Shown: positions 1 through 64,000 of the stretch, piece by piece | How the letters are laid out: every line of letters begins with the position of its first letter | Position numbering within the stretch: position 1 is the stretch's first letter | Assembly: GCA_045600585.1 (NCBI GenBank) | Contig: JAZRYE010000004.1 | Coordinates: forward strand, 60,437 to 124,436 | Direction of reading: 5' to 3' | Source of the DNA: Bacilli bacterium | GTDB lineage: Bacteria > Bacillota_I > Bacilli_A > RFN20 > CAG-826 | Length of the DNA: 64,000 bases | The notes under the pieces: generated by a model | The model's database searches: none | The model's input: the letters and a program-made list of their open reading frames with translations, nothing else | Told to the model about the DNA's origin: nothing | Program-made: the position numbers and the translations under genes

Positions 1-575
1 ACGAGTTTTCCATCGATGTAATCTGGTAAAGCTTCTAAAATGAGCTCTTTTGCGGCATCACCTAGTTTATTGAATAAAGATGTCGAATTGTCGTTTTCTT
101 CAATTTTAACTTCTTTTTTAGCAAACATTTGCCCAGCATCCATTTTTGCGACCATTTCCATTAAAGTCATACCCGTGACTTCATCATTATTAATTAATGA
201 ATATTGTATAGGCGCTGCACCACGATATTTTGGTAATAAAGAACCGTGTAGATTTAAACATCCGTATGTTGGAATATCTAACAAAGCTTGTGGAACTATT
301 TGTCCATAGGCAAGAGTAATAATGACATCTGGTTTCATTTCTTTGATAAAATCAAAGTCATTGCGAATTTTTATTGGTTGAAAAACAGGGATATCATATT
401 TCTCTGCAATTATTTTTGTTGGGACTTTTGCTATTTTGCCACTTCTTCCTACTGGACGATCTGGTTGAGCAACCAATGCAACAAATTTATAACCATCTAA
501 TATCATTGCTTCAAATACTTTAGCGCTGATTTCAGGTGTACCCATGAATATTACTTTTAGATCTTCTTTTTTCAT
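1..575 (-). CDS. fmt: Methionyl-tRNA formyltransferase, N-terminal part (C-terminus lies beyond the left window edge)
   Basis: Minus-strand ATG at 575 translates to MKKEDLKVIFMGTPEISAKVFEAM...QPDRPVGRSGK...LHGSLLPKYRGAAPIQ with no stop up to position 1. This is the typical Fmt formyltransferase N-domain. It is absent from the ORF track because it is truncated by the window edge. Confidence 0.8.
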   Translation of the reverse strand, partial: MKKEDLKVIFMGTPEISAKVFEAMILDGYKFVALVAQPDRPVGRSGKIAKVPTKIIAEKYDIPVFQPIKIRNDFDFIKEMKPDVIITLAYGQIVPQALLDIPTYGCLNLHGSLLPKYRGAAPIQYSLINNDEVTGMTLMEMVAKMDAGQMFAKKEVKIEENDNSTSLFNKLGDAAKELILEALPDYIDGKL

Positions 576-639
576 ACTTAAATATTATATCTTAAAAAGA
601 TAAATTGATATACTTGTTTCTCTCTTTTATAATGGCTTA

Positions 640-1080
640 GTGAAAATTTTAGTTGCATCAGATTCTCATGGCAATCAAGAAGCCTTGGATAGATTAGCGG
701 ATATGTATCCAAATATGGACTTATTTTTATGCTGTGGGGATTCAGAAGGGGATGAATGGAATATCCAGCCTTTTAGATCTGTTCGGGGTAATTGTGATCA
801 TCATTATGATTTTCCTGAACATTTAATTATTCCTACTCCATATGGAAAACTATTTGTTCAACACTATCCAAATGTTAATTATCAAGAACTTGTGAGCAAA
901 GATATCAAGCTATTTATTCATGGCCATACTCACGTTCGTAGGGATGAAATAAAATACGGAATTAGGGTTTTAAATCCAGGCTCAATTTCGTTTTCTCGGG
1001 ATGGATTTGATTTATCATATATGATAGTAGCCATAGAACAAAGTATTGTTAATGTAACCTTTAATGTATTAAAATACTAA
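640..1080 (+). CDS. YfcE/MJ0936-type metallophosphoesterase (calcineurin-like phosphodiesterase)
   Basis: Motifs SDSHGN, CGDSEGD, GNCDHH and HGHTH, the dinuclear metal-binding signature of small MPP-family phosphoesterases; 146 aa. Confidence 0.7.
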   Translation: MKILVASDSHGNQEALDRLADMYPNMDLFLCCGDSEGDEWNIQPFRSVRGNCDHHYDFPEHLIIPTPYGKLFVQHYPNVNYQELVSKDIKLFIHGHTHVRRDEIKYGIRVLNPGSISFSRDGFDLSYMIVAIEQSIVNVTFNVLKY

Positions 1081-1127
1081 AGTTGTTTGCATTTGATTTA
1101 AGTAAATATTATTAATTAGATTAAATT

Positions 1128-3152
1128 ATGCGAGGTAAAAACGTAATGTATCCTGAATATAATAAAGTTAAAAACTATATTTCTAGAGCTCAAGACTTAC
1201 TTAATACTTCTAGAAAAATGGAAGATATATTTAATATGATTATGCACTGCAATGCTAAAAGAGTGTGCGCAGAATATTATAATGACAATAATAAAATTAC
1301 TCGATATACATACAAAAAGATGGAAGCAAATTGTTATAAGTTTGCTCGTTATATATCAGAACAATTAAAAGATATAGAAAAAAATAAACCAATTATTATT
1401 AAACTAACTAATGGACCACACTGGGGTGAAATTTTCTGGGCAATTTTAATGTCTGGATTTAAACCATTATTAGTAAGTGCTTCAACTGCTAAAGAAGGCA
1501 CGCAAAATTTAGCAAATCAAGCTCACTGTGCTGCAATTATTACAGATGATGCATTCCCATATCAAACAAAGAAAATTGCGTTTGAAGACATTATTAGTGA
1601 TGCAGAAGAAGGCGAATTTTCTCCTACTTGGGAAAACGAAGCAATCTTTTGTTCAAGTGGCACAACTGGTGATGTTAAATTAATGGTTTACAACGGAGAA
1701 AACTTATGCCACCAAATTGGCGCAGCTCTCTCTATTCCTGAAAATTCCAAAGACTTAATGTATCCAAAGTCAATGGGTAAGATTAAAATCTTAGCAATGG
1801 TTCCATTGCATCATATATTTGGTTTCGTAGCTGTATTACTTTGGTTTACATTCTACGGCTCAACTCTTGTTTATCCAATAAGCAACGCTCCAAGTGATTT
1901 ACTTGGTATTTGTCAGAAAGTCGGAATAACCCACGTCTTCTCTGTCCCGCTTCTTTGGGATTCTGTTGCTTTATCTCTCGAAAGAAAGATGGAAATGCAA
2001 GGCGAAAAGATGAAAAATCTTCTCGACCATATGATCAAATATAATTGCGGTGAAATTACTAAGAAAGAAGCTGGTAAATCAGCTAGCAATATCGTTAAAC
2101 ATGTTGTCCAAAAGAAACTCCTTGGAACTCATGTAAGATATTGTATTTCTGGTGGAGGATTCCTCTCAAATCATACACTAAGAGTACTAAACGGTATTGG
2201 ATACAACCTTTACAACGGATATGGAATGACTGAATTAGGTGTCACATCCGTTGAACAATCTATCGATGTTTCTAAGAGACTTGAAGGCAAGATTGGTTCG
2301 CCATTCTATGGAGTACAATATAAAATTGTAAAGAGTGATGGAAATGCCACAGGCGGTGAGCTTGCAGTCAAATCCCCTATCACTCACATTAGAGAAATCA
2401 TTGGCGGAGTAGAAAAACCAACCATTCTTGACGATGAAGGATATTTCTTAACTGGTGATATTGCAGAACTTGATGAAACAGGTAGATGCACATTAAAAGG
2501 AAGAATTAAAGACATTATTATTAATGCTGATGGAGAAAATATTTTCCCTGATGAATTAGAAATTTATTTCAAAACTCTTCCATTTGTTAAACAACTTTCC
2601 GTTTTAGGCATTAAAACTGAAAATGACAAAAATGAAGAAAAAGTTTGTCTTGTTCTTGAACTCGATAATTCTGTTAAGAAAGAAAATATCAAGGAAATCA
2701 AGAAAATTGTTGATGAAACAAAACTTCCTAATAATGTTAAGATTCAAGAAATCTATTTAGCAAAAGGAAAACTTCCTGTTGCTAACAACATGAAAGTTAA
2801 GAGATTTGTTATTAAGAAGGCAATTGAATCTGATAATGGAGAATATATCTCCATGATTCAAAGAAGAAAAACAACTAAGAAGTATAATTTCGATGCAAAA
2901 ACTGTTGAAGAAATTTTAGTTCCTATGCGTGCAATCTTCTCAAAAATCCTTGTTCTTCCAGAATTTAAAATTGAAGATAACGGCCATTGGATTAATGACT
3001 TAGGTGGAGACTCAATGAGTTACATTGAACTTGTTAGAGATGTCGATGAAGCATTCGGTGTTGAGATCCCTGAAGAACAATATGGACAACTAACTTGTGT
3101 TAACGATTTCGTTAATGAAGTCGCATTACTCAAGAAAGAGAAAGCAAACTAA
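1128..3152 (+). CDS. Adenylate-forming enzyme (AMP-binding/ANL superfamily) fused to a C-terminal phosphopantetheine-attachment carrier domain (standalone A-T didomain)
   Basis: A-domain core motifs SSGTTGDVK (A3), YGMTE (A5), LTGDIAELDETGR (A7), KGRIKDIIINADGENIFPDELE (A8) and an AKGKLP...KVKR A10-like motif. The C-terminus carries LGGDSMSYIELV, the carrier-protein Ser attachment motif. The true start may be the internal Met at about 1146. Confidence 0.65.
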   Translation: MRGKNVMYPEYNKVKNYISRAQDLLNTSRKMEDIFNMIMHCNAKRVCAEYYNDNNKITRYTYKKMEANCYKFARYISEQLKDIEKNKPIIIKLTNGPHWGEIFWAILMSGFKPLLVSASTAKEGTQNLANQAHCAAIITDDAFPYQTKKIAFEDIISDAEEGEFSPTWENEAIFCSSGTTGDVKLMVYNGENLCHQIGAALSIPENSKDLMYPKSMGKIKILAMVPLHHIFGFVAVLLWFTFYGSTLVYPISNAPSDLLGICQKVGITHVFSVPLLWDSVALSLERKMEMQGEKMKNLLDHMIKYNCGEITKKEAGKSASNIVKHVVQKKLLGTHVRYCISGGGFLSNHTLRVLNGIGYNLYNGYGMTELGVTSVEQSIDVSKRLEGKIGSPFYGVQYKIVKSDGNATGGELAVKSPITHIREIIGGVEKPTILDDEGYFLTGDIAELDETGRCTLKGRIKDIIINADGENIFPDELEIYFKTLPFVKQLSVLGIKTENDKNEEKVCLVLELDNSVKKENIKEIKKIVDETKLPNNVKIQEIYLAKGKLPVANNMKVKRFVIKKAIESDNGEYISMIQRRKTTKKYNFDAKTVEEILVPMRAIFSKILVLPEFKIEDNGHWINDLGGDSMSYIELVRDVDEAFGVEIPEEQYGQLTCVNDFVNEVALLKKEKAN

Positions 3153-3224
3153 TTTAATAAATAATTGCATTATTTTATCTAATTTGATAATATTAATCGC
3201 GGTATCACGAAAGAGGTATAATTT

Positions 3225-3494
3225 ATGGCAAACATTAAATCACAAATCAAACGTATCGGTACAAATGAAAAAGCACGTCAAAGAAACGCATCTGCAAAGA
3301 GCGCAATTCGTACTGCTGCTAAAAAAGTCAGAGTAGCTGCTGAAGCTAAAGATTTAGAAAATCTCGATGAACTCTTAAACAAAGCATTCCGTTTAATTGA
3401 TAAATCTGTTAGCGATGGTATTCAAAAGAAGAATACAGCAAGCAGACAAAAATCCGAATTATCACGTATTGTCAACGCTGCAAAAGCTCAATAA
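3225..3494 (+). CDS. rpsT: 30S ribosomal protein S20
   Basis: MANIKSQIKRIGTNEKARQRNASAKSAIRTAAKK..., basic, 89 aa, RBS aagagg upstream. Confidence 0.9.
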   Translation: MANIKSQIKRIGTNEKARQRNASAKSAIRTAAKKVRVAAEAKDLENLDELLNKAFRLIDKSVSDGIQKKNTASRQKSELSRIVNAAKAQ

Positions 3495-3504
3495 TTATTT
3501 ATAA

Positions 3505-4491
3505 TTATTTCCTTTTGAAATTTATTAAGAATAATTCAAATGCATAATAGCGGTCAACTTGACCGCTTTTAATTTGCAAATCTAATTGGAAAAGGTCTTC
3601 CAAGACTTTGTGAATAGTCTTTTCACTTATTGAATATAGATTCTTTCTTAAGATAGAAACTCTAATTGGTTTGATATTTAGCTCAGTTGCAATTTCATCT
3701 TCACCACTACCTGTTCTAGATAAAAATGCGACTTGATTTAATAATCTAAATTGATTTGAAAGCATGCTAATTAATGTAACAGGTTCAACATTGTTGACTC
3801 TTAAATCACGGAATAATGCTATTGCTAATTCATTTTTTCCAGAAATTAAATAATTAAAAATTTGAAATGCATTTTCTTCTAATGGCTTTGGAACCATTAA
3901 TAAAACATCATCATAAGTAATATGATCTGTATATAAAGATAATTTATCTAAAGTATTTAATAATAAGTCAACATCGCATGCTGTTCTAATGGTAATCTCG
4001 GATAATGCGTTTTGGTCAATTTGTATTTGTAATTTTTCTTTACACAATTTAATGACGTATTGTTTCCATTCTTTTGGGTCAGGATCAACAATTTGAAAAA
4101 TTGTGCCATATTGTTTAATTAAAGAATAAAGCTTTCCTTTTGGATCAACTTCTTCTGAAACTATTGTCAAAATTAAGTCAGTAAAATCGTTTTGATCTTT
4201 TAAGTATCTTCCTAATGCATCGTAGTCTTGTTCAGATTCGATTTTATTTTTTTGTCTTTTCTTTTCGAAAAAATAGCAATTGTCGACAATAACAACCTTA
4301 TTTTCGTATCCTAAAGGAAGATAATTCACATCATTTAGCCATTCTTGTATTAATACATTACTACCATCATAACGTACATAATTCATGTCGTCTTTTTCAG
4401 GTAATTTTTCTTTTACAATTTTATTGATTCTTGTTTTAATGCGGATGCTTTGCGTTCCGTAAATTAGATATACCATATCTACATTATACAA
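3505..4491 (-). CDS. holA: DNA polymerase III delta subunit
   Basis: 328 aa at the conserved position downstream of comEC; HolA-like helical AAA-lid architecture. The call rests mainly on context and length. Confidence 0.7.
   Translation of the reverse strand: MYNVDMVYLIYGTQSIRIKTRINKIVKEKLPEKDDMNYVRYDGSNVLIQEWLNDVNYLPLGYENKVVIVDNCYFFEKKRQKNKIESEQDYDALGRYLKDQNDFTDLILTIVSEEVDPKGKLYSLIKQYGTIFQIVDPDPKEWKQYVIKLCKEKLQIQIDQNALSEITIRTACDVDLLLNTLDKLSLYTDHITYDDVLLMVPKPLEENAFQIFNYLISGKNELAIALFRDLRVNNVEPVTLISMLSNQFRLLNQVAFLSRTGSGEDEIATELNIKPIRVSILRKNLYSISEKTIHKVLEDLFQLDLQIKSGQVDRYYAFELFLINFKRK
3549..3575 (+). terminator. Intrinsic terminator of rpsT, embedded in the 3' coding end of convergent holA
   Basis: 9-bp perfect stem agcggtcaa-c-ttgaccgct followed by ttttaattt on the plus strand. 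Only 10 nt separate the rpsT and holA stop codons, so the terminator sits inside the holA CDS. Confidence 0.55.
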
Positions 4492-4495
4492 AAAA

Positions 4496-6511
4496 CTACA
4501 TAAAAATGTAGTTGGAATATATAATTGTTCCTAAAATATCGGTCCTTTTTATGTTTACTTTATTTTTATTTAAAATATCGATTACAGATTGATTTGGATG
4601 CCCATAATAATTTTTACCAACAGAAATAACTGCATCTTTAGGTGATAAATACTTAATAAATGCATCAGATGTAGAAGTATTACTTCCATGGTGTCCAATT
4701 TTCAATACGTCACATGGTATGTTTACATATTCCTCCATGATTTTCTTTTCTATAGATATCGGTGCGTCACCTGTAATCAAATAAGAAATATTCGATAATG
4801 TAAATCCAATGACAAGTGAGTTCTCGTTGTCATCGTTATCAGAAGAAATATGATTATTATAATTATTAAATTCAATCCCTTTTATATAAAAAGGAAATGA
4901 TTCTGGTGAAGAAATGTGGTTCTTAATATTAAAATTATTTTCGAGTTCTTTAAGTGCGCCCATATGGTCATAATCATTGTGTGTTGTTATCACATAATCA
5001 ATATTAAATAACCTATTCTTCTTGAAGTAAGGTATGAGAGAATCATTCGCAATATCGGAATATAAGGATCCTCCAGTATCAATTAGAACAGTTGTATTTT
5101 TGTATCTAACCAAACAAGAATCACCTTGACCAACATTGATAAATGAAACCTGTGTAGTAAATGTATTTTTAATAGGCAAAATATTAATTATCATAATCAT
5201 CATTTCAATTGTTAATAAAACTTTATAAATTGGCTTAAATCCAATAGAAAAATAATAAAGAATTGCCAAGTATATAAAGATGAATATTAGAAACATAATA
5301 TCTGGAAAAGAAGGACAATTAACACTAATTGATAATGGTTTAACTTTGTTAAAAATATAAGATATCCACCTTGTTGTTTTACTAACTACTCCAAATAATG
5401 GAATTTTGTAAAAGCACAATAGACTGACAAATGCGAAGAATATAAAGATAGGAGTAAATAATATAGAAAATGGATAAGAAAGAAGACATATAGATGAAAA
5501 ATATTTCATCTCAAAAGGTATGAAGAATATTGCTACGAAAATTGGCGACATTACCTTTCTAATGATTTTTTTATGTTGCGATAATAAATTTCTTATATAG
5601 TAAAACAAAATAGGTATCGAATAAGCAAGGATAAAAGAATCAGAATATATTAACCTATAATTAATAATTAAAAATAAGAAACCACTAAAAGAGAGAACTG
5701 TGAAATAATGAAATCTTTCTTTTAAAATATATTTATTAATCCATGTCAAAAGACTCAAAGTCATTATTTTGATGACTGAAAATTTCGGATACACAAATAA
5801 AGCGTAAGGAAATAATAAACCCAGAGATATTAGTTGCGACCATTTCTTCTTTATCCTTATGTTAAATAAAAATGTAACTGTATTTAAAAAGAAATGAAAA
5901 TAAATACCGCTAGTAGATAAAAACCTTGATAAATGAAAAGCCTTTATTTTATCTGCAGTTTCACTACTTCCACCTTTAGAAAATAATATCATTTTAATTA
6001 ATGATGCGCTTTCTTTATCAAAATGGCTTAAGAACGCCTCTCTTCCACTTTTTAACCTTATAGGTGTAAGGAACTCACTTTTTATTGAATGAGGTTCTAA
6101 CGCGCTTAAAACACCTTTCTTTAATAAATAATCTTTGAAATCAAAACTCGATTCTAAAGTTGTAAAGTTTAAATTAGTTTTTATCCCTTTAATATATAAA
6201 ACATCACCTATTTCATATGGATGGCCCTTACTATATATGTAGAATCTTTCTCCACGACTGATAAATATGAAATAATTATCGCTTACTTCACTAACGATGC
6301 CTTTATATTCGCTTTGAGCAGCATGCACTATATTGATGAAGCTGATGCCTACTCCAATCGCAATTAACAATATTGATATACAAAATACATACTTGTTTGT
6401 TCTTTTATATATAAATATCAAATAGATAATTGATGCAATAGCGCATGCTGCAACGTGATAGCGAAAAAGTAATCCGATTGAAAAAGAAATTAAAAATGCG
6501 AATAGAATCAC
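4496..6511 (-). CDS. comEC: Competence protein ComEC/Rec2 (DNA uptake channel with metallo-beta-lactamase domain)
   Basis: Polytopic N-terminal region, competence domain, and C-terminal MBL motifs (HNDYDHMGA ... GHHGS); 671 aa. Confidence 0.85.
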   Translation of the reverse strand: MILFAFLISFSIGLLFRYHVAACAIASIIYLIFIYKRTNKYVFCISILLIAIGVGISFINIVHAAQSEYKGIVSEVSDNYFIFISRGERFYIYSKGHPYEIGDVLYIKGIKTNLNFTTLESSFDFKDYLLKKGVLSALEPHSIKSEFLTPIRLKSGREAFLSHFDKESASLIKMILFSKGGSSETADKIKAFHLSRFLSTSGIYFHFFLNTVTFLFNIRIKKKWSQLISLGLLFPYALFVYPKFSVIKIMTLSLLTWINKYILKERFHYFTVLSFSGFLFLIINYRLIYSDSFILAYSIPILFYYIRNLLSQHKKIIRKVMSPIFVAIFFIPFEMKYFSSICLLSYPFSILFTPIFIFFAFVSLLCFYKIPLFGVVSKTTRWISYIFNKVKPLSISVNCPSFPDIMFLIFIFIYLAILYYFSIGFKPIYKVLLTIEMMIMIINILPIKNTFTTQVSFINVGQGDSCLVRYKNTTVLIDTGGSLYSDIANDSLIPYFKKNRLFNIDYVITTHNDYDHMGALKELENNFNIKNHISSPESFPFYIKGIEFNNYNNHISSDNDDNENSLVIGFTLSNISYLITGDAPISIEKKIMEEYVNIPCDVLKIGHHGSNTSTSDAFIKYLSPKDAVISVGKNYYGHPNQSVIDILNKNKVNIKRTDILGTIIYSNYIFM

Positions 6512-7041
6512 TCGTGAAGAATAACGTAACTTCTTATTTTTCTATAAGTAGCGTTACCGATTCCATAAACATCCATTAGATCTTCAATTGTGTTGAATTG
6601 TCCGTTTTCAATTCGATAAGAAACAATTGAACTAGCAATTGAAGTTGTGATTCCGTTGATTGTCATTAATGTATCAGCGTCATCTGCATTAATGTTAACT
6701 TTAGTAATTTCTGTATTATTGCAAATGTCACTTACATCATAACGTGATGCAATATAATAGGTTTCTCCAACCTCTAATACTGCATTTTCAAAGAAAGCTC
6801 TTTCATCTGCATTGTTTGTTAAGCCTCCCGCTGCGTTAATTAGATCTGCCATTGAGATTGCATCAGATAGCGTATAAGAACCGGTCTTATAAACTTCACC
6901 TTCAATGGTATATCTAGATGTTGTGGTCGATACTTCAACAGTCTCATCAATGTGAGCTGTGTTGACTGTAGGGTCTATTAGCATAAAGCCGACTATGACC
7001 ACGAATGCGGCTATGATAACCCCAATAAAGATTTTAACCAT
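6508..7041 (-). CDS. comEA: ComEA-like competence DNA-binding protein (SLBB + helix-hairpin-helix)
   Basis: N-terminal signal anchor and a C-terminal HhH motif (IEDLMDVYGIGNATYRKI). Overlaps the comEC start by 4 nt. Confidence 0.7.
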   Translation of the reverse strand: MVKIFIGVIIAAFVVIVGFMLIDPTVNTAHIDETVEVSTTTSRYTIEGEVYKTGSYTLSDAISMADLINAAGGLTNNADERAFFENAVLEVGETYYIASRYDVSDICNNTEITKVNINADDADTLMTINGITTSIASSIVSYRIENGQFNTIEDLMDVYGIGNATYRKIRSYVILHE

Positions 7042-7103
7042 AAAAAATCCTCCTACTTTTTTATAGGAGGAATTTTCGAATTTTTTCTTAATTTTTTTTA
7101 AAA

Positions 7104-7580
7104 TTATGCTTTAATTTCAATTTTGAGAACTTCAACTTGGTAAGCCTTGCTTGATTTGACATCTACGATGTCTCCGACAGATTTACCAACTAAAGCACTA
7201 CCTAAAGCGCAGTCATTTGAAATTTTGCCATTGAATGGATCTGCTTCAACTGTACCAACAATGTAATATTCTTCAATTTCATTATTGTCTAAGTATTTAA
7301 CAGTAACTAATGAACCAAGACCAACTTTCTTATTGCTCTTAATTTTATCTTCAATAATTTCGCAGTTATTTAAGATAGCTTCAATTTCTTTAATTCTACC
7401 TTCTGTTTCTGCTTGTTTATCTCTAGCTGCATCATAGTCAGCGTTTTCACTTAAGTCACCTTGTGCACGAGCTTCAGCTAATTGAACTTTAACTTCTTCA
7501 CGTACAACGGATACTAAATGTTCTAATTCGTCTTGTAATTTTTTATAACCAGCTTTGGTAAGTTTTTGTTTTTCAGCCAT
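7104..7580 (-). CDS. greA: Transcription elongation factor GreA
   Basis: MAEKQKLTKAGYKKLQDELEHL... N-terminal coiled coil with acidic tip, C-terminal FKBP-like domain; 158 aa. Confidence 0.9.
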   Translation of the reverse strand: MAEKQKLTKAGYKKLQDELEHLVSVVREEVKVQLAEARAQGDLSENADYDAARDKQAETEGRIKEIEAILNNCEIIEDKIKSNKKVGLGSLVTVKYLDNNEIEEYYIVGTVEADPFNGKISNDCALGSALVGKSVGDIVDVKSSKAYQVEVLKIEIKA

Positions 7581-7643
7581 AAATATACCTTCTTTCGAGT
7601 CCTCGTTATTTTAGCAATAACGTAAACTATTTTCCATAGTTAA

Positions 7644-7937
7644 TTATTCTTCTTTTAATTTTTGAATTTCTGGATCTTTATCCCAAGCCTCAAAGACTTC
7701 CTCTACTTCTGCGTATTCTTCTTCGTCTTCGATCGTTTCTAAGGAGCCTGCTCCATCTTCTGTTTCGACATATCTCATAACTGAGACTTCATCAGGATTA
7801 TTTTCTTCATAGAAGAAAACATATGATGTTCCTCTTTCTTCATTGTCATATGTGAAGAGGATATTTAATAAATGTTTATTACCTTCGTCGTCGGTAACTT
7901 CCATTGTCTTTTCATCCAATAATTCTTTGCTATCCAT
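7644..7937 (-). CDS. DUF1292 family small acidic protein (YrzB-like)
   Basis: 97 aa, very acidic, conserved position next to alaS in Firmicutes. Confidence 0.55.
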   Translation of the reverse strand: MDSKELLDEKTMEVTDDEGNKHLLNILFTYDNEERGTSYVFFYEENNPDEVSVMRYVETEDGAGSLETIEDEEEYAEVEEVFEAWDKDPEIQKLKEE

Positions 7938-7977
7938 AACGATTATCCTTTCATTATTGTTTTTTTAGTTTCTAAAA

Positions 7978-10584
7978 CTATTTTACCAAATTTTTAACAA
8001 ATTGCACTGCTTCACCAACTTTATCGGCATTTCTACCAGCACCGCTTGCTAATTCAGGTCTTCCGCCTCCGGAACCACCTAATAATGTCGCGACATCTTT
8101 GACTACCTTACCAGCCATATATCCTTTTGCAATTGCATCTTTAGATGATGCGACAACGATTGGTAAGCCACCATTTTCTTCGCCGATTAAAACGATGAGA
8201 TAGTTTTCATGTATTGTTTTCAAATTATCTACTAATGATAATAAGTCGCTTCTCTTACTACCTTGCAAGTATTTTACTAAAGTAAATAAGCCGTTTTGTT
8301 CAGCAAATTCTGCTTTAATAGATTCACTATTTGCATGAGCTAATTTAGTTGATAATTGTTCGTTCTGTTTTTTGAGTGCATCCTTCTCATTATTTAAAGC
8401 ATTGATTCTTTGTGGAACTTCGCTATAAGAAGATGCGCCCAATTGGTCTCTTGCTCTAGCGAGTAACATTTCTCTCTTCTTTAGTAATTCATATGCACCA
8501 ACAGATGTTCTCGATTGAATTCTTCTAATACCTGCAGCGACTGATTCTTCGAATTCAATAACAAATACGCCAATATCAGATGTATTTGAAACATGAGTAC
8601 CACCACAGAATTCTTTAGAAACATCGCCGAAGCAAACAACTCTAACTGTGTCGCCATATTTATCATCAAATAAAGCTCTTGCACCTAATTGTTTTGCTTC
8701 TTCAATTGGTAAAACTTTTGTTTCTTCAACAATTGCTTCATCAATCCATGCATTAACTTTTCTTTCAACTTCGTTTAATTCTTCAGGAGTTATCTTTTGA
8801 TAATGATTGAAGTCAAAGTGAGCACATGTATCATCAACATAAGAGCCATGTTGAGCGATATGATCACCTAATACTTCTGTTAATGCTTTTTGTAATAAGT
8901 GAACTGAAGAGTGGTTTCTTGTAATTCTACTTCTTCTTGCTTGATCAATTTTAACTACAACTTCATCTCCAACCTTTAATTCTCCAAAGAGAATTTCGAC
9001 TGAATGTAAGTGTTGTTTATTTGGTGCTTTGATTACATTTGTAACTTTCATTGAGACTTCATCGTTTTCAATTACACCAGTATCGCAAACTTGACCACCA
9101 CTTTCAGCATAGAAAGTTGTCTTATCAAGCATGACTTCACCAGCGGAAGTTAATGATTCGACTTTGACACCATTCTCGAATAATGCAATGACTTTAGCTT
9201 TAATTGGAGCACTGCCATATGTAAATTCACTTGGTAATGTGCATTCCATTAAATCTTTTGATTGCTTATTCATTGATTGCAAATCGCCACGAGCGTTTCT
9301 TGCTCTTTCTTTTTGAGCTTTCATCAATTCATTGAATCCATCCATATCATAACTAACACCTGCTTCATCACAGATTTCAGTTGTTAATTCTTTTGGAAAT
9401 CCGAATGTATCATATAAAAGGAACATATCTTCTGCTGAAAGACTCTTTGTTGCTTCAATGATTGAGTGAAGCTTGTTTTCACCATTAGCTAAAGTCTTAA
9501 TAAATTTTTCTTCTTCAGTTTTAATAATCTTTTTAACAAATTCTTTCTTATCTAAAAGATAAGGATAGAAATCTTTCATTACTTCTGTAACAACGTCAAC
9601 AAGGTTATATAAGAATGGCTTATCAACACCTAATACACGTCCATAGCGTTCTGCTCTTCTTAATAATCTTCTTAAAACATATCCTCTTCCTTCGTTAGAG
9701 AACATTGCTCCATCAGCGGTTGCAAATGTAATCGCTCTGATATGATCTGCAATAACTCTAAATGCCATTGGATTGTCTAAGTACTTTTTACCAGTTAAAT
9801 TTTCGACATATTCAATCATTGGCCAGAATAAATCTGTTTCGAAGTTTGTGTCAGTTCCTTGCATAATGCAAGCGAGTCTTTCAAGACCACTACCAGTATC
9901 AATGTTTTTACTTGGTAATTCTTTATAATCTTTTCTATCAACACCAGAAACAGAATTGAATTGTGAGAAAACGATATTCCAAATTTCAATGTATCTATCG
10001 TTTTCCATATCTTCTTTTAATAATTTAATACCAATATGTTCAGGGTCATATTTTTCTCCACGATCAAAGAACATTTCTGTATCAGGTCCACAAGGTCCTT
10101 CACCAATTTCCCAGAAGTTGTTTGGTTGAGGAATTAAATGATCTTCACTTACTCCATTATCCATCCAACATTTCTTTGTATCTAAATCATCTGGATGATA
10201 TGTGATATATAATTTTTCCTTTGGAATACCAAACCATTGTTCAGAAAATAATAATTCAGTTGCCCATTGAATGACTTCCTTACGGAAATAGTCACCAATT
10301 GAGAAGTTACCCATCATTTCAAAGAATGTGTGGTGCCTTGCTGTCTTGCCAACATTTTCGATATCGTTTGTTCTAATAGATTTTTGTGCATTTGTAATTC
10401 TTCTTGATGGAGGAATTTCACTACCATCAAAATATTTTTTAAGTGCTGCAACACCGGCATTAATCCAAAGTAAAGTTGGATCATCCTTTGGGACAAGAGA
10501 ACTTCCTGGTTCTACATGGTGTCCTTTGCTTTTAAAGAAGTCTAACCACATTTGGCGGACTTCACTGGCTTTCATGTAACGCAT
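7978..10584 (-). CDS. alaS: Alanine--tRNA ligase
   Basis: 868 aa; class II aaRS catalytic core, HxxxH...CGGTH editing-domain zinc motif (HSSVHLL ... CGGTHV), C-terminal DHHA1-like GGGRPELASGAG. RBS aggagg 8 nt upstream. Confidence 0.95.
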   Translation of the reverse strand: MRYMKASEVRQMWLDFFKSKGHHVEPGSSLVPKDDPTLLWINAGVAALKKYFDGSEIPPSRRITNAQKSIRTNDIENVGKTARHHTFFEMMGNFSIGDYFRKEVIQWATELLFSEQWFGIPKEKLYITYHPDDLDTKKCWMDNGVSEDHLIPQPNNFWEIGEGPCGPDTEMFFDRGEKYDPEHIGIKLLKEDMENDRYIEIWNIVFSQFNSVSGVDRKDYKELPSKNIDTGSGLERLACIMQGTDTNFETDLFWPMIEYVENLTGKKYLDNPMAFRVIADHIRAITFATADGAMFSNEGRGYVLRRLLRRAERYGRVLGVDKPFLYNLVDVVTEVMKDFYPYLLDKKEFVKKIIKTEEEKFIKTLANGENKLHSIIEATKSLSAEDMFLLYDTFGFPKELTTEICDEAGVSYDMDGFNELMKAQKERARNARGDLQSMNKQSKDLMECTLPSEFTYGSAPIKAKVIALFENGVKVESLTSAGEVMLDKTTFYAESGGQVCDTGVIENDEVSMKVTNVIKAPNKQHLHSVEILFGELKVGDEVVVKIDQARRSRITRNHSSVHLLQKALTEVLGDHIAQHGSYVDDTCAHFDFNHYQKITPEELNEVERKVNAWIDEAIVEETKVLPIEEAKQLGARALFDDKYGDTVRVVCFGDVSKEFCGGTHVSNTSDIGVFVIEFEESVAAGIRRIQSRTSVGAYELLKKREMLLARARDQLGASSYSEVPQRINALNNEKDALKKQNEQLSTKLAHANSESIKAEFAEQNGLFTLVKYLQGSKRSDLLSLVDNLKTIHENYLIVLIGEENGGLPIVVASSKDAIAKGYMAGKVVKDVATLLGGSGGGRPELASGAGRNADKVGEAVQFVKNLVK

Positions 10585-10599
10585 ACATAACCTCCTAAA

Positions 10600-10843
10600 T
10601 AAATAAAAAAGTTCCTATTAATAGGAACGAATTAACCGCGGTACCATCCTGATTCACCGACTATTGTCGATGCTCTTACTTTCGTTATACGTCAACGTAA
10701 CGGTGATGATTAGTCACAACAAGGGAAGTGGCCTACTTATCTATCTTTATGCCCTTTTCACCACTAGACACTCGCTATTAAAGAATCAATAAACTTCTTT
10801 TCCGATTAGAATTATATAGGATAACTTTATTTTAATAAAGAGA
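10600..10843 (-). promoter_or_regulatory. T-box riboswitch leader of alaS (promoter + Stem I + T-box/antiterminator + terminator)
   Basis: On the minus strand the conserved T-box sequence AATCAGGATGGTACCGCGG (plus 10636-10654) lies immediately 5' of a terminator hairpin gttccta-ttaa-taggaac (10611-10628) followed by ttttttattt and the alaS RBS. A candidate sigma-A promoter, TTATTA-16-TATAAT, sits at 10811-10838. A candidate specifier is GCC followed by A (leader ...taGGCCAc..., plus 10730-10732). Confidence 0.75.
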
Positions 10844-10846
10844 AAT

Positions 10847-11980
10847 TTAAATATCTGTGCGTTTACCATTTAAATATGTTGATTCAATAAGGCCACCACC
10901 AAGACATTTATTTCCATCATATAAGACAGCAGCTTGACCAGGAGTAACTGCTTTATAAGGCTCATCAAATATTAATTCGATTCTATCTTCGCCCATGTAA
11001 TGAATGGTAACTCCTTTGTCTTCTTGTCTATATCTAAATTTAGCATTTATGTGTTTTCCATCTTCAGGTTTTTTAGCATTGAAATTTAAATTTGTGACAT
11101 AGCATTTATCACTGAATAAGTAATTATTTTCATCGCCAGACGCAACAAAAAGAATATTATTCTTTATATCTTTCTTTGCGACAAACCAACCTTTAGCAAT
11201 TTCGCCATGAATGCCACCGATACCAAGTCCTTTTCTTTGACCAATTGTGTAATACATAGCGCCTTGATGAGTTCCTAAAATCTTGCCAGTTTCAATATCA
11301 ACAATATTTCCTTTTTTAGCTGGTATATAATTCTTCAAAAATTCTCTAAAGTTTCTTTCACCAATAAAACATACACCAGTGCTATCTTTTTTATCCATAA
11401 CACTTTCTAGATCTAATTCGTGAGCTATTTTTCTAACTTCTGTTTTATCAATATCGCCTAATGGAAATAATGTATAAGAAAGTTGTCTTTGATCGATTTG
11501 TGATAAAAAATATGTTTGATCTTTGTTTTGGTCATAAGACTTACATAAATAAGCCACGCCATCTTCATCAATTCTTTTTGCATAATGACCCATTGCAATC
11601 ATATCAAAACCATTTTTTAATGCAAAATCTAAAAATGGTCCAAATTTAATATATTTGTTGCAGAAAATATCAGGATTTGGAGTGCGTCCGCATGAATACT
11701 CTCTTATTAAATAAGAAAAAACATCATCCCAATATTCTTTAACATAATCAACTCTTAATAATTTGATGCCTAATTTTTCAGCAACTTTCGTTGCATCATC
11801 ATAGTCCTTTTCTTGAGGACATTGATTGTTATTGATAGTTGGATTTCCTAAATAGTCATTGTTTGCTAATGCATCCCAGTTACGCATAAAACATGCAGTG
11901 ACATCATGTCCTTGCTTCTGAAGTAAATATGCTGCAACAGCGGAATCAACTCCACCTGATAAACCAATCAAGACTTTCAT
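10847..11980 (-). CDS. mnmA: tRNA-specific 2-thiouridylase MnmA
   Basis: PP-loop SGGVDS at the N-terminus (MKVLIGLSGGVDSAVAAYLL), 377 aa. Confidence 0.9.
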   Translation of the reverse strand: MKVLIGLSGGVDSAVAAYLLQKQGHDVTACFMRNWDALANNDYLGNPTINNNQCPQEKDYDDATKVAEKLGIKLLRVDYVKEYWDDVFSYLIREYSCGRTPNPDIFCNKYIKFGPFLDFALKNGFDMIAMGHYAKRIDEDGVAYLCKSYDQNKDQTYFLSQIDQRQLSYTLFPLGDIDKTEVRKIAHELDLESVMDKKDSTGVCFIGERNFREFLKNYIPAKKGNIVDIETGKILGTHQGAMYYTIGQRKGLGIGGIHGEIAKGWFVAKKDIKNNILFVASGDENNYLFSDKCYVTNLNFNAKKPEDGKHINAKFRYRQEDKGVTIHYMGEDRIELIFDEPYKAVTPGQAAVLYDGNKCLGGGLIESTYLNGKRTDI

Positions 11981-12432
11981 TTTAAAATATCCTTACTATC
12001 TAAAATTAATGTAAATGGACCATCGTTAATGGATTCAACCTTCATGTCAGCTCCGAAAATACCAGTTGATATTTGTTTGCCTGATTTCTCTTCTAATTGA
12101 TTATTAAAATAATCATATAATAGTTCTGCATCATGAGGTTTCATTGCATTTATAAATGATGGTCTTCTTCCATGAGATACATCTGCATATAAAGTAAATT
12201 GACTGACTGACATAATGTCTCCATTAATATCTTGTAAAGAAATGTTGATCATTCCATGGTCATCAGGAAATATTCTTAAACCAAGAATTTTATCTACCAT
12301 TTTGGATACAACTTCTTTATCATCACCATCAGTGAATCCAACCAACATACAAATTCCTCTTCCAATTGAAGAAATGATTTTTCCTTTAATGGATACACTA
12401 GCTTTATCTACAGTTGTAACAATTACTCTCAT
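11977..12432 (-). CDS. dtd: D-aminoacyl-tRNA deacylase
   Basis: 151 aa; SQFTLY motif and C-terminal NDGPFTL, as in Dtd. Confidence 0.85.
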   Translation of the reverse strand: MRVIVTTVDKASVSIKGKIISSIGRGICMLVGFTDGDDKEVVSKMVDKILGLRIFPDDHGMINISLQDINGDIMSVSQFTLYADVSHGRRPSFINAMKPHDAELLYDYFNNQLEEKSGKQISTGIFGADMKVESINDGPFTLILDSKDILK

Positions 12433-12489
12433 ATTGCAATTATTATAAAGAAAAAAATATTAAATTGATATATAATCAAATAGCAAATT

Positions 12490-13758
12490 ATGAATTTAAA
12501 ACCTTTAGCATTTAGAGTTAGACCAGAATCGTTAGATGAAGTCATTGGCCAAAAACATTTAGTTGGCGAAGACGGATTCTTACGTAAATCAATTGAATCA
12601 GAGACAATGTTCTCTATTATTTTTTATGGTAATCCTGGATGCGGCAAGACTACTATTGCAGAAGCATATGCAACATCGATGAAGGTTAAGTATGTTAAAC
12701 TAAATGCTGTTACTTCTAATAAAAATGATTTAGAAAATGCAATTAAGGAATGCTCAATGTTTGATAGAGCGTTTATCATCATGGATGAGGTTCATAGATT
12801 AAACAAAGATAAACAAGATATTCTTTTACCATATATAGAAAACGGTTCTGTATATTTGCTTGGTATGACAACTCAAAATCCTTATATGGCAATAAACAAA
12901 GCTATTAGATCTAGATGTCATTTATTAGAAGTTAAGCCATTATCAAATGAAGATATTGTTGATGGTCTTAAAAGAGCAATCAAGCATCCAAAAGGACTTA
13001 ATAATAAATTTTCTTTTGATGACGATGCACTTGAATATATTTCTAAACTAACTGCTGGAGATATGAGATATGCATTAAATTATTTAGAAGTTCTTTCAAT
13101 TAATGCAAAGAATGGAAATATATCTTTAGATACAGCTAAAAAAGTGATCAAAGTTCCAAATTGGCAAATAGATCAAAATGAAGGCGAACATTATGACTCA
13201 GTTTCTGCTTTACAAAAATCTATTAGAGGCAGCGATGTTGATGCTGCTTTATATTATTTAGCTAGACTTTGCATCGTTGGTGATTTAGATAGTATTAAAA
13301 GAAGATTATTAGTAATTGCTTATGAAGATGTTGGTTTAGGAAATCCACAAGCAGTAGATAGAACTTATCATGCATTAATGACGGCTGAAATGGTCGGATT
13401 CCCAGAAGCAATTATTCCTCTCGGCTTTGCTGTTTGCGATTTAGCATTATCTCCAAAAAGCAAAACAACATGCCTAGGAATTGAAAATGCTATGGCGTAT
13501 GCTGAAAAACATCCTTTGGATGTTATGGATTATCTTAAACTAACTCCAGTAAATGTCATGGAAGAAGACAAGTATCCATATGATAGACCTGATTTATGGG
13601 CAAAGATCCAATATCTTCCAGAAACAATTAAAAATATGCAGTTCTATGAGCCTAATCCTGATGCTAGTTCAAGCTATGAAAAAGCTATCAATGATAATTA
13701 CTTAAAATTAAAAAGAATTAAAAGATCATCAAATCTAAGAGAACTAAAAAAGAAATAA
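12490..13758 (+). CDS. rarA: Replication-associated recombination protein A (AAA+ ATPase RarA/MgsA)
   Basis: LRPESLDEVIGQKHL..., Walker A GNPGCGKTT, Walker B IMDEVHR; 422 aa. Confidence 0.85.
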   Translation: MNLKPLAFRVRPESLDEVIGQKHLVGEDGFLRKSIESETMFSIIFYGNPGCGKTTIAEAYATSMKVKYVKLNAVTSNKNDLENAIKECSMFDRAFIIMDEVHRLNKDKQDILLPYIENGSVYLLGMTTQNPYMAINKAIRSRCHLLEVKPLSNEDIVDGLKRAIKHPKGLNNKFSFDDDALEYISKLTAGDMRYALNYLEVLSINAKNGNISLDTAKKVIKVPNWQIDQNEGEHYDSVSALQKSIRGSDVDAALYYLARLCIVGDLDSIKRRLLVIAYEDVGLGNPQAVDRTYHALMTAEMVGFPEAIIPLGFAVCDLALSPKSKTTCLGIENAMAYAEKHPLDVMDYLKLTPVNVMEEDKYPYDRPDLWAKIQYLPETIKNMQFYEPNPDASSSYEKAINDNYLKLKRIKRSSNLRELKKK

Positions 13759-13806
13759 AAACATTATCGTTAATTGTCGATAATGTTTTCTTTTAATAAT
13801 AAATTA

Positions 13807-15117
13807 TTACTTTTCAATAATTTCACGGATTACCGGTGAAGAAATTACTTTTTCATCAGTGATGACGAATGTATTTTTAATATCATTTATGATTGGGGCT
13901 ACAACAGAATCTTCTTTATTTGTATAGCATGTTGCTAATAGATCGCCTTTTTTGACATAATCTCCAACTTTTTTATTTAGTAAAATACCGGCAGACATAT
14001 CAATAATATCTTCTAAGGTTTCTCTTCCTCCACCGAGCTTCATTGAGTTAACTCCGATAGATAAAGCATTTAAAGATTTAATATAGCCTTCTTTATCAGT
14101 TCTAATTTCATGAATGTTTTTACTTATTTCTAATAACTCTGGATGATGAATGTAGTTTAAGTCTCCGCCTTGGGCTTCTACCATTAAACAGAATTTTTCA
14201 AACGCTTTTCCATTGGCAATATTTTCTTCAAGCATCTTTCTTGCTTGATCTCTATCTTTTGCTACTTTTGCTTGAACTAGCATGATAGAACCGCAAGCAA
14301 AGCATAATTCCATTAAATCTTTTGGACCTTTTCCTTGTAATGCTGCAATTGCTTCTTTGACTTCTAATGAATTACCAATTGCGTTCCCTAATGGTTCGCT
14401 CATATCACTTAATACTGCGATTGTATTTCTTCCAAGCTCATTTCCAATTTCCACCATTGTGTGTGCTAGTTCACGAGCACTATTCATATTTTTCATGAAA
14501 GCACCTTCGCCAACAGTAACATCTAATAAGATTGCATCACTACCTGATGCTAGTTTTTTAGACATAACACTAGAAGCAATTAATGGAATTGATTCAACAG
14601 TGCCAGTTACGTCTCTTAGTGCATAAAGCTTTTTATCAGCAGGAACTAGTGATTTGGTCTGCCCAGCTACAGCAATACCAATTTTATTGACTTGATCGAT
14701 AAATCTTTGACCTTCAATTGATACTGTTAATCCTGGAATTGATTCTAATTTATCTAATGTTCCACCTGTATGGCCTAAGCCTCTACCTGATAATTTAGCC
14801 AATTTAGCTCCACAAGAAGCAACCATTGGTCCTAAAACTAAAGTAGTTTTATCACCAACACCACCAGTAGAATGTTTATCGACTTTTATTCCTTTAATAG
14901 CGGAAAGATCCATGACTTCACCACTATGTTCCATTACATCCGTTAATATAGATACTTCTTTTTTTGTCATCCCTTTAAATAGAATTGCCATATTCATAGC
15001 AGCGCTTTGATAATCTGGAACAATTCCAGAAACATAATTATCTATCCAGAATTTAATTTCTTCTTTTGATAATTCATTACCTTGTCTTTTTTTGATAATC
15101 AAATCTACCATTCGCAT
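13807..15117 (-). CDS. pdp: Pyrimidine-nucleoside (thymidine) phosphorylase
   Basis: MRMVDLIIKKRQGNELSKEEIKFWIDNY..., HSTGGVGDK phosphate-binding motif; 436 aa. Confidence 0.85.
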   Translation of the reverse strand: MRMVDLIIKKRQGNELSKEEIKFWIDNYVSGIVPDYQSAAMNMAILFKGMTKKEVSILTDVMEHSGEVMDLSAIKGIKVDKHSTGGVGDKTTLVLGPMVASCGAKLAKLSGRGLGHTGGTLDKLESIPGLTVSIEGQRFIDQVNKIGIAVAGQTKSLVPADKKLYALRDVTGTVESIPLIASSVMSKKLASGSDAILLDVTVGEGAFMKNMNSARELAHTMVEIGNELGRNTIAVLSDMSEPLGNAIGNSLEVKEAIAALQGKGPKDLMELCFACGSIMLVQAKVAKDRDQARKMLEENIANGKAFEKFCLMVEAQGGDLNYIHHPELLEISKNIHEIRTDKEGYIKSLNALSIGVNSMKLGGGRETLEDIIDMSAGILLNKKVGDYVKKGDLLATCYTNKEDSVVAPIINDIKNTFVITDEKVISSPVIREIIEK

Positions 15118-15196
15118 AAGAAATACCTCACTATGATTATATCATAAATTCATTTTACTATATGTTTTATTGACTAAATAGTCTAAACTATTAAAT

Positions 15197-16471
15197 ATGA
15201 ATTTCAAAGATAATTTATTAGAATATTTATCAGAAAACGAAACAGCGTCTTTACTAAATTCATTAAATGAAATTGATAAGCATGCAGTTTTATTAAATTT
15301 AGAAAAAATGAATGATGAAACGTTCCTAAATTTATATCCAAACTGCACTAAGCATCCAATTGTTCCACACGCGTATTTATATAATAAAGATGAATATGAA
15401 TTAGGTAAGTCCATCTATTATGATTTAGGTTGCTTTTATATACAAGAACCATCGGCAATGTTAGTTAGTTATTATTTAAATCCTGTTCCAGGCGATATTG
15501 TTTTAGATATGTGTGCTGCTCCAGGTGGCAAAAGTATGCAGGCCGCAATGCTTTTAAAAGATAAAGGTGTAATTATCTCTAATGATTTATCCTCATCAAG
15601 AATTGGGGCTGTTAGAGAAAATGCTGAAAGAATGGGACTTGGAAATTTACTTATAGTAAATAATGATTTTTCCAAAATATATAAAAATTATTTAAATTAT
15701 TTCGACAAAATTATATTAGATGCACCATGTTCTGGGTCTGGCATGTTTAGAAAAGATGATGAAGTTAAAAACGACTGGACTTATGAGAAGGTTTTAAAAT
15801 TCCAAGGAATTCAAAAAGAATTAATTGATATAGCTTATCAGATGCTCAAACCTGGTGGAACAATGATTTATTCAACTTGTTCTTTTTCAAAAGAAGAAGA
15901 TGAAGATGTTATTGAGTACTTATGTTCACTATATCAATGCGAAATTTTGCCATTAGAGGATAAGCTCTTTTATAACGGAAAATATGGTGTTCATTTATTC
16001 CCTTATTTATTTCCTGGTGAAGGACACTATATGTGCCCAATTAAAAAGCCGGGTATTCTTTCACAAGCTGAGACTATAAATAAAAAGAATTCTCAATTTG
16101 ACAAATTATTAAATTTAAATTCATTTTCACATACGAATGTTGTCAAGTTTGGCGATTATCTTTTTTCACTTCCATTTGAAGTAAAGACTAAGGGGTTAAA
16201 TATTGTTCGATACGGTTTAAAAATTGGTGAAATTTCAGGATCAATATTAAAATACGATTACCATTTCTCTCATTACATCAAGGAATTTTATAACGAATGC
16301 GAAATTAATGATGAACAAATAGTCAAATATTTCAACGGAGAATCGTTTGAAAAAGAGAGCCATCAAGGATTCGTTTTGGTTAAGTATCAAAACATTAATG
16401 TCGACATTGCAAAAAGCGTTTCAAACACTATTAAAAACAAATTGCCAAAAGGTTTAAGAAGACATTTTTGA
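15197..16471 (+). CDS. NOL1/NOP2/Sun-family rRNA cytosine-C5 methyltransferase (RsmF-like)
   Basis: SAM-binding DMCAAPGGKS, catalytic DAPCSG and STCS Cys motifs; 424 aa with an extra C-terminal domain. Confidence 0.7.
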   Translation: MNFKDNLLEYLSENETASLLNSLNEIDKHAVLLNLEKMNDETFLNLYPNCTKHPIVPHAYLYNKDEYELGKSIYYDLGCFYIQEPSAMLVSYYLNPVPGDIVLDMCAAPGGKSMQAAMLLKDKGVIISNDLSSSRIGAVRENAERMGLGNLLIVNNDFSKIYKNYLNYFDKIILDAPCSGSGMFRKDDEVKNDWTYEKVLKFQGIQKELIDIAYQMLKPGGTMIYSTCSFSKEEDEDVIEYLCSLYQCEILPLEDKLFYNGKYGVHLFPYLFPGEGHYMCPIKKPGILSQAETINKKNSQFDKLLNLNSFSHTNVVKFGDYLFSLPFEVKTKGLNIVRYGLKIGEISGSILKYDYHFSHYIKEFYNECEINDEQIVKYFNGESFEKESHQGFVLVKYQNINVDIAKSVSNTIKNKLPKGLRRHF

Positions 16472-16564
16472 TGTTTTGAAAATATTTTATACTTGTATTA
16501 CTTAATAAAAAGTAATAGTATTTTCTCAATTAATTTAATCTAATGAAAGGAGAAATTTACTATT

Positions 16565-18238
16565 ATGAAAAACAATTTAGTTAAATTATTAGCCGTTGGT
16601 GCATTAATTGCTTCATTGAGCGCATGTGGTGGTAAAAAAGGTCCTAGCGAAGAATCTAAGGAACAGCCTAAAGTTGTTACTATTGATGAATTTTATGAAG
16701 TTGACTTCGATGAAGAGACATTTGATGTTAGCGCACCACTTGATGGACAATTAGTTACACTTGAGGACCACATATTAGTCGGCTATCACGGAAGAACAGT
16801 TTATACTTCTTACACAGATGGCGATTATTTACAAAACTTACATGGTATTGAATTCCGTTTAGCAGAAGGTTTTGAATTTGATTGGGCTACTGCACAAAGA
16901 GACATCGTTGATGTTACAGGCCGTGTTTCATTCGAAGATGGTGTTTGCGTTTTAAATGATGCAACATATGTTGTTAAAACAGAAGGTGTTTATAACAAAA
17001 CAAAACAAGAATGGAATAACCCAGCTTATTATTGGCCTGCAAAATACATGACAAGACCTTATTGGGATCAATTTACAAGTGATTACAACTTGCACTCTGT
17101 TATCTCTGAAGGCAAATTCCAAGTAGCAACTGCTCCAACTTGGGCTGACGGACAAGATACAACATTTTATGTTGTTTTCCCTGGCGAAGACCCTGATGTT
17201 GAAAACTATGACAATTTATGTCCGATTAAAGTTACAGTTCCTGCTGATTTAGTTCCAGCAAAACGTACAGCTATCAAGAAAGTTTTGGACACAATTGACG
17301 TTGGTGAATACTTCTATTCTCTCTTTATCTTCAATGATTCTTTAGATGGCATGGGCATTATGCTTGAAAACGTATGGGGTGCTGGTTACATCGAAAAAAC
17401 AACTAAAGTTAACATTATTAAAACTTGGGAAGATGTAGCTAAGAAAGTTAAAGGCATGTACGCTGTTGATATTCCAGACTTCGGCATTGATGAATTCGCA
17501 TTATCTTATTCAGTTAATACTGATTTATGGGAGCAACCATTAACAAAAGTCTGGTCAGATCCAACTCAATTAGGATTTGGTGAAGATGAAATTGCTAACT
17601 GGGCATTCACAGATTATATTGTCAACTTTGCTGCTGCTAAGAAAGGTGATGCTATCGATGCATTCGAAGCAAAAATGACTTCAGCTGGATTCATTTCTGG
17701 AGGCATTCAAGATGATACTCAAGTTTGGGTCAAGGTTGAAGGCGAAGGTGAAGATGAAGTTGAAACAGCAGTTGTTTATGAATTCATGAACGCTACAAAC
17801 ATTGAATTCTACTATCTCGCTTTAAGAGGTGAAGGTCCTGAAAAACCAGCATATGATCAACTTTTAGCTAAATTCGGCGCTACATTATTAGATCTAATCG
17901 CTGAAGGAGAATTCACTCCAGAATCAGTTTTGAAAGATTATGTCAATTTCCATGAACAAATTGGTTATTACATCAATATTGGTTTTGGTACAGCGGTTTC
18001 TGTAAAAAGTTTACAGGATGGAGTATTAAATGTACTTAGCAAAACAGGATACCAAAACATTTCTGATGGATTCCAACCTTATCAAGAAGGAAACGGAGGA
18101 TATGCATGGTATGTAGATGAAGATGTTGAAGAAATTGTTGCCGAAACAACCATTTATGAAGTCGAGGTATTTACTAATTCTCAAGGTTCAACAGCATTAT
18201 TCATGGTTGCTTTCCCAGCTTCCGATATCATGAACTAA
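16565..18238 (+). CDS. Acidic lipoprotein of unknown function
   Basis: Signal peptide plus lipobox LIASLSAC-GG. The 557-aa mature part is D/E/Y/W-rich and contains no domain I can recognise. Strong RBS aaaggag upstream. Confidence 0.6.
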   Translation: MKNNLVKLLAVGALIASLSACGGKKGPSEESKEQPKVVTIDEFYEVDFDEETFDVSAPLDGQLVTLEDHILVGYHGRTVYTSYTDGDYLQNLHGIEFRLAEGFEFDWATAQRDIVDVTGRVSFEDGVCVLNDATYVVKTEGVYNKTKQEWNNPAYYWPAKYMTRPYWDQFTSDYNLHSVISEGKFQVATAPTWADGQDTTFYVVFPGEDPDVENYDNLCPIKVTVPADLVPAKRTAIKKVLDTIDVGEYFYSLFIFNDSLDGMGIMLENVWGAGYIEKTTKVNIIKTWEDVAKKVKGMYAVDIPDFGIDEFALSYSVNTDLWEQPLTKVWSDPTQLGFGEDEIANWAFTDYIVNFAAAKKGDAIDAFEAKMTSAGFISGGIQDDTQVWVKVEGEGEDEVETAVVYEFMNATNIEFYYLALRGEGPEKPAYDQLLAKFGATLLDLIAEGEFTPESVLKDYVNFHEQIGYYINIGFGTAVSVKSLQDGVLNVLSKTGYQNISDGFQPYQEGNGGYAWYVDEDVEEIVAETTIYEVEVFTNSQGSTALFMVAFPASDIMN

Positions 18239-18288
18239 ATTCATACATATTAACTATATAAGGGGCTGTTCAAAAACTCATGGTAAAT

Positions 18289-18310
18289 GAGGAATTGAAC
18301 TCCTCTTTTT
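18289..18310 (+). terminator. Putative intrinsic terminator after the lipoprotein gene
   Basis: gagga-attgaac-tcctc hairpin followed by ttttt; short stem, so a weak terminator. Confidence 0.4.
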
Positions 18311-18513
18311 ATTTGTCTTCACTTTTATTAATAACTTCTAAACTAATGAGCAATCATAAATTCTTCAAAAGCCTTCTTTTAGTATTTTTTTCATTTTTAT
18401 ATTAAATTTTCTCCCATTTTTGATAATCTTTTTGTATAAAAAAGGTAATTCTTGCTCGCCTATAGGTTTTCGAACAATTCTTTTATAAAAAATAAAAGTG
18501 GATTGCTCCGCTA

Positions 18514-19263
18514 TTATTTCATTAATTCGTTATATTGTTTTCTTAATTTATAAGTGATTTCTTTTTGAACCTGATCTCTACATAAATGAGCTAATTCTTC
18601 TGTTGATATGTTTTGATAATCATTAGGATTAATAGGTTTCAAGAAAGATATAAAGACATGATATTTTTTAAATCTAGGTTTAGATTTTAAAGGTGATTGA
18701 GAACCATAAATAGCAATTGGAATGATTGGTACTCCTGCTTTTGTTGGGGCTCTAAATGTACCAGGATGGAAATCCCTCATTTTACATAAAGGATCTTTAT
18801 TCCTTGTTCCTTCTGGATAAATCAACCAGCTCTTCTCTTGATTCTTCAATGTTTTTTGAACATCCATCATTACTTTTAGAGATTGCTTTAAATCATCTCT
18901 ATCCATAAATTTGCCGTCCATAGCAAGGAATACTTTTGCAACAAATGGCATTTTTTCTATTTCTTTTTTAGCTACTACTGCGGTTTCTTGCTTAATTAAT
19001 GGAAGAGTAGGAAGAGGATCAAAAGCAGATAAGTGATTTGAAACAAAACAAACACGTTGTTGCTCTGGAATATTTTCTAATCCTTCCGCGTGAACAATTA
19101 CATCTAATTTTTCAACTACCTTACCTATTAATGTAGTGGCTTTTTGATATCTTAAAGATAATGGATATTTTTCTGGATGTTTTGCGTATTTATTCATCCA
19201 GGAAAAATAACTTCCAATAATTTTAGGACCTACTGTTAATACTGGTTTTAAATATCTTCCCAT
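18514..19263 (-). CDS. plsC: 1-acyl-sn-glycerol-3-phosphate acyltransferase
   Basis: HX4D motif NHLSAFD, YPEGTR and PIIPIA blocks of LPLAT acyltransferases; 249 aa. Confidence 0.8.
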   Translation of the reverse strand: MGRYLKPVLTVGPKIIGSYFSWMNKYAKHPEKYPLSLRYQKATTLIGKVVEKLDVIVHAEGLENIPEQQRVCFVSNHLSAFDPLPTLPLIKQETAVVAKKEIEKMPFVAKVFLAMDGKFMDRDDLKQSLKVMMDVQKTLKNQEKSWLIYPEGTRNKDPLCKMRDFHPGTFRAPTKAGVPIIPIAIYGSQSPLKSKPRFKKYHVFISFLKPINPNDYQNISTEELAHLCRDQVQKEITYKLRKQYNELMK

Positions 19264-19272
19264 ATCTTTAAT

Positions 19273-21408
19273 TTACCTTTTATATAAAATTTGTAAAGAA
19301 CAAGGTGAAATAATTCCTTGTTTCATATGTATTTTTTCTCCATCTCGTTCTTCTTTTCCACTTGAAAGCATTAAATAGAAATCATCTAATTCATAAGCTT
19401 GCTGATAAATAGTTGGATTAAATAACACTATTAATTTTGAGAAAGGTGCAATTAAATTAGACGATTTGCCTTTAAGACAATAAATTCCATTATTCCAATG
19501 TTCAATATTAAAGACTTTAATAATATCCTCTGGTTTATCTAGTGATAAAAACTTCAAAATATTCTTTCTATACTTGATTAATGCATGAAGTCTAGTGACC
19601 ATTTCCATTCTTTGATCGAGCTTAGACCATTGCATGTTATTTATTTTAGCTATGTTATATGTATTTCCTAAAGAAGATTTAGATAAGCCAATTTCTTGTC
19701 CCATATGAATGAATGGAACGCCAAAAGAAAGGAGTAATAAACAGTTAGCAAATTTAACTCTATGAAGAATTATTTCTTCATCTTCTTCTGGATTAGATGC
19801 TGTCAATTTATCAAACAATGTGTGATTATCATGACATTCTAAATAATTAATAGATTGATTAGCGTTATTAAAACGAGCTTCGTAAGTGACGTTATTTGTT
19901 GAACCAAGTATTGAATAGTCAACACCGTTGACATAGTCTAAATTGCCTGAAAGATAGCCTTTAATGCATAAATCAAATGAAGATCCTTTTAAGAAATCTC
20001 TATAGGCATCATTAAAGAAACCAACTTGAGGTAAATGATTTGCGTTTTTATAGTTTGCTTTAACTTCTTTTGAGAGCTCATATCCCATATCCCATCCTTC
20101 GCCATAGAAGATTGTTTCTTTTTTTGTTTTTCTACATTCGTCGACAATTGTGTTTATTGTTTCGATATCTAATAAACCCATTAAGTCGAAGCGGAATCCG
20201 TCAACATCAAAAACGTCAATAAAATATTTGCAGCTATCGACAATAATTTTTCTTGCCATTATTTTTTCAGTGGCAATGTCGTTTCCACATCCACTTGCAT
20301 TACTTAACTCGCCGTTCTTCTTTTTACGGAAATAATAATTAGGTAAAGAATTTTCTAATGAACTATTTTGCCAATCATAAATATGATTAAAAACCATATC
20401 GAGCACTACTCTTATATTGTTTTTGTGAAGAATATCAACCATTTCTCTAAATTCTTCTAATCGGCTTTGAGGAATTTCTGGTTTAGATGAATAACTTCCT
20501 TCAAGAGCGAAAAAAGAAGTTATGTCATATCCCCAGTTATAGCTATCCTTAGTATTGATATCATCAACTCCATAAAAATCTGTTACTGGTAATAATTGAA
20601 CATGGCTGATGCCTAAGTATTTTAGGTAATCTAAGCCACATTTATTGTTTCCTTTTATTGTTTTACGATTTTCTTCAACAAACCCCTTAAATTTGCCTTT
20701 ATTCACTATATTTGTGTCTTTTGATTCAGTAAAATCTCTGATGTTTACTTCGTAAATAATAGAATCGACTGGTTTTGTATAAGGAGAAGAAGGAATTATT
20801 CTTTCTTTTTCTTTTATTGCTTCAATATCTACAACAGCGGAATACTCACTATTTAGAGACACACCTTTTCCATATGGGTCGTTAATTTCTCTAACCAAAT
20901 CGCCATTATAGATAATATATTTGTACTTTTTATTTAATAAATCTTCTTTAATAGAGAGCCTAAATACACCATATTCATCTCTATTCATTGGAAGATATAT
21001 GAAGGAGCTATCATTTTCTAGTTTTAATAAAACACTACTTGATAAGGGAGAATACAGATTAAATTTAGTTTCTTCCTTGCTATAAATTGCACCTAAATCA
21101 TCTTTATCATAAGAAAACAGTTCATCGAAATTTGGGATTTCAGTAATTTTTTCTACATCAATAGAACATGGAGAACATCCTTCAATATTAAGAACGTAAT
21201 TCGATCCAAATTCATAATTTTCTTTTAATGTTATTTCAAAGAAATAAGATGTTTGTTTACTTGTTCTTTTTGTAATATTACATTCAACTTTTTCATTTTC
21301 GTTTTTGATTATTGAAAAAGAAAGATTATCTTTAAAAGAAATCTCTGTGAATATTAAAACGTTAATCTTTTTCAAGCTAACTAATTTAGCTTTTATAAAT
21401 TGATTCAT
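19273..21408 (-). CDS. pulA: Type I pullulanase (GH13 with N-terminal CBM48), no signal peptide, so probably cytoplasmic
   Basis: GH13 catalytic blocks GFRFDLMG, YGEGWD, LECHDNHTL; 711 aa. Confidence 0.8.
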   Translation of the reverse strand: MNQFIKAKLVSLKKINVLIFTEISFKDNLSFSIIKNENEKVECNITKRTSKQTSYFFEITLKENYEFGSNYVLNIEGCSPCSIDVEKITEIPNFDELFSYDKDDLGAIYSKEETKFNLYSPLSSSVLLKLENDSSFIYLPMNRDEYGVFRLSIKEDLLNKKYKYIIYNGDLVREINDPYGKGVSLNSEYSAVVDIEAIKEKERIIPSSPYTKPVDSIIYEVNIRDFTESKDTNIVNKGKFKGFVEENRKTIKGNNKCGLDYLKYLGISHVQLLPVTDFYGVDDINTKDSYNWGYDITSFFALEGSYSSKPEIPQSRLEEFREMVDILHKNNIRVVLDMVFNHIYDWQNSSLENSLPNYYFRKKKNGELSNASGCGNDIATEKIMARKIIVDSCKYFIDVFDVDGFRFDLMGLLDIETINTIVDECRKTKKETIFYGEGWDMGYELSKEVKANYKNANHLPQVGFFNDAYRDFLKGSSFDLCIKGYLSGNLDYVNGVDYSILGSTNNVTYEARFNNANQSINYLECHDNHTLFDKLTASNPEEDEEIILHRVKFANCLLLLSFGVPFIHMGQEIGLSKSSLGNTYNIAKINNMQWSKLDQRMEMVTRLHALIKYRKNILKFLSLDKPEDIIKVFNIEHWNNGIYCLKGKSSNLIAPFSKLIVLFNPTIYQQAYELDDFYLMLSSGKEERDGEKIHMKQGIISPCSLQILYKR

Positions 21409-21413
21409 ATTAA

Positions 21414-24128
21414 TTAATGTTCGCTGTTAAAATCTGTCGAATCAACACTTGAAACAGGTACATCATCGACATTACCGAATTTATCTTGCATTAAAACAGG
21501 ACAACCTTTATTTCCTTCGACTTCTTTTCCAACGACGCCTTCTTCTTGAAGTCTTATAAAAAATCTACCAGCACGGTTAAATCCAACGCCACATTCTCTT
21601 TGAATACGAGACATAGACATGTAATTTTGAGACATAACCCAGTCTTTGATTTCTCTATATTTTGCTTCTTCGCCATTTTCACCATTTGATTTGAATTCTG
21701 GCGTTTTGACAAAAGCTGCACCTTCTTCTTCAGCTTTATCAGCTAAATCAATGTACTTTTCATCATAATGAGTTTCGTAATGGTCTTTTAAATAACCAAC
21801 GATATGCATAATTTCTTCTCTATCAATATAACAAGATTGCAAACGGACTGGCCCGTTTCTAGAAATGAGTGGAGATTGAGCTAACATATCGCCTTTACCC
21901 ATAAGTTTTTCAGCACCACCTTCACCGATAATTGTTTGAGAGTCAACAGTAGAAGCGCAGCTTAATGCTACGTGTGTTGGTAAGTTTGCTTTTAAAACAC
22001 CAGTGACAACAGAAACAGAAGGTCTTTGTGTTGCTAATAAGATATGAATACCACACGCTCTAGCTTTTTGAGCTAATGAAATAACTGGCAATGAAATATC
22101 TTTACAGTTATCAACTAAGTCAGCGTATTCGTCAACGACAACAACGATATATGGAAGCTTTTCTGCATGTGTAACTTCGCAGTCACTATTATATTCTTGA
22201 ATGTTTGTAGCACCTGTAGGTGATGCTTCAAATAAACCATATCTATCGTTCATTTCATCAACTAACTTACATAATAAGTTCTTTGCTTCACTTGGATCGT
22301 TAATAATCTTACAAAGTAAGTGAGGCATGTCTTTATATTTGCCAAATTCAACTTTCTTTGGATCAATTAAAACCATCTTTAAAGCATCAGGAGAATTTCT
22401 CATGATTAACGAACAAATTAATGAGTTAACGAAAACAGATTTACCTGAACCAGTAGTACCAGCAATAAGCGCATGTGGGAATTCACACAAATCAGCACAA
22501 ATAACTTTTCCTTCAATATTTTTACCAAAAGCTAAAGCCAATGGTTTTTTCTTTACGTCTGGTAAAGCATCAAAAACTTCTTTGAAAGATACTGTTGTGA
22601 TTTTTGCGTTTGGAATTTCGATACCAGAAGTTGTTCTACCTTCAACAATAGATTCAAAACGTGCAGACACACCACCTAATCTAATAGCGATATCATCAAC
22701 AATACGGCCAACTTCTCTAGAAGATGTTCTTACACCATATGTAACGTTATATCTTGTAACGGAAGGTCCAATTGTATAATCGACGATTTTTGCATCGATT
22801 CCATAATTTTCAAATGTTTGGTTGATCATCGCACATCTTTCTTCTGCAATTTGACTGTTTAATTCAATTGCACCAGTTGCATCATGAACTTTTAAAAGTT
22901 CTGTTGAAGGGGCGACCCACTTAACTGGTTCCTTTTTAACTTGTGGTTGAACAGCAGGAGCAGCTTGAGGCTGAACATATTGTTGTTGAGGCGCTAATGA
23001 ACCTAAAACTTCAACATAATTATCTTTAGGATTTTCTCTGATTGGCTCGCTGAAAACATTCTGTTGAACTACTTGAGGTACTGGTTGTGGTTGCTGATAG
23101 AGTGGCTGTTGTAAACTGTTATCAACAGCAGGAATTGGATTTTGTTCTAACATCGCTTGTTTTTCCATGGATGTTTGTTGTTCATTGCTTTGAATGATAG
23201 CTTCTATTCCACTGATAGTTTCATCTTCTTTCTTTTCGATGAAGTTGCTTTGAGCGGATATTTGAGCTTGTTGTCTAGGAGCACCATTTTTATAAAAATG
23301 AGATGGAACAAACATACCAACGTTTGAATAAATTTCACCAGTATTTGAGAACATTGAGTCATTTGTTGACTCACTTATTTGTTCTGGAGCACCAATTATT
23401 TCACTTCTTTGTTGATCCGGTGTTATCACATTAGCATCACTAATAACATCATAATTATTGACTGAAGCTTTTCTTGTAAATACTGATCTTTTTTCTTGCT
23501 TTGTTTCCTTATTAAATGGATCATCAATTTGTTCTTCTTTAACATTTTTCTTTTTTAAAGATGCACCATTGTTTGTCTTTTTCATAACAATAGGAATAAT
23601 GATAATTGCCAATGCAACTAAGATTAAGATAACGGTGACCGCAATAGCAAAAGAATAAGCGATTTTTGATAAAAGAGAGACGATTAAAAAACCAATTAAG
23701 CCTCCTCCTAATTTCATTAAATTATTTAAATTCCAGCTAGTAGCAAAATAAGAATCAGCTATAAAGACATCCTTATTATAATTTGTATTAACTAATGCAC
23801 TTTTATCTTTAAAGGCAATTAAAGATGCAACCATTAATATTGAAAAGAAAAGGATAAAGTATGAAATGAATCTATATGAAATTTTAATCTTTAAGACTTT
23901 TTCTTTTAGTAAAAGATTTATTCCATATCCAAAAATAATGAAATATACAAGGTATGAGATAGTACCAAATAAATATGTAAATAAAAATGAAAGGCCTTTT
24001 GCGATAATGCCCCTATTCATTATTAAAACAACTGATAATAGGCAAAGAGCAATTCCACCAAAGAAACATAATTGTCCTGATGATGCTTTTCTAACTTTCT
24101 TTTCTTTTTCCATGCCTATATTATACAC
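21414..24128 (-). CDS. ftsK: DNA translocase FtsK/SpoIIIE
   Basis: N-terminal TM helices, Q/P-rich linker, motor with Walker A GTTGSGKS, C-terminal gamma winged helix. The tool's start is GTG at 24128; ATG at 24113 (MEKEKK...) may be the real start, and a TATAAT overlaps the GTG. Confidence 0.9.
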   Translation of the reverse strand: MYNIGMEKEKKVRKASSGQLCFFGGIALCLLSVVLIMNRGIIAKGLSFLFTYLFGTISYLVYFIIFGYGINLLLKEKVLKIKISYRFISYFILFFSILMVASLIAFKDKSALVNTNYNKDVFIADSYFATSWNLNNLMKLGGGLIGFLIVSLLSKIAYSFAIAVTVILILVALAIIIIPIVMKKTNNGASLKKKNVKEEQIDDPFNKETKQEKRSVFTRKASVNNYDVISDANVITPDQQRSEIIGAPEQISESTNDSMFSNTGEIYSNVGMFVPSHFYKNGAPRQQAQISAQSNFIEKKEDETISGIEAIIQSNEQQTSMEKQAMLEQNPIPAVDNSLQQPLYQQPQPVPQVVQQNVFSEPIRENPKDNYVEVLGSLAPQQQYVQPQAAPAVQPQVKKEPVKWVAPSTELLKVHDATGAIELNSQIAEERCAMINQTFENYGIDAKIVDYTIGPSVTRYNVTYGVRTSSREVGRIVDDIAIRLGGVSARFESIVEGRTTSGIEIPNAKITTVSFKEVFDALPDVKKKPLALAFGKNIEGKVICADLCEFPHALIAGTTGSGKSVFVNSLICSLIMRNSPDALKMVLIDPKKVEFGKYKDMPHLLCKIINDPSEAKNLLCKLVDEMNDRYGLFEASPTGATNIQEYNSDCEVTHAEKLPYIVVVVDEYADLVDNCKDISLPVISLAQKARACGIHILLATQRPSVSVVTGVLKANLPTHVALSCASTVDSQTIIGEGGAEKLMGKGDMLAQSPLISRNGPVRLQSCYIDREEIMHIVGYLKDHYETHYDEKYIDLADKAEEEGAAFVKTPEFKSNGENGEEAKYREIKDWVMSQNYMSMSRIQRECGVGFNRAGRFFIRLQEEGVVGKEVEGNKGCPVLMQDKFGNVDDVPVSSVDSTDFNSEH

Positions 24129-24149
24129 GCATACGCGAAAAATGTAAGA

Positions 24150-24178
24150 ACAACTAATTAAAAAAAGCGCTTAGTGCG
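24150..24178 (-). terminator. Intrinsic terminator of rnj
   Basis: Minus strand gagcgc-actaa-gcgct followed by ttttttt, immediately after the rnj stop. Confidence 0.55.
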
Positions 24179-24187
24179 CTCTTTTTA

Positions 24188-25876
24188 TCAATCAACTGTG
24201 ATGATTAATGGCATGATTAATGGATCTCTTCCGTTTTCACGCTTAATAAATCGTTTAGCACGTTCTTGGATTTTTAATTTTGTTTCTTCAAAATCTTTAA
24301 CATCCATCATAAGTGCTGTATTTATCTCATCAATGAAAATATTGGAAATAGATTTTAATAATGGTTCAGCTTCTTTTACATAGACAAAGCCACGCATTTG
24401 ACAATCTGGACCAGAAACAATTTCCTTCCTTTCAAGTGATACTGTGGCGGCAACAACTACTACACCATCAACAGATAATTTTTGCCTTTCTTGAATGATT
24501 TCTTCACCAACTTTAGATAGGCCTTTGCCATCAACAAGAATTGGGGCAATATTTATTTTATTTACTTCATTTGGAATGATTTGAGGGCGTTTTCCATCCT
24601 CAAAAACCAATTGCATACCATTATCCATTAAGAAGACATTCATATGATTTAAGCCAATGCCCATAGAAACGGCAAGGTTAGCGTTGTTAATTAAATTAAC
24701 AAATGAGCCTCTTACTGGTAAATAATATTTTGGAAGTAATAAAGATAAGAAGAATTTTAAATCGTCTTGACATGCGTGCATTGCACTTAATTCTTTACTC
24801 TTAACCCAAATGACTTGGCAACCTGTTCTATATAACGAATCAATGCATCTTGTTGCTAAAGTTTCAAGAGCAGGTCTAGGAATAGCAACGTTAATGAAAA
24901 TGTCATCTTTATCCAAAGCGATTCTCTTGTCCTCGTTATTTCCTTGAGCTAATGCTCTCATTTCTTCATATAATTCTTCGCCATGGCCAAGCATCAAAAT
25001 AACCATGTCTTCTTTCTTGTTTCTAAGAAGATTTTCTTTAGTAATGATTTCACTTGGTGACAATTTTAATGTTGATGTTGAGAAGAAATTCTCCATCACA
25101 TTTCTTGTGTATTCGTTATAGTAATAAAGTTTCTTGTGATAATCTTTACATAACTTAACAATCTCTCTAATACGGAAATAGTTTTGCCAGAAAGAATTAA
25201 TAAAAATTCTTTTACCATCTTCTTTGAAAACTTTTTCAAATTTAGAATAAATTCTATGCTTTGGTGAACAATAACCTGGAACTCCTGCTTTCTTTGATTC
25301 TGTCATCAATAAGAAAACACCTTTGTTATTTAACTTAGCAACAGTTTTAAAATCGAAAACATATTCAGGATACTTAACAGAATAATCAACAATAAAGTCA
25401 CTTGTGAAAACAATCCAGCCTTTATCTGTATCAATAGCAACACCAACAGAATTTGCAGCATTATGAGCAACTGAGAAGAATACAAATTCTCTTCCAGATA
25501 TATTTTGCGTGCAACTACCTTCGAATGTTACATAATTGAAAATAGTTTTGCTTTTATTAATGATCTTTGTTCCTTCCATGACCATTTTTGTACCTTTTGT
25601 ACAATAAACTGGTGCTGGAGCAGATTCGTAAAAATATTGTAAAGCTGACATGTTTTCATCGTGTCCGTGAGTAATTATATATGCTTTAATTCTTTCTTTG
25701 TTTTGAACTAAATATTCGTAGTTTGGTAAAAGGAAATCAACGCCTGGAATTGATTTATCAGGAAGAGAAATGCCACAATCTAAAACGTAAATATCATCAT
25801 TAATTTCGACAACATAACAATCTCTACCATTTTCGTCTAAGCCACCTAAGGCGCATATTTTAATATTGTCTCCCAT
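24188..25876 (-). CDS. rnj: Ribonuclease J
   Basis: MBL motif HGHDEN, beta-CASP and C-terminal domain; N-terminus MGDNIKICALGGLDENGRDCYVVEI typical of RNase J; 562 aa. Confidence 0.9.
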   Translation of the reverse strand: MGDNIKICALGGLDENGRDCYVVEINDDIYVLDCGISLPDKSIPGVDFLLPNYEYLVQNKERIKAYIITHGHDENMSALQYFYESAPAPVYCTKGTKMVMEGTKIINKSKTIFNYVTFEGSCTQNISGREFVFFSVAHNAANSVGVAIDTDKGWIVFTSDFIVDYSVKYPEYVFDFKTVAKLNNKGVFLLMTESKKAGVPGYCSPKHRIYSKFEKVFKEDGKRIFINSFWQNYFRIREIVKLCKDYHKKLYYYNEYTRNVMENFFSTSTLKLSPSEIITKENLLRNKKEDMVILMLGHGEELYEEMRALAQGNNEDKRIALDKDDIFINVAIPRPALETLATRCIDSLYRTGCQVIWVKSKELSAMHACQDDLKFFLSLLLPKYYLPVRGSFVNLINNANLAVSMGIGLNHMNVFLMDNGMQLVFEDGKRPQIIPNEVNKINIAPILVDGKGLSKVGEEIIQERQKLSVDGVVVVAATVSLERKEIVSGPDCQMRGFVYVKEAEPLLKSISNIFIDEINTALMMDVKDFEETKLKIQERAKRFIKRENGRDPLIMPLIITVD

Positions 25877-25960
25877 AAGAAGCCTCCTTTTTATTCATAG
25901 AATTGACTATGCAACGTTTAACTTCAAATAGTATAACTTTAATTTATTAAAATGTGAATA

Positions 25961-26302
25961 TTATTCGATGTTTTTCGTGATGATAATATCAACATTTAAT
26001 CCAAGTACATTTGCTATGACGATGGTTCCAATTTTAGTTGGAGCATCTACTTGAACTTTATTTATTTCTTTCATCACATCGAATATTTTTTCTTTTGGAA
26101 TTGGTCCACTAGTCTTGACACTACAAAGGGTATTTTTTCTATTGGTTACCTTTATAGAAGAAGTGATGTTTCTTACTGGATTAGTTACTTCTCTAATCGC
26201 GTATTCTTTGCCTCTAGGGCATAAATTTCCAGTGACGTTATGATTTTCATCAATTTTTAATCGACATCCGCGCGGACAAATAATACAAGTTAGTTCTTTC
26301 AT
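25961..26302 (-). CDS. DUF1667 domain protein (Cys-rich, partner of GlpA-like oxidoreductases)
   Basis: 113 aa, CIICPRGC ... CPRG motifs; conserved third gene of the three-gene FAD-oxidoreductase module. Confidence 0.7.
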   Translation of the reverse strand: MKELTCIICPRGCRLKIDENHNVTGNLCPRGKEYAIREVTNPVRNITSSIKVTNRKNTLCSVKTSGPIPKEKIFDVMKEINKVQVDAPTKIGTIVIANVLGLNVDIIITKNIE

Positions 26303-26308
26303 TCTGTC

Positions 26309-27553
26309 CTACCTCTCTTCTATTCTGATGATTAAATCATCTAAAATATCGCTCATGTCTTTTGGGTCTAAATCAATTGTTTCCATTTCACTAGGAATTA
26401 GAACTGGTTTAAATAATTGTTTAATAGTTTTATCACCACTTTCAACAATGATATTTGAGTCTTTTAGAGGCTTTTTCACTCTGAATTTAATGATTATTTT
26501 ATCGCTTGTTTTAAGATTAATTTTTTGTGGTAAAGCATAATTAATATTTTCTTGTGGAATTAAATTTACGTAATTGCCGTTTGGTAATTTATCTTTAAGA
26601 TAAAGCGCTGCACTATGACCTGCTAATCTTCCTTCTTCAGTGACAAAATCAACAACATCATGAACGTGCAAGCAGTTGCCACAACTAAAGATGCCTTCAA
26701 TACTTGTTTCGAGATGTTCATTAACAAGAGGTCCTTTCGTCTTGCTCATTGTGCAATTCAAATATCCAAGCAATGGAACATAAGGAATAAGTCCGATAGA
26801 AAGAATTAATGTGTCGCATTCTATTTCTTTTTCGCTTCCAGGAATAAAATTCTTCTTTTCATCTACTTTTGATAGCACTACTTTTTCTAGTCTACCTTTT
26901 CCAATCACTTTGCTTACTGATGTAGACAAGTATAGCGGAATACCATAATCATCAAGGCACTGAGCTATATTTCTATTTAAACCATTCGAATATGGCATGA
27001 TTTCACAAACACATATAACTTTAGCGCCTTCTAATGTCAATCTTCTTGCCATTATTAAACCAATGTCGCCACTTCCTAAAATGACAACACGTTTCCCAAC
27101 CATATATCCATGAATATTTACATATTTTTGAGCAACTCCAGCTGTCATTATTCCTGAACATCTATCTCCAGGAAGTTCAATTGCACCCGCACTTCTTTCG
27201 TAACAACCGGTTGCCATAATAACTGCACCAGCTTGAACCGTTTCTAATAAACCATTACATGAAAAAGTTACTTTTTTATCTTTAGATAAATCAACGACTT
27301 GCGTATTTAATTTGTAATCAATTCTTTCATCAATTATTTGACTAGAAAATCTTGTCATATATTCCGGACCTGTAAGTTCTTCTTTGAATTCTGTTAATCC
27401 GAAACCGTTATGAATGCACTGATCCAAAATACCACCTAAATGGTTTTCTTTTTCTAATATTAAAATATTATTGATTCCTTCTTTTTTAGCTTGCAAAGCT
27501 GCAGCCATTCCAGCAGAACCACCACCAACAATGACTAAATCTATGTATCTCAT
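26309..27553 (-). CDS. NAD(P)/FAD-dependent pyridine nucleotide-disulfide-family oxidoreductase
   Basis: Two Rossmann GxGxxG motifs (VIVGGGSAGMAAA; VVILGSGDIGLIMA); 414 aa. Confidence 0.7.
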   Translation of the reverse strand: MRYIDLVIVGGGSAGMAAALQAKKEGINNILILEKENHLGGILDQCIHNGFGLTEFKEELTGPEYMTRFSSQIIDERIDYKLNTQVVDLSKDKKVTFSCNGLLETVQAGAVIMATGCYERSAGAIELPGDRCSGIMTAGVAQKYVNIHGYMVGKRVVILGSGDIGLIMARRLTLEGAKVICVCEIMPYSNGLNRNIAQCLDDYGIPLYLSTSVSKVIGKGRLEKVVLSKVDEKKNFIPGSEKEIECDTLILSIGLIPYVPLLGYLNCTMSKTKGPLVNEHLETSIEGIFSCGNCLHVHDVVDFVTEEGRLAGHSAALYLKDKLPNGNYVNLIPQENINYALPQKINLKTSDKIIIKFRVKKPLKDSNIIVESGDKTIKQLFKPVLIPSEMETIDLDPKDMSDILDDLIIRIEER

Positions 27554-27554
27554 A

Positions 27555-29000
27555 TTATTTAGTCTCCTTCAATGTTTCTACTAATATAGGAGAATCTTTT
27601 CCATCTAAAGGTATGTCTAATGGAGACACTCCAAAATATTCTGCAAGAAGCATAACGACTTTAGTTTGGCAAAATCCCCCCTGACATTTGCCATAACCTG
27701 CTCTTGTTCGACGTTTTAAGCCTTTTACTGAATGAGGTGGATTATTTCTACTAAGGGTATCTAAAATCTCTCCTAAAGTGACTTTTTCACAATTGCAAAT
27801 CATCTCACCATATGCAGGATGTTCTTTGATATATTGTTCTTTTTCTTCATCTTTTAGATTAAAAAATCTAACATACTTCTTTACATATGGATTATAAGAA
27901 GTTTTTTCTTTTAAATTTATTATTGGCTTAATTAATTCGTTTATCACATAATCAGCGATTGCGGGAGCAGACGCTAACCCTGGAGATTCGATACCTCCTA
28001 ATGTAATAAAATGATCATCGCTTTTAGCGTGTTCTATTACAAAATCATGTCTTGTACATGTTGGTCGAGAACCTGAAAATACTCTAATAGTATGAACAAA
28101 TGGAATAGATGGAACCATTTGAAGAGCTTGTTCTCTAATAGAATCTAATGTTTCTTTATCGGTTGAAACATCATCCTTATCCTCATCTAATTCACTACTT
28201 GGTCCAATTAAATAATTGCCTGACGATGTGACAGTTACTAATATACCTTTTCCTTTTTCAGTAGGAACAGGGAATATTGTGTGATTAACTAGACCAGCGC
28301 TATAGTGATCTAAAACAAAATATTCACCTTTTCTTGGTGTGATTTTCCAATCGATTGGTTCTATCATTTCTGCAATCGTATCAGCATAATTACCAGCAGC
28401 GTTAATGACAAGCTTTGCTTTGTATTCGTTATTTAATGTTTTGACAAAGAATAGATTGTTTTCTTTATTAATACTAATTACTTTTTCATTAAGAAATAGA
28501 TATACGCCATTATCCATTGCATTTTCTATAGCTCTAACGCATAAAAGAAATGGGTCGATTACTCCGGCAGTTGGGGCAAATAAAGCGGCTTTAACATTTG
28601 AATTAATATTTGGTTCGAGTTTAATTACTTCATCTTTAGATATTATTCTAACTTCTACACCGTTTTGTTCGCTTCTTAATTTTAATTCATTTAATTTACT
28701 AACTTGTTCATCATTTAATGCAACTATTAATGATCCAATTCGATAAAAAGGGACATCGAGTTCTTCAGCAATTTTGTCATACATTTTATTTCCTAAAACA
28801 TTGAATTTTGCTTTTAATGTTCCTGGTTTTGGATCGTATCCACTATGAATGATTGCACTATTTGCGTTTGTCGTTACATTTCCGACATCGTTTTCTTTAT
28901 CTAATATTGCTACATTTAAATCATATCGAGATAATTCTCTTGCAATCATGGAACCAGTTATTCCTGCTCCGATAATCAAAACATCATAGTAGTTTTTCAT
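27555..29000 (-). CDS. FAD-dependent glycerol-3-phosphate dehydrogenase/oxidase-like protein with C-terminal BFD-like [2Fe-2S] domain
   Basis: DAO-family N-terminus VLIIGAGITGSMIAREL; C-terminal CNCEKVTLGEI...CQGGFC BFD-type Cys cluster; 481 aa. Confidence 0.7.
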   Translation of the reverse strand: MKNYYDVLIIGAGITGSMIARELSRYDLNVAILDKENDVGNVTTNANSAIIHSGYDPKPGTLKAKFNVLGNKMYDKIAEELDVPFYRIGSLIVALNDEQVSKLNELKLRSEQNGVEVRIISKDEVIKLEPNINSNVKAALFAPTAGVIDPFLLCVRAIENAMDNGVYLFLNEKVISINKENNLFFVKTLNNEYKAKLVINAAGNYADTIAEMIEPIDWKITPRKGEYFVLDHYSAGLVNHTIFPVPTEKGKGILVTVTSSGNYLIGPSSELDEDKDDVSTDKETLDSIREQALQMVPSIPFVHTIRVFSGSRPTCTRHDFVIEHAKSDDHFITLGGIESPGLASAPAIADYVINELIKPIINLKEKTSYNPYVKKYVRFFNLKDEEKEQYIKEHPAYGEMICNCEKVTLGEILDTLSRNNPPHSVKGLKRRTRAGYGKCQGGFCQTKVVMLLAEYFGVSPLDIPLDGKDSPILVETLKETK

Positions 29001-29050
29001 AAAATTTTTTTCTTTAATATATTATATCTTTAATATTTATTTTAATAAAT

Positions 29051-29080
29051 AAAAAAAGGTACGCATGTGAGTGCGCACCT
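29051..29080 (-). terminator. Intrinsic terminator of pnp
   Basis: Minus strand aggtgcgcac-tcaca-tgcgtacc (one mismatch) followed by ttttttt, 20 nt after the pnp stop. Confidence 0.55.
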
Positions 29081-29099
29081 AATTTAATTATTAATAAGA

Positions 29100-31301
29100 T
29101 TACTTCTTAAATTTTCTAGGACCTTTGAAAGAATTATCTGGTTTAGATTGGTGTTCCATTCTAGCAGGTCTTTCTTCATAGTTCTCTGGTTTTTCTAAGA
29201 ATTCACGATGTGAGACTTTAACTTTGCCTTTATCATCGATTTCGATAACTCTAACTTTGAGTTTGTCACCGACTTTGACGACTGCTGATGCTTTTTCAAC
29301 ATAGTTCCAGTCTAGTCTAGAGACGTGGCATAAGCCATCAACACTACCGAATAAGTGGACGAATGCACCATAGTCTTCTACTCTGACAACTTCGCCTTCG
29401 TATTCTTCACCAACTTTAGCTTCTTTAACGATATCCATAATCATTTGTTTTGCTTTGTTGATTGTTTCTCTATCCATATGATAGATAGTTACTTGGCCAT
29501 TGTCATCAATGTCAATCTTGACATTATCGCATTTTGCAATGATGTCATTGATGACTTTACCGCCAGTACCAATAACTTCTCTAATCTTGTCAACATCGAT
29601 TGTAAATGTATCCATTTTTGGAGCATATTTACCGACATCAGGACGTGGTTCAGCAATTGCTTTAGCCATAACTTCTCTAATCTTTGCACGAGCTTCATGA
29701 GCTTGCATTAACGCTTCGTGTAAAACTTCTTTAGTTACGCCTTTAATCTTGATATCCATTTGTAATGCTGTAATACCATCTTTAGTACCAGCAACTTTGA
29801 AGTCCATGTCACCGAAGTGATCTTCTAAACCTTGAATATCAGTTAAGATTGTATATGGATGTTTACCATCTAATGGTCCGCTTGAGATAAGACCCATAGC
29901 AATACCAGAAACCATTGCTTTAAGTGGAACACCTGCTGCCATTAATGACATGCAAGATGCACAGATAGAAGCTTGTGAAGATGAACCGTTTGATTCAACT
30001 ACTTCTGCAACTGTTCTAATTGTATATGGGAATTCTTCAGCACTTGGAATGACATAAGATAAAGCTCTTTCACCTAATGCACCATGGCCGATTTCTCTTC
30101 TACCTGGAGAACCCATTCTACCAACTTCACCAACTGAATAAGGTGGGAAATTATAATGATGCATCCAATGTCTTGTTTCTTCAGCTGTTAAGTTATCAAT
30201 GATTTGTTCATCAGATTTAGCGCCTAATGTTGTGATTGAGATAACTTGTGTTTGTCCACGAGTGAACATAGCAGAACCATGAACTCTTGGTAATAAGTCA
30301 ACTTGAGCATCTAAAGGACGAATTTCATCAACTTTACGTCCATCTGGTCTAATTTTTTCATCAGTAATTAATCTTCTAACTTCTTTAGCGACTAAATTTT
30401 CTAATGTTTCATAGACCATGTGCATGACTTTAGCATGTTCTTTTTCTGATTCATAAGAACGTGTGTCATAGTCATCGATGATTTCGTTTTTAATTGCATC
30501 GACAGCGTCTTGTCTTTCTAATTTATCAAAGATAGAGATTGCTTTCTTTAATCTATCATTTGCTCTATCAGTGATGTCTTTTTCGATGACAGGATCACAT
30601 TGATATAATTCAATTTCTCTTTTTTCACGTCCGACTTCTTTAATGATTTCTTCTTGCCATAAGCATAATTTCTTAATTGCTTCGTGACCAAACATTAAAG
30701 CGTCTAACATATCATCTTCACTAACTTGATCAGCACCAGCTTCAACCATGTTGATAGCTTCTTTTGTACCAGCAACTGCTAAGTTAATATCTGATTTTTC
30801 TTTTTCTTCAACTGTTGGGTTGATAATTAATTTTCCATCAACACGACCAACATAAACACCAGCGATTGGACCATCAAATGGAATATCGGAAATGCCTAAT
30901 GCTAAGGAAGAACCTAACATAGCTGTCATTTCTGGTGTGCAGTCTAAATCGACTGACATAACTGTGTTGACGATTTGAACTTCGTTTCTAAAACCATCAG
31001 AGAACATTGGTCTAATTGGACGGTCAATGAGTCTAGCAGTTAAAGTAGCGTGTTCACCAGCACGACCTTCTCTTCTTAAAAAGGATCCTGGAATTTTGCC
31101 AATAGCATATTGTTTTTCTTCATAACCAACTGTTAAAGGGAAGAAATCTCCTTCTTTTGGGTCATCGGAACAACATGCTGTGGAAAGAACTACTGTGTCG
31201 TTTAATCTAACAAGAACAGCGCCATCAGCTTGTTTAGCGATTTCGCCTGTCTCAACGACAAACTTCTTTCCTTCGAAATCTAATTCGAATACTCTTTTCA
31301 T
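29100..31301 (-). CDS. pnp: Polyribonucleotide nucleotidyltransferase (PNPase)
   Basis: Two RNase PH domains, KH and S1 domains; 733 aa with a basic C-terminal tail. Confidence 0.95.
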   Translation of the reverse strand: MKRVFELDFEGKKFVVETGEIAKQADGAVLVRLNDTVVLSTACCSDDPKEGDFFPLTVGYEEKQYAIGKIPGSFLRREGRAGEHATLTARLIDRPIRPMFSDGFRNEVQIVNTVMSVDLDCTPEMTAMLGSSLALGISDIPFDGPIAGVYVGRVDGKLIINPTVEEKEKSDINLAVAGTKEAINMVEAGADQVSEDDMLDALMFGHEAIKKLCLWQEEIIKEVGREKREIELYQCDPVIEKDITDRANDRLKKAISIFDKLERQDAVDAIKNEIIDDYDTRSYESEKEHAKVMHMVYETLENLVAKEVRRLITDEKIRPDGRKVDEIRPLDAQVDLLPRVHGSAMFTRGQTQVISITTLGAKSDEQIIDNLTAEETRHWMHHYNFPPYSVGEVGRMGSPGRREIGHGALGERALSYVIPSAEEFPYTIRTVAEVVESNGSSSQASICASCMSLMAAGVPLKAMVSGIAMGLISSGPLDGKHPYTILTDIQGLEDHFGDMDFKVAGTKDGITALQMDIKIKGVTKEVLHEALMQAHEARAKIREVMAKAIAEPRPDVGKYAPKMDTFTIDVDKIREVIGTGGKVINDIIAKCDNVKIDIDDNGQVTIYHMDRETINKAKQMIMDIVKEAKVGEEYEGEVVRVEDYGAFVHLFGSVDGLCHVSRLDWNYVEKASAVVKVGDKLKVRVIEIDDKGKVKVSHREFLEKPENYEERPARMEHQSKPDNSFKGPRKFKK

Positions 31302-31371
31302 TTCTTGTACCTCTTTTAAAATTTATACTCTAGTATTATAGCTTTGCATTTAAAACAAATCAATTTGTTTT

Positions 31372-31399
31372 ACAAAAGAAAAACCGCATTGCTGCGGTT
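31372..31399 (-). terminator. Intrinsic terminator of rpsO (in the rpsO-pnp intergenic/pnp leader)
   Basis: Minus strand aaccgca-gcaa-tgcggtt followed by tttcttttgt. Confidence 0.6.
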
Positions 31400-31417
31400 A
31401 ACTTCTTTAGTGTGAAA

Positions 31418-31687
31418 TTACTTTCTTAAGCCTAAATCAGCGATTAACTTAATGTAAGCATCACGATCTGTTCTTTCAAGATAAGATAATAAATTCTTTC
31501 TTTGTCCGACTAAGATCATTAAGGAACGCTTAGAATTTGCGTCTTTGTGGTTTGCTTTTAAGTGAGCTGTTAAAGCTTTGATTTGGTCTGTTAATAAAGC
31601 GACTTGGACTTGGACGGAACCTGTGTCTTTTTCGTTTTTACCAAATTGTTTAACAATTTCAACTTTTCTTTCTTTGGATACTGCCAT
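31418..31687 (-). CDS. rpsO: 30S ribosomal protein S15
   Basis: MAVSKERKVEIVKQFGKNEKDTGS...LRK, 89 aa. Confidence 0.95.
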   Translation of the reverse strand: MAVSKERKVEIVKQFGKNEKDTGSVQVQVALLTDQIKALTAHLKANHKDANSKRSLMILVGQRKNLLSYLERTDRDAYIKLIADLGLRK

Positions 31688-31792
31688 AAGAAATTACCCT
31701 CCTATAAATATCTTAACTATCTCTCTGCATATCGTTAGGGACTCGATAAACTGAGGGGTAGTCGCAAGTAGTATTTTATAATCAATTAATGA

Positions 31793-32713
31793 TTATTGCA
31801 AATGTATTTTGGCAAATTGCTTATCTAGTTCTAGTTGATGCTTTAAATCGTCCATTGAATCAAAAGGTTTTTCTTCTCTAATAAATGAAACAAACTCAAC
31901 TGATAAAGCTTTGTCATATAAATCATTTTCGTAATCTAGAATGTGAATTTCGATTATTGGTCTTTTTAATTTCGATATTGTTGGGTGAACTCCAACATTA
32001 ATGATTGATTTATGTTTATCGCCATCAACATAGGCATAGCCTATATAAACACCGATTTTTGGAAAAACATATTGATAGTCCAGATCTAAATTAGCAGTTG
32101 GAAAATTAATTGAAGTGCCGTTATGCTTGCCATGCACTACTATGCCCGACATACGATAATGGCGGCCTAACATTTGATTCGCTTTTTCTATTTCTCCATT
32201 TTCAATGAATTGTTTGATAGATTTTGTGCCAATCTTTTTATTATCAAAAGTTTTTAATTTAACAACTTTCACATTGAACTTTTTTGATAAATATTCTGGA
32301 TTTCCTTCTCCATTTTTTCCGAACGTATAATCTTCACCACAGTAAATAATTTTAGGTGAAATCTTTTCTAAAATTAGTTCTATAAATTCATCTTTGTTTT
32401 TGTTTAAAACTTCTAAATCAAAATGTAAAACAAATAGATAAGAAACACCCATTTTTTCTAATAATTCATATCTGTCGGTTATGGATGTAATGCCTTTATA
32501 AAATAGATCATTGTTTATTAAGGAATATGCGGAGCGGTCAAAAGTGAGCACTCCAACTTTATAACCTTCATTTAAAGATTTTTGAATTAGTTCTTGATGT
32601 CCAATGTGCACACCATCAAAATATCCAAGACATAAAACTATATCTTCGTTGAACTCTGGAATATTATTGATGTTTAGTTCAATTACTTTCATTAGTCCAT
32701 AGACCTCTAACAC
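31793..32713 (-). CDS. ribF: Bifunctional riboflavin kinase / FMN adenylyltransferase
   Basis: FAD-synthetase HxGH-like motif (GYFDGVHIGHQ), C-terminal riboflavin-kinase domain. The 35-nt overlap with truB suggests the real start is the internal Met (MKVIELN, about 32692). Confidence 0.9.
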   Translation of the reverse strand: MLEVYGLMKVIELNINNIPEFNEDIVLCLGYFDGVHIGHQELIQKSLNEGYKVGVLTFDRSAYSLINNDLFYKGITSITDRYELLEKMGVSYLFVLHFDLEVLNKNKDEFIELILEKISPKIIYCGEDYTFGKNGEGNPEYLSKKFNVKVVKLKTFDNKKIGTKSIKQFIENGEIEKANQMLGRHYRMSGIVVHGKHNGTSINFPTANLDLDYQYVFPKIGVYIGYAYVDGDKHKSIINVGVHPTISKLKRPIIEIHILDYENDLYDKALSVEFVSFIREEKPFDSMDDLKHQLELDKQFAKIHLQ

Positions 32714-33590
32714 ATTTTAGTATGCTTTCATTATATTCATAAATAGCAATCGCTTCTTTATTTTTATTTGCTATTAATATTTTCTCATTTTCTTTATAGT
32801 TAGCTTTGATATATATTGGTGCACCACATTTAGTTTTTCTTTCTAAGATTTCATCTACATAAAAGACAGTCATATATGGAGATAATGTATCAAATATTGA
32901 TAATAAGTTGTTTTCGTTTAAATTTGCTATTTTGGTTGCTTGCTCGACATTAATATTTCCTATTTTTGTTCTTCTTAATGAAATTAAATGCCCTACTGTA
33001 TTTAATCTTTCAGCAATTTCTTCTCCAAGAGTTCTTACATAGGTTCCGGTAGATACCAAGCAGCGGAAAGTAACTATGTTATTAATAAAATTAATAAGTT
33101 TAATCTCTTTTATATAAATCTTTCTTGGTTCTCTTTCTATTTCTATACCTACGTGAGCTAAAGAATATAATTTAACACCATGAACTTTTTTAGCACTTGT
33201 CATAGGTGGAATTTGATCTAGTTCTCCAATTAATGAAGAAAATACTTTTTCAATATCTTCTTTTGTAATATTTGGAACTTCTTTTTCTTCTATTTTCTCG
33301 CCCGTATAATCGGCGGTCGATGTTTTAATTCCTAATCTTAATTCTGCGATATATTCTTTTTCTAGATGATCTAAATAAGAGCCAACTTTATTTCCATTGT
33401 TAACAGTGACAATTAATAGACCTGTAGCAAATGGATCAAGCGTACCAGTATGTCCAACTTTTCGTGTATGAAAATATGACTGCAATTTATTACAGACATC
33501 ACGACTAGTCCAGTCACTTTCTTTATCTATTAATACAAACCCATTAAACATATACAAAAATATTTTATATTTTCTTAATAATATTATCAA
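32679..33590 (-). CDS. truB: tRNA pseudouridine(55) synthase
   Basis: Catalytic-Asp motif GHTGTLDPFATGLL, C-terminal PUA domain; 303 aa. Confidence 0.9.
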   Translation of the reverse strand: MIILLRKYKIFLYMFNGFVLIDKESDWTSRDVCNKLQSYFHTRKVGHTGTLDPFATGLLIVTVNNGNKVGSYLDHLEKEYIAELRLGIKTSTADYTGEKIEEKEVPNITKEDIEKVFSSLIGELDQIPPMTSAKKVHGVKLYSLAHVGIEIEREPRKIYIKEIKLINFINNIVTFRCLVSTGTYVRTLGEEIAERLNTVGHLISLRRTKIGNINVEQATKIANLNENNLLSIFDTLSPYMTVFYVDEILERKTKCGAPIYIKANYKENEKILIANKNKEAIAIYEYNESILKCVRGLWTNESN

Positions 33591-33642
33591 TAGTCAGTAA
33601 TATATTGATATTTAACCTATATTTAAATAAAAGAAAAGATGC

Positions 33643-33996
33643 TTATTTAGCACCTTTATCTTTTTCTTTATCTTTAGCAAGAAGCTCGTTGATTCTTGCT
33701 TCTCTTTTAAATCCTTCATCAAGAACAAACACAATTTCAGGTACTCTTCTTGTATCCATCTTTTTTGCTAAAGATGAACGGATGAAACCTTTTGAATGAT
33801 TTAAAGCCTCAAGTCCTTCTTTAATATCTTTATCAATTAAGAAGGAAACATAAACTTTAGCATAGCTAATATCATTAGTTACTTTAACTTCTGGAATTGT
33901 TACAAAGCCTAAATGTGGATTATGTAATTCAAATTGAATGATGTCAGCAATATTTTTTCTAATGATTGCTGCTAATCTTCCTTGCTTATCTGCCAT
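33643..33996 (-). CDS. rbfA: Ribosome-binding factor A
   Basis: 117 aa, KH-like fold, conserved position after infB. Confidence 0.9.
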   Translation of the reverse strand: MADKQGRLAAIIRKNIADIIQFELHNPHLGFVTIPEVKVTNDISYAKVYVSFLIDKDIKEGLEALNHSKGFIRSSLAKKMDTRRVPEIVFVLDEGFKREARINELLAKDKEKDKGAK

Positions 33997-33999
33997 TAA

Positions 34000-35838
34000 T
34001 TAGTCCTTCTTTTCGATGGATTCATATCCTTCGATAATATCGCCTTCATGGATATCATTATATCCATCTAATAACATACCACATTCGAATCCAGCTTTAA
34101 CTTCTTTAACAGCGTCTTTAAAGCGTTGTAAGGAAGCTAATTTGCCTTCATAAGCAACAATGCCATTTCTTAAAATACGTACACCACCAGCGAGTTTAAT
34201 AACGCCGTCTGTAACCATACATCCAGCAATAGTGCCTAACTTAGAAACTTTAATTAATTGTCTAACTTCAGCTTGGCCAGTAACTTGTTCAACAAATGTT
34301 GGAGCGAGCATGCCTTTCATAGCAGCTTCAATTTCTTCAATTAATGCATAAATAATTCTATGTAAACGGATATCAATCTTTTCTTCTTCAGCTTTTGCTC
34401 TTGTTCTAGCATCAGGTCTTACATTGAAGCCATAAATAATTGCATTTGATGCACTTGCTAATAAGACATCACCTTCGGTGATAGCGCCGGAAGTTGCACG
34501 AACAACGTTAATTTTAACTTGTTCGTTTGATAATTTTTCAAGTGAAGATTTAACTGCTTCTGCAGAACCTGTAGAATCTGCTTTAATAATAACGTTAATT
34601 GATTGAGTTTCACCTTCATGAATTCTGTTGAATAAATCATCAAGTGACATAGCACTGGATTGATTTTTTTCTTTTGCTTCTTTAATTCTCTTACGTTTTA
34701 AAGCAATTTCACGCGCTTCACTTTCATCAGCGAAAGCCATGAAGTGATCGCCTGCTAATGGAACTTCACTCAAACCAATAATAGATACTGGAGTTGAAGG
34801 GGTTGCAGTTTGAAGAACTTTCTTAAATTCATTAGTCATTCTTCTTGCTTTACCATAAGAAGTACCGACAACTAAGAAGTCACCTTCTTTTAAAGATCCG
34901 TTTTGAATCAATAATGTTGCCTTTGGACCTTCATTTTTATCAAGTTTAGCCTCTAATACAGTGCCATAAGCATATCTATCAGGATTTGCTTTTAATTCTT
35001 TCATTTCAGCGACTAAAAGAATTGATTCTAATAAACCATCAATGTTGATTTTCTTTTTAGCAGAAATTTCAACAGCAATGACATCTCCACCATAGTCTTC
35101 AGTAACGATTTCGTGCGCTAAGAGTTCATTTTTAACTCTATGTGGATCTGCGCCTGGCTTATCAATTTTATTGATAGCAACAATAATTGGAACGCCTGCT
35201 GCTTTTGCATGGTCAATAGCTTCAATTGTTTGAGGCATAACACCATCATCAGCGGCAACAACTAAAACTACAATATCAGTGACAGAAGCACCTCTACTTC
35301 TCATAGCGGTAAATGCTTCGTGTCCTGGAGTATCGATAAATGTAATTTTTTGGCCATTGATTTCTTTTTGATATGCACCAATTTCTTGTGAAATACCACC
35401 AACTTCACCAGCAACAAGGTTGGAATTACGGATTGCGTCAATTAATGTTGTTTTACCATGGTCGACGTGACCCATGATAGTTACAACAGCAGGACGTGGT
35501 TTTAATTTTGAAGGATCATCATTTACTACGATGTCTTCAAAGTTTTCTGCTGCAACGATGGTTTTCTTTTGGAAGTCGTATCCAAATTCAAGACAGACAA
35601 GTCCGATTAATTCGTCATCAAGTACAGTATTGATAGTAATCATTTTTCCTTGTAAGAATAGGAATTTAATAATGTCACTAACTTGAATGTTTAATGACTT
35701 AGCAAGTTCAGAAACACTAATTGCACCAGTATAGATGAATACACCACCATTAACTTTGGATTTAACTTTATCAGCGCTTACTTTAGTTGAAACATTAGTT
35801 TCACGTTGATATGTATTCTTTTTATTCTTTTGTCCCAT
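34000..35838 (-). CDS. infB: Translation initiation factor IF-2 (short form)
   Basis: G-domain [22 protein letters not shown]; 612 aa with a short N-terminal region. Confidence 0.95.
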
Positions 35839-35855
35839 AGTTGCACCTCTTTTCT

Positions 35856-36104
35856 CTATAAGAGATTTAGTAATTCATCATAAATTGATTCATCAACATT
35901 TTCTCTTAAAGCTTTATTTAATAAATGTTTTTTCTTAGCGGTTTCAATAACCTTTTTATCTTTAGATAAATAAGCACCTCGACCTTTAAGATTTCCTTCT
36001 TTATCAACGAATATTCCAGAAGGAGTTTTTACTATGCGTAGTAATTCGCTTCGTAATTTAATCTCTCGAGTTACTAAGCACATTCTATTAACGATTTTTC
36101 CCAT
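35856..36104 (-). CDS. ylxR: YlxR/DUF448 family RNA-binding protein
   Basis: 82 aa; CLVTRE...GRGAYL motif; conserved between nusA and infB. No L7Ae/ylxQ gene follows it. Confidence 0.75.
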   Translation of the reverse strand: MGKIVNRMCLVTREIKLRSELLRIVKTPSGIFVDKEGNLKGRGAYLSKDKKVIETAKKKHLLNKALRENVDESIYDELLNLL

Positions 36105-36107
36105 CGA

Positions 36108-37802
36108 TTATTCTTCGTAGTAAGAATCGTATTCATCATAGTCGACATCTTCGTCTTCATATGATTCTTGTTCGTTTTCTTCTGCTTCCATTGCTTCAAG
36201 TTCTTCAGCAGTATAGATAGACATACGAGGACCTGTTTCAGAAACTTTAGTTGTTGTTTCTTCTTCCTCTTCTTCATCTTTCTTAGTTTTCTTATATGAC
36301 TTGCGTTGGCCTTTGTTCTTTTGTTTATTAGCTTCAGAAGCAAGGTTCTTTTCAAGTTCTTCTAATGAAGTTGTTGTCTTAACTTCACGTTTTTCTTCTT
36401 CAACTGGTTCTTCTACTTCTTCAACAGGAGCTTCGACGATAACTGGAGTTGGTTCAGAAACAACGATTTCTTCAACTTCATTTTCTTCTTCTTTATCTGC
36501 TGCAGCTTCAAGAGCTTCATCAACATCAGTTGTAACTTCGTCGTCATATACTCGATCTTGTGGAGCAACATAACCTTCAGCCATACCAGGTAATACTGTT
36601 TCTTTTGCTGATTCGTATTCTTTTGCTTTCTCTTCCATAAGTATCTTATTCTTAAGAGCTGCTTCTTCAGCTTGAAGTTCTGCAATTGATTTATATTCTA
36701 AGCCTAATTCAGCTGCTTCTGTTTCTGTCTTGATGTCAATCTTATAACCTGTTAATTTAACTGCTAAACGAGCGTTAACACCCTTTTTACCAATTGCTAA
36801 AGATAATGAATCATCTTGAACAATTGCAGTTGCATTACGAGAGTCAGAAGAGACGATAATACCAGAAACTTTTGCTGGTTTTAACGCTTCAATAATATAT
36901 AAACCTGCATTATCGCTATAAGCGATGATATCAATGTTCTCGTTGTTGCCAGAATTGCCTAATTGACCAACGATTTTTTGAATTCTAGAACCGTTAGGAC
37001 CAATACATGCACCTGCAGGATCAACGTTAGGGTCTTTAGAATAAACTGCAACCTTACTTCTTACGCCTGCTTCACGAGCACATCCTTTAATGACGATTGT
37101 TCCGTCATAGATTTCATGAATTTCTTCTTGGAATAATGCTGTTAAGAAACCTTCGTTTGCACGAGAGACAACAATGTGAGCGCCTGTTTTTGCTGAACTA
37201 GCAACATCACAAACGAATAATTTAATTGTTGAGCCATTTACAAATCTTTCATCACCAATCATTTCTTTCTTTGGTAAATAAACACTTGCTTTGCCAATGT
37301 TGACAGATACGCCTCTTTCTTCAACTTTTTCAACTTTGCCAGTAATCATTGTACCGATCTTGTCTTGGAATTGTTCTTTGAGGACTTCTTTTTCTGCTTC
37401 AACGAATTTTTGCTTCATGATTGATTTAACAGATAAAGCTAAAGATTTCTTCATATCATCGACGTTTGCGTGAACTTCGAATTCATCACCAACTTTGTAA
37501 TCTTTGTGGAATGGATCTTGTTCTTTTGCGTCTTCTGGAGAAATTTCAACTAAATCGTCTTCAACTTCTTCAACAACATTAATAACTTGCCACATATCAA
37601 TTGTGCCTTTATCAGTATCAATTGCTACGCGTACATCGATAGGTTTTAATGATTCGTCATTTACACTAGCACCACCTAAAAACTTTGTGTAAACACGTTT
37701 CAATGCTTCTTCTAATGCAGTAAGCACTGTTTGCTTGTTGATTCCTTTGCTAATCTCAATTTCTTCGAGAGCTTCGAGGAATGCTTTTGCGTCCATAGCC
37801 AT
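36108..37802 (-). CDS. nusA: Transcription termination/antitermination factor NusA with roughly 190-aa acidic low-complexity C-terminal extension
   Basis: NTD, S1 and two KH domains in the first ~370 aa. The tail is rich in E/D/T/Y (EEEEEETTTK...YEDEDVDYDEYDSYYEE); 564 aa. Confidence 0.9.
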   Translation of the reverse strand: MAMDAKAFLEALEEIEISKGINKQTVLTALEEALKRVYTKFLGGASVNDESLKPIDVRVAIDTDKGTIDMWQVINVVEEVEDDLVEISPEDAKEQDPFHKDYKVGDEFEVHANVDDMKKSLALSVKSIMKQKFVEAEKEVLKEQFQDKIGTMITGKVEKVEERGVSVNIGKASVYLPKKEMIGDERFVNGSTIKLFVCDVASSAKTGAHIVVSRANEGFLTALFQEEIHEIYDGTIVIKGCAREAGVRSKVAVYSKDPNVDPAGACIGPNGSRIQKIVGQLGNSGNNENIDIIAYSDNAGLYIIEALKPAKVSGIIVSSDSRNATAIVQDDSLSLAIGKKGVNARLAVKLTGYKIDIKTETEAAELGLEYKSIAELQAEEAALKNKILMEEKAKEYESAKETVLPGMAEGYVAPQDRVYDDEVTTDVDEALEAAADKEEENEVEEIVVSEPTPVIVEAPVEEVEEPVEEEKREVKTTTSLEELEKNLASEANKQKNKGQRKSYKKTKKDEEEEEETTTKVSETGPRMSIYTAEELEAMEAEENEQESYEDEDVDYDEYDSYYEE

Positions 37803-37815
37803 AATTTTTTACTCC

Positions 37816-38274
37816 TTAAAATTTAATTGCTAAACGGATTTTTGATATATTCGATTTTGTTATATCAACCAATTTTGTTCTACTCTTAATTTTGATTTCT
37901 AAGATAATATTTGTTTCATTTACTTCTTTTAATGTTCCTTCAAGAATGTTTTCTCCATCAATTGGATTAGTTAAATGAACATTAACATAAGAATTGACAT
38001 AATCATGTAATGCTTCAATTCTTAAAGGCTTTTCAGCACCTAAAGAAGAAATGTCTAATGTATAGGCGAAATCAAATGGATCAAGTTCATCAATATAAGC
38101 ATTTAATGCATTGCTAATTTCAACAATTGCTGCCATGTCAATAGGTTCAACACGGTCAACAATAACTTCTAAAGTCATTCCAGTCTTATCTTTACGATTC
38201 TTTATAGAAACAAGTTCGTAAGATAAATCTTTGAGCTTTTCACTAATTAAGTTTTCGAGTTGTTTTAGTTCCAT
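37816..38274 (-). CDS. rimP: Ribosome maturation factor RimP
   Basis: 152 aa; first gene of the rimP-nusA-ylxR-infB operon. Confidence 0.85.
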   Translation of the reverse strand: MELKQLENLISEKLKDLSYELVSIKNRKDKTGMTLEVIVDRVEPIDMAAIVEISNALNAYIDELDPFDFAYTLDISSLGAEKPLRIEALHDYVNSYVNVHLTNPIDGENILEGTLKEVNETNIILEIKIKSRTKLVDITKSNISKIRLAIKF

Positions 38275-38288
38275 AATACCTACCTATC

Positions 38289-38316
38289 AAAAACAAAGAG
38301 TGGCTTGCGGCCACTC
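38289..38316 (-). terminator. Terminator-like hairpin in the 5' leader of rimP-nusA-infB (candidate NusA-dependent autoregulatory attenuator; could also terminate the upstream licD transcript)
   Basis: Minus strand gagtggc-cgcaa-gccactc followed by an interrupted U-tract tttgttttt. It ends about 14 nt before the rimP ATG, so the rimP promoter must lie upstream of it. Confidence 0.5.
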
Positions 38317-38619
38317 AATTAAGAGTAAATTACTAACCTTGCGATTAGCATAATTATATTATCTTTAAATAAGATAAAAGTAAATATAATTTTAAGAAAA
38401 ATATAGATAACTATCCTAAAGGTCCATTATTAGTTTTGATAAAGATAAAAAAGCATTATCAAAAGAAAGGATTTCAACTTTATATGTGATTTCGTATGAA
38501 CTATATTTTCTTCTATCAGATTTTCTTATAATTTTTATTTAATTAATGAATAATAAATAGATTATAGGCTTATAAAGATATGATGATATAGCTATTATTC
38601 AAAGATTGAATTTTTATAT

Positions 38620-39507
38620 TTATTTTTCTTTATGGCGAAGATTAAATTTCTTTGCGTGACCTGCATGTCTTCTTTCAACCGGGAAAGGGTCGATCCATTT
38701 TTCTCCATCCCACTTACGAAGGCTTCTTTCACCATAACGAATTTTTGCAAATTCTTTAATACTATTAAAAGAATATATCATATGGCCTTCAAATTCATAT
38801 TCTTTAAACGGGAAGATAACCTCTCTAGGCCAAGATAAATTTACAACTGTATCGCTCCAATTCTGGAAAGGGATAATTACAGTTTGAGAAACAAAAGGCG
38901 AGTCTTTATATTTTTCTGCTACCTCTTTTTCAAAAGCTTTTAATTTCTTCTTCATTCCATATGGATGAATTCTTAAAATACCATCAGCAAAGCAATACCA
39001 CGGCATCATTCTTTTTGATTTCTTGATGAGCTTTTCATGTTCTTTTCTTTCTTCAGGAACACCCATAAAAGCACAGATATCAATGAAAAATCCGTGAGAT
39101 CCACATCTAGGAGGAAGAGTTAATTCGCTCGCTTCTTTGATATATGAATCTTTTAGTCTTAATTTCATTGTTGGAATAAGAACATTATATTTCTTGTTAT
39201 TCTCGTAACATTCCAAAACAAATTTAGGATTTAAATCATTTTTACAAGCTTCAACAATACGATTAATATCTTCATATTTAATGACAATATCTGCATCATC
39301 ATCCCAAGGGATGAATCCACTATAGTTATAGCAACCCAATGCACTACCAAAGCCTAATGCATATGGAATATCGTTTTTACGGCATATACGATCAAATTCC
39401 AAAACTAAATCGAGAATTATTTTATGTAATTCTTCGGTTGTACATAAATTTCCATCAGTGTCTTTACCGATTGGATATATAGTTTTATCAATAATTCTAT
39501 CTTTCAT
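38620..39507 (-). CDS. LicD-family phosphotransferase (phosphocholine/phospho-alcohol transferase, nucleotidyltransferase fold)
   Basis: Motif ALGFGSALGCYNYSGFIPWDDDADIVI (DxD), 295 aa, no TM segments. Confidence 0.75.
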   Translation of the reverse strand: MKDRIIDKTIYPIGKDTDGNLCTTEELHKIILDLVLEFDRICRKNDIPYALGFGSALGCYNYSGFIPWDDDADIVIKYEDINRIVEACKNDLNPKFVLECYENNKKYNVLIPTMKLRLKDSYIKEASELTLPPRCGSHGFFIDICAFMGVPEERKEHEKLIKKSKRMMPWYCFADGILRIHPYGMKKKLKAFEKEVAEKYKDSPFVSQTVIIPFQNWSDTVVNLSWPREVIFPFKEYEFEGHMIYSFNSIKEFAKIRYGERSLRKWDGEKWIDPFPVERRHAGHAKKFNLRHKEK

Positions 39508-39512
39508 AATAA

Positions 39513-40547
39513 TTAAAATGGATTAACAACGATTTGTCCGTCTTCACAGTTAACTGCTGTAGTTCCAGCTTTCGCAAGCCAGTTACTACCTCTTTTTATA
39601 CGCTTCCATTGGTCTTTTGTTCCTGAATAAACAATCTTAGTAAGTTTCTTACAGTTAAAGAATGCATTAAACTTAATAACTTTAACAGATGTTGGAATTG
39701 TAACAAGCTCTAAATTTAAAGCATTTGCAAAAGCAGCTTCGCCAATGACTTTAATTCCATTTGGAATATCCGCTACCTGAATTTGCATATTTTCAGCAAA
39801 TGAATGACCGCCAATAGATTTAATGTTACTTGGAATAGTTGTCAAACTTTCAGTAGTAACTTGTTCTGATGGATTTAATTTTTCTTCTTTGACTTCGTAA
39901 GCCATTGCATCTTTAATATAGACTTTGTGTTTAAAAGCGACAACATAAACAATTCCTAAAATTAACATTACTAAGAATGAAGCACATATTAAGATTATGT
40001 CGTAATTGTATAAACAATTAACAACTACACCTTCTAGTTGAGCTACAAAGGAAATAAAGAAACCTAAAGCAGTAAAAATACCGCAAAGAATAATTGTGAA
40101 AATGAATATTCCCCATGAATTTTTATATGGATTTTTATAGTGCTTTGATTTACCAAAAGCGATAAAAACAATACCATAAAATAAAGAAATTACTGCCCAA
40201 ATAATCATTAATGAATAAATGACTCCTGAGCCTAAAAAGAAATATGGGAAAACATATTCTATTAATCCACCATACATAGTTGAATGTTCATCCATAAAAT
40301 GGAAAAAATCCAAGATTTCAGATCTCATCGAAGAATTATTCTTAAATAGAAACATTCCTTGAATTAAATCTAGTCCTTTGATGTCGATTACAGTTGATTC
40401 AAATTTGATTGTTAAAACTGGAAATAAAAAATAAATTAAAACTGGAATTGAAGTCGCTAATAAAGATAGCAATCCAGTTAGAATTACTGCAAAGGAATAT
40501 CGATTAATGACTTTAACGCCATTTATTTCTTTTACTCTGTTACTCAT
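39513..40547 (-). CDS. Polytopic membrane protein with C-terminal BspA-type leucine-rich repeat (LRR_5) domain
   Basis: About 5 predicted TM helices in the first ~210 aa. The tail is an LRR (IPSNIKSIGGHSFAEN...IPNGIKVIGEAAFANALNLELVTIPTSVKVIKFNAFFNCKKL). Starts 52 nt after the DAHP synthase stop with no terminator in between. Confidence 0.6.
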   Translation of the reverse strand: MSNRVKEINGVKVINRYSFAVILTGLLSLLATSIPVLIYFLFPVLTIKFESTVIDIKGLDLIQGMFLFKNNSSMRSEILDFFHFMDEHSTMYGGLIEYVFPYFFLGSGVIYSLMIIWAVISLFYGIVFIAFGKSKHYKNPYKNSWGIFIFTIILCGIFTALGFFISFVAQLEGVVVNCLYNYDIILICASFLVMLILGIVYVVAFKHKVYIKDAMAYEVKEEKLNPSEQVTTESLTTIPSNIKSIGGHSFAENMQIQVADIPNGIKVIGEAAFANALNLELVTIPTSVKVIKFNAFFNCKKLTKIVYSGTKDQWKRIKRGSNWLAKAGTTAVNCEDGQIVVNPF

Positions 40548-40599
40548 ATATTTGCGCTTTCTTCTATTTAATAGAATTCACCATTATCTAAAACAAGCA

Positions 40600-41631
40600 T
40601 TAAAGCATGTTATAGATTTCATAGATAAGCTTTTCACTTTCTTCAAAACCTAAGCAACTATCAGTAATTGATTTACCATAAATCGCATCAGGTCCTGCTT
40701 TTTGACATCCGGATAATAAATATGATTCAATCATTAATCCTTTTACCATCTTCTTAATATCTGGATTAATTTTACAAGATTGAACGACCTCCAATGCAAT
40801 GCGATATTGTTCTTCTCCATGTTTACCACTATTTGCGTGATTTGTATCAACAATAACTGCAGGATTTTTGAAATGTTCTTCATTATAAATCTTGCTTAAG
40901 GCTAATAAATCTTCAAAATGATAATTAGGATAAGATTGTCCGTTTTGATCAACATATCCTCTTAAAATACAGTGAGTCAATGGATTACCAGAAGACTCAA
41001 CTTCCCAACCTCGATAGATAAATCTATGAGCAAGTTGAGCAGCACTTACAGAATTAAGCATTACTGTAATATCACCAGATGTAGGATTTTTCATGCCAAC
41101 TGGGATATCTAGTCCAGAAGCTGTTAAACGATGTTGCTGATCTTCAACGCTTCTAGCCCCGACTGCAACATAAGATAATAAATCTGATAAGTAACGATGG
41201 TTTTCACTGTAAAGCATTTCATCAGCACAGCTAAAACCAGCTTCTTGTAACGCTCTTAAATGTAACTTACGAATTGCAATTAAACCTTTTAACATATTTG
41301 GGTCTTGATTTGGGTCAGGCTGATGAAGCATTCCTTTATATCCAGCTCCTGTTGTTCTTGGCTTATTTGTATAAATGCGTGGACAAATTATGATTTTATC
41401 ATAAACTTTATCTTGAACTGCTCTTAACTTATTAATATATTCAATAACAGCGTCTTCTCTATCTGCAGAACAAGGACCAATTATCAAAAGAAATTTATTA
41501 CTTTTTCCAGATAAAATATCTTGAATATCTCTATCGTTTTTTTCTTTAATTTCTCTTAGTTCGTCACTCAAAGGATACATTTCTTTAATTTCCTGAGGAA
41601 CAGGTAATTTTCTTATAAATTTTATGTTCAT
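40600..41631 (-). CDS. aroF: 3-deoxy-7-phosphoheptulonate (DAHP) synthase, class I-alpha
   Basis: KFLLIIGPCS motif and KPRT...GAGYKGM block; 343 aa. Confidence 0.85.
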   Translation of the reverse strand: MNIKFIRKLPVPQEIKEMYPLSDELREIKEKNDRDIQDILSGKSNKFLLIIGPCSADREDAVIEYINKLRAVQDKVYDKIIICPRIYTNKPRTTGAGYKGMLHQPDPNQDPNMLKGLIAIRKLHLRALQEAGFSCADEMLYSENHRYLSDLLSYVAVGARSVEDQQHRLTASGLDIPVGMKNPTSGDITVMLNSVSAAQLAHRFIYRGWEVESSGNPLTHCILRGYVDQNGQSYPNYHFEDLLALSKIYNEEHFKNPAVIVDTNHANSGKHGEEQYRIALEVVQSCKINPDIKKMVKGLMIESYLLSGCQKAGPDAIYGKSITDSCLGFEESEKLIYEIYNML

Positions 41632-41636
41632 AATAA

Positions 41637-42488
41637 TTACTCCTTATTGAAATGAGATCTCCTTTTTGTAGAAATTCTCATTAATTCTTTAATTTGTTCA
41701 ACATCTTCATCTTCAATTGATTTCTTTAATTTTGAAAAAACATTTAAAAATAAATCCATTTGGTTGATAAGTTGTTCTTTATTCATTAAGAATAACTCAC
41801 TCCACATATCTTCGTTGATGTTAGCAATTCTAGTTAAATTTCTAAATGAATCACCAGTATAGGTAGCAAGATGTTCACTATCTTTACAAGTCATTAACGA
41901 TACAGCTATGCAGTGTGTTAATTGAGATAAGAATGCAATCATTTCATCGTGCTTTTCTGGTGATAATCGAGAGATTCTTGAAAACTTTAAATCTCTACCG
42001 ATTGTTTCAGCGAATTTGATTGCTTCTTCACTGTTTTGTTCAGTTGGAGTGACGATGTAATTTGCTTTATGGAATATTTCTGCTTTTGCATTTTTAGCTC
42101 CATAAACTTCTCTTCCTGCCATTGGGTGAGCACCGATAAATTCTACTCCATCAGGTAATTCATCTTGAATTTTATAAATAATACTAGTTTTAATGCCAGT
42201 TACATCGGTGAATATTGTTCCTTTACTAAAGTAAGATTTATAAGTTTTAATCCAACTAATAAATGTTTTTGGATATAGGGCAAATATAATTCGATTAAAA
42301 GAAGATATATATTCTTTATCAAATTTAACCCGTCCTTCTACTATCATTTTCTTTTCAATAGCGTAATCTATATCGCTTTGTTTAAGGGTTATCGCATGAA
42401 CTTCATATCCTTGGTTAGTTAATCCAATTGCATATGAGCCACCGATAAGACCTAAACCGATAATTAATATCTTTTTATCTTTATTCAT
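41637..42488 (-). CDS. tyrA: Prephenate dehydrogenase
   Basis: Rossmann N-terminus IIGLGLIGGS; 283 aa; in the aro operon. Confidence 0.85.
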   Translation of the reverse strand: MNKDKKILIIGLGLIGGSYAIGLTNQGYEVHAITLKQSDIDYAIEKKMIVEGRVKFDKEYISSFNRIIFALYPKTFISWIKTYKSYFSKGTIFTDVTGIKTSIIYKIQDELPDGVEFIGAHPMAGREVYGAKNAKAEIFHKANYIVTPTEQNSEEAIKFAETIGRDLKFSRISRLSPEKHDEMIAFLSQLTHCIAVSLMTCKDSEHLATYTGDSFRNLTRIANINEDMWSELFLMNKEQLINQMDLFLNVFSKLKKSIEDEDVEQIKELMRISTKRRSHFNKE

Positions 42489-43683
42489 AACTAACCTCCG
42501 CTCCTAACTCTTTTAAAATTTCAAAATATTCAGGATATGATTTATTAATTGCTTCATAGTCGTTTATCTTCAAATTCATTTTGCTAATAAGAAGAGAAAT
42601 TGCCATTGCAATTCGATGATCATTATGTGAATCAAACGATATTTTATTATTAAATAATAATTCTTGTTCTTTAATATCAATATAATTGTCACCTATTTCA
42701 ATAGCCACGCCAATTTTTGATAGTTCTTCTTTTATTGCTTCACCACGATTACTTTCTTTGATAGATAAACGATTTGTATTAATGAAGCGTCCACCATGCT
42801 TTAAAGCGGCAAAAACCATTAATACAGGTGCAAGGTCGATGCAATTAGCTACATCAACACGAGAAAATTCTTTATCAAGATTCTTAAAGTATTCAATGTA
42901 TGCTTTATCGCCTTGAAGTGAATTTGGATTTAAACCTTCAATTTCAATTGATGAATCAAAATAATTAAATGCATCAATAAATGCCGCGTTACTATAGTCG
43001 CCCTCAACTTCTAGATTCTTGGATTTATATTTTTGATTGCCTTTAATGAATAAAGAATTGTTTGAAATAGTAATTTCTATACCAAATTCTTTTAAAACAG
43101 AAATTGTAATATCAATATAATTCTTTGAATTAACAGGTGGAATTAGTCTAATTTCACTATCACCATCTACTAAAGGTAAAGCAAATAATAATCCTGTAAT
43201 AAATTGCGAAGATATTGATCCATCTACTTCGTATATTCCGCTTGTTAAATGACCATTAAGAGTAATTGAATTATTGGATTTTATTATATTAACATTTCGA
43301 TTTTTAAATAAATCTTCATAAATTCCGATTCCTCTTTCAATTAATCGAGGGGAACCCATAAAGATTGATTTATCGCACATTGCTAAAGAAATAGGAATTA
43401 AAAATCTAAAAGTCGAACCGGACTCTTCACAGTTAAACATAGGAATTTTATTGATTAAATTTGTTTTTTTAAAATAAACGATGTCTTTTTCTTCTTTGTA
43501 GTTTGCACCTAAAGATTTTAAACAAGATAAAGTTGCTTTAATATCATTGCTATTTGGAACATTAGAAATATAGCCTTTATCAAATGATAAAAACTCTGCA
43601 ATTAGATATCTATGAGCATAGCTTTTTGATCCAATTACTTTTACTTTTCCATTCAGTTTTGACTTATTAATAGAGACTTCCAT
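42481..43683 (-). CDS. aroA: 3-phosphoshikimate 1-carboxyvinyltransferase (EPSP synthase)
   Basis: GSKSYAHR..., 400 aa, two-domain EPSP synthase fold. Confidence 0.9.
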   Translation of the reverse strand: MEVSINKSKLNGKVKVIGSKSYAHRYLIAEFLSFDKGYISNVPNSNDIKATLSCLKSLGANYKEEKDIVYFKKTNLINKIPMFNCEESGSTFRFLIPISLAMCDKSIFMGSPRLIERGIGIYEDLFKNRNVNIIKSNNSITLNGHLTSGIYEVDGSISSQFITGLLFALPLVDGDSEIRLIPPVNSKNYIDITISVLKEFGIEITISNNSLFIKGNQKYKSKNLEVEGDYSNAAFIDAFNYFDSSIEIEGLNPNSLQGDKAYIEYFKNLDKEFSRVDVANCIDLAPVLMVFAALKHGGRFINTNRLSIKESNRGEAIKEELSKIGVAIEIGDNYIDIKEQELLFNNKISFDSHNDHRIAMAISLLISKMNLKINDYEAINKSYPEYFEILKELGAEVSYE

Positions 43684-44112
43684 TTATTTACCTAACAAAA
43701 TATTAATTGCGTGAATATATCCTTTAATTCCTTCTCCCATGACTGTAGCAATACATGCTTTTCGAATGTAACTAACTTGTCTAAAGCCTTCTCTTTTTGA
43801 AACATCCGAGATATGAACTTCAACTGTTGGAATATTAACAGCTTTAACAGCATCTAAAATAGCTATAGAAGTATGAGTGTAAGCACCAGGATTAATCACA
43901 ATACCATCAACCTTATTTAAATAAGCTTCTTGGATTTTATCTACTAAAGCACCCTCATGATTGGATTGGAAAATTTCAACTTCAAAGTTATTCTCTATAG
44001 AGAAATCATTAATTAATTTAATTAAATCATCATATGTTTCAGAGCCATAAATATTCTTTTCTCTAATACCAAGAAAATTAATATTTGCCCCATTAATTAC
44101 TAAAATCTTCAT
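43684..44112 (-). CDS. aroQ: 3-dehydroquinate dehydratase, type II
   Basis: MKILVINGANINFLGIRE...; 142 aa. Confidence 0.9.
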   Translation of the reverse strand: MKILVINGANINFLGIREKNIYGSETYDDLIKLINDFSIENNFEVEIFQSNHEGALVDKIQEAYLNKVDGIVINPGAYTHTSIAILDAVKAVNIPTVEVHISDVSKREGFRQVSYIRKACIATVMGEGIKGYIHAINILLGK

Positions 44113-45344
44113 TTTCTTACCTCCAATATTGCTTCAACGTTATCTTTTATCGACCCATCTCCAGGAATGATGTAATCAGCGGTTTTCTTATATAAATCAA
44201 TTCTTTCAAAATATCTTTTTTCTAGAGATTCAATATCGCTTGATAAAGGACGATCATTTGAGACAATTAATTTATCTAATGAGCGATTTATAAAATAAAT
44301 CTTTCCATTTTGTTTTAATGAATCGATATTTTCTTTTTTTAGAATTGCCCCACCACCAGTAGCGATAACTAGAGATTGCCTTTTTGAAATTTCTTTAATT
44401 ACTTCTATTTCCATTTTTCTAAAAGAGTCTTCTCCGTTTTCTTTTATAAAATCAGAAATTGGACCATTGATCTTTTTAATGATTTCTTCATCAGTATCAA
44501 TAAATTCTCTATTCATAACTTTAGCAAGTTCTAAACCTGTAGTTGATTTTCCGCTTGTAGGCATACCAGTTAAAACAATATTTTCTTTGTTTAATAATAA
44601 TCTTTCAAAGTAGTTAGATATCTCATCAATTTTTACTGGTTTATCGATAAAATATTCCATTGCTTTTACTGCTTGAGCAACAAGCATATATAAGCCAGAA
44701 CAAGATTTGATATTTCTTTCTTTTGCTTTTAAAGTTAAGGCTGTTTGTAAAGGGTTATAAATAACATCAACAACGGCTTCTAATGAATTAAATTTATCTA
44801 AATCAATTGGGGTGGATTCGTTATTTGGAAACATGCCAACAGGAGTTGTATTGACAAGAATGTCAATATTTTCACTATTTTGGTATAGTTCTTCGTATGT
44901 AATATATCCTTCTTTTGCGTTTCTAGATACTTTTAAGACACTTTTTGCTGAAAGATAGTTAGATACACCAAAAACAGTATTTGACGTTCCTCCTGAGCCT
45001 AAAATTGCAACTCTTTTATTTGATAAGGAAATATCAAAATATTTAAGCATTGTAGCAACACCATAGAAATCAGTGTTATAGCCATAGAGTTTGCCGTTTT
45101 TATTAACTATGACATTACATGCATTGAGTCTTTTAACAGTATCATCGACATAGTCTAAGTATTTAATAACTTCTTGTTTGTATGGAATGGTGACATTGAT
45201 GCCTTTAAAATCTTTTTCAATAAGAAAACGATCGAGATCATTTTTACTAATCTCTTTTATTTCATAGCTATATCCACCTAATTCTTCGTGGATAATTTTA
45301 GAAAAGCTATGTCCTAATTTTTCTCCGATAATACCGTATTCCAT
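44109..45344 (-). CDS. aroE/aroK: Bifunctional shikimate dehydrogenase (N-terminal) / shikimate kinase (C-terminal) fusion
   Basis: N-terminus GHSFSK...NVTIPYK...NTDFYG (AroE). C-terminus Walker A GMPTSGKST plus TGGG lid (AroK). Total 411 aa. Confidence 0.8.
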   Translation of the reverse strand: MEYGIIGEKLGHSFSKIIHEELGGYSYEIKEISKNDLDRFLIEKDFKGINVTIPYKQEVIKYLDYVDDTVKRLNACNVIVNKNGKLYGYNTDFYGVATMLKYFDISLSNKRVAILGSGGTSNTVFGVSNYLSAKSVLKVSRNAKEGYITYEELYQNSENIDILVNTTPVGMFPNNESTPIDLDKFNSLEAVVDVIYNPLQTALTLKAKERNIKSCSGLYMLVAQAVKAMEYFIDKPVKIDEISNYFERLLLNKENIVLTGMPTSGKSTTGLELAKVMNREFIDTDEEIIKKINGPISDFIKENGEDSFRKMEIEVIKEISKRQSLVIATGGGAILKKENIDSLKQNGKIYFINRSLDKLIVSNDRPLSSDIESLEKRYFERIDLYKKTADYIIPGDGSIKDNVEAILEVRK

Positions 45345-46438
45345 TAAAAACCTTTCGTTAATACTTCTTCTCCGTATTCATCTTCTAAGAAATCCGCAAT
45401 AACTAAAGCAGTCATGCATCTAATGACTATATTTACTCTTCTAATAATAGCAGGGTCATGTCTTCCTTTAGTAGAAATGACGGTTTCTTCTTTAGAAGAC
45501 ATATTAATGGTATTTTGTTTTAAAGAAATTGATGGGGTTGGTTTAATAACGACATTAAAAGTAACAGGCATGCCATTAGAGATACCTCCATTAATTCCTC
45601 CATTATTATTAGTTTTAGTAACTACTTTGCCTTCTTTAATTTCAAATTCATCATTTGCTGATTTACCAGTTAAGTTAGCAAAATTAAATCCTTCACCAAA
45701 TTCAATTCCTTTTATTGCCCCAATAGCAAACATTGCTTTAGCTATATTTCCTTCTAATGAATCAAAGATTGGTTCTCCTAGTCCAACTGGTAAACCAATA
45801 ATTGCAGTTTCAATAATTCCTCCAATAGAGTCGCCAGAAGAAGAAACTTTATTAATTTCATTTTGCATTTCTTCTTCAATATCAGAAATTATTGGAAAAG
45901 ATTTTGAATTTGCCAAAGCAATTTCTTTTTCAAAATCAGAAAATTTCTTATCTTTGACATTACCAATTGATAAGATATGACTTCCAATTTTTATACCTAA
46001 TTTTTCTAGTTGCTTTAAAACAATTGCTCCACTTGCAACAATTGAAACTGTGATTCTACCAGAAAAATGACCACCACCACGATAATCATTAAAGCCTTTA
46101 TATTTTACATTCGCTACATAATCTGCATGACCCGGCCTTGCTAAATCTTTAATTGCTTCATAATCTTGTGATTTTGTATTTGCGTTAGGAATGATAATTG
46201 TTAAAGGACTACCGGTTGTATAGCCATTAAATGCACCAGAAATAATCTGATATTTATCTAATTCAACTCTTGCTGTTTCAAATTTAGTCGAAGGTCTTCT
46301 TTTAGATAAACATTCATTAATAAATTCATCATTGATCTTAATTCCGGCTGGTAAGCCATCTAATGTTGCTCCAATGTAAGGGCCATGAGATTCACCAAAA
46401 ACCATTACTTTTAGTTTATTTCCAAAAACATTGCTCAT
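45344..46438 (-). CDS. aroC: Chorismate synthase
   Basis: MSNVFGNKLKVMVFGESHG..., GRHDP motif; 364 aa. Confidence 0.9.
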   Translation of the reverse strand: MSNVFGNKLKVMVFGESHGPYIGATLDGLPAGIKINDEFINECLSKRRPSTKFETARVELDKYQIISGAFNGYTTGSPLTIIIPNANTKSQDYEAIKDLARPGHADYVANVKYKGFNDYRGGGHFSGRITVSIVASGAIVLKQLEKLGIKIGSHILSIGNVKDKKFSDFEKEIALANSKSFPIISDIEEEMQNEINKVSSSGDSIGGIIETAIIGLPVGLGEPIFDSLEGNIAKAMFAIGAIKGIEFGEGFNFANLTGKSANDEFEIKEGKVVTKTNNNGGINGGISNGMPVTFNVVIKPTPSISLKQNTINMSSKEETVISTKGRHDPAIIRRVNIVIRCMTALVIADFLEDEYGEEVLTKGF

Positions 46439-47439
46439 AGTAAATCTCCTAACTCTTCAATCGTATATGTTTTTATTTGATAAGTTCCTATTTCATTACA
46501 AACAATTGTGTCGATACCATCGTTTTTAATCTTTTTATCATGAGTTATCAAAGATAAAACATCTTCTTTACTATATTCAACTGATGTTGGTAACTTATAT
46601 TTCTTTAATACTTTTAATAAAACTGGCTTAATTTCTTCATTAACCATATATGTCATTCCAATTGCCACTGCCTCTCCATGAAGTAGCTTGCCATTTGATA
46701 AAGATTCAAAAGCATGGCCTAATGTATGACCAAAGTTCAATGAACGACGAATATTACTTTCTTTTTCATCTTGTTCAACAACAAATTTTTTAATCTGTAA
46801 TGAAGAGATGATTATATCTTCAAGTTTGTCTTTTAATGATTTTGCACTTTTAATTAAATCGAATAATGCTGGAGAAAAGGTTATAGCCATTTTGATTGCT
46901 TCTGCAAGTCCGGCATTAATTTGTCTTTCATCTAAACTATCAAGAGTTTCAATATCAATTAATACTGCTTTTGGAGGATAGAAAGCTCCAACAGGATTTT
47001 TTACCCCCATAAAATCAATCGCAGTTTTTCCTCCAATAGAAGAATCAACCATTGATAAAAGTGTTGTTGGAATATTATAAAAATCAATTCCACGCATATA
47101 TAAAGAAGAAGCTAGACCAGCTATATCGCCGACTACGCCTCCACCCAAAGCTATGACACAATCTCGACGTGAAAATGAATTTTCTAATAAATTAGAAAGA
47201 ATGTATTCTAAATGCTTAAAATCTTTATTTTCTTCTCCGCTAGGAAACACTAATGTATAAGCTTCCTGACATTGATTTTTTAGTGTATCAACAAATTTAG
47301 TTGGAACATTTTCATCATGAACAATCAATACTTTTCTTTCCAATTTCAAATAAGCAGATGCATTAGAAATAACGCCTTTATTAATAATAACGTTATAACT
47401 TGATTGACTTGTTTTAATATTTAGCATCATATCAGTCAC
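46435..47439 (-). CDS. aroB: 3-dehydroquinate synthase
   Basis: NAD-binding GGGVVGD, metal-binding His cluster (HTLGHAFE...LHGEAV); 334 aa. Confidence 0.9.
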   Translation of the reverse strand: MTDMMLNIKTSQSSYNVIINKGVISNASAYLKLERKVLIVHDENVPTKFVDTLKNQCQEAYTLVFPSGEENKDFKHLEYILSNLLENSFSRRDCVIALGGGVVGDIAGLASSLYMRGIDFYNIPTTLLSMVDSSIGGKTAIDFMGVKNPVGAFYPPKAVLIDIETLDSLDERQINAGLAEAIKMAITFSPALFDLIKSAKSLKDKLEDIIISSLQIKKFVVEQDEKESNIRRSLNFGHTLGHAFESLSNGKLLHGEAVAIGMTYMVNEEIKPVLLKVLKKYKLPTSVEYSKEDVLSLITHDKKIKNDGIDTIVCNEIGTYQIKTYTIEELGDLL

Positions 47440-48534
47440 CTATTTTTCTGCTTTGGAATGATATGTTCCCACTACCTTTAAACGGTCACAGAAGGAAGAT
47501 AACTCAGCAATCATTTCTCTTCCATCGCTAGAGAAAGCGTTTCCATCGAGTTCAACGAAGAAATAATAATTCCACATTAATTCTTTCATTGGTCTACTAC
47601 GTAATGTACGCATATTAAAGCCATGGGATCCAATAATGTTTAAAGTTGACGCTAAAGAACCAGCTTCATTAGCAACAGTAAACATTAATATAAAGTGACT
47701 TCCCATTTTTGAAGCACATTCTTTATTCATAGTTTTACTGAAAACAGCAAATCTTGTTGTGTTTGTACTGCTAACATTAATATGCGATTTAAGAATTTCT
47801 AAGCCGTATAAATCAGCAACTTCTTCACTAGCAATAACAGCAATAGAGGCATCATCTGATTCAGAAAGAGCCTTTGCAGCTAAAGCTGTATTTGGATATT
47901 CCACTGTTTCAAACTGATGCTTTTCAATAAAGTCGCGGCATTGAGATAAAGCTTGTTGATGAGACATAACTTTTTTGACATCTTCAAGTTTTGTTCCTTT
48001 TTTTACTAATAAGTTATGATAAACTTCAATTTCAATGACATCATTTACATATAAATTGCCTTGGAACATTAAATCCATGACTAATCCAACATCACCTGCA
48101 AATGAATTTTCAAGTGGTAAGACACAAACGTCACATTCACTTTGTTCAACCGAGTTATAGGCTGCCATAAAACTTGGATAGCCAATTAATTTTGAAGTTG
48201 CAAATAATCTTTTACTTGCAATGTGTGCAAAAGCACCTTCAACTCCACAATAAGCAACTTTCATGCCTTCTAACAATCTTCTTTGATATCTTTTAGATAT
48301 ATTCATATTTGAATTGATAAAATCGATGTATAGATCTTTAATTTCAGAATTAGCAATTAAATCACTATTTCTAGCGATTACTTCTTTTTCTCTAACCTTA
48401 TCTTCAATTGGAAGCCCTAATTCTTTTTTATATTCAGCTACATCTTTAGCAAGTTCCATTCTTCTTTCGAATAGATTTGCCATTTCTTTATCAATTTCAT
48501 TTATTTGTTTTCTTGTTTCTTTTATGTCTTTCAT
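47440..48534 (-). CDS. pheA: Bifunctional chorismate mutase / prephenate dehydratase (P-protein) with ACT domain
   Basis: N-terminal AroQ-class chorismate mutase helix-rich ~90 aa; PDT domain with TRF motif (NTTRFAVF) and ESRP-like motif (RSRPMK); C-terminal ACT domain. 364 aa. Confidence 0.85.
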   Translation of the reverse strand: MKDIKETRKQINEIDKEMANLFERRMELAKDVAEYKKELGLPIEDKVREKEVIARNSDLIANSEIKDLYIDFINSNMNISKRYQRRLLEGMKVAYCGVEGAFAHIASKRLFATSKLIGYPSFMAAYNSVEQSECDVCVLPLENSFAGDVGLVMDLMFQGNLYVNDVIEIEVYHNLLVKKGTKLEDVKKVMSHQQALSQCRDFIEKHQFETVEYPNTALAAKALSESDDASIAVIASEEVADLYGLEILKSHINVSSTNTTRFAVFSKTMNKECASKMGSHFILMFTVANEAGSLASTLNIIGSHGFNMRTLRSRPMKELMWNYYFFVELDGNAFSSDGREMIAELSSFCDRLKVVGTYHSKAEK

Positions 48535-48545
48535 AATTACTTACC

Positions 48546-49727
48546 TCAATAGCTTTCTTTTAACTTTTTAAAAGCTTCAAACGAATTTAGAATTGTCTTC
48601 TCGCTTACACAATAGGCAATTCTTACATAACCTTTTATTCCAAATGAATCAGATGGAACTAAAAGTAAATCGTATTCCTTTGCTTTCTGACTAAATCGAT
48701 AAGCATCATCTTCTAAAGCTTTGACAAACATGTAGAATGCTCCATCAGGATGAATCACTTCATAACCCAATTTGATTAACTCTTTATATAATAGATCTCG
48801 ATTTTTTTCGTAGATTTTAATATCTGATAAATATTCAATAATTTCAGGAATAGCATATTGAAACAAACTTGGAGCGTTAACAAATCCTAATAATCTTCCA
48901 GCGCCTTTCATTCCATCATAAAATTTTTTTATGTTATTCATTTTTGGATTAACTAATATGTAGCCAATTCTTTCGCCAGGCAATGATAATGATTTTGAGA
49001 AAGAATAAATAACGACAGAATTATTATAATAATTAGTCACAAATGGATATTTTGCATCGATATAAATTAATTCACGATATGGTTCATCGCTAATTAGATA
49101 AATATCGTGATTGAATTCTTTTTGCTTTTTACTGAGTAAAGATGAAAGTTTTATGATTACTTCTTCTTTATAGACAACACCAGTAGGATTGTTAGGTGAA
49201 TCAATCACTACTGCTTTTGTATTTTCATTAATCAATGATTCAAGAGCGTTAAAATCAATAATCATTTTCTCATCAGATGGACAAACAACTAATTTGCCAT
49301 TTGCGTTATTAACAAATGTTTCATATTCAGGAAAAAATGGAGCAAAAACAATAATTTCATCTTTTGGCGAAGAAATAATATTTTTAAAACAAATTGTTAA
49401 TCCGGCAGCAGCTCCACAACAAAGATAAATAAGTGTAGGATCAACTTCTGCATTAAATCTTTTGTTTAAATTGTTGGCAATTGCTGTTCTAGCATTTAGA
49501 TCGCCAACAGCGGATGTATAGCCATGAGTAATTGTAGAATCTTGATTATTCAATATTTTTACAAGTATTTCTTTGACTTCTTTTGGAGCGGGAACACTAG
49601 GATTGCCAATAGAAAAATCATAGACATTATCTTCGCCTACAATTGCTTTTCTTTGCTTACCATATTCAAATAGTTCTCTAATAGCAGAACCTTGTTTACC
49701 ATATTGCTGGCATTTTTCATTAAGCAT
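48546..49727 (-). CDS. Class I/II PLP-dependent (aromatic/aspartate) aminotransferase
   Basis: PLP-Lys motif SFSKSLSLPGERIGY; 393 aa; first gene of the aro operon; RBS ggaggag. Confidence 0.8.
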   Translation of the reverse strand: MLNEKCQQYGKQGSAIRELFEYGKQRKAIVGEDNVYDFSIGNPSVPAPKEVKEILVKILNNQDSTITHGYTSAVGDLNARTAIANNLNKRFNAEVDPTLIYLCCGAAAGLTICFKNIISSPKDEIIVFAPFFPEYETFVNNANGKLVVCPSDEKMIIDFNALESLINENTKAVVIDSPNNPTGVVYKEEVIIKLSSLLSKKQKEFNHDIYLISDEPYRELIYIDAKYPFVTNYYNNSVVIYSFSKSLSLPGERIGYILVNPKMNNIKKFYDGMKGAGRLLGFVNAPSLFQYAIPEIIEYLSDIKIYEKNRDLLYKELIKLGYEVIHPDGAFYMFVKALEDDAYRFSQKAKEYDLLLVPSDSFGIKGYVRIAYCVSEKTILNSFEAFKKLKESY

Positions 49728-49799
49728 TAGTCTACCTCCTCCAATAAAAATATTAGTTTAATTTTAACAAAATAAACTAGTGATTAATATAGAGAATTT

Positions 49800-49814
49800 A
49801 TAAGCTAAGCTTAT
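49800..49814. promoter_or_regulatory. 15-bp perfect palindrome ATAAGCT-A-AGCTTAT in the aro-operon promoter region (candidate operator)
   Basis: Seen directly in the sequence about 75 bp upstream of the aminotransferase start codon, between a candidate -35/-10 region and the upstream terminator. Confidence 0.3.
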
Positions 49815-49820
49815 GTTATG

Positions 49821-49851
49821 TAAAAAATAACAAAAAACAGGTTTCCCTGTT
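49821..49851 (-). terminator. Intrinsic terminator of the 49875-50549 membrane-protein gene
   Basis: Minus strand aacagg-gaaa-cctgtt followed by ttttgttatttttt. Confidence 0.5.
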
Positions 49852-49874
49852 ATTTTATAAATAAAATGTAACTA

Positions 49875-50549
49875 TTATTTAGCTAATTTTGATGATCTTT
49901 TATTAGCAAAATAGAGGTATAAAGAGCCAATCAAAATCAAGAAGCCAAGCAATAATAAAATCCAATAAGCACAGCCTAAAAATGGTAATTCGTTTGTAAA
50001 ACCAAATGCACCGGCTTCAGATCCCCAGTTTAAAAAGAAATAAGGGTAATAAGTATTAGGGGCAAATTCCCATTTCAAAACATAGCCAATTCCTGCATAA
50101 ATTGCATAGCAAAGAGGTGGGATAATGACATAAAAAGTATCAGACTTCTTATGTATAATTTTTGTTCGATATAAGAAGAAATCAACAATAGCACTAATTG
50201 GTGAAACAACATGAGTTAGAACATTCTGAATTCTCCAAGCAGTTTTACCCATTGTTGGAGCAAGAACAAAGCAAAATACAAAGCCTGTTAAAGTGATTGA
50301 AACAGTGAAAACTAGTCTTAAAATCTCCCAGAATCTATTTTCAATTTTCTTTATCATTAATACCAAGCCAATAATAGAGACTAAAGCAATAGCAATATTT
50401 GATTGAATGGTAAAATACATAAATACACTTCCACCACCCATAAATGAGTTTCTTCCAGCGGCAGCACTTATAACTGTTCCTATTGTAGCAGCAAGAAAAA
50501 CGATTACCTTTAATATAAAAGAACAAATATTAATAGATTTAGTCTTCAT
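49875..50549 (-). CDS. Polytopic membrane protein (possibly Pr6Pr-family)
   Basis: 224 aa, 6 or more predicted TM helices, FTIQSN motif; function unknown. Confidence 0.5.
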   Translation of the reverse strand: MKTKSINICSFILKVIVFLAATIGTVISAAAGRNSFMGGGSVFMYFTIQSNIAIALVSIIGLVLMIKKIENRFWEILRLVFTVSITLTGFVFCFVLAPTMGKTAWRIQNVLTHVVSPISAIVDFFLYRTKIIHKKSDTFYVIIPPLCYAIYAGIGYVLKWEFAPNTYYPYFFLNWGSEAGAFGFTNELPFLGCAYWILLLLGFLILIGSLYLYFANKRSSKLAK

Positions 50550-50615
50550 AAAATTACCTCGACTAATTGTAAAACAAAAAGAGGCTTTAAGAAATAAAAT
50601 CTTATTTGCCTCTAA

Positions 50616-51245
50616 TTATAAATAATGTTCTAATACGATCCAAATAGCCAACAATAGAAGAATTGAGCCACCAATGATTGATGTAATTTCAAACTTACCT
50701 TTGAATAATTTTTGGAATTGATTTGCTAATATGACACCTATCAAAGAAATAACAAATGTACACACCATAATGATTGAAACATGTAACCAAATCGTTAAAT
50801 TAGTTGACATACCAGCATGAAAAGCAACCCCAGTAGCTAAAGCGTCAATAGCGGTTGCAACACCCATTATTAATACTTCTTTAATTGAGAATTTTTTAAC
50901 TTCTTTTTCTTCTTCAGGCTTTTTCAAATCTTTAATGGCTTCAATTAGCATTTTCCCACCGATATATACTAATAAGGCAAAGGCCACCCAAGTAACGATA
51001 ATTGATAAAATGTTTCCAGCTTTTTCTCCAGCTGCAGCTCCTGCAATTGCACTTATCCCCTCAACAGCCCAATAACCAGCTAATGGCATTAATGCTTGCA
51101 TTACACCAAAGGTGATTGCGATAAATAATGTCCTTTTCTTATTCATATCAGTGTATATCAAACCATCAGTCACACTGACTGCAAAAGCATCCATCGATAA
51201 AGCGATGCCGAATAAAATAATTTGAATAATAATTTCTGGTGTCAT
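50616..51245 (-). CDS. mntP: Manganese efflux pump MntP
   Basis: Duplicated DUF204 halves with LSMDAF / AIDALATG motifs; 209 aa. Confidence 0.85.
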   Translation of the reverse strand: MTPEIIIQIILFGIALSMDAFAVSVTDGLIYTDMNKKRTLFIAITFGVMQALMPLAGYWAVEGISAIAGAAAGEKAGNILSIIVTWVAFALLVYIGGKMLIEAIKDLKKPEEEKEVKKFSIKEVLIMGVATAIDALATGVAFHAGMSTNLTIWLHVSIIMVCTFVISLIGVILANQFQKLFKGKFEITSIIGGSILLLLAIWIVLEHYL

Positions 51246-51296
51246 AAATAAATGTGAATAGATTATATTTATAAAATATTTAGTAAGTCAACACTA

Positions 51297-52712
51297 TCAT
51301 TTGAAAAATTTAACTTCATCTATAAAAGAGAAATCTTTAAGTTTCCACGACCAGTTTTTGTCAGACATTGTTCCTGGTTCATTGAATCTAGCTTTGTCAT
51401 CAAGCTTTAGAAGGTCTTGCATAGGGAAAATTGTTATTTTACTTGGCATATTGTAGATTGCGTTCATTAAGTCTTTATATAGCTCTTTTCCGTTACTCTG
51501 AATTCTATCTTTAATGATTAATTTTTGATATTCATTTAAAGATTTAAACCACGAATAAAATGTTTGATTATCATGAGTTCCTGTATACAAAATTAAGTTC
51601 TTGTTGGACCAATGATGGTAATCGCAAATTAGGAATTGAGTTACGAACATTCCAGGCAAATTATAATGGTCTCTTAAGTCATAAACACTTTGAAATAAAT
51701 CGCCTAAATCTTCCGCAATTAGATCAATTTTTGGATACTTATGATACAAAGTATCAAATAAATCATTTCTCGGACCTATTTCCCATTTTCCATTTTTAGC
51801 ATTTTTACTTCCAAATGGAATTGTATAGTATGTATCAAACGCTCTAAAATGATCGATTCTTAATATGTCACATAATGAGCACAAATAAGAAATTCTATCT
51901 ATGATAAAAGAATAATTATTTTCTTTCATTTTTTTGAAATTATAAATTGGTTGGCCCCATAATTGTCCTTCTTCAGAGAAATAATCTGGTGGGACCCCAG
52001 CAACTAGTGTTGGATTATAATTCTCATCGATTTCAAATTGATCGCGGTGAAGCCAGCAATCAACGCTATCAAAGCCAACATAAAATGGCATATCAGCAAT
52101 AATTTTAATTCGTTTTGCTTTAGCGTAAGCCATTACATGTTTCCACTGTTTAAAAGCCATATATTGCATAAAGCAAATAAAATCTATTTGTTTGATTAAT
52201 GATTTTGGTGGATTATTATGAGAATCAAAATAATTAATATAATATTCATCCCATTCATTCCAACATTTGTTCTTATTTATTTTTTTGAAAACTAGATAAG
52301 TTGCGTATTCAGAAACCCAAGTATTCTTTGTTTTGAATTTTTTTAGGCCATCCATTCCTGTTTTTGAATAAGTAATAAATGCTTTTTTAAGCCATTTTAT
52401 TTTAAAATTATAGACAGCTTGATAATTTACTTTTGTCGTGCCTTTTCTATATTCAGGAAGTTCATCTAATAATCTATCTTCTTTATAAATCATTTCTAAA
52501 GAAATGTATCTTATGTCAATTGCCTTGGAACAGATTGACATATATGGTGAGTTGCCTTCTCCTAAAGGATTTAAAGGCAAAATTTGCCAATATCTATAAT
52601 GATGTTTGCTAAGCCAATCTAAATATCGATAGCAATCATATCCAAAATCACCAATTCCTTGTCCTCCAGGAAGAGCAGATACTGGTAATAAAACACCTAT
52701 ATTATTTTTCAT
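51297..52712 (-). CDS. malQ: 4-alpha-glucanotransferase (amylomaltase, GH77)
   Basis: N-terminus GVLLPVSALPGGQGIGDFG, typical of MalQ; 471 aa. Confidence 0.85.
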   Translation of the reverse strand: MKNNIGVLLPVSALPGGQGIGDFGYDCYRYLDWLSKHHYRYWQILPLNPLGEGNSPYMSICSKAIDIRYISLEMIYKEDRLLDELPEYRKGTTKVNYQAVYNFKIKWLKKAFITYSKTGMDGLKKFKTKNTWVSEYATYLVFKKINKNKCWNEWDEYYINYFDSHNNPPKSLIKQIDFICFMQYMAFKQWKHVMAYAKAKRIKIIADMPFYVGFDSVDCWLHRDQFEIDENYNPTLVAGVPPDYFSEEGQLWGQPIYNFKKMKENNYSFIIDRISYLCSLCDILRIDHFRAFDTYYTIPFGSKNAKNGKWEIGPRNDLFDTLYHKYPKIDLIAEDLGDLFQSVYDLRDHYNLPGMFVTQFLICDYHHWSNKNLILYTGTHDNQTFYSWFKSLNEYQKLIIKDRIQSNGKELYKDLMNAIYNMPSKITIFPMQDLLKLDDKARFNEPGTMSDKNWSWKLKDFSFIDEVKFFK

Positions 52713-52777
52713 AAAAAATAGCCTCGTTTAATACAATAGGCTATTATCAAAATGAATTAAAGTAAAATCGCCAAAAA

Positions 52778-53563
52778 TCAAATAATTTTAAATTTTTGTA
52801 AGATCAATTTGACTCCTGATTTTCGAATATCTTTTGCTCTATATTTAGCGTATTTCTTAGCTTCAGGATTTCCATTTTCCATACAAATGCTATATTCAAC
52901 CGCCTCAAACATAGATATATCTTGAACATCGTCACCAATAGCCATGGCATTACTCTTATTTATATATAAATAGGATAATAGTTTATCAACTCCACGACTT
53001 TTTAAAGATTCATTTGGTGTTAAGTCTACACCATATTTTAAGAATCTATACCAATAAATAGGTTTCGGAAGCAAGGATTTAATCTCCTCATCATGTTCAT
53101 CGGGACAAATCAAAGCAATGCGAGTTATTTTCTGATTTAAATATAATTTATGTGCAGGTTTCTTTTGATAAAATTCTACATAAAATAAATCTGGATAATA
53201 ATTGTTACGATTAATTAAAAAACAATCTCTTTCTTTAATGAATTCAGCGTTATATCCATATTTACGACAAACTTTAACAATTTTCTTTAAATATTTACGA
53301 TCAAAGTAATCAGAATATATTAATTTATCTTGATAAAAGACAGTTCCACCGTTACCGGTAATAAGTCCATCTGGAGTAATTAAATCTAAAATGCCAAGAT
53401 CTTTTAATGAATGATAACTTCTTGCTGTACATAAAACTACTTGGACTCCATTATGTTGAGCTCGTTTTAAAGCTTTTATTGAATCCATATCAAAAACTCT
53501 TTCTGGATGAATAAATATTGTCGAATCGACATCACAAAAAATAATTTTGATATCACTATTCAT
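52778..53563 (-). CDS. Cof-type HAD-IIB family hydrolase
   Basis: Motif I CDVDSTI, C-terminal GDDVQDISMF motif; 261 aa. Confidence 0.7.
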   Translation of the reverse strand: MNSDIKIIFCDVDSTIFIHPERVFDMDSIKALKRAQHNGVQVVLCTARSYHSLKDLGILDLITPDGLITGNGGTVFYQDKLIYSDYFDRKYLKKIVKVCRKYGYNAEFIKERDCFLINRNNYYPDLFYVEFYQKKPAHKLYLNQKITRIALICPDEHDEEIKSLLPKPIYWYRFLKYGVDLTPNESLKSRGVDKLLSYLYINKSNAMAIGDDVQDISMFEAVEYSICMENGNPEAKKYAKYRAKDIRKSGVKLILQKFKII

Positions 53564-54134
53564 TAAATAACTCCATCAACGAATAAATCTTTTTATATTC
53601 ATTAATATTATTAAATTCGTTATCTCTATCGAGCAATATACAATCTACTCCAGCATTAATTGCACATTTGCAGTCGTTTAAAGCGTCACCAATATAAAGA
53701 ACATCTTTCTTATCGATATATCTATTATCTAATTTCAAAGCGGCCAAAATTGGGTCTGGATGTGGTTTGAATTTTGTTTTGTCATATTCGTTGTTTCCAA
53801 CGTAAATAGAAAAGATGTCTAAAGGGATATCAAAGAATCTTAAAATATCTTGAATGTGGCTTTTATTGTTACTAGTAACAATTCCACAATAAATATCGTT
53901 ATCTTTTAAATATTTAATCAAGTTATCGGTATCATGATATTTCTTTGATAATTTTACAGTTTTATCAGTGTTTAAATATTCGCCAATCTTATCAACAAAT
54001 AGTTGAAATTGATCCATTGATCCACCTTTTTCTAAATATGGTTCTAATAATGGCCTACGAGCTAAATACTTAGATTCTTTTGGATCAACATCAATACCTA
54101 CGGCTTTATAAGATTCAACAAAAACATGTTCCAA
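53556..54134 (-). CDS. HAD-IA family hydrolase (phosphatase); annotated start is TTG, and the true N-terminus almost certainly extends upstream (up to 54182)
   Basis: C-terminal motifs VTSN and GDALNDCKCAINAG. The catalytic motif I (KLFDFDGTLFD) is encoded in-frame at 54146-54178, upstream of the tool's start, with no ATG/GTG/TTG between the upstream stop (54183-54185) and this motif. Confidence 0.65.
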   Translation of the reverse strand: MEHVFVESYKAVGIDVDPKESKYLARRPLLEPYLEKGGSMDQFQLFVDKIGEYLNTDKTVKLSKKYHDTDNLIKYLKDNDIYCGIVTSNNKSHIQDILRFFDIPLDIFSIYVGNNEYDKTKFKPHPDPILAALKLDNRYIDKKDVLYIGDALNDCKCAINAGVDCILLDRDNEFNNINEYKKIYSLMELFNE

Positions 54135-54195
54135 TGATGGAATAGTATCAAATAAAGTACCGTCAAAATCAAATAGTTTAGTTTATATTTCTTCA

Positions 54196-54723
54196 TTATT
54201 TAAGTCTTTCTAAAGTGCTTTTTGGTAAAGTTTTCATAATTAATACAGAAACGATAATTTTAAAAATATCAAAAGGAATGTAAGGAACAACGGATATTAA
54301 TAATGTTTTTTCTAAAGAAAAATTTAAATAAAACATCATGAACACTGTTCCGATAATATAAACAACTAATAAGGCAACAAAGCCAGATAAAAACATTCTT
54401 ATCCAGTCATTTTTAATTGGAGAATGGTTGATAAAATGAAAAGGAATAAAACAAATAACAAATGATATAACATAACCAAATGTTGGAGTGATACCAGCAT
54501 TAAAGCCGGCATATATTGGTAAAAATAAACCCAATAATAAATAAGAAGAAGTAATGATGATTTTGTCTAATAATTTTGGAGTGACAAAAGCAATGATAAT
54601 AATAATCAAAAATTGTAACGATAATTTAATATTTGCTCCTAAAGGTATTGAAAACATACCAAGGACACAAAGCATCGCTAGCATAATTCCATCATGTGTA
54701 ATTCTTCTTACTGTATTATTCAT
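54196..54723 (-). CDS. bioY: BioY-family (biotin ECF-type S-component-like) membrane protein
   Basis: 175 aa, 5-6 TM; IKLSLQ and ITPTFGYVISF resemble the BioY ITLQ/GPTGGY blocks. Confidence 0.5.
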   Translation of the reverse strand: MNNTVRRITHDGIMLAMLCVLGMFSIPLGANIKLSLQFLIIIIIAFVTPKLLDKIIITSSYLLLGLFLPIYAGFNAGITPTFGYVISFVICFIPFHFINHSPIKNDWIRMFLSGFVALLVVYIIGTVFMMFYLNFSLEKTLLISVVPYIPFDIFKIIVSVLIMKTLPKSTLERLK

Positions 54724-54726
54724 TAT

Positions 54727-56478
54727 TTACTCCTTAAACGATGACACTCTAAATTGTTGATTGTATAATTTTGCGTATTCTTTATTTAATTTAATTAAAT
54801 CATTATGAGAACCTGATTCGACAACTCTTCCATGATTTATGACAAAAATACGGTCAGCATTTTTAATTGTTGAAAGTCTATGGGCGACAACAATACTTGT
54901 TCTTCCTTCTGCTAATTCGTTTAAAGATTCTTGTATGAGAATTTCTGTTGTATTATCTAAAGCACTAGTTGCTTCATCAAGAATTAGAATAGAAGGATCT
55001 TTAAGGAATATTCTTGCAATCGAAATTCTTTGTTTTTGCCCGCCAGAAAGTTTTACACCTCTTTCACCAACCAAGGTATCAAATCCATGTGGAAGAGATT
55101 GAACATAATCGTAAATATTAGCTTTTTTACTAGCCACAAAAACTTCCTCATCAGTAGCGTTTAACTTGCCATATAAAATATTGTCTTTAATTGTTCCATT
55201 GAAGAGAAAAACATCTTGTTGAACAATACCGATATTGTCTCTTAGAGCCTTTAAAGAAATGTCATTAATATTTATACCATCGATGGTAATATTTCCGCTT
55301 GTAACTTTATAAAAGTTAGGAATTAGATGACAAATTGTTGTTTTACCTCCTCCAGACTCACCAACAAGAGCAATGGTTTCACCTTTTTTGATATCAAAAG
55401 AGACTTCGCTTAAAATCTCATCACTAGTTTCATAGGAGAAAGAAACATTATCAAATTTAATATTTCCTTTTAATTTAATTTCTTTAATTGCGTCTTCTTT
55501 TTCTTCTTCAACTTTCTCATCCATAATATGAGCGTATCTTCTAAATCCAGTTGCGCCATCTTGGAACTGTTCCATAAAAGCCAACAAAGTATTAATTGGA
55601 TTTGTGAATAATGAAATTGAAACAGCGAAAGCTAAATAATCAGATAAATCAAAAGCATTAGTATTAATAGCGATTAATCCACCGCCAACAATACAAGCTG
55701 CGTTAAATAAATCGACAACAAAATTAGTAGAAGAATGATAAATGCCCATTGCAAAGTAGGCTTTCATTCTACTTTTTATATAAGCTTTGTTACCCTTTTC
55801 AAATTTTTCTTGCTCTTTTTCTTTATTATTAAAAGCTTTAGTAACTCTTATACCAGTAATAGAACTTTCTAAAGAAGCATTGATTGTTGCAGTATCTTTT
55901 TTGCTCTCTGCAAACGCTCTTCTTTGGAAATTTCTTGTTGATAAAGAGATAATAGCTAAAATTGGAACGCAAGCAAATATTAGCAAAGCTAAAATCCAGT
56001 TAATTGTTAATAAATATACAAACGCCGCAACAATAGTAACAGAAATAATGATGATATTTTCTGGACCATGATGGGCAAGTTCTGAAATATTTTGTAAATC
56101 GTTTGTCATACGCGACATGATTTCACCAGTTTCATGTTCATCATAATATGAATAAGGTAGATCCTGTAATTTAGCGAACATATCACTTCTCATTTGAGCT
56201 TGCATTTTAACACCTACTTCGTGTCCAAAATAATCGACAAACATTTTTAAACCAAATCTCAACACATAGATTCCAATTAATATTCCGGCACAAATGAAAA
56301 TTTCTTTTACTTGTTCATTTGGAACATATTCACTAAAGATTTTTCTTGTTACTATTGGGTAACCCATACCAATAACTGACATGATAAAAGCAGCAAATAA
56401 GTCCAAAAAGAACATAAGTTTATGTGGCTTATAATAGGCAATAAATCTTTTTAATAAATGTTCACTTCTTTTTTTCAT
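54727..56478 (-). CDS. ABC transporter, fused permease/ATP-binding protein (MsbA-like exporter)
   Basis: 6-TM N-domain; NBD with Walker A GESGGGKTT, signature LSGGQKQR, Walker B ILILDEATSALD; 583 aa. Confidence 0.85.
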   Translation of the reverse strand: MKKRSEHLLKRFIAYYKPHKLMFFLDLFAAFIMSVIGMGYPIVTRKIFSEYVPNEQVKEIFICAGILIGIYVLRFGLKMFVDYFGHEVGVKMQAQMRSDMFAKLQDLPYSYYDEHETGEIMSRMTNDLQNISELAHHGPENIIIISVTIVAAFVYLLTINWILALLIFACVPILAIISLSTRNFQRRAFAESKKDTATINASLESSITGIRVTKAFNNKEKEQEKFEKGNKAYIKSRMKAYFAMGIYHSSTNFVVDLFNAACIVGGGLIAINTNAFDLSDYLAFAVSISLFTNPINTLLAFMEQFQDGATGFRRYAHIMDEKVEEEKEDAIKEIKLKGNIKFDNVSFSYETSDEILSEVSFDIKKGETIALVGESGGGKTTICHLIPNFYKVTSGNITIDGININDISLKALRDNIGIVQQDVFLFNGTIKDNILYGKLNATDEEVFVASKKANIYDYVQSLPHGFDTLVGERGVKLSGGQKQRISIARIFLKDPSILILDEATSALDNTTEILIQESLNELAEGRTSIVVAHRLSTIKNADRIFVINHGRVVESGSHNDLIKLNKEYAKLYNQQFRVSSFKE

Positions 56479-56566
56479 AACGCTTTAACTTTAATTTTGT
56501 AAATTGCTTCTAGCAAGTATAGACAAAATTTCCTTTTACTTAATGTAGAAATTGTTTATTTCTTTT

Positions 56567-57184
56567 TTAGTTATTTTCCTCTTTCTTTGGAAATGCTCTT
56601 TCAAGATTTTCATTCAATCTTAAAAGCAATTGATTATTTAAGTCTTGAGGAGAAACTGTTGCTTGAGCTTTTGCTTTAGCTTCTTCAATTTCAAGAGCAA
56701 TTTCATTTTTGAAGTGTTCAGGATGTTGTTTCTTTAATTTTTCATAAAGTCTTGTTCCTAATTCATCTTCTTCATCAAAATATTCTGGATGTTTTTCTTT
56801 AAGCTTTTTGATGTATTTAATTTCACTTCTTATATAAGAGTTTTTAATTGCTTTTACTACTTTGACTGCAGTAAAAATTGCAATAGCAATGACGATAAAA
56901 TTAATGAAGTATTGTAAGAATGCACCATAATTTAAAGAAATTTGGCTTTGAACAATCACTTCTTCTCCATCAACTATATCGGTAATTTCTGGTCTTAAAA
57001 TCCATTTAGCTTTTGTTAAATCAAAGTTAATTGCTATTGAAAGTAATGGCATAATGACATCATTAACAAGCGAATTAACAATCGCGGTAAAAGCAGAACC
57101 GATAATAATACCTGTTGCTAAATCAATGATATTTCCTCTATTTACAAATTTTTTGAAATCTTGGACTGTGCTATTTGGTTTCAT
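56567..57184 (-). CDS. mscL: Large-conductance mechanosensitive channel MscL with extended C-terminal tail
   Basis: N-terminus FKKFVNRGNIIDLATGIIIGSAFTAIVNSLVNDVIMPL. At 205 aa it is longer than typical MscL; the tail contains KHPEYF / QHPEHF repeats. Confidence 0.85.
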   Translation of the reverse strand: MKPNSTVQDFKKFVNRGNIIDLATGIIIGSAFTAIVNSLVNDVIMPLLSIAINFDLTKAKWILRPEITDIVDGEEVIVQSQISLNYGAFLQYFINFIVIAIAIFTAVKVVKAIKNSYIRSEIKYIKKLKEKHPEYFDEEDELGTRLYEKLKKQHPEHFKNEIALEIEEAKAKAQATVSPQDLNNQLLLRLNENLERAFPKKEENN

Positions 57185-57301
57185 AAATTCTCAAGCTCCT
57201 TAAATATGTCAATATCTTATCAAAGATAAAACGAAATGTATCCATAAAAAATACAGTAATCAAATAATGACTACTGTATTAAATAAAACTTTTTTAAATG
57301 A

Positions 57302-57859
57302 TTAACTTTTAATTTTGACATTAAAGTCTACGTCATTTTGATACTTACCTAAATCAAAATTATCGTCATCAAGAATTGGATATTCTTTACCCCACTTTTC
57401 CTTATTGCTATAAAAAACTTTCCAAGCTTTATAGCCTTCAGAAATATCAAGTAGTTTGTAATTACCACAGCGAATTGGGTTCTTACCAGGCACTTCATTA
57501 TTTTTTAACAATTCGTCCCAATAATCATCAAGTTTATCAAGTAGAGGAATAACATCATTTAGATCATGTTTTCCATTTAAAACTAAGTAGAAACCAGTTA
57601 AACAACCCATTGGTCCCCAATAAATTTTATCTTTCAAGTTTTCTGTAAAAAATGTAGCAGCAACATGCTCAATTGTATGAGCTTCTAAAGGAGTTAATGT
57701 GTCACCAGAATTAGGCTTCTTAAAGCGAAAATCATATGTGGTAACAAAATTATTTTCAAAGCTTTTAATTTCATGAAGATAAACTCCCGGAACTAATTTG
57801 CTATGATCAATTTTAAAAGATAATATGAAGTCTTTCATATTTAATACCTTATTTAACAC
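57302..57859 (-). CDS. luxS: S-ribosylhomocysteine lyase
   Basis: Metal-binding HTIEH motif (AHTIEHVAA) and GCLTGFY block; 185 aa. Confidence 0.8.
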   Translation of the reverse strand: MLNKVLNMKDFILSFKIDHSKLVPGVYLHEIKSFENNFVTTYDFRFKKPNSGDTLTPLEAHTIEHVAATFFTENLKDKIYWGPMGCLTGFYLVLNGKHDLNDVIPLLDKLDDYWDELLKNNEVPGKNPIRCGNYKLLDISEGYKAWKVFYSNKEKWGKEYPILDDDNFDLGKYQNDVDFNVKIKS

Positions 57860-58622
57860 AAAGAATAAATTCTTTACTATGTTTTTTTATTACAATTTCA
57901 CCATCTATTTCAGCAATCTTTGCCCCATCGCAATATAAATATGGAGCATTTTCAGGCGCTTTGTTTGCCTTAATGATAATTGATTCGTTGTCATTAATAA
58001 CTACTGATTTAAATTTAGATAAATGAGGGCAAATAGGAGTAATAACAAACTTAGGCTCATCATATTTTATTGTTGGTCCACCAGCAGATTGATTATAAGC
58101 AGTCGAACCTGTTGGAGTAGAAACAATTATTCCATCGCCATAAAACGAATTTTCTTCGTTGTTTAAAGTTGCTGAAACCTTTATCGCTTTGCCAAAGTTG
58201 CACTTTCCAACAATGAGATCATTAACTGCAAAATAATTTTTATTATTAATATTTACATCAAGCAATGTTCTTTTTGTCTGTTTAAATTTATTAATCTTAT
58301 CTTCAGTTAAGTTATCAACTTCATCTAAGGATAAACAACATAAGTATCCTAACCTACCCGAATTAATACCAATTAGTGGTTTGTTAAATTCAATTGCGGT
58401 TCTTGCACTTCTTAAAACACATGCATCTCCTCCAATTGAAACAATATAATCACTATCAATAGGTTCAAAAGAACTATAACTATTATTTCCAAATAACTTT
58501 TCACTATTCTCTTTAGAGAGAGATAAATCAAATTTTAAAACATCATGAAGTCTATTAATTACTTCACGAGCAGTATTAATTTGTTTTTCATTCATTAAAT
58601 TTGGAATTATAAATAGTTTCAT
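57849..58622 (-). CDS. nadK: NAD kinase
   Basis: GGDA(C) variant of GGDG, NDLIV, DGIIVSTPTGSTAYNQSAGGP conserved block; 257 aa. Confidence 0.8.
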   Translation of the reverse strand: MKLFIIPNLMNEKQINTAREVINRLHDVLKFDLSLSKENSEKLFGNNSYSSFEPIDSDYIVSIGGDACVLRSARTAIEFNKPLIGINSGRLGYLCCLSLDEVDNLTEDKINKFKQTKRTLLDVNINNKNYFAVNDLIVGKCNFGKAIKVSATLNNEENSFYGDGIIVSTPTGSTAYNQSAGGPTIKYDEPKFVITPICPHLSKFKSVVINDNESIIIKANKAPENAPYLYCDGAKIAEIDGEIVIKKHSKEFILCVK

Positions 58623-58630
58623 AAATTTAT

Positions 58631-60040
58631 TTATTTCTTAGATAATACCTCGTCAATTGCTTTTGCAGCTATCTTTCCTGCTCCCATGGCAGAAATAACT
58701 GTAGCTGCACCTGTAACAGCGTCACCACCAGCGTAAACAAATTCACGAGATGTTAAACCATTTTCGTTAACAACAATTCCACCATGTGAATTTACTTCTA
58801 GGCCTTTAGTAGTTGATTTAATTAGTGGGTTTGGAGAAGTTCCAATTGCCATGATAACTGTATCGACATCTAAAACGAATTCAGAGTTTGGAATTGGTAA
58901 TGGCCTACGTCTTCCTTTTGCATCTGGCTCACCAAGTTCCATTTGAATGCATTTAATCCCGTTAACAAAGCCGTTTCTAATGTCTTTTTTATCTTCAGGA
59001 TTATTATATCCTAAAATTTCTATTGGATTTGTGAGAAGTCTAAAATCAATTCCTTCTTCAATTGCATGTTCTACTTCTTCTTTTCTTGCTGGAAGTTCGT
59101 TCATAGAACGACGATAAACAATATATACTTTTTCAGCGCCTAAACGTAAGGCTGTTCTAGCAGCATCCATAGCAACATTGCCACCACCAACAACAGCAAC
59201 TTTGCCGCCTTTCATAATAGGTGTATTAGGTTCATTTAAATAAGCTTTCATTAAATTGCTTCTAGTTAAGAATTCATTCGCGGAATATACGCCTTTAAAA
59301 GCTTCTCCAGGAATATTCATGAAATTTGGAAGTCCTGCACCAGAACCAATAAAAACAGCTTCATATCCATCTTCAAAAAGTTCATCAATAGTTAAAGTTT
59401 TTCCAATAACAACATTGGTTTGAACATCTACGCCTAAGGCTTTTAATGTCTCTACTTCTTTAGCCACAATGCTTTTTGGTAAACGGAATTCAGGAATACC
59501 ATAAACAAGTACGCCTCCAGCAGTATGAAGTGCTTCGAAAACAGATACTTTGTATCCTTTTTTAGCTAAATCACCAGCGCATGTTAATCCAGATGGACCT
59601 GATCCAACAATCGCAACTTTATGTCCATTAGGCATAGGTGCAACAGGTAATTCTTTAGAATTATTATTATGATAATCAGCAACAAATCTCTCTAATCTAC
59701 CAATTCCAACAGGTTCAAATCTAATACCTAAAGTACATTTACTTTCACATTGGCTTTCTTGTGGGCATACACGTCCACAAACTGCAGGAAGAGAGCTTGA
59801 TTTTGATATGATTTTATATGCTTCTTCATAGTTTTTTTCTTTAATTTTAGAAATAAATTCAGGAACACTAATGTTTACAGGACATCCACTTACGCAAGGC
59901 TTATTTTTACAGTTCAAACAACGATTTGCTTCTAAAACAGCAGTTTCTTCTTCATAACCAAGGGCAACTTCCTTAAAATTATGTGCCCTTTCACTAGGAA
60001 GTTGAGTAGGCATTTCATGTTTTTTTATTTCAATAGCCAT
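58631..60040 (-). CDS. NADPH-dependent glutamate-synthase-small-subunit-like oxidoreductase (NfnB/SudA/GltD family)
   Basis: N-terminal Cys clusters for [4Fe-4S], FAD/NADPH Rossmann motifs (VAIVGSGPSGLTCA; VAVVGGGNVAMD); 469 aa. Confidence 0.8.
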   Translation of the reverse strand: MAIEIKKHEMPTQLPSERAHNFKEVALGYEEETAVLEANRCLNCKNKPCVSGCPVNISVPEFISKIKEKNYEEAYKIISKSSSLPAVCGRVCPQESQCESKCTLGIRFEPVGIGRLERFVADYHNNNSKELPVAPMPNGHKVAIVGSGPSGLTCAGDLAKKGYKVSVFEALHTAGGVLVYGIPEFRLPKSIVAKEVETLKALGVDVQTNVVIGKTLTIDELFEDGYEAVFIGSGAGLPNFMNIPGEAFKGVYSANEFLTRSNLMKAYLNEPNTPIMKGGKVAVVGGGNVAMDAARTALRLGAEKVYIVYRRSMNELPARKEEVEHAIEEGIDFRLLTNPIEILGYNNPEDKKDIRNGFVNGIKCIQMELGEPDAKGRRRPLPIPNSEFVLDVDTVIMAIGTSPNPLIKSTTKGLEVNSHGGIVVNENGLTSREFVYAGGDAVTGAATVISAMGAGKIAAKAIDEVLSKK

Positions 60041-60044
60041 AATC

Positions 60045-60902
60045 TTATCCTCCTATTTTTTTGAAAAGATTGCATGCTTTTTCATAGGCATGTTTTTCGT
60101 AGTCTAAATACATGCGACTTCTGCTCATAGCTTCGTCGAAATCAACTTCATATCCGTTAAAGTCTGGACCATCGACACAAGCGAACTTTGTTACTCTAGA
60201 GCCATCTTCTTTAACTAAAGTTAAACGACATCCTCCACACATGCCGGTTCCATCAATCATAATTGGATTCATAGAAACTGTGACTGGGATGTTATATGCT
60301 TTAGCAGCTATGACAACAAACTTCATCATAATAAGTGGTCCGATTGTAATGATTTCATCAAACTTTTCTCCGCTAGAGAGCATTTCATTTAATGGAACAC
60401 ATACATTACCTTGTCTTGCATATGATCCGTCATCAGTCATGACAAAAAGTCTATCAGAGCAATTCTTAAATTCGCCTTCAAGAATAACAATATCTTTATT
60501 TCTAAAACCGATAATTGATGTAACTTCACATCCTTGAGCATGTAAAGCTTCGGCGATAGGTAATGCAATCGCACATCCAACACCGCCACCGACTATACAA
60601 ACTTTTTTAAGGCCTTCAATCTTAGTATGTTCACCTAATGGTCCGACAAAATCAGAAATAAATTCACCTTCTTCTTTTTTGTTTAATAAGAATGTTGTCG
60701 CTCCAACAATTTGGAAAATGATTTTAACTGTTCCTTTGGAAGGATTAGTCCCAGCAATAGTTAAAGGTATTCTTTCTCCATCTTCATTAACACGTAAAAT
60801 TATAAATTGACCTGGTCTTGCTTTTTTACTAACAAGAGGTGCTTCAATTTCCATTTGAGTAACAGTAGGATTTAATTCTTTTTTAGAAATAATTTTATAC
60901 AT
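60045..60902 (-). CDS. PyrK-like ferredoxin-NADP(+) reductase subunit (NfnA/SudB family)
   Basis: FAD/NAD-binding fold, C-terminal [2Fe-2S] Cys motif GTGMCGGCRL...C; 285 aa; adjacent to the NfnB-like gene. Confidence 0.8.
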   Translation of the reverse strand: MYKIISKKELNPTVTQMEIEAPLVSKKARPGQFIILRVNEDGERIPLTIAGTNPSKGTVKIIFQIVGATTFLLNKKEEGEFISDFVGPLGEHTKIEGLKKVCIVGGGVGCAIALPIAEALHAQGCEVTSIIGFRNKDIVILEGEFKNCSDRLFVMTDDGSYARQGNVCVPLNEMLSSGEKFDEIITIGPLIMMKFVVIAAKAYNIPVTVSMNPIMIDGTGMCGGCRLTLVKEDGSRVTKFACVDGPDFNGYEVDFDEAMSRSRMYLDYEKHAYEKACNLFKKIGG

Positions 60903-60913
60903 AACTGACTCCG

Positions 60914-61564
60914 TTAATTATGTCCACCACAGTATGGGCAAACATTATTGTCATCAAAATAAGAAGATCCACAATATGAGCATCTTTTTAATCTTACAAA
61001 TTCATCTGATTTAATTTCTTCATTTTTATTAGAAACTATTTGGTTAATTCTTTTATAAATTGCATCGTATTCAGGAATATCAAAGATAATAAAATTTCTA
61101 TTATTTGAATCAAATAATTGAATATCTCCTACTTTGACAATTCTATCAGTCGGACTTCTAATTAATTTAGTTTCATGTATATCACATAAATTACTTTGCA
61201 TTTTGATTAATGTAGCTTCGCAATTAGTGATAATAATTCTTTCATTTGTTAAAACAAATCTTGTGATTTTTGATTTACGTGCCGAAGAAAATAAAATTAA
61301 TCCAAAAACAGAGAGAAAAATTAAATCAGCAAAAGAAAATATAAATATTGGAATAATTACAAAATTGGTATCTTTTAATGCAAAAGAAAATACGATAATT
61401 TGAGTAACGATAATAATCAACAAAAATACAATTGGTATAATAAGAACCAATAATGCTTCTAAAAATGCAGCGTGACGTTTTGGAATTGATGTCCAAGTAA
61501 TTGTTTCACCTTCGTTTAAAAGGCTGTTTAAATTTTTATTTAATTCATTCTCGTTTAATTTCAT
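60914..61564 (-). CDS. Membrane protein with bacterial PH-like domain and C-terminal CxxC...CxxC zinc ribbon
   Basis: Two TM helices, then a C-terminal ribbon CSYCGSSYFDDNNVCPYCGG; 216 aa; function unknown. Confidence 0.5.
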   Translation of the reverse strand: MKLNENELNKNLNSLLNEGETITWTSIPKRHAAFLEALLVLIIPIVFLLIIIVTQIIVFSFALKDTNFVIIPIFIFSFADLIFLSVFGLILFSSARKSKITRFVLTNERIIITNCEATLIKMQSNLCDIHETKLIRSPTDRIVKVGDIQLFDSNNRNFIIFDIPEYDAIYKRINQIVSNKNEEIKSDEFVRLKRCSYCGSSYFDDNNVCPYCGGHN

Positions 61565-61633
61565 GTCTACAATTATAACAACAAAATTATTTATTTATAA
61601 ATGTTTAGTATTTAACATAATAATGCTATAATT

Positions 61634-63748
61634 GTGAACGAGGTAATTTTTATGAAGATTAAACCGATAAAAGAATTAAGAGACACTAATAAAATTAGTG
61701 ATGAGTGTCATTCGATAGATGAACCAATATTTATTACCAAAAATGGTTATCAAGATTTAGTAATAATGTCACAAGATGTTTATGACAAAAATACATCAAA
61801 AATAACATATAAAGTTGATAGAAAGCCTTTAGAAATTAACGATGAGCAAAGCCAAAATATGGGTTTTGTCAAAGTCTCATGTGTTACACCTGAAATTAAA
61901 GTTAGTGATGTTAAATACAATGTGCAATTAATCAAGAATATTTTGGAAGAAGAAAACAAGAAACAGACAAATTTAGTTGTCTTTCCTGAGCTTTCTTTAA
62001 CTGGTTATACTTGCAGCGATTTATTTTTCCAACAAAAGTTGCTAAAAGAAACTGTTAACGGATTAAAAGAATTAGAAAATTATTCTAAGAATCTTGATCT
62101 CATATTCTTAGTTGGAGCTCCACTAGCAAAGGAAAATAAGCTATATAACTGTGCAATTGCAATTTGTCATGGCGAAATACTCGCTGTTATTGCTAAACAA
62201 TATATTCCTAATTACAACGAATTCTATGAAAAGCGTCATTTTGACAAAGTTCCAGATATAAATACAACTATAGAAATTGGTGGAAGAACCTATCCATTTG
62301 GAAACAAATTCATTTTAGTTAATAGAAAATGTTCATCTTTAAAAATTGGTGTTGAAATATGTGAAGATCTTTGGGTAGCAAATACTCCTTCTACTGGATT
62401 AGCATCAAATGGAGCAACTGTCATTTGTAATTTATCAGCTTCTAATGAGCTAGTTGGTAAAGCTTCTTATAGAAGAAACCTTGTAAGTATGACAAGTGCT
62501 AGACTTGTATGTGCTTATTTATATTGTTCAAGCGGCCTTGGTGAATCTTCTACTGATATGGTATTTTCTGGTCATAATATAATTTCTGAAAACGGCAAAA
62601 TTATTTCTGAAAGCGAATTATTTTCAAACGATACAATCACTACCGAAATCGATTTAGATGTCATTGAACAAGAAAGACATAAATTAAATGTTTTTGAGAA
62701 TAAAGAAGATACTAGATATGAATATATTTATTTTGATTTAAATGTTAATAAACCGGAATTAACTAGATTTTACCCTCCAAATCCATTTATTCCTGGCGGT
62801 AATAAGGTTGATCTAAATAGAGTGAATCAGATATTAAAAATCCAAGCTATGGGACTTTATCAAAGAATGCATGCAATTCATTGTAAAAAGGCTGTAATTG
62901 GCCTTTCCGGTGGTCTTGATAGCACGCTTGCTTTGATTGTAATTATTGAAGCATATAAGAAATTAGGATTAAGTAATGATAATATTATTGCTATCACTCT
63001 TCCTGCATTTGGCACAACTAGTAGAACATTAGATAATGTCAAAAAGTTATGTTCTAATCTAAATATTCCACTTAGAGAAATAAATATTTCTAAATCAGTA
63101 AATCAACATTTAGAAGACATCGGACATTTAGAAGGTAACTTCAATAACGCCTATGAAAATGCACAAGCTAGAGAAAGAACACAAGTTCTAATGGATGTCG
63201 CAAACGATGTTGGCGGCATAGTTATCGGTACTGGTGACTTATCTGAATTAGCACTTGGTTGGTGTACATATAATGGCGATCAAATGAGTATGTACGGAGT
63301 TAACTGTTCTATTCCAAAAACTCTTGTTAAATATTTGGTTCAAGGTTATGCCTTACAACATGACGAAATCAAAGAAGAATTATTCGATATTTTAGATACC
63401 CCTATTTCTCCTGAACTTATTCCAGCTAATGATGATAAGATTTCACAAAAAACTGAAGATATCATTGGTCCTTATGAATTACACGACTTCTTCTTATACC
63501 ACTTTATTAGATATAATCTAGAACCTAAAAAAATCTTCGAATTAGCGTGTTATGCATATAAAGATAAATATGATAAAGAAACAATCCATAAATGGTTGAC
63601 TTTATTTATAAAAAGGTTCTTTTCAAATCAATTTAAAAGAAGTGCGATGCCTGATGGAGTAAAAGTTGGAACAGTTTCCGTTTCTCCTCGTGGTGATCTA
63701 AGAATGCCAAGCGATGCTTCTAACTATACATTCTTATTCGATTTATAA
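61634..63748 (+). CDS. nadE: Glutamine-dependent NAD(+) synthetase (N-terminal nitrilase/CN-hydrolase domain + C-terminal NadE domain)
   Basis: CN-hydrolase E-K-C triad region (FPELSLTGY...CEDLW), PP-loop SGGLDS in the C-domain; 704 aa. Confidence 0.9.
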   Translation: MNEVIFMKIKPIKELRDTNKISDECHSIDEPIFITKNGYQDLVIMSQDVYDKNTSKITYKVDRKPLEINDEQSQNMGFVKVSCVTPEIKVSDVKYNVQLIKNILEEENKKQTNLVVFPELSLTGYTCSDLFFQQKLLKETVNGLKELENYSKNLDLIFLVGAPLAKENKLYNCAIAICHGEILAVIAKQYIPNYNEFYEKRHFDKVPDINTTIEIGGRTYPFGNKFILVNRKCSSLKIGVEICEDLWVANTPSTGLASNGATVICNLSASNELVGKASYRRNLVSMTSARLVCAYLYCSSGLGESSTDMVFSGHNIISENGKIISESELFSNDTITTEIDLDVIEQERHKLNVFENKEDTRYEYIYFDLNVNKPELTRFYPPNPFIPGGNKVDLNRVNQILKIQAMGLYQRMHAIHCKKAVIGLSGGLDSTLALIVIIEAYKKLGLSNDNIIAITLPAFGTTSRTLDNVKKLCSNLNIPLREINISKSVNQHLEDIGHLEGNFNNAYENAQARERTQVLMDVANDVGGIVIGTGDLSELALGWCTYNGDQMSMYGVNCSIPKTLVKYLVQGYALQHDEIKEELFDILDTPISPELIPANDDKISQKTEDIIGPYELHDFFLYHFIRYNLEPKKIFELACYAYKDKYDKETIHKWLTLFIKRFFSNQFKRSAMPDGVKVGTVSVSPRGDLRMPSDASNYTFLFDL

Positions 63749-63772
63749 AATAAAAAGCGGTTTAGTCCACTT

Positions 63773-64000
63773 TTACTTTGCAAATAACATCATATTGTCT
63801 TTAAATTTTCTAAAGCCAATCGATTCAAAAGCTTTTATATGCTCACCACTATTTAAAATTAAATAGATGTTTTTATTTGAATATTCATTTTCAATTTCAA
63901 GTAGAGCTTGGTTAATCAATATTCCTAGATAATTATCTAATTTAAATTGTTCATCCATTTCATATGAAATAAATATATCTGTTTTTTTATTTTCTAATTT
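63773..64000 (-). CDS. C-terminal fragment of an unidentified protein (ORF continues in-frame beyond the right window edge)
   Basis: The tool reports 63773-63958, but the upstream in-frame codons (…KLENKKTDIFISYE-MDEQ…) run to position 64000 without a stop. No diagnostic motif. Confidence 0.3.
   Translation of the reverse strand, partial: KLENKKTDIFISYEMDEQFKLDNYLGILINQALLEIENEYSNKNIYLILNSGEHIKAFESIGFRKFKDNMMLFAK

Follow-up and report, generated by a model that had tools for sequence, protein, structure and literature searches.

A hairpin located directly upstream of rimP, on the minus strand of a 64-kb window (the whole stretch of DNA analysed, 64,000 nucleotides, from an uncultured Bacilli bacterium), is best explained as the intrinsic-terminator core of an attenuator in the 5' leader of the rimP-nusA-ylxR-infB operon. 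On this reading, to which we assign a probability of roughly 0.7, the leader belongs to the rimP-leader family and is likely to be the site of feedback by NusA. Its sequence marks the hairpin as a member of that published attenuator family, which was described in 2010, and the idea is not new. What comparison of the leaders adds is a strongly covarying 5'-proximal hairpin (P1) and a conserved UACUCU box, both of which are, to judge from these alignments, additions specific to the lineage of the window.

The operon occupies 34000..38274 on the minus strand. Open reading frames and Pfam matches confirm the gene content given in the initial annotation, namely rimP (37816-38274; RimP_N/RimP_C), nusA (36108-37802; 564 aa; NusA_N/KH), ylxR (35856-36104; YlxR) and infB, which encodes IF2 (34000-35838; IF-2). 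Upstream of the operon, and also on the minus strand, are licD (38620-39507; Pfam LicD), a gene for a BspA-type LRR protein (39513-40547; Pfam BspA-LRR) and a gene for DAHP synthase (40600-41631; identified by Pfam), with genes for prephenate dehydrogenase and EPSP synthase found further upstream. The gap between licD and rimP is the AT-rich, non-coding region of 345 nt (38275-38619) that had been reported there, and its G+C content is 22%.

The minus strand at the rimP leader reads ...uuuACUCUuaauuGAGUGGCcgcaaGCCACUCuuuguuuuugauagguagguauuAUG. Direct reading and a terminator consensus scan agree with the initial annotation that a 7-bp hairpin, gagtggc/gccactc, is followed by an interrupted U-tract about 14 nt before the rimP ATG. 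The stem-loop, GAGUGGC-CGCAA-GCCACUC (38298..38316, minus), is composed of a 5' arm GAGTGGC (38316-38310), a 5-nt loop CGCAA (38309-38305) and a 3' arm GCCACTC (38304-38298), and five of its seven pairs are G-C. The U-tract, TTTGTTTTT in DNA and UUUGUUUUU in RNA, spans 38297-38289, and the tail recorded after the stem by the scan is TTTGTTTTTG. From the U-tract to the rimP ATG (38274) there are 14 nt, gataggtaggtatt, and from the end of the stem to the ATG there are 23 nt. Under generic criteria for intrinsic terminators (a G+C-rich stem of at least 5 bp, a loop of 3-8 nt and at least 5 U residues in the 8 nt after the stem), the hairpin scores as a Rho-independent terminator, and it is the sole minus-strand site of this kind within 37700-39000. 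The opposite strand has no T-run at the hairpin, so the site is unidirectional. A Shine-Dalgarno-like AGGUAGG (38279..38285, minus) lies downstream of the terminator and is not sequestered by it, and relatives carry AAGGAG or GGGAG in the same place.

Folding of the RNA had been proposed as a check on the hairpin. The isolated hairpin folds at -10.8 kcal/mol (the median for relatives is -13.3), but single-sequence folding of the 76-nt leader yields a structure no more stable than those of shuffled sequences (z = -0.29). The 276-nt spacer is likewise no more stable than its shuffles (z = -0.52). Folding energy by itself is therefore no evidence, and it is conservation among relatives, not stability, that places the hairpin beyond chance. 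Conservation, promoter position and variable synteny together rule out a chance hairpin.

Predicted promoter elements are found a short distance upstream. By direct reading, a candidate -35 hexamer, TTTACT (38379..38384, minus; TTTACA in the relative L081), sits 17 nt upstream of a TAATAT (38361-38356) that overlaps a perfect TATAAT (38358-38353), and these two overlapping hexamers define the putative -10 region (38353..38361, minus). This best-supported -10 is 37-45 nt upstream of the hairpin, which is nearer than the 60-80 nt originally suggested. The window's own promoter match is weaker than those of its relatives, reaching 8/12 at best, with a perfect TATAAT and a weak -35. Transcription is predicted to start at about 38349 (+/-3 nt). 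In 36 of the 44 relatives that could be analysed, a sigma-70-like promoter (a match of at least 9/12 with a spacer of 16-18) ends 2-8 nt before P1, and in relatives with a promoter the terminator lies about 35-50 nt into the predicted transcript. With the predicted promoter just upstream of P1 in these relatives, the terminator would lie within the leader. The earlier proposal that the hairpin is transcribed as part of the operon leader is supported by this promoter position.

Close relatives delimit the functional unit. Comparison with L082 (98% RimP identity) and L081 (88%) defines a conserved promoter-plus-leader block at 38275..38393 (minus). Against L082, this block has only 2 differences in 119 positions and is 98% conserved, whereas the distal spacer differs at 31 of 226 positions (14%). 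The TTTACT hexamer is inside the block. In L081, the entire intergenic region is merely 112 nt in length; it matches the block 38275-38393 and starts just upstream of the -35 hexamer. As judged from these comparisons, the promoter-plus-leader block is under purifying selection.

Judged by its RimP homologues, the window belongs to a large group of metagenome-assembled genomes of uncultured rumen and gut bacteria that are labelled "Bacilli bacterium" or Erysipelotrichaceae. We compared 80 loci from this group, in which RimP is 45-69% identical. In every one of the 80, a terminator-like hairpin precedes the rimP start by 14-27 nt; a lack of such conservation had been named, jointly with a lack of NusA-dependent termination in vitro, as a ground for rejecting the attenuator. 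The usual core is AAGAGTGGCC...GCCACTCTTTGTTTTT, and most loci carry the near-invariant form AAGAGUGGCC-loop-GCCACUCUUUGUUUUU. Six loci (L063, L066-L068, L071 and L079) have a very different stem, GAUGCCU/AGGCAUC, in the same architecture. Among 59 distinct sequences, five of the nine pairs of the terminator stem never vary and one pair covaries, and the lower stem, AAGAGUG/CACUCUU, is invariant in sequence in relatives. Terminators are seldom so invariant, which suggests recognition of the sequence as such. The interruption of the U-tract is a conserved G at position 4, and 52 of 81 leaders carry the same 9-mer, G included, directly after the stem. Together, the invariant lower stem and the G of the U-tract argue for recognition by a factor, not for a generic terminator.

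NusA-dependent terminators are reportedly suboptimal, with a weak hairpin, an interrupted U-tract or both. The initial annotation had assigned both properties to the element. The U-tract is interrupted, and the interruption is conserved, but the hairpin, with 7 bp, 5 G-C pairs and the folding energy given above, is moderate and not clearly weak. A hairpin of such moderate strength does not, by its shape alone, imply dependence on NusA.

Covariance models indicate that the motif is specific to rimP. Model R1 was built from a hand-checked seed, and model R2 was rebuilt from relatives only, with the window excluded, to guard against circularity. R1 identifies one site in the 64-kb window, the rimP leader, at 67.5 bits. 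R2 identifies the same leader at 59.1 bits (E = 4.8e-11), and the extent of the motif according to these models is 38287..38352 on the minus strand. In 545 kb of loci, all sense-strand matches to R1 and R2 are directly upstream of rimP. A second R2 match in the window, at 63744-63820 on the minus strand (21 bits, E = 0.03), represents an ordinary terminator and not a second copy of the leader. It follows a short minus-strand ORF (63773-63958) that converges on a plus-strand ORF of 704 aa.

Among bacterial attenuators, the rimP-leader has been called the most ubiquitous (Naville & Gautheret 2010, Genome Biol 11:R97). In that description, it is a terminator located in the 5' UTR of rimP-nusA-infB at a distance of 4-130 nt from the gene; its 5' arm is G-rich and its 3' arm C-rich, with an unusually conserved GGGc...gCCC and a following U stretch; no antiterminator is visible, and NusA was the favoured effector, although RimP was also considered. 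The window hairpin occupies the same site in the operon 5' UTR, falls within the same range of distances and is likewise followed by a U stretch. Published entries include AGAGTGGG..CCCACTCTTT and AGAGTGGG..CCC(A/G)CTCTTT in Clostridia and staphylococci, GAGTGAGC..GCTCACTC in lactobacilli and GGAGTGG..CCACTCC in Fusobacterium (Naville & Gautheret 2010). The GAGUGG...CCACUC core is common to the window and to the Fusobacterium, Clostridia and Staphylococcus entries, and in both sets the stem is conserved beyond the needs of pairing. The element therefore has not only the position and shape of a rimP-nusA leader attenuator, as had been claimed for it, but also the same core and U-tract as published members. 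The two sets differ in that the published GGGc...gCCC is GGCc...gCC in the window's lineage, which is one G-C pair short, with arms that are G-rich and C-rich. Also, the lineage adds the covarying P1 and the UACUCU box, whereas the published set is without such complementarity.

Searches of the leaders of the window, L031 and L069 at E<=10, and of 20 loci and the whole window at the gathering score, returned no relevant Rfam family. We take Rfam 15 to include a rimP-leader model. Because Rfam gave no match, the assignment to the family rests on comparison with the published list of sequences.

Related leaders have been studied in cultivated bacteria. According to the account in a recent article (J Bacteriol 2025, PMC12288461, citing Mondal 2016), the nusA (ylxS/rimP) operon of B. 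subtilis is autoregulated by NusA-stimulated termination in its 5' leader. The window shares with this system the operon, a leader terminator and the proposed feedback logic, and the interruption of its U-tract is conserved. The leader is about 180 nt in B. subtilis (Naville & Gautheret 2010), compared with about 75 nt here, and NusA dependence was established there by experiment, whereas the window element is known from sequence. In S. agalactiae, the rimP-nusA-infB 5' UTR contains an intrinsic terminator close to the transcription start site (31 nt), and RNA-seq data reveal short and long RNAs that arise from one start site at the leader terminator, for which NusA feedback was proposed (Rosinski-Chupin et al. 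2015, BMC Genomics 16:419). Both this leader and that of the window are short and have no Rfam similarity. However, the S. agalactiae hairpin is of a different type, GAGGCGG...CGCCTC, and neither P1 nor the box was described there. Feedback by NusA in E. coli is older and is cited in both of these reports (Naville & Gautheret 2010; Rosinski-Chupin et al. 2015).

The lineage-specific part of the leader precedes the terminator. On a plain MAFFT alignment, in which P1 was aligned incorrectly, RNAalifold found only 6 pairs, all invariant and all in the terminator; the structure was analysed instead by using a hand-specified structure and a covariance model. P1 (38332..38349, minus) is a predicted hairpin of 7-8 bp with a GNRA-type loop, GCUAAUC-GCAA-GGUUAGU, on which nascent-RNA folds and covariation agree. 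Its sequence varies among relatives but its structure is kept, in that each of its 8 pairs has changes in both partners and 95% of cells keep the pairing. Taken together, P1 and the terminator reach a covariation score of 0.40, compared with 0.12 in shuffles and 0.02-0.07 in slid controls, as calculated on a model-fitted alignment in which the fit to the model inflates the score somewhat. P1 is also predicted independently in nascent-RNA folds of nearly every raw leader. The UACUCU box (UUACUCU in the window; 38322..38328, minus) is located between P1 and the terminator and is nearly invariant within the main clade. The box could pair with GAGUGG in the 5' arm of the terminator, and nascent-RNA folds show the resulting helix, P2, in nearly all leaders.

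The complementarity of the box raises the possibility of a two-state switch, in which the box pairs with the terminator 5' arm to form P2, and NusA, NusB/S10 or another factor decides the outcome, possibly through a nut-like mimic of boxB-boxA (P1 and then UACUCUUUAACAA). We consider such a switch unlikely as the principal explanation, even though a contiguous-helix test provides evidence for P2 in 31 of 67 leaders at p<0.05 (about 3 are expected) and in 10 of 67 at p<0.01. Moreover, in subclades whose terminator bases differ, the box differs to match (GCAUCAUU/AAUGAUGC, UCUUACU/AGUAAGA and UCUCAUA/UAUGAGA), and single changes in the box are compatible with G-U pairing. However, P2 in the window itself consists of 4 Watson-Crick pairs and 2 G-U pairs and is not significant by the same test (p = 0.31). 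The number of arm bases paired upstream, 6.2 against 4.4 in shuffles, does not separate real leaders from shuffled ones, and column covariation is absent in P2 because both sides are invariant. P2 is also missing from the most distant clade and from L034, and it is not enriched in 66 published rimP-leaders of other phyla (6 at p<0.05, compared with 3.3 expected). It is plausibly a lineage-specific feature.

A more elaborate version of the switch, which is doubtful, takes the leader to be a terminator coupled with a mimic of the signal for rRNA antitermination. P1 may then act as boxB, and UACUCU(UU)AA(C/U)AA as boxA plus spacer and as a putative site for NusB/S10 and the KH domains of NusA, such that Nus factors on the box would choose between the antiterminator pairing and termination. 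If so, it would be the entire Nus complex that controls the nusA operon. P1 followed by the box does resemble the succession of boxB and boxA in rrn leaders. The box and linker of one subclade, UACUCUUUAACAA, are identical to E. coli rrn boxA, UGCUCUUUAACAA, at 12 of 13 positions, and 9 of 68 leaders match at least 9 of the 10 specified positions of GYTCTTTAANA, compared with an expectation of 0.41. However, no leader matches perfectly, and the best match in the window is 6/10, as measured against a gamma-proteobacterial consensus that may not be the lineage's own. Any box complementary to AAGAG resembles the CUCUU of boxA. The 64-kb window contains no rRNA detectable with Rfam at the gathering score.

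The suhB, rpsJ and nusB leaders, which contain boxA and respond to Nus factors, are similar to the reading just given, in which a Nus-factor gene would likewise be controlled via an RNA element in its own leader. BoxA leaders act via NusB/S10 binding, inhibition of translation and Rho, with no intrinsic terminator, and a survey of gamma-proteobacteria found no boxA upstream of nusA (Baniulyte et al. 2017).

It is somewhat less probable than either form of the switch that the hairpin is merely the 3' terminator of the aro-LRR-licD unit, with rimP expressed by residual read-through and the element devoid of a regulatory role. The 345-nt gap contains no other terminator-like site after licD, just as the initial annotation had noted, and no significant structure. 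The gene upstream of rimP runs in the same direction in many relatives and stops just 100-180 nt before rimP, so the leader hairpin is also the first terminator met by those transcripts. However, the upstream gene differs among the 80 relatives, being licD in 24 of them and elsewhere other genes of 260-950 aa. The ORF closest to rimP on its upstream side lies on the opposite strand in 13 loci, all of which retain the hairpin; opposite-strand ORFs of realistic size are found upstream in L017, L062, L063, L066-L068, L071 and L079. Because the upstream gene is variable and sometimes divergent, the hairpin belongs to rimP. The conservation of a promoter between the upstream gene and the hairpin argues for the same assignment, as does the stem, whose invariance and presence in rimP leaders of other phyla are unexpected for a generic terminator. 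The suggestion that the hairpin also serves the licD/LRR/aro transcript is compatible with the lack of another site, but this is not its main role.

Least probable of all is a post-transcriptional role, in which the stem-loop is a protein operator or stabiliser (serving translational feedback from RimP, IF2 or some ribosomal protein, or protecting the 5' region of the mRNA) and the U-run is a ribosome standby site or enhancer: the stem sequence is conserved far beyond pairing needs, the element is 14-27 nt from the start codon and directly 5' of the Shine-Dalgarno sequence, and RimP was considered a possible effector by Naville & Gautheret (2010), but the geometry of hairpin plus U-tract fits an intrinsic terminator in every relative, the Shine-Dalgarno sequence is free, the homologous leader site in S. 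agalactiae terminates by RNA-seq (Rosinski-Chupin et al. 2015), and the B. subtilis mechanism is reported to be NusA-stimulated termination (PMC12288461).

The attenuator reading, in which the hairpin is the terminator of a rimP-leader, leads to the following model, where the transcription start site, termination and the role of NusA are proposed by homology, and where we infer the roles of P1 and the box from the leaders themselves. A sigma-70-type promoter (-35 at 38384-38379, -10 at about 38361-38353) would start transcription near 38349, and P1 would fold first in the nascent RNA. The RNA would then reach the stem-loop (38316-38298) and the UUUGUUUUU tract, where termination by some polymerases would yield a short RNA (about 55-60 nt), while the remainder would read into rimP-nusA-infB. 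The terminating fraction would most likely be set by NusA, a stimulator of hairpin-dependent pausing and termination, and the operon would thereby limit its own output of NusA in a negative feedback loop. By pairing with the base of the terminator stem on its 5' side, the UACUCU box may delay formation of the complete hairpin, and termination may in this way come to depend on a factor. Alternately, the effector could be another product of the operon or a complex of Nus factors.

The analysis establishes no new principle; the element belongs to a known attenuator family and has lineage-specific accessories. NusA, IF2 and RimP are core factors in transcription, translation and ribosome assembly, and their dosage must track growth. 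A widespread attenuator, the rimP-leader, is present and nearly invariant in sequence across a large set of Bacilli from gut and rumen that are uncultured and for which there is no experimental system. The R2 model, which has 68 positions, and approximately 80 aligned examples that are undetected by current Rfam could serve to annotate this leader in metagenome-assembled genomes. With P1 and the UACUCU box, these leaders would provide a compact natural variant, of about 75 nt, for studying how a factor-dependent terminator may be tuned by competing upstream pairing.

The terminator stem GAUGCCU/AGGCAUC, with the tail UAUUUUUUU, is found in the leaders upstream of rimP in a subclade of six of the related loci fetched for comparison (L063, L066, L067, L068, L071 and L079), and is wholly unlike the stem of the other leaders. 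These leaders also contain a strong upstream helix of 8-9 bp, GCAUCAUU...AAUGAUGC, whose predicted pairing sequesters most of the terminator 5' arm. As modeled, this is the clearest antiterminator-like arrangement among the leader set.

The most distant clade comprises L062, L065, L069, L070, L072, L074, L075, L078 and L080. In its leaders, a longer element, conserved as GCGUGGAAGAUCCUAGAUAGGCUCCGCG and located roughly 40-90 nt upstream of rimP, takes the place of the 5' hairpin P1. This element is an extended hairpin interrupted by an internal loop, and a search of its L069 representative against Rfam returned no match.

In six other loci (L002, L004, L010, L011, L016 and L020), the UACUCU box and its linker, which lie between P1 and the terminator, read UACUCUUUAACAA, and 12 of these 13 positions agree with the rrn boxA of E. 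coli (UGCUCUUUAACAA). Given the need to complement AAGAG, this likeness may be due to chance.

The spacer that separates licD from the rimP promoter (38394-38619, minus strand; about 226 nt) is very AT-rich and yielded no significant structure on folding. It is missing in L081, a relative whose RimP is 88% identical, and 14% of its positions differ from those of the closer relative L082 (98%), compared with 1.7% in the adjoining leader. The spacer resembles either filler sequence that evolves rapidly or an insertion. At the ylxR-infB junction (35838-35856, minus strand), infB directly follows ylxR, with a gap of 17 nt.

A scan of the whole 64 kb (1-64000) against Rfam alone, at the gathering score, detected no family, that is, no rRNA, riboswitch or leader family. 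Covariance model R2, built from relatives without the window, has a second, weak match (21 bits) at 63744-63820 on the minus strand. This terminator-like hairpin (AAAGUGG-ACUAAA-CCGCUUU followed by UUAUUUU) comes after a short minus-strand ORF (63773-63958), which is convergent with a plus-strand ORF of 704 aa ending at 63748. The match is an ordinary terminator-like hairpin.

The NusA protein of the window is 564 aa in length and consists of the domain core NTD-S1-KH1-KH2 and a long tail. This C-terminal region of about 190 aa (36108-36680, minus strand) is highly acidic and of low complexity, with runs of E/D, and ends in EDEDVDYDEYDSYYEE. B. subtilis NusA is not known to carry a comparable acidic tail. 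The AR domains of E. coli NusA are relevant to the function of that protein. If NusA senses its own leader, then by analogy with these domains the acidic tail could matter.
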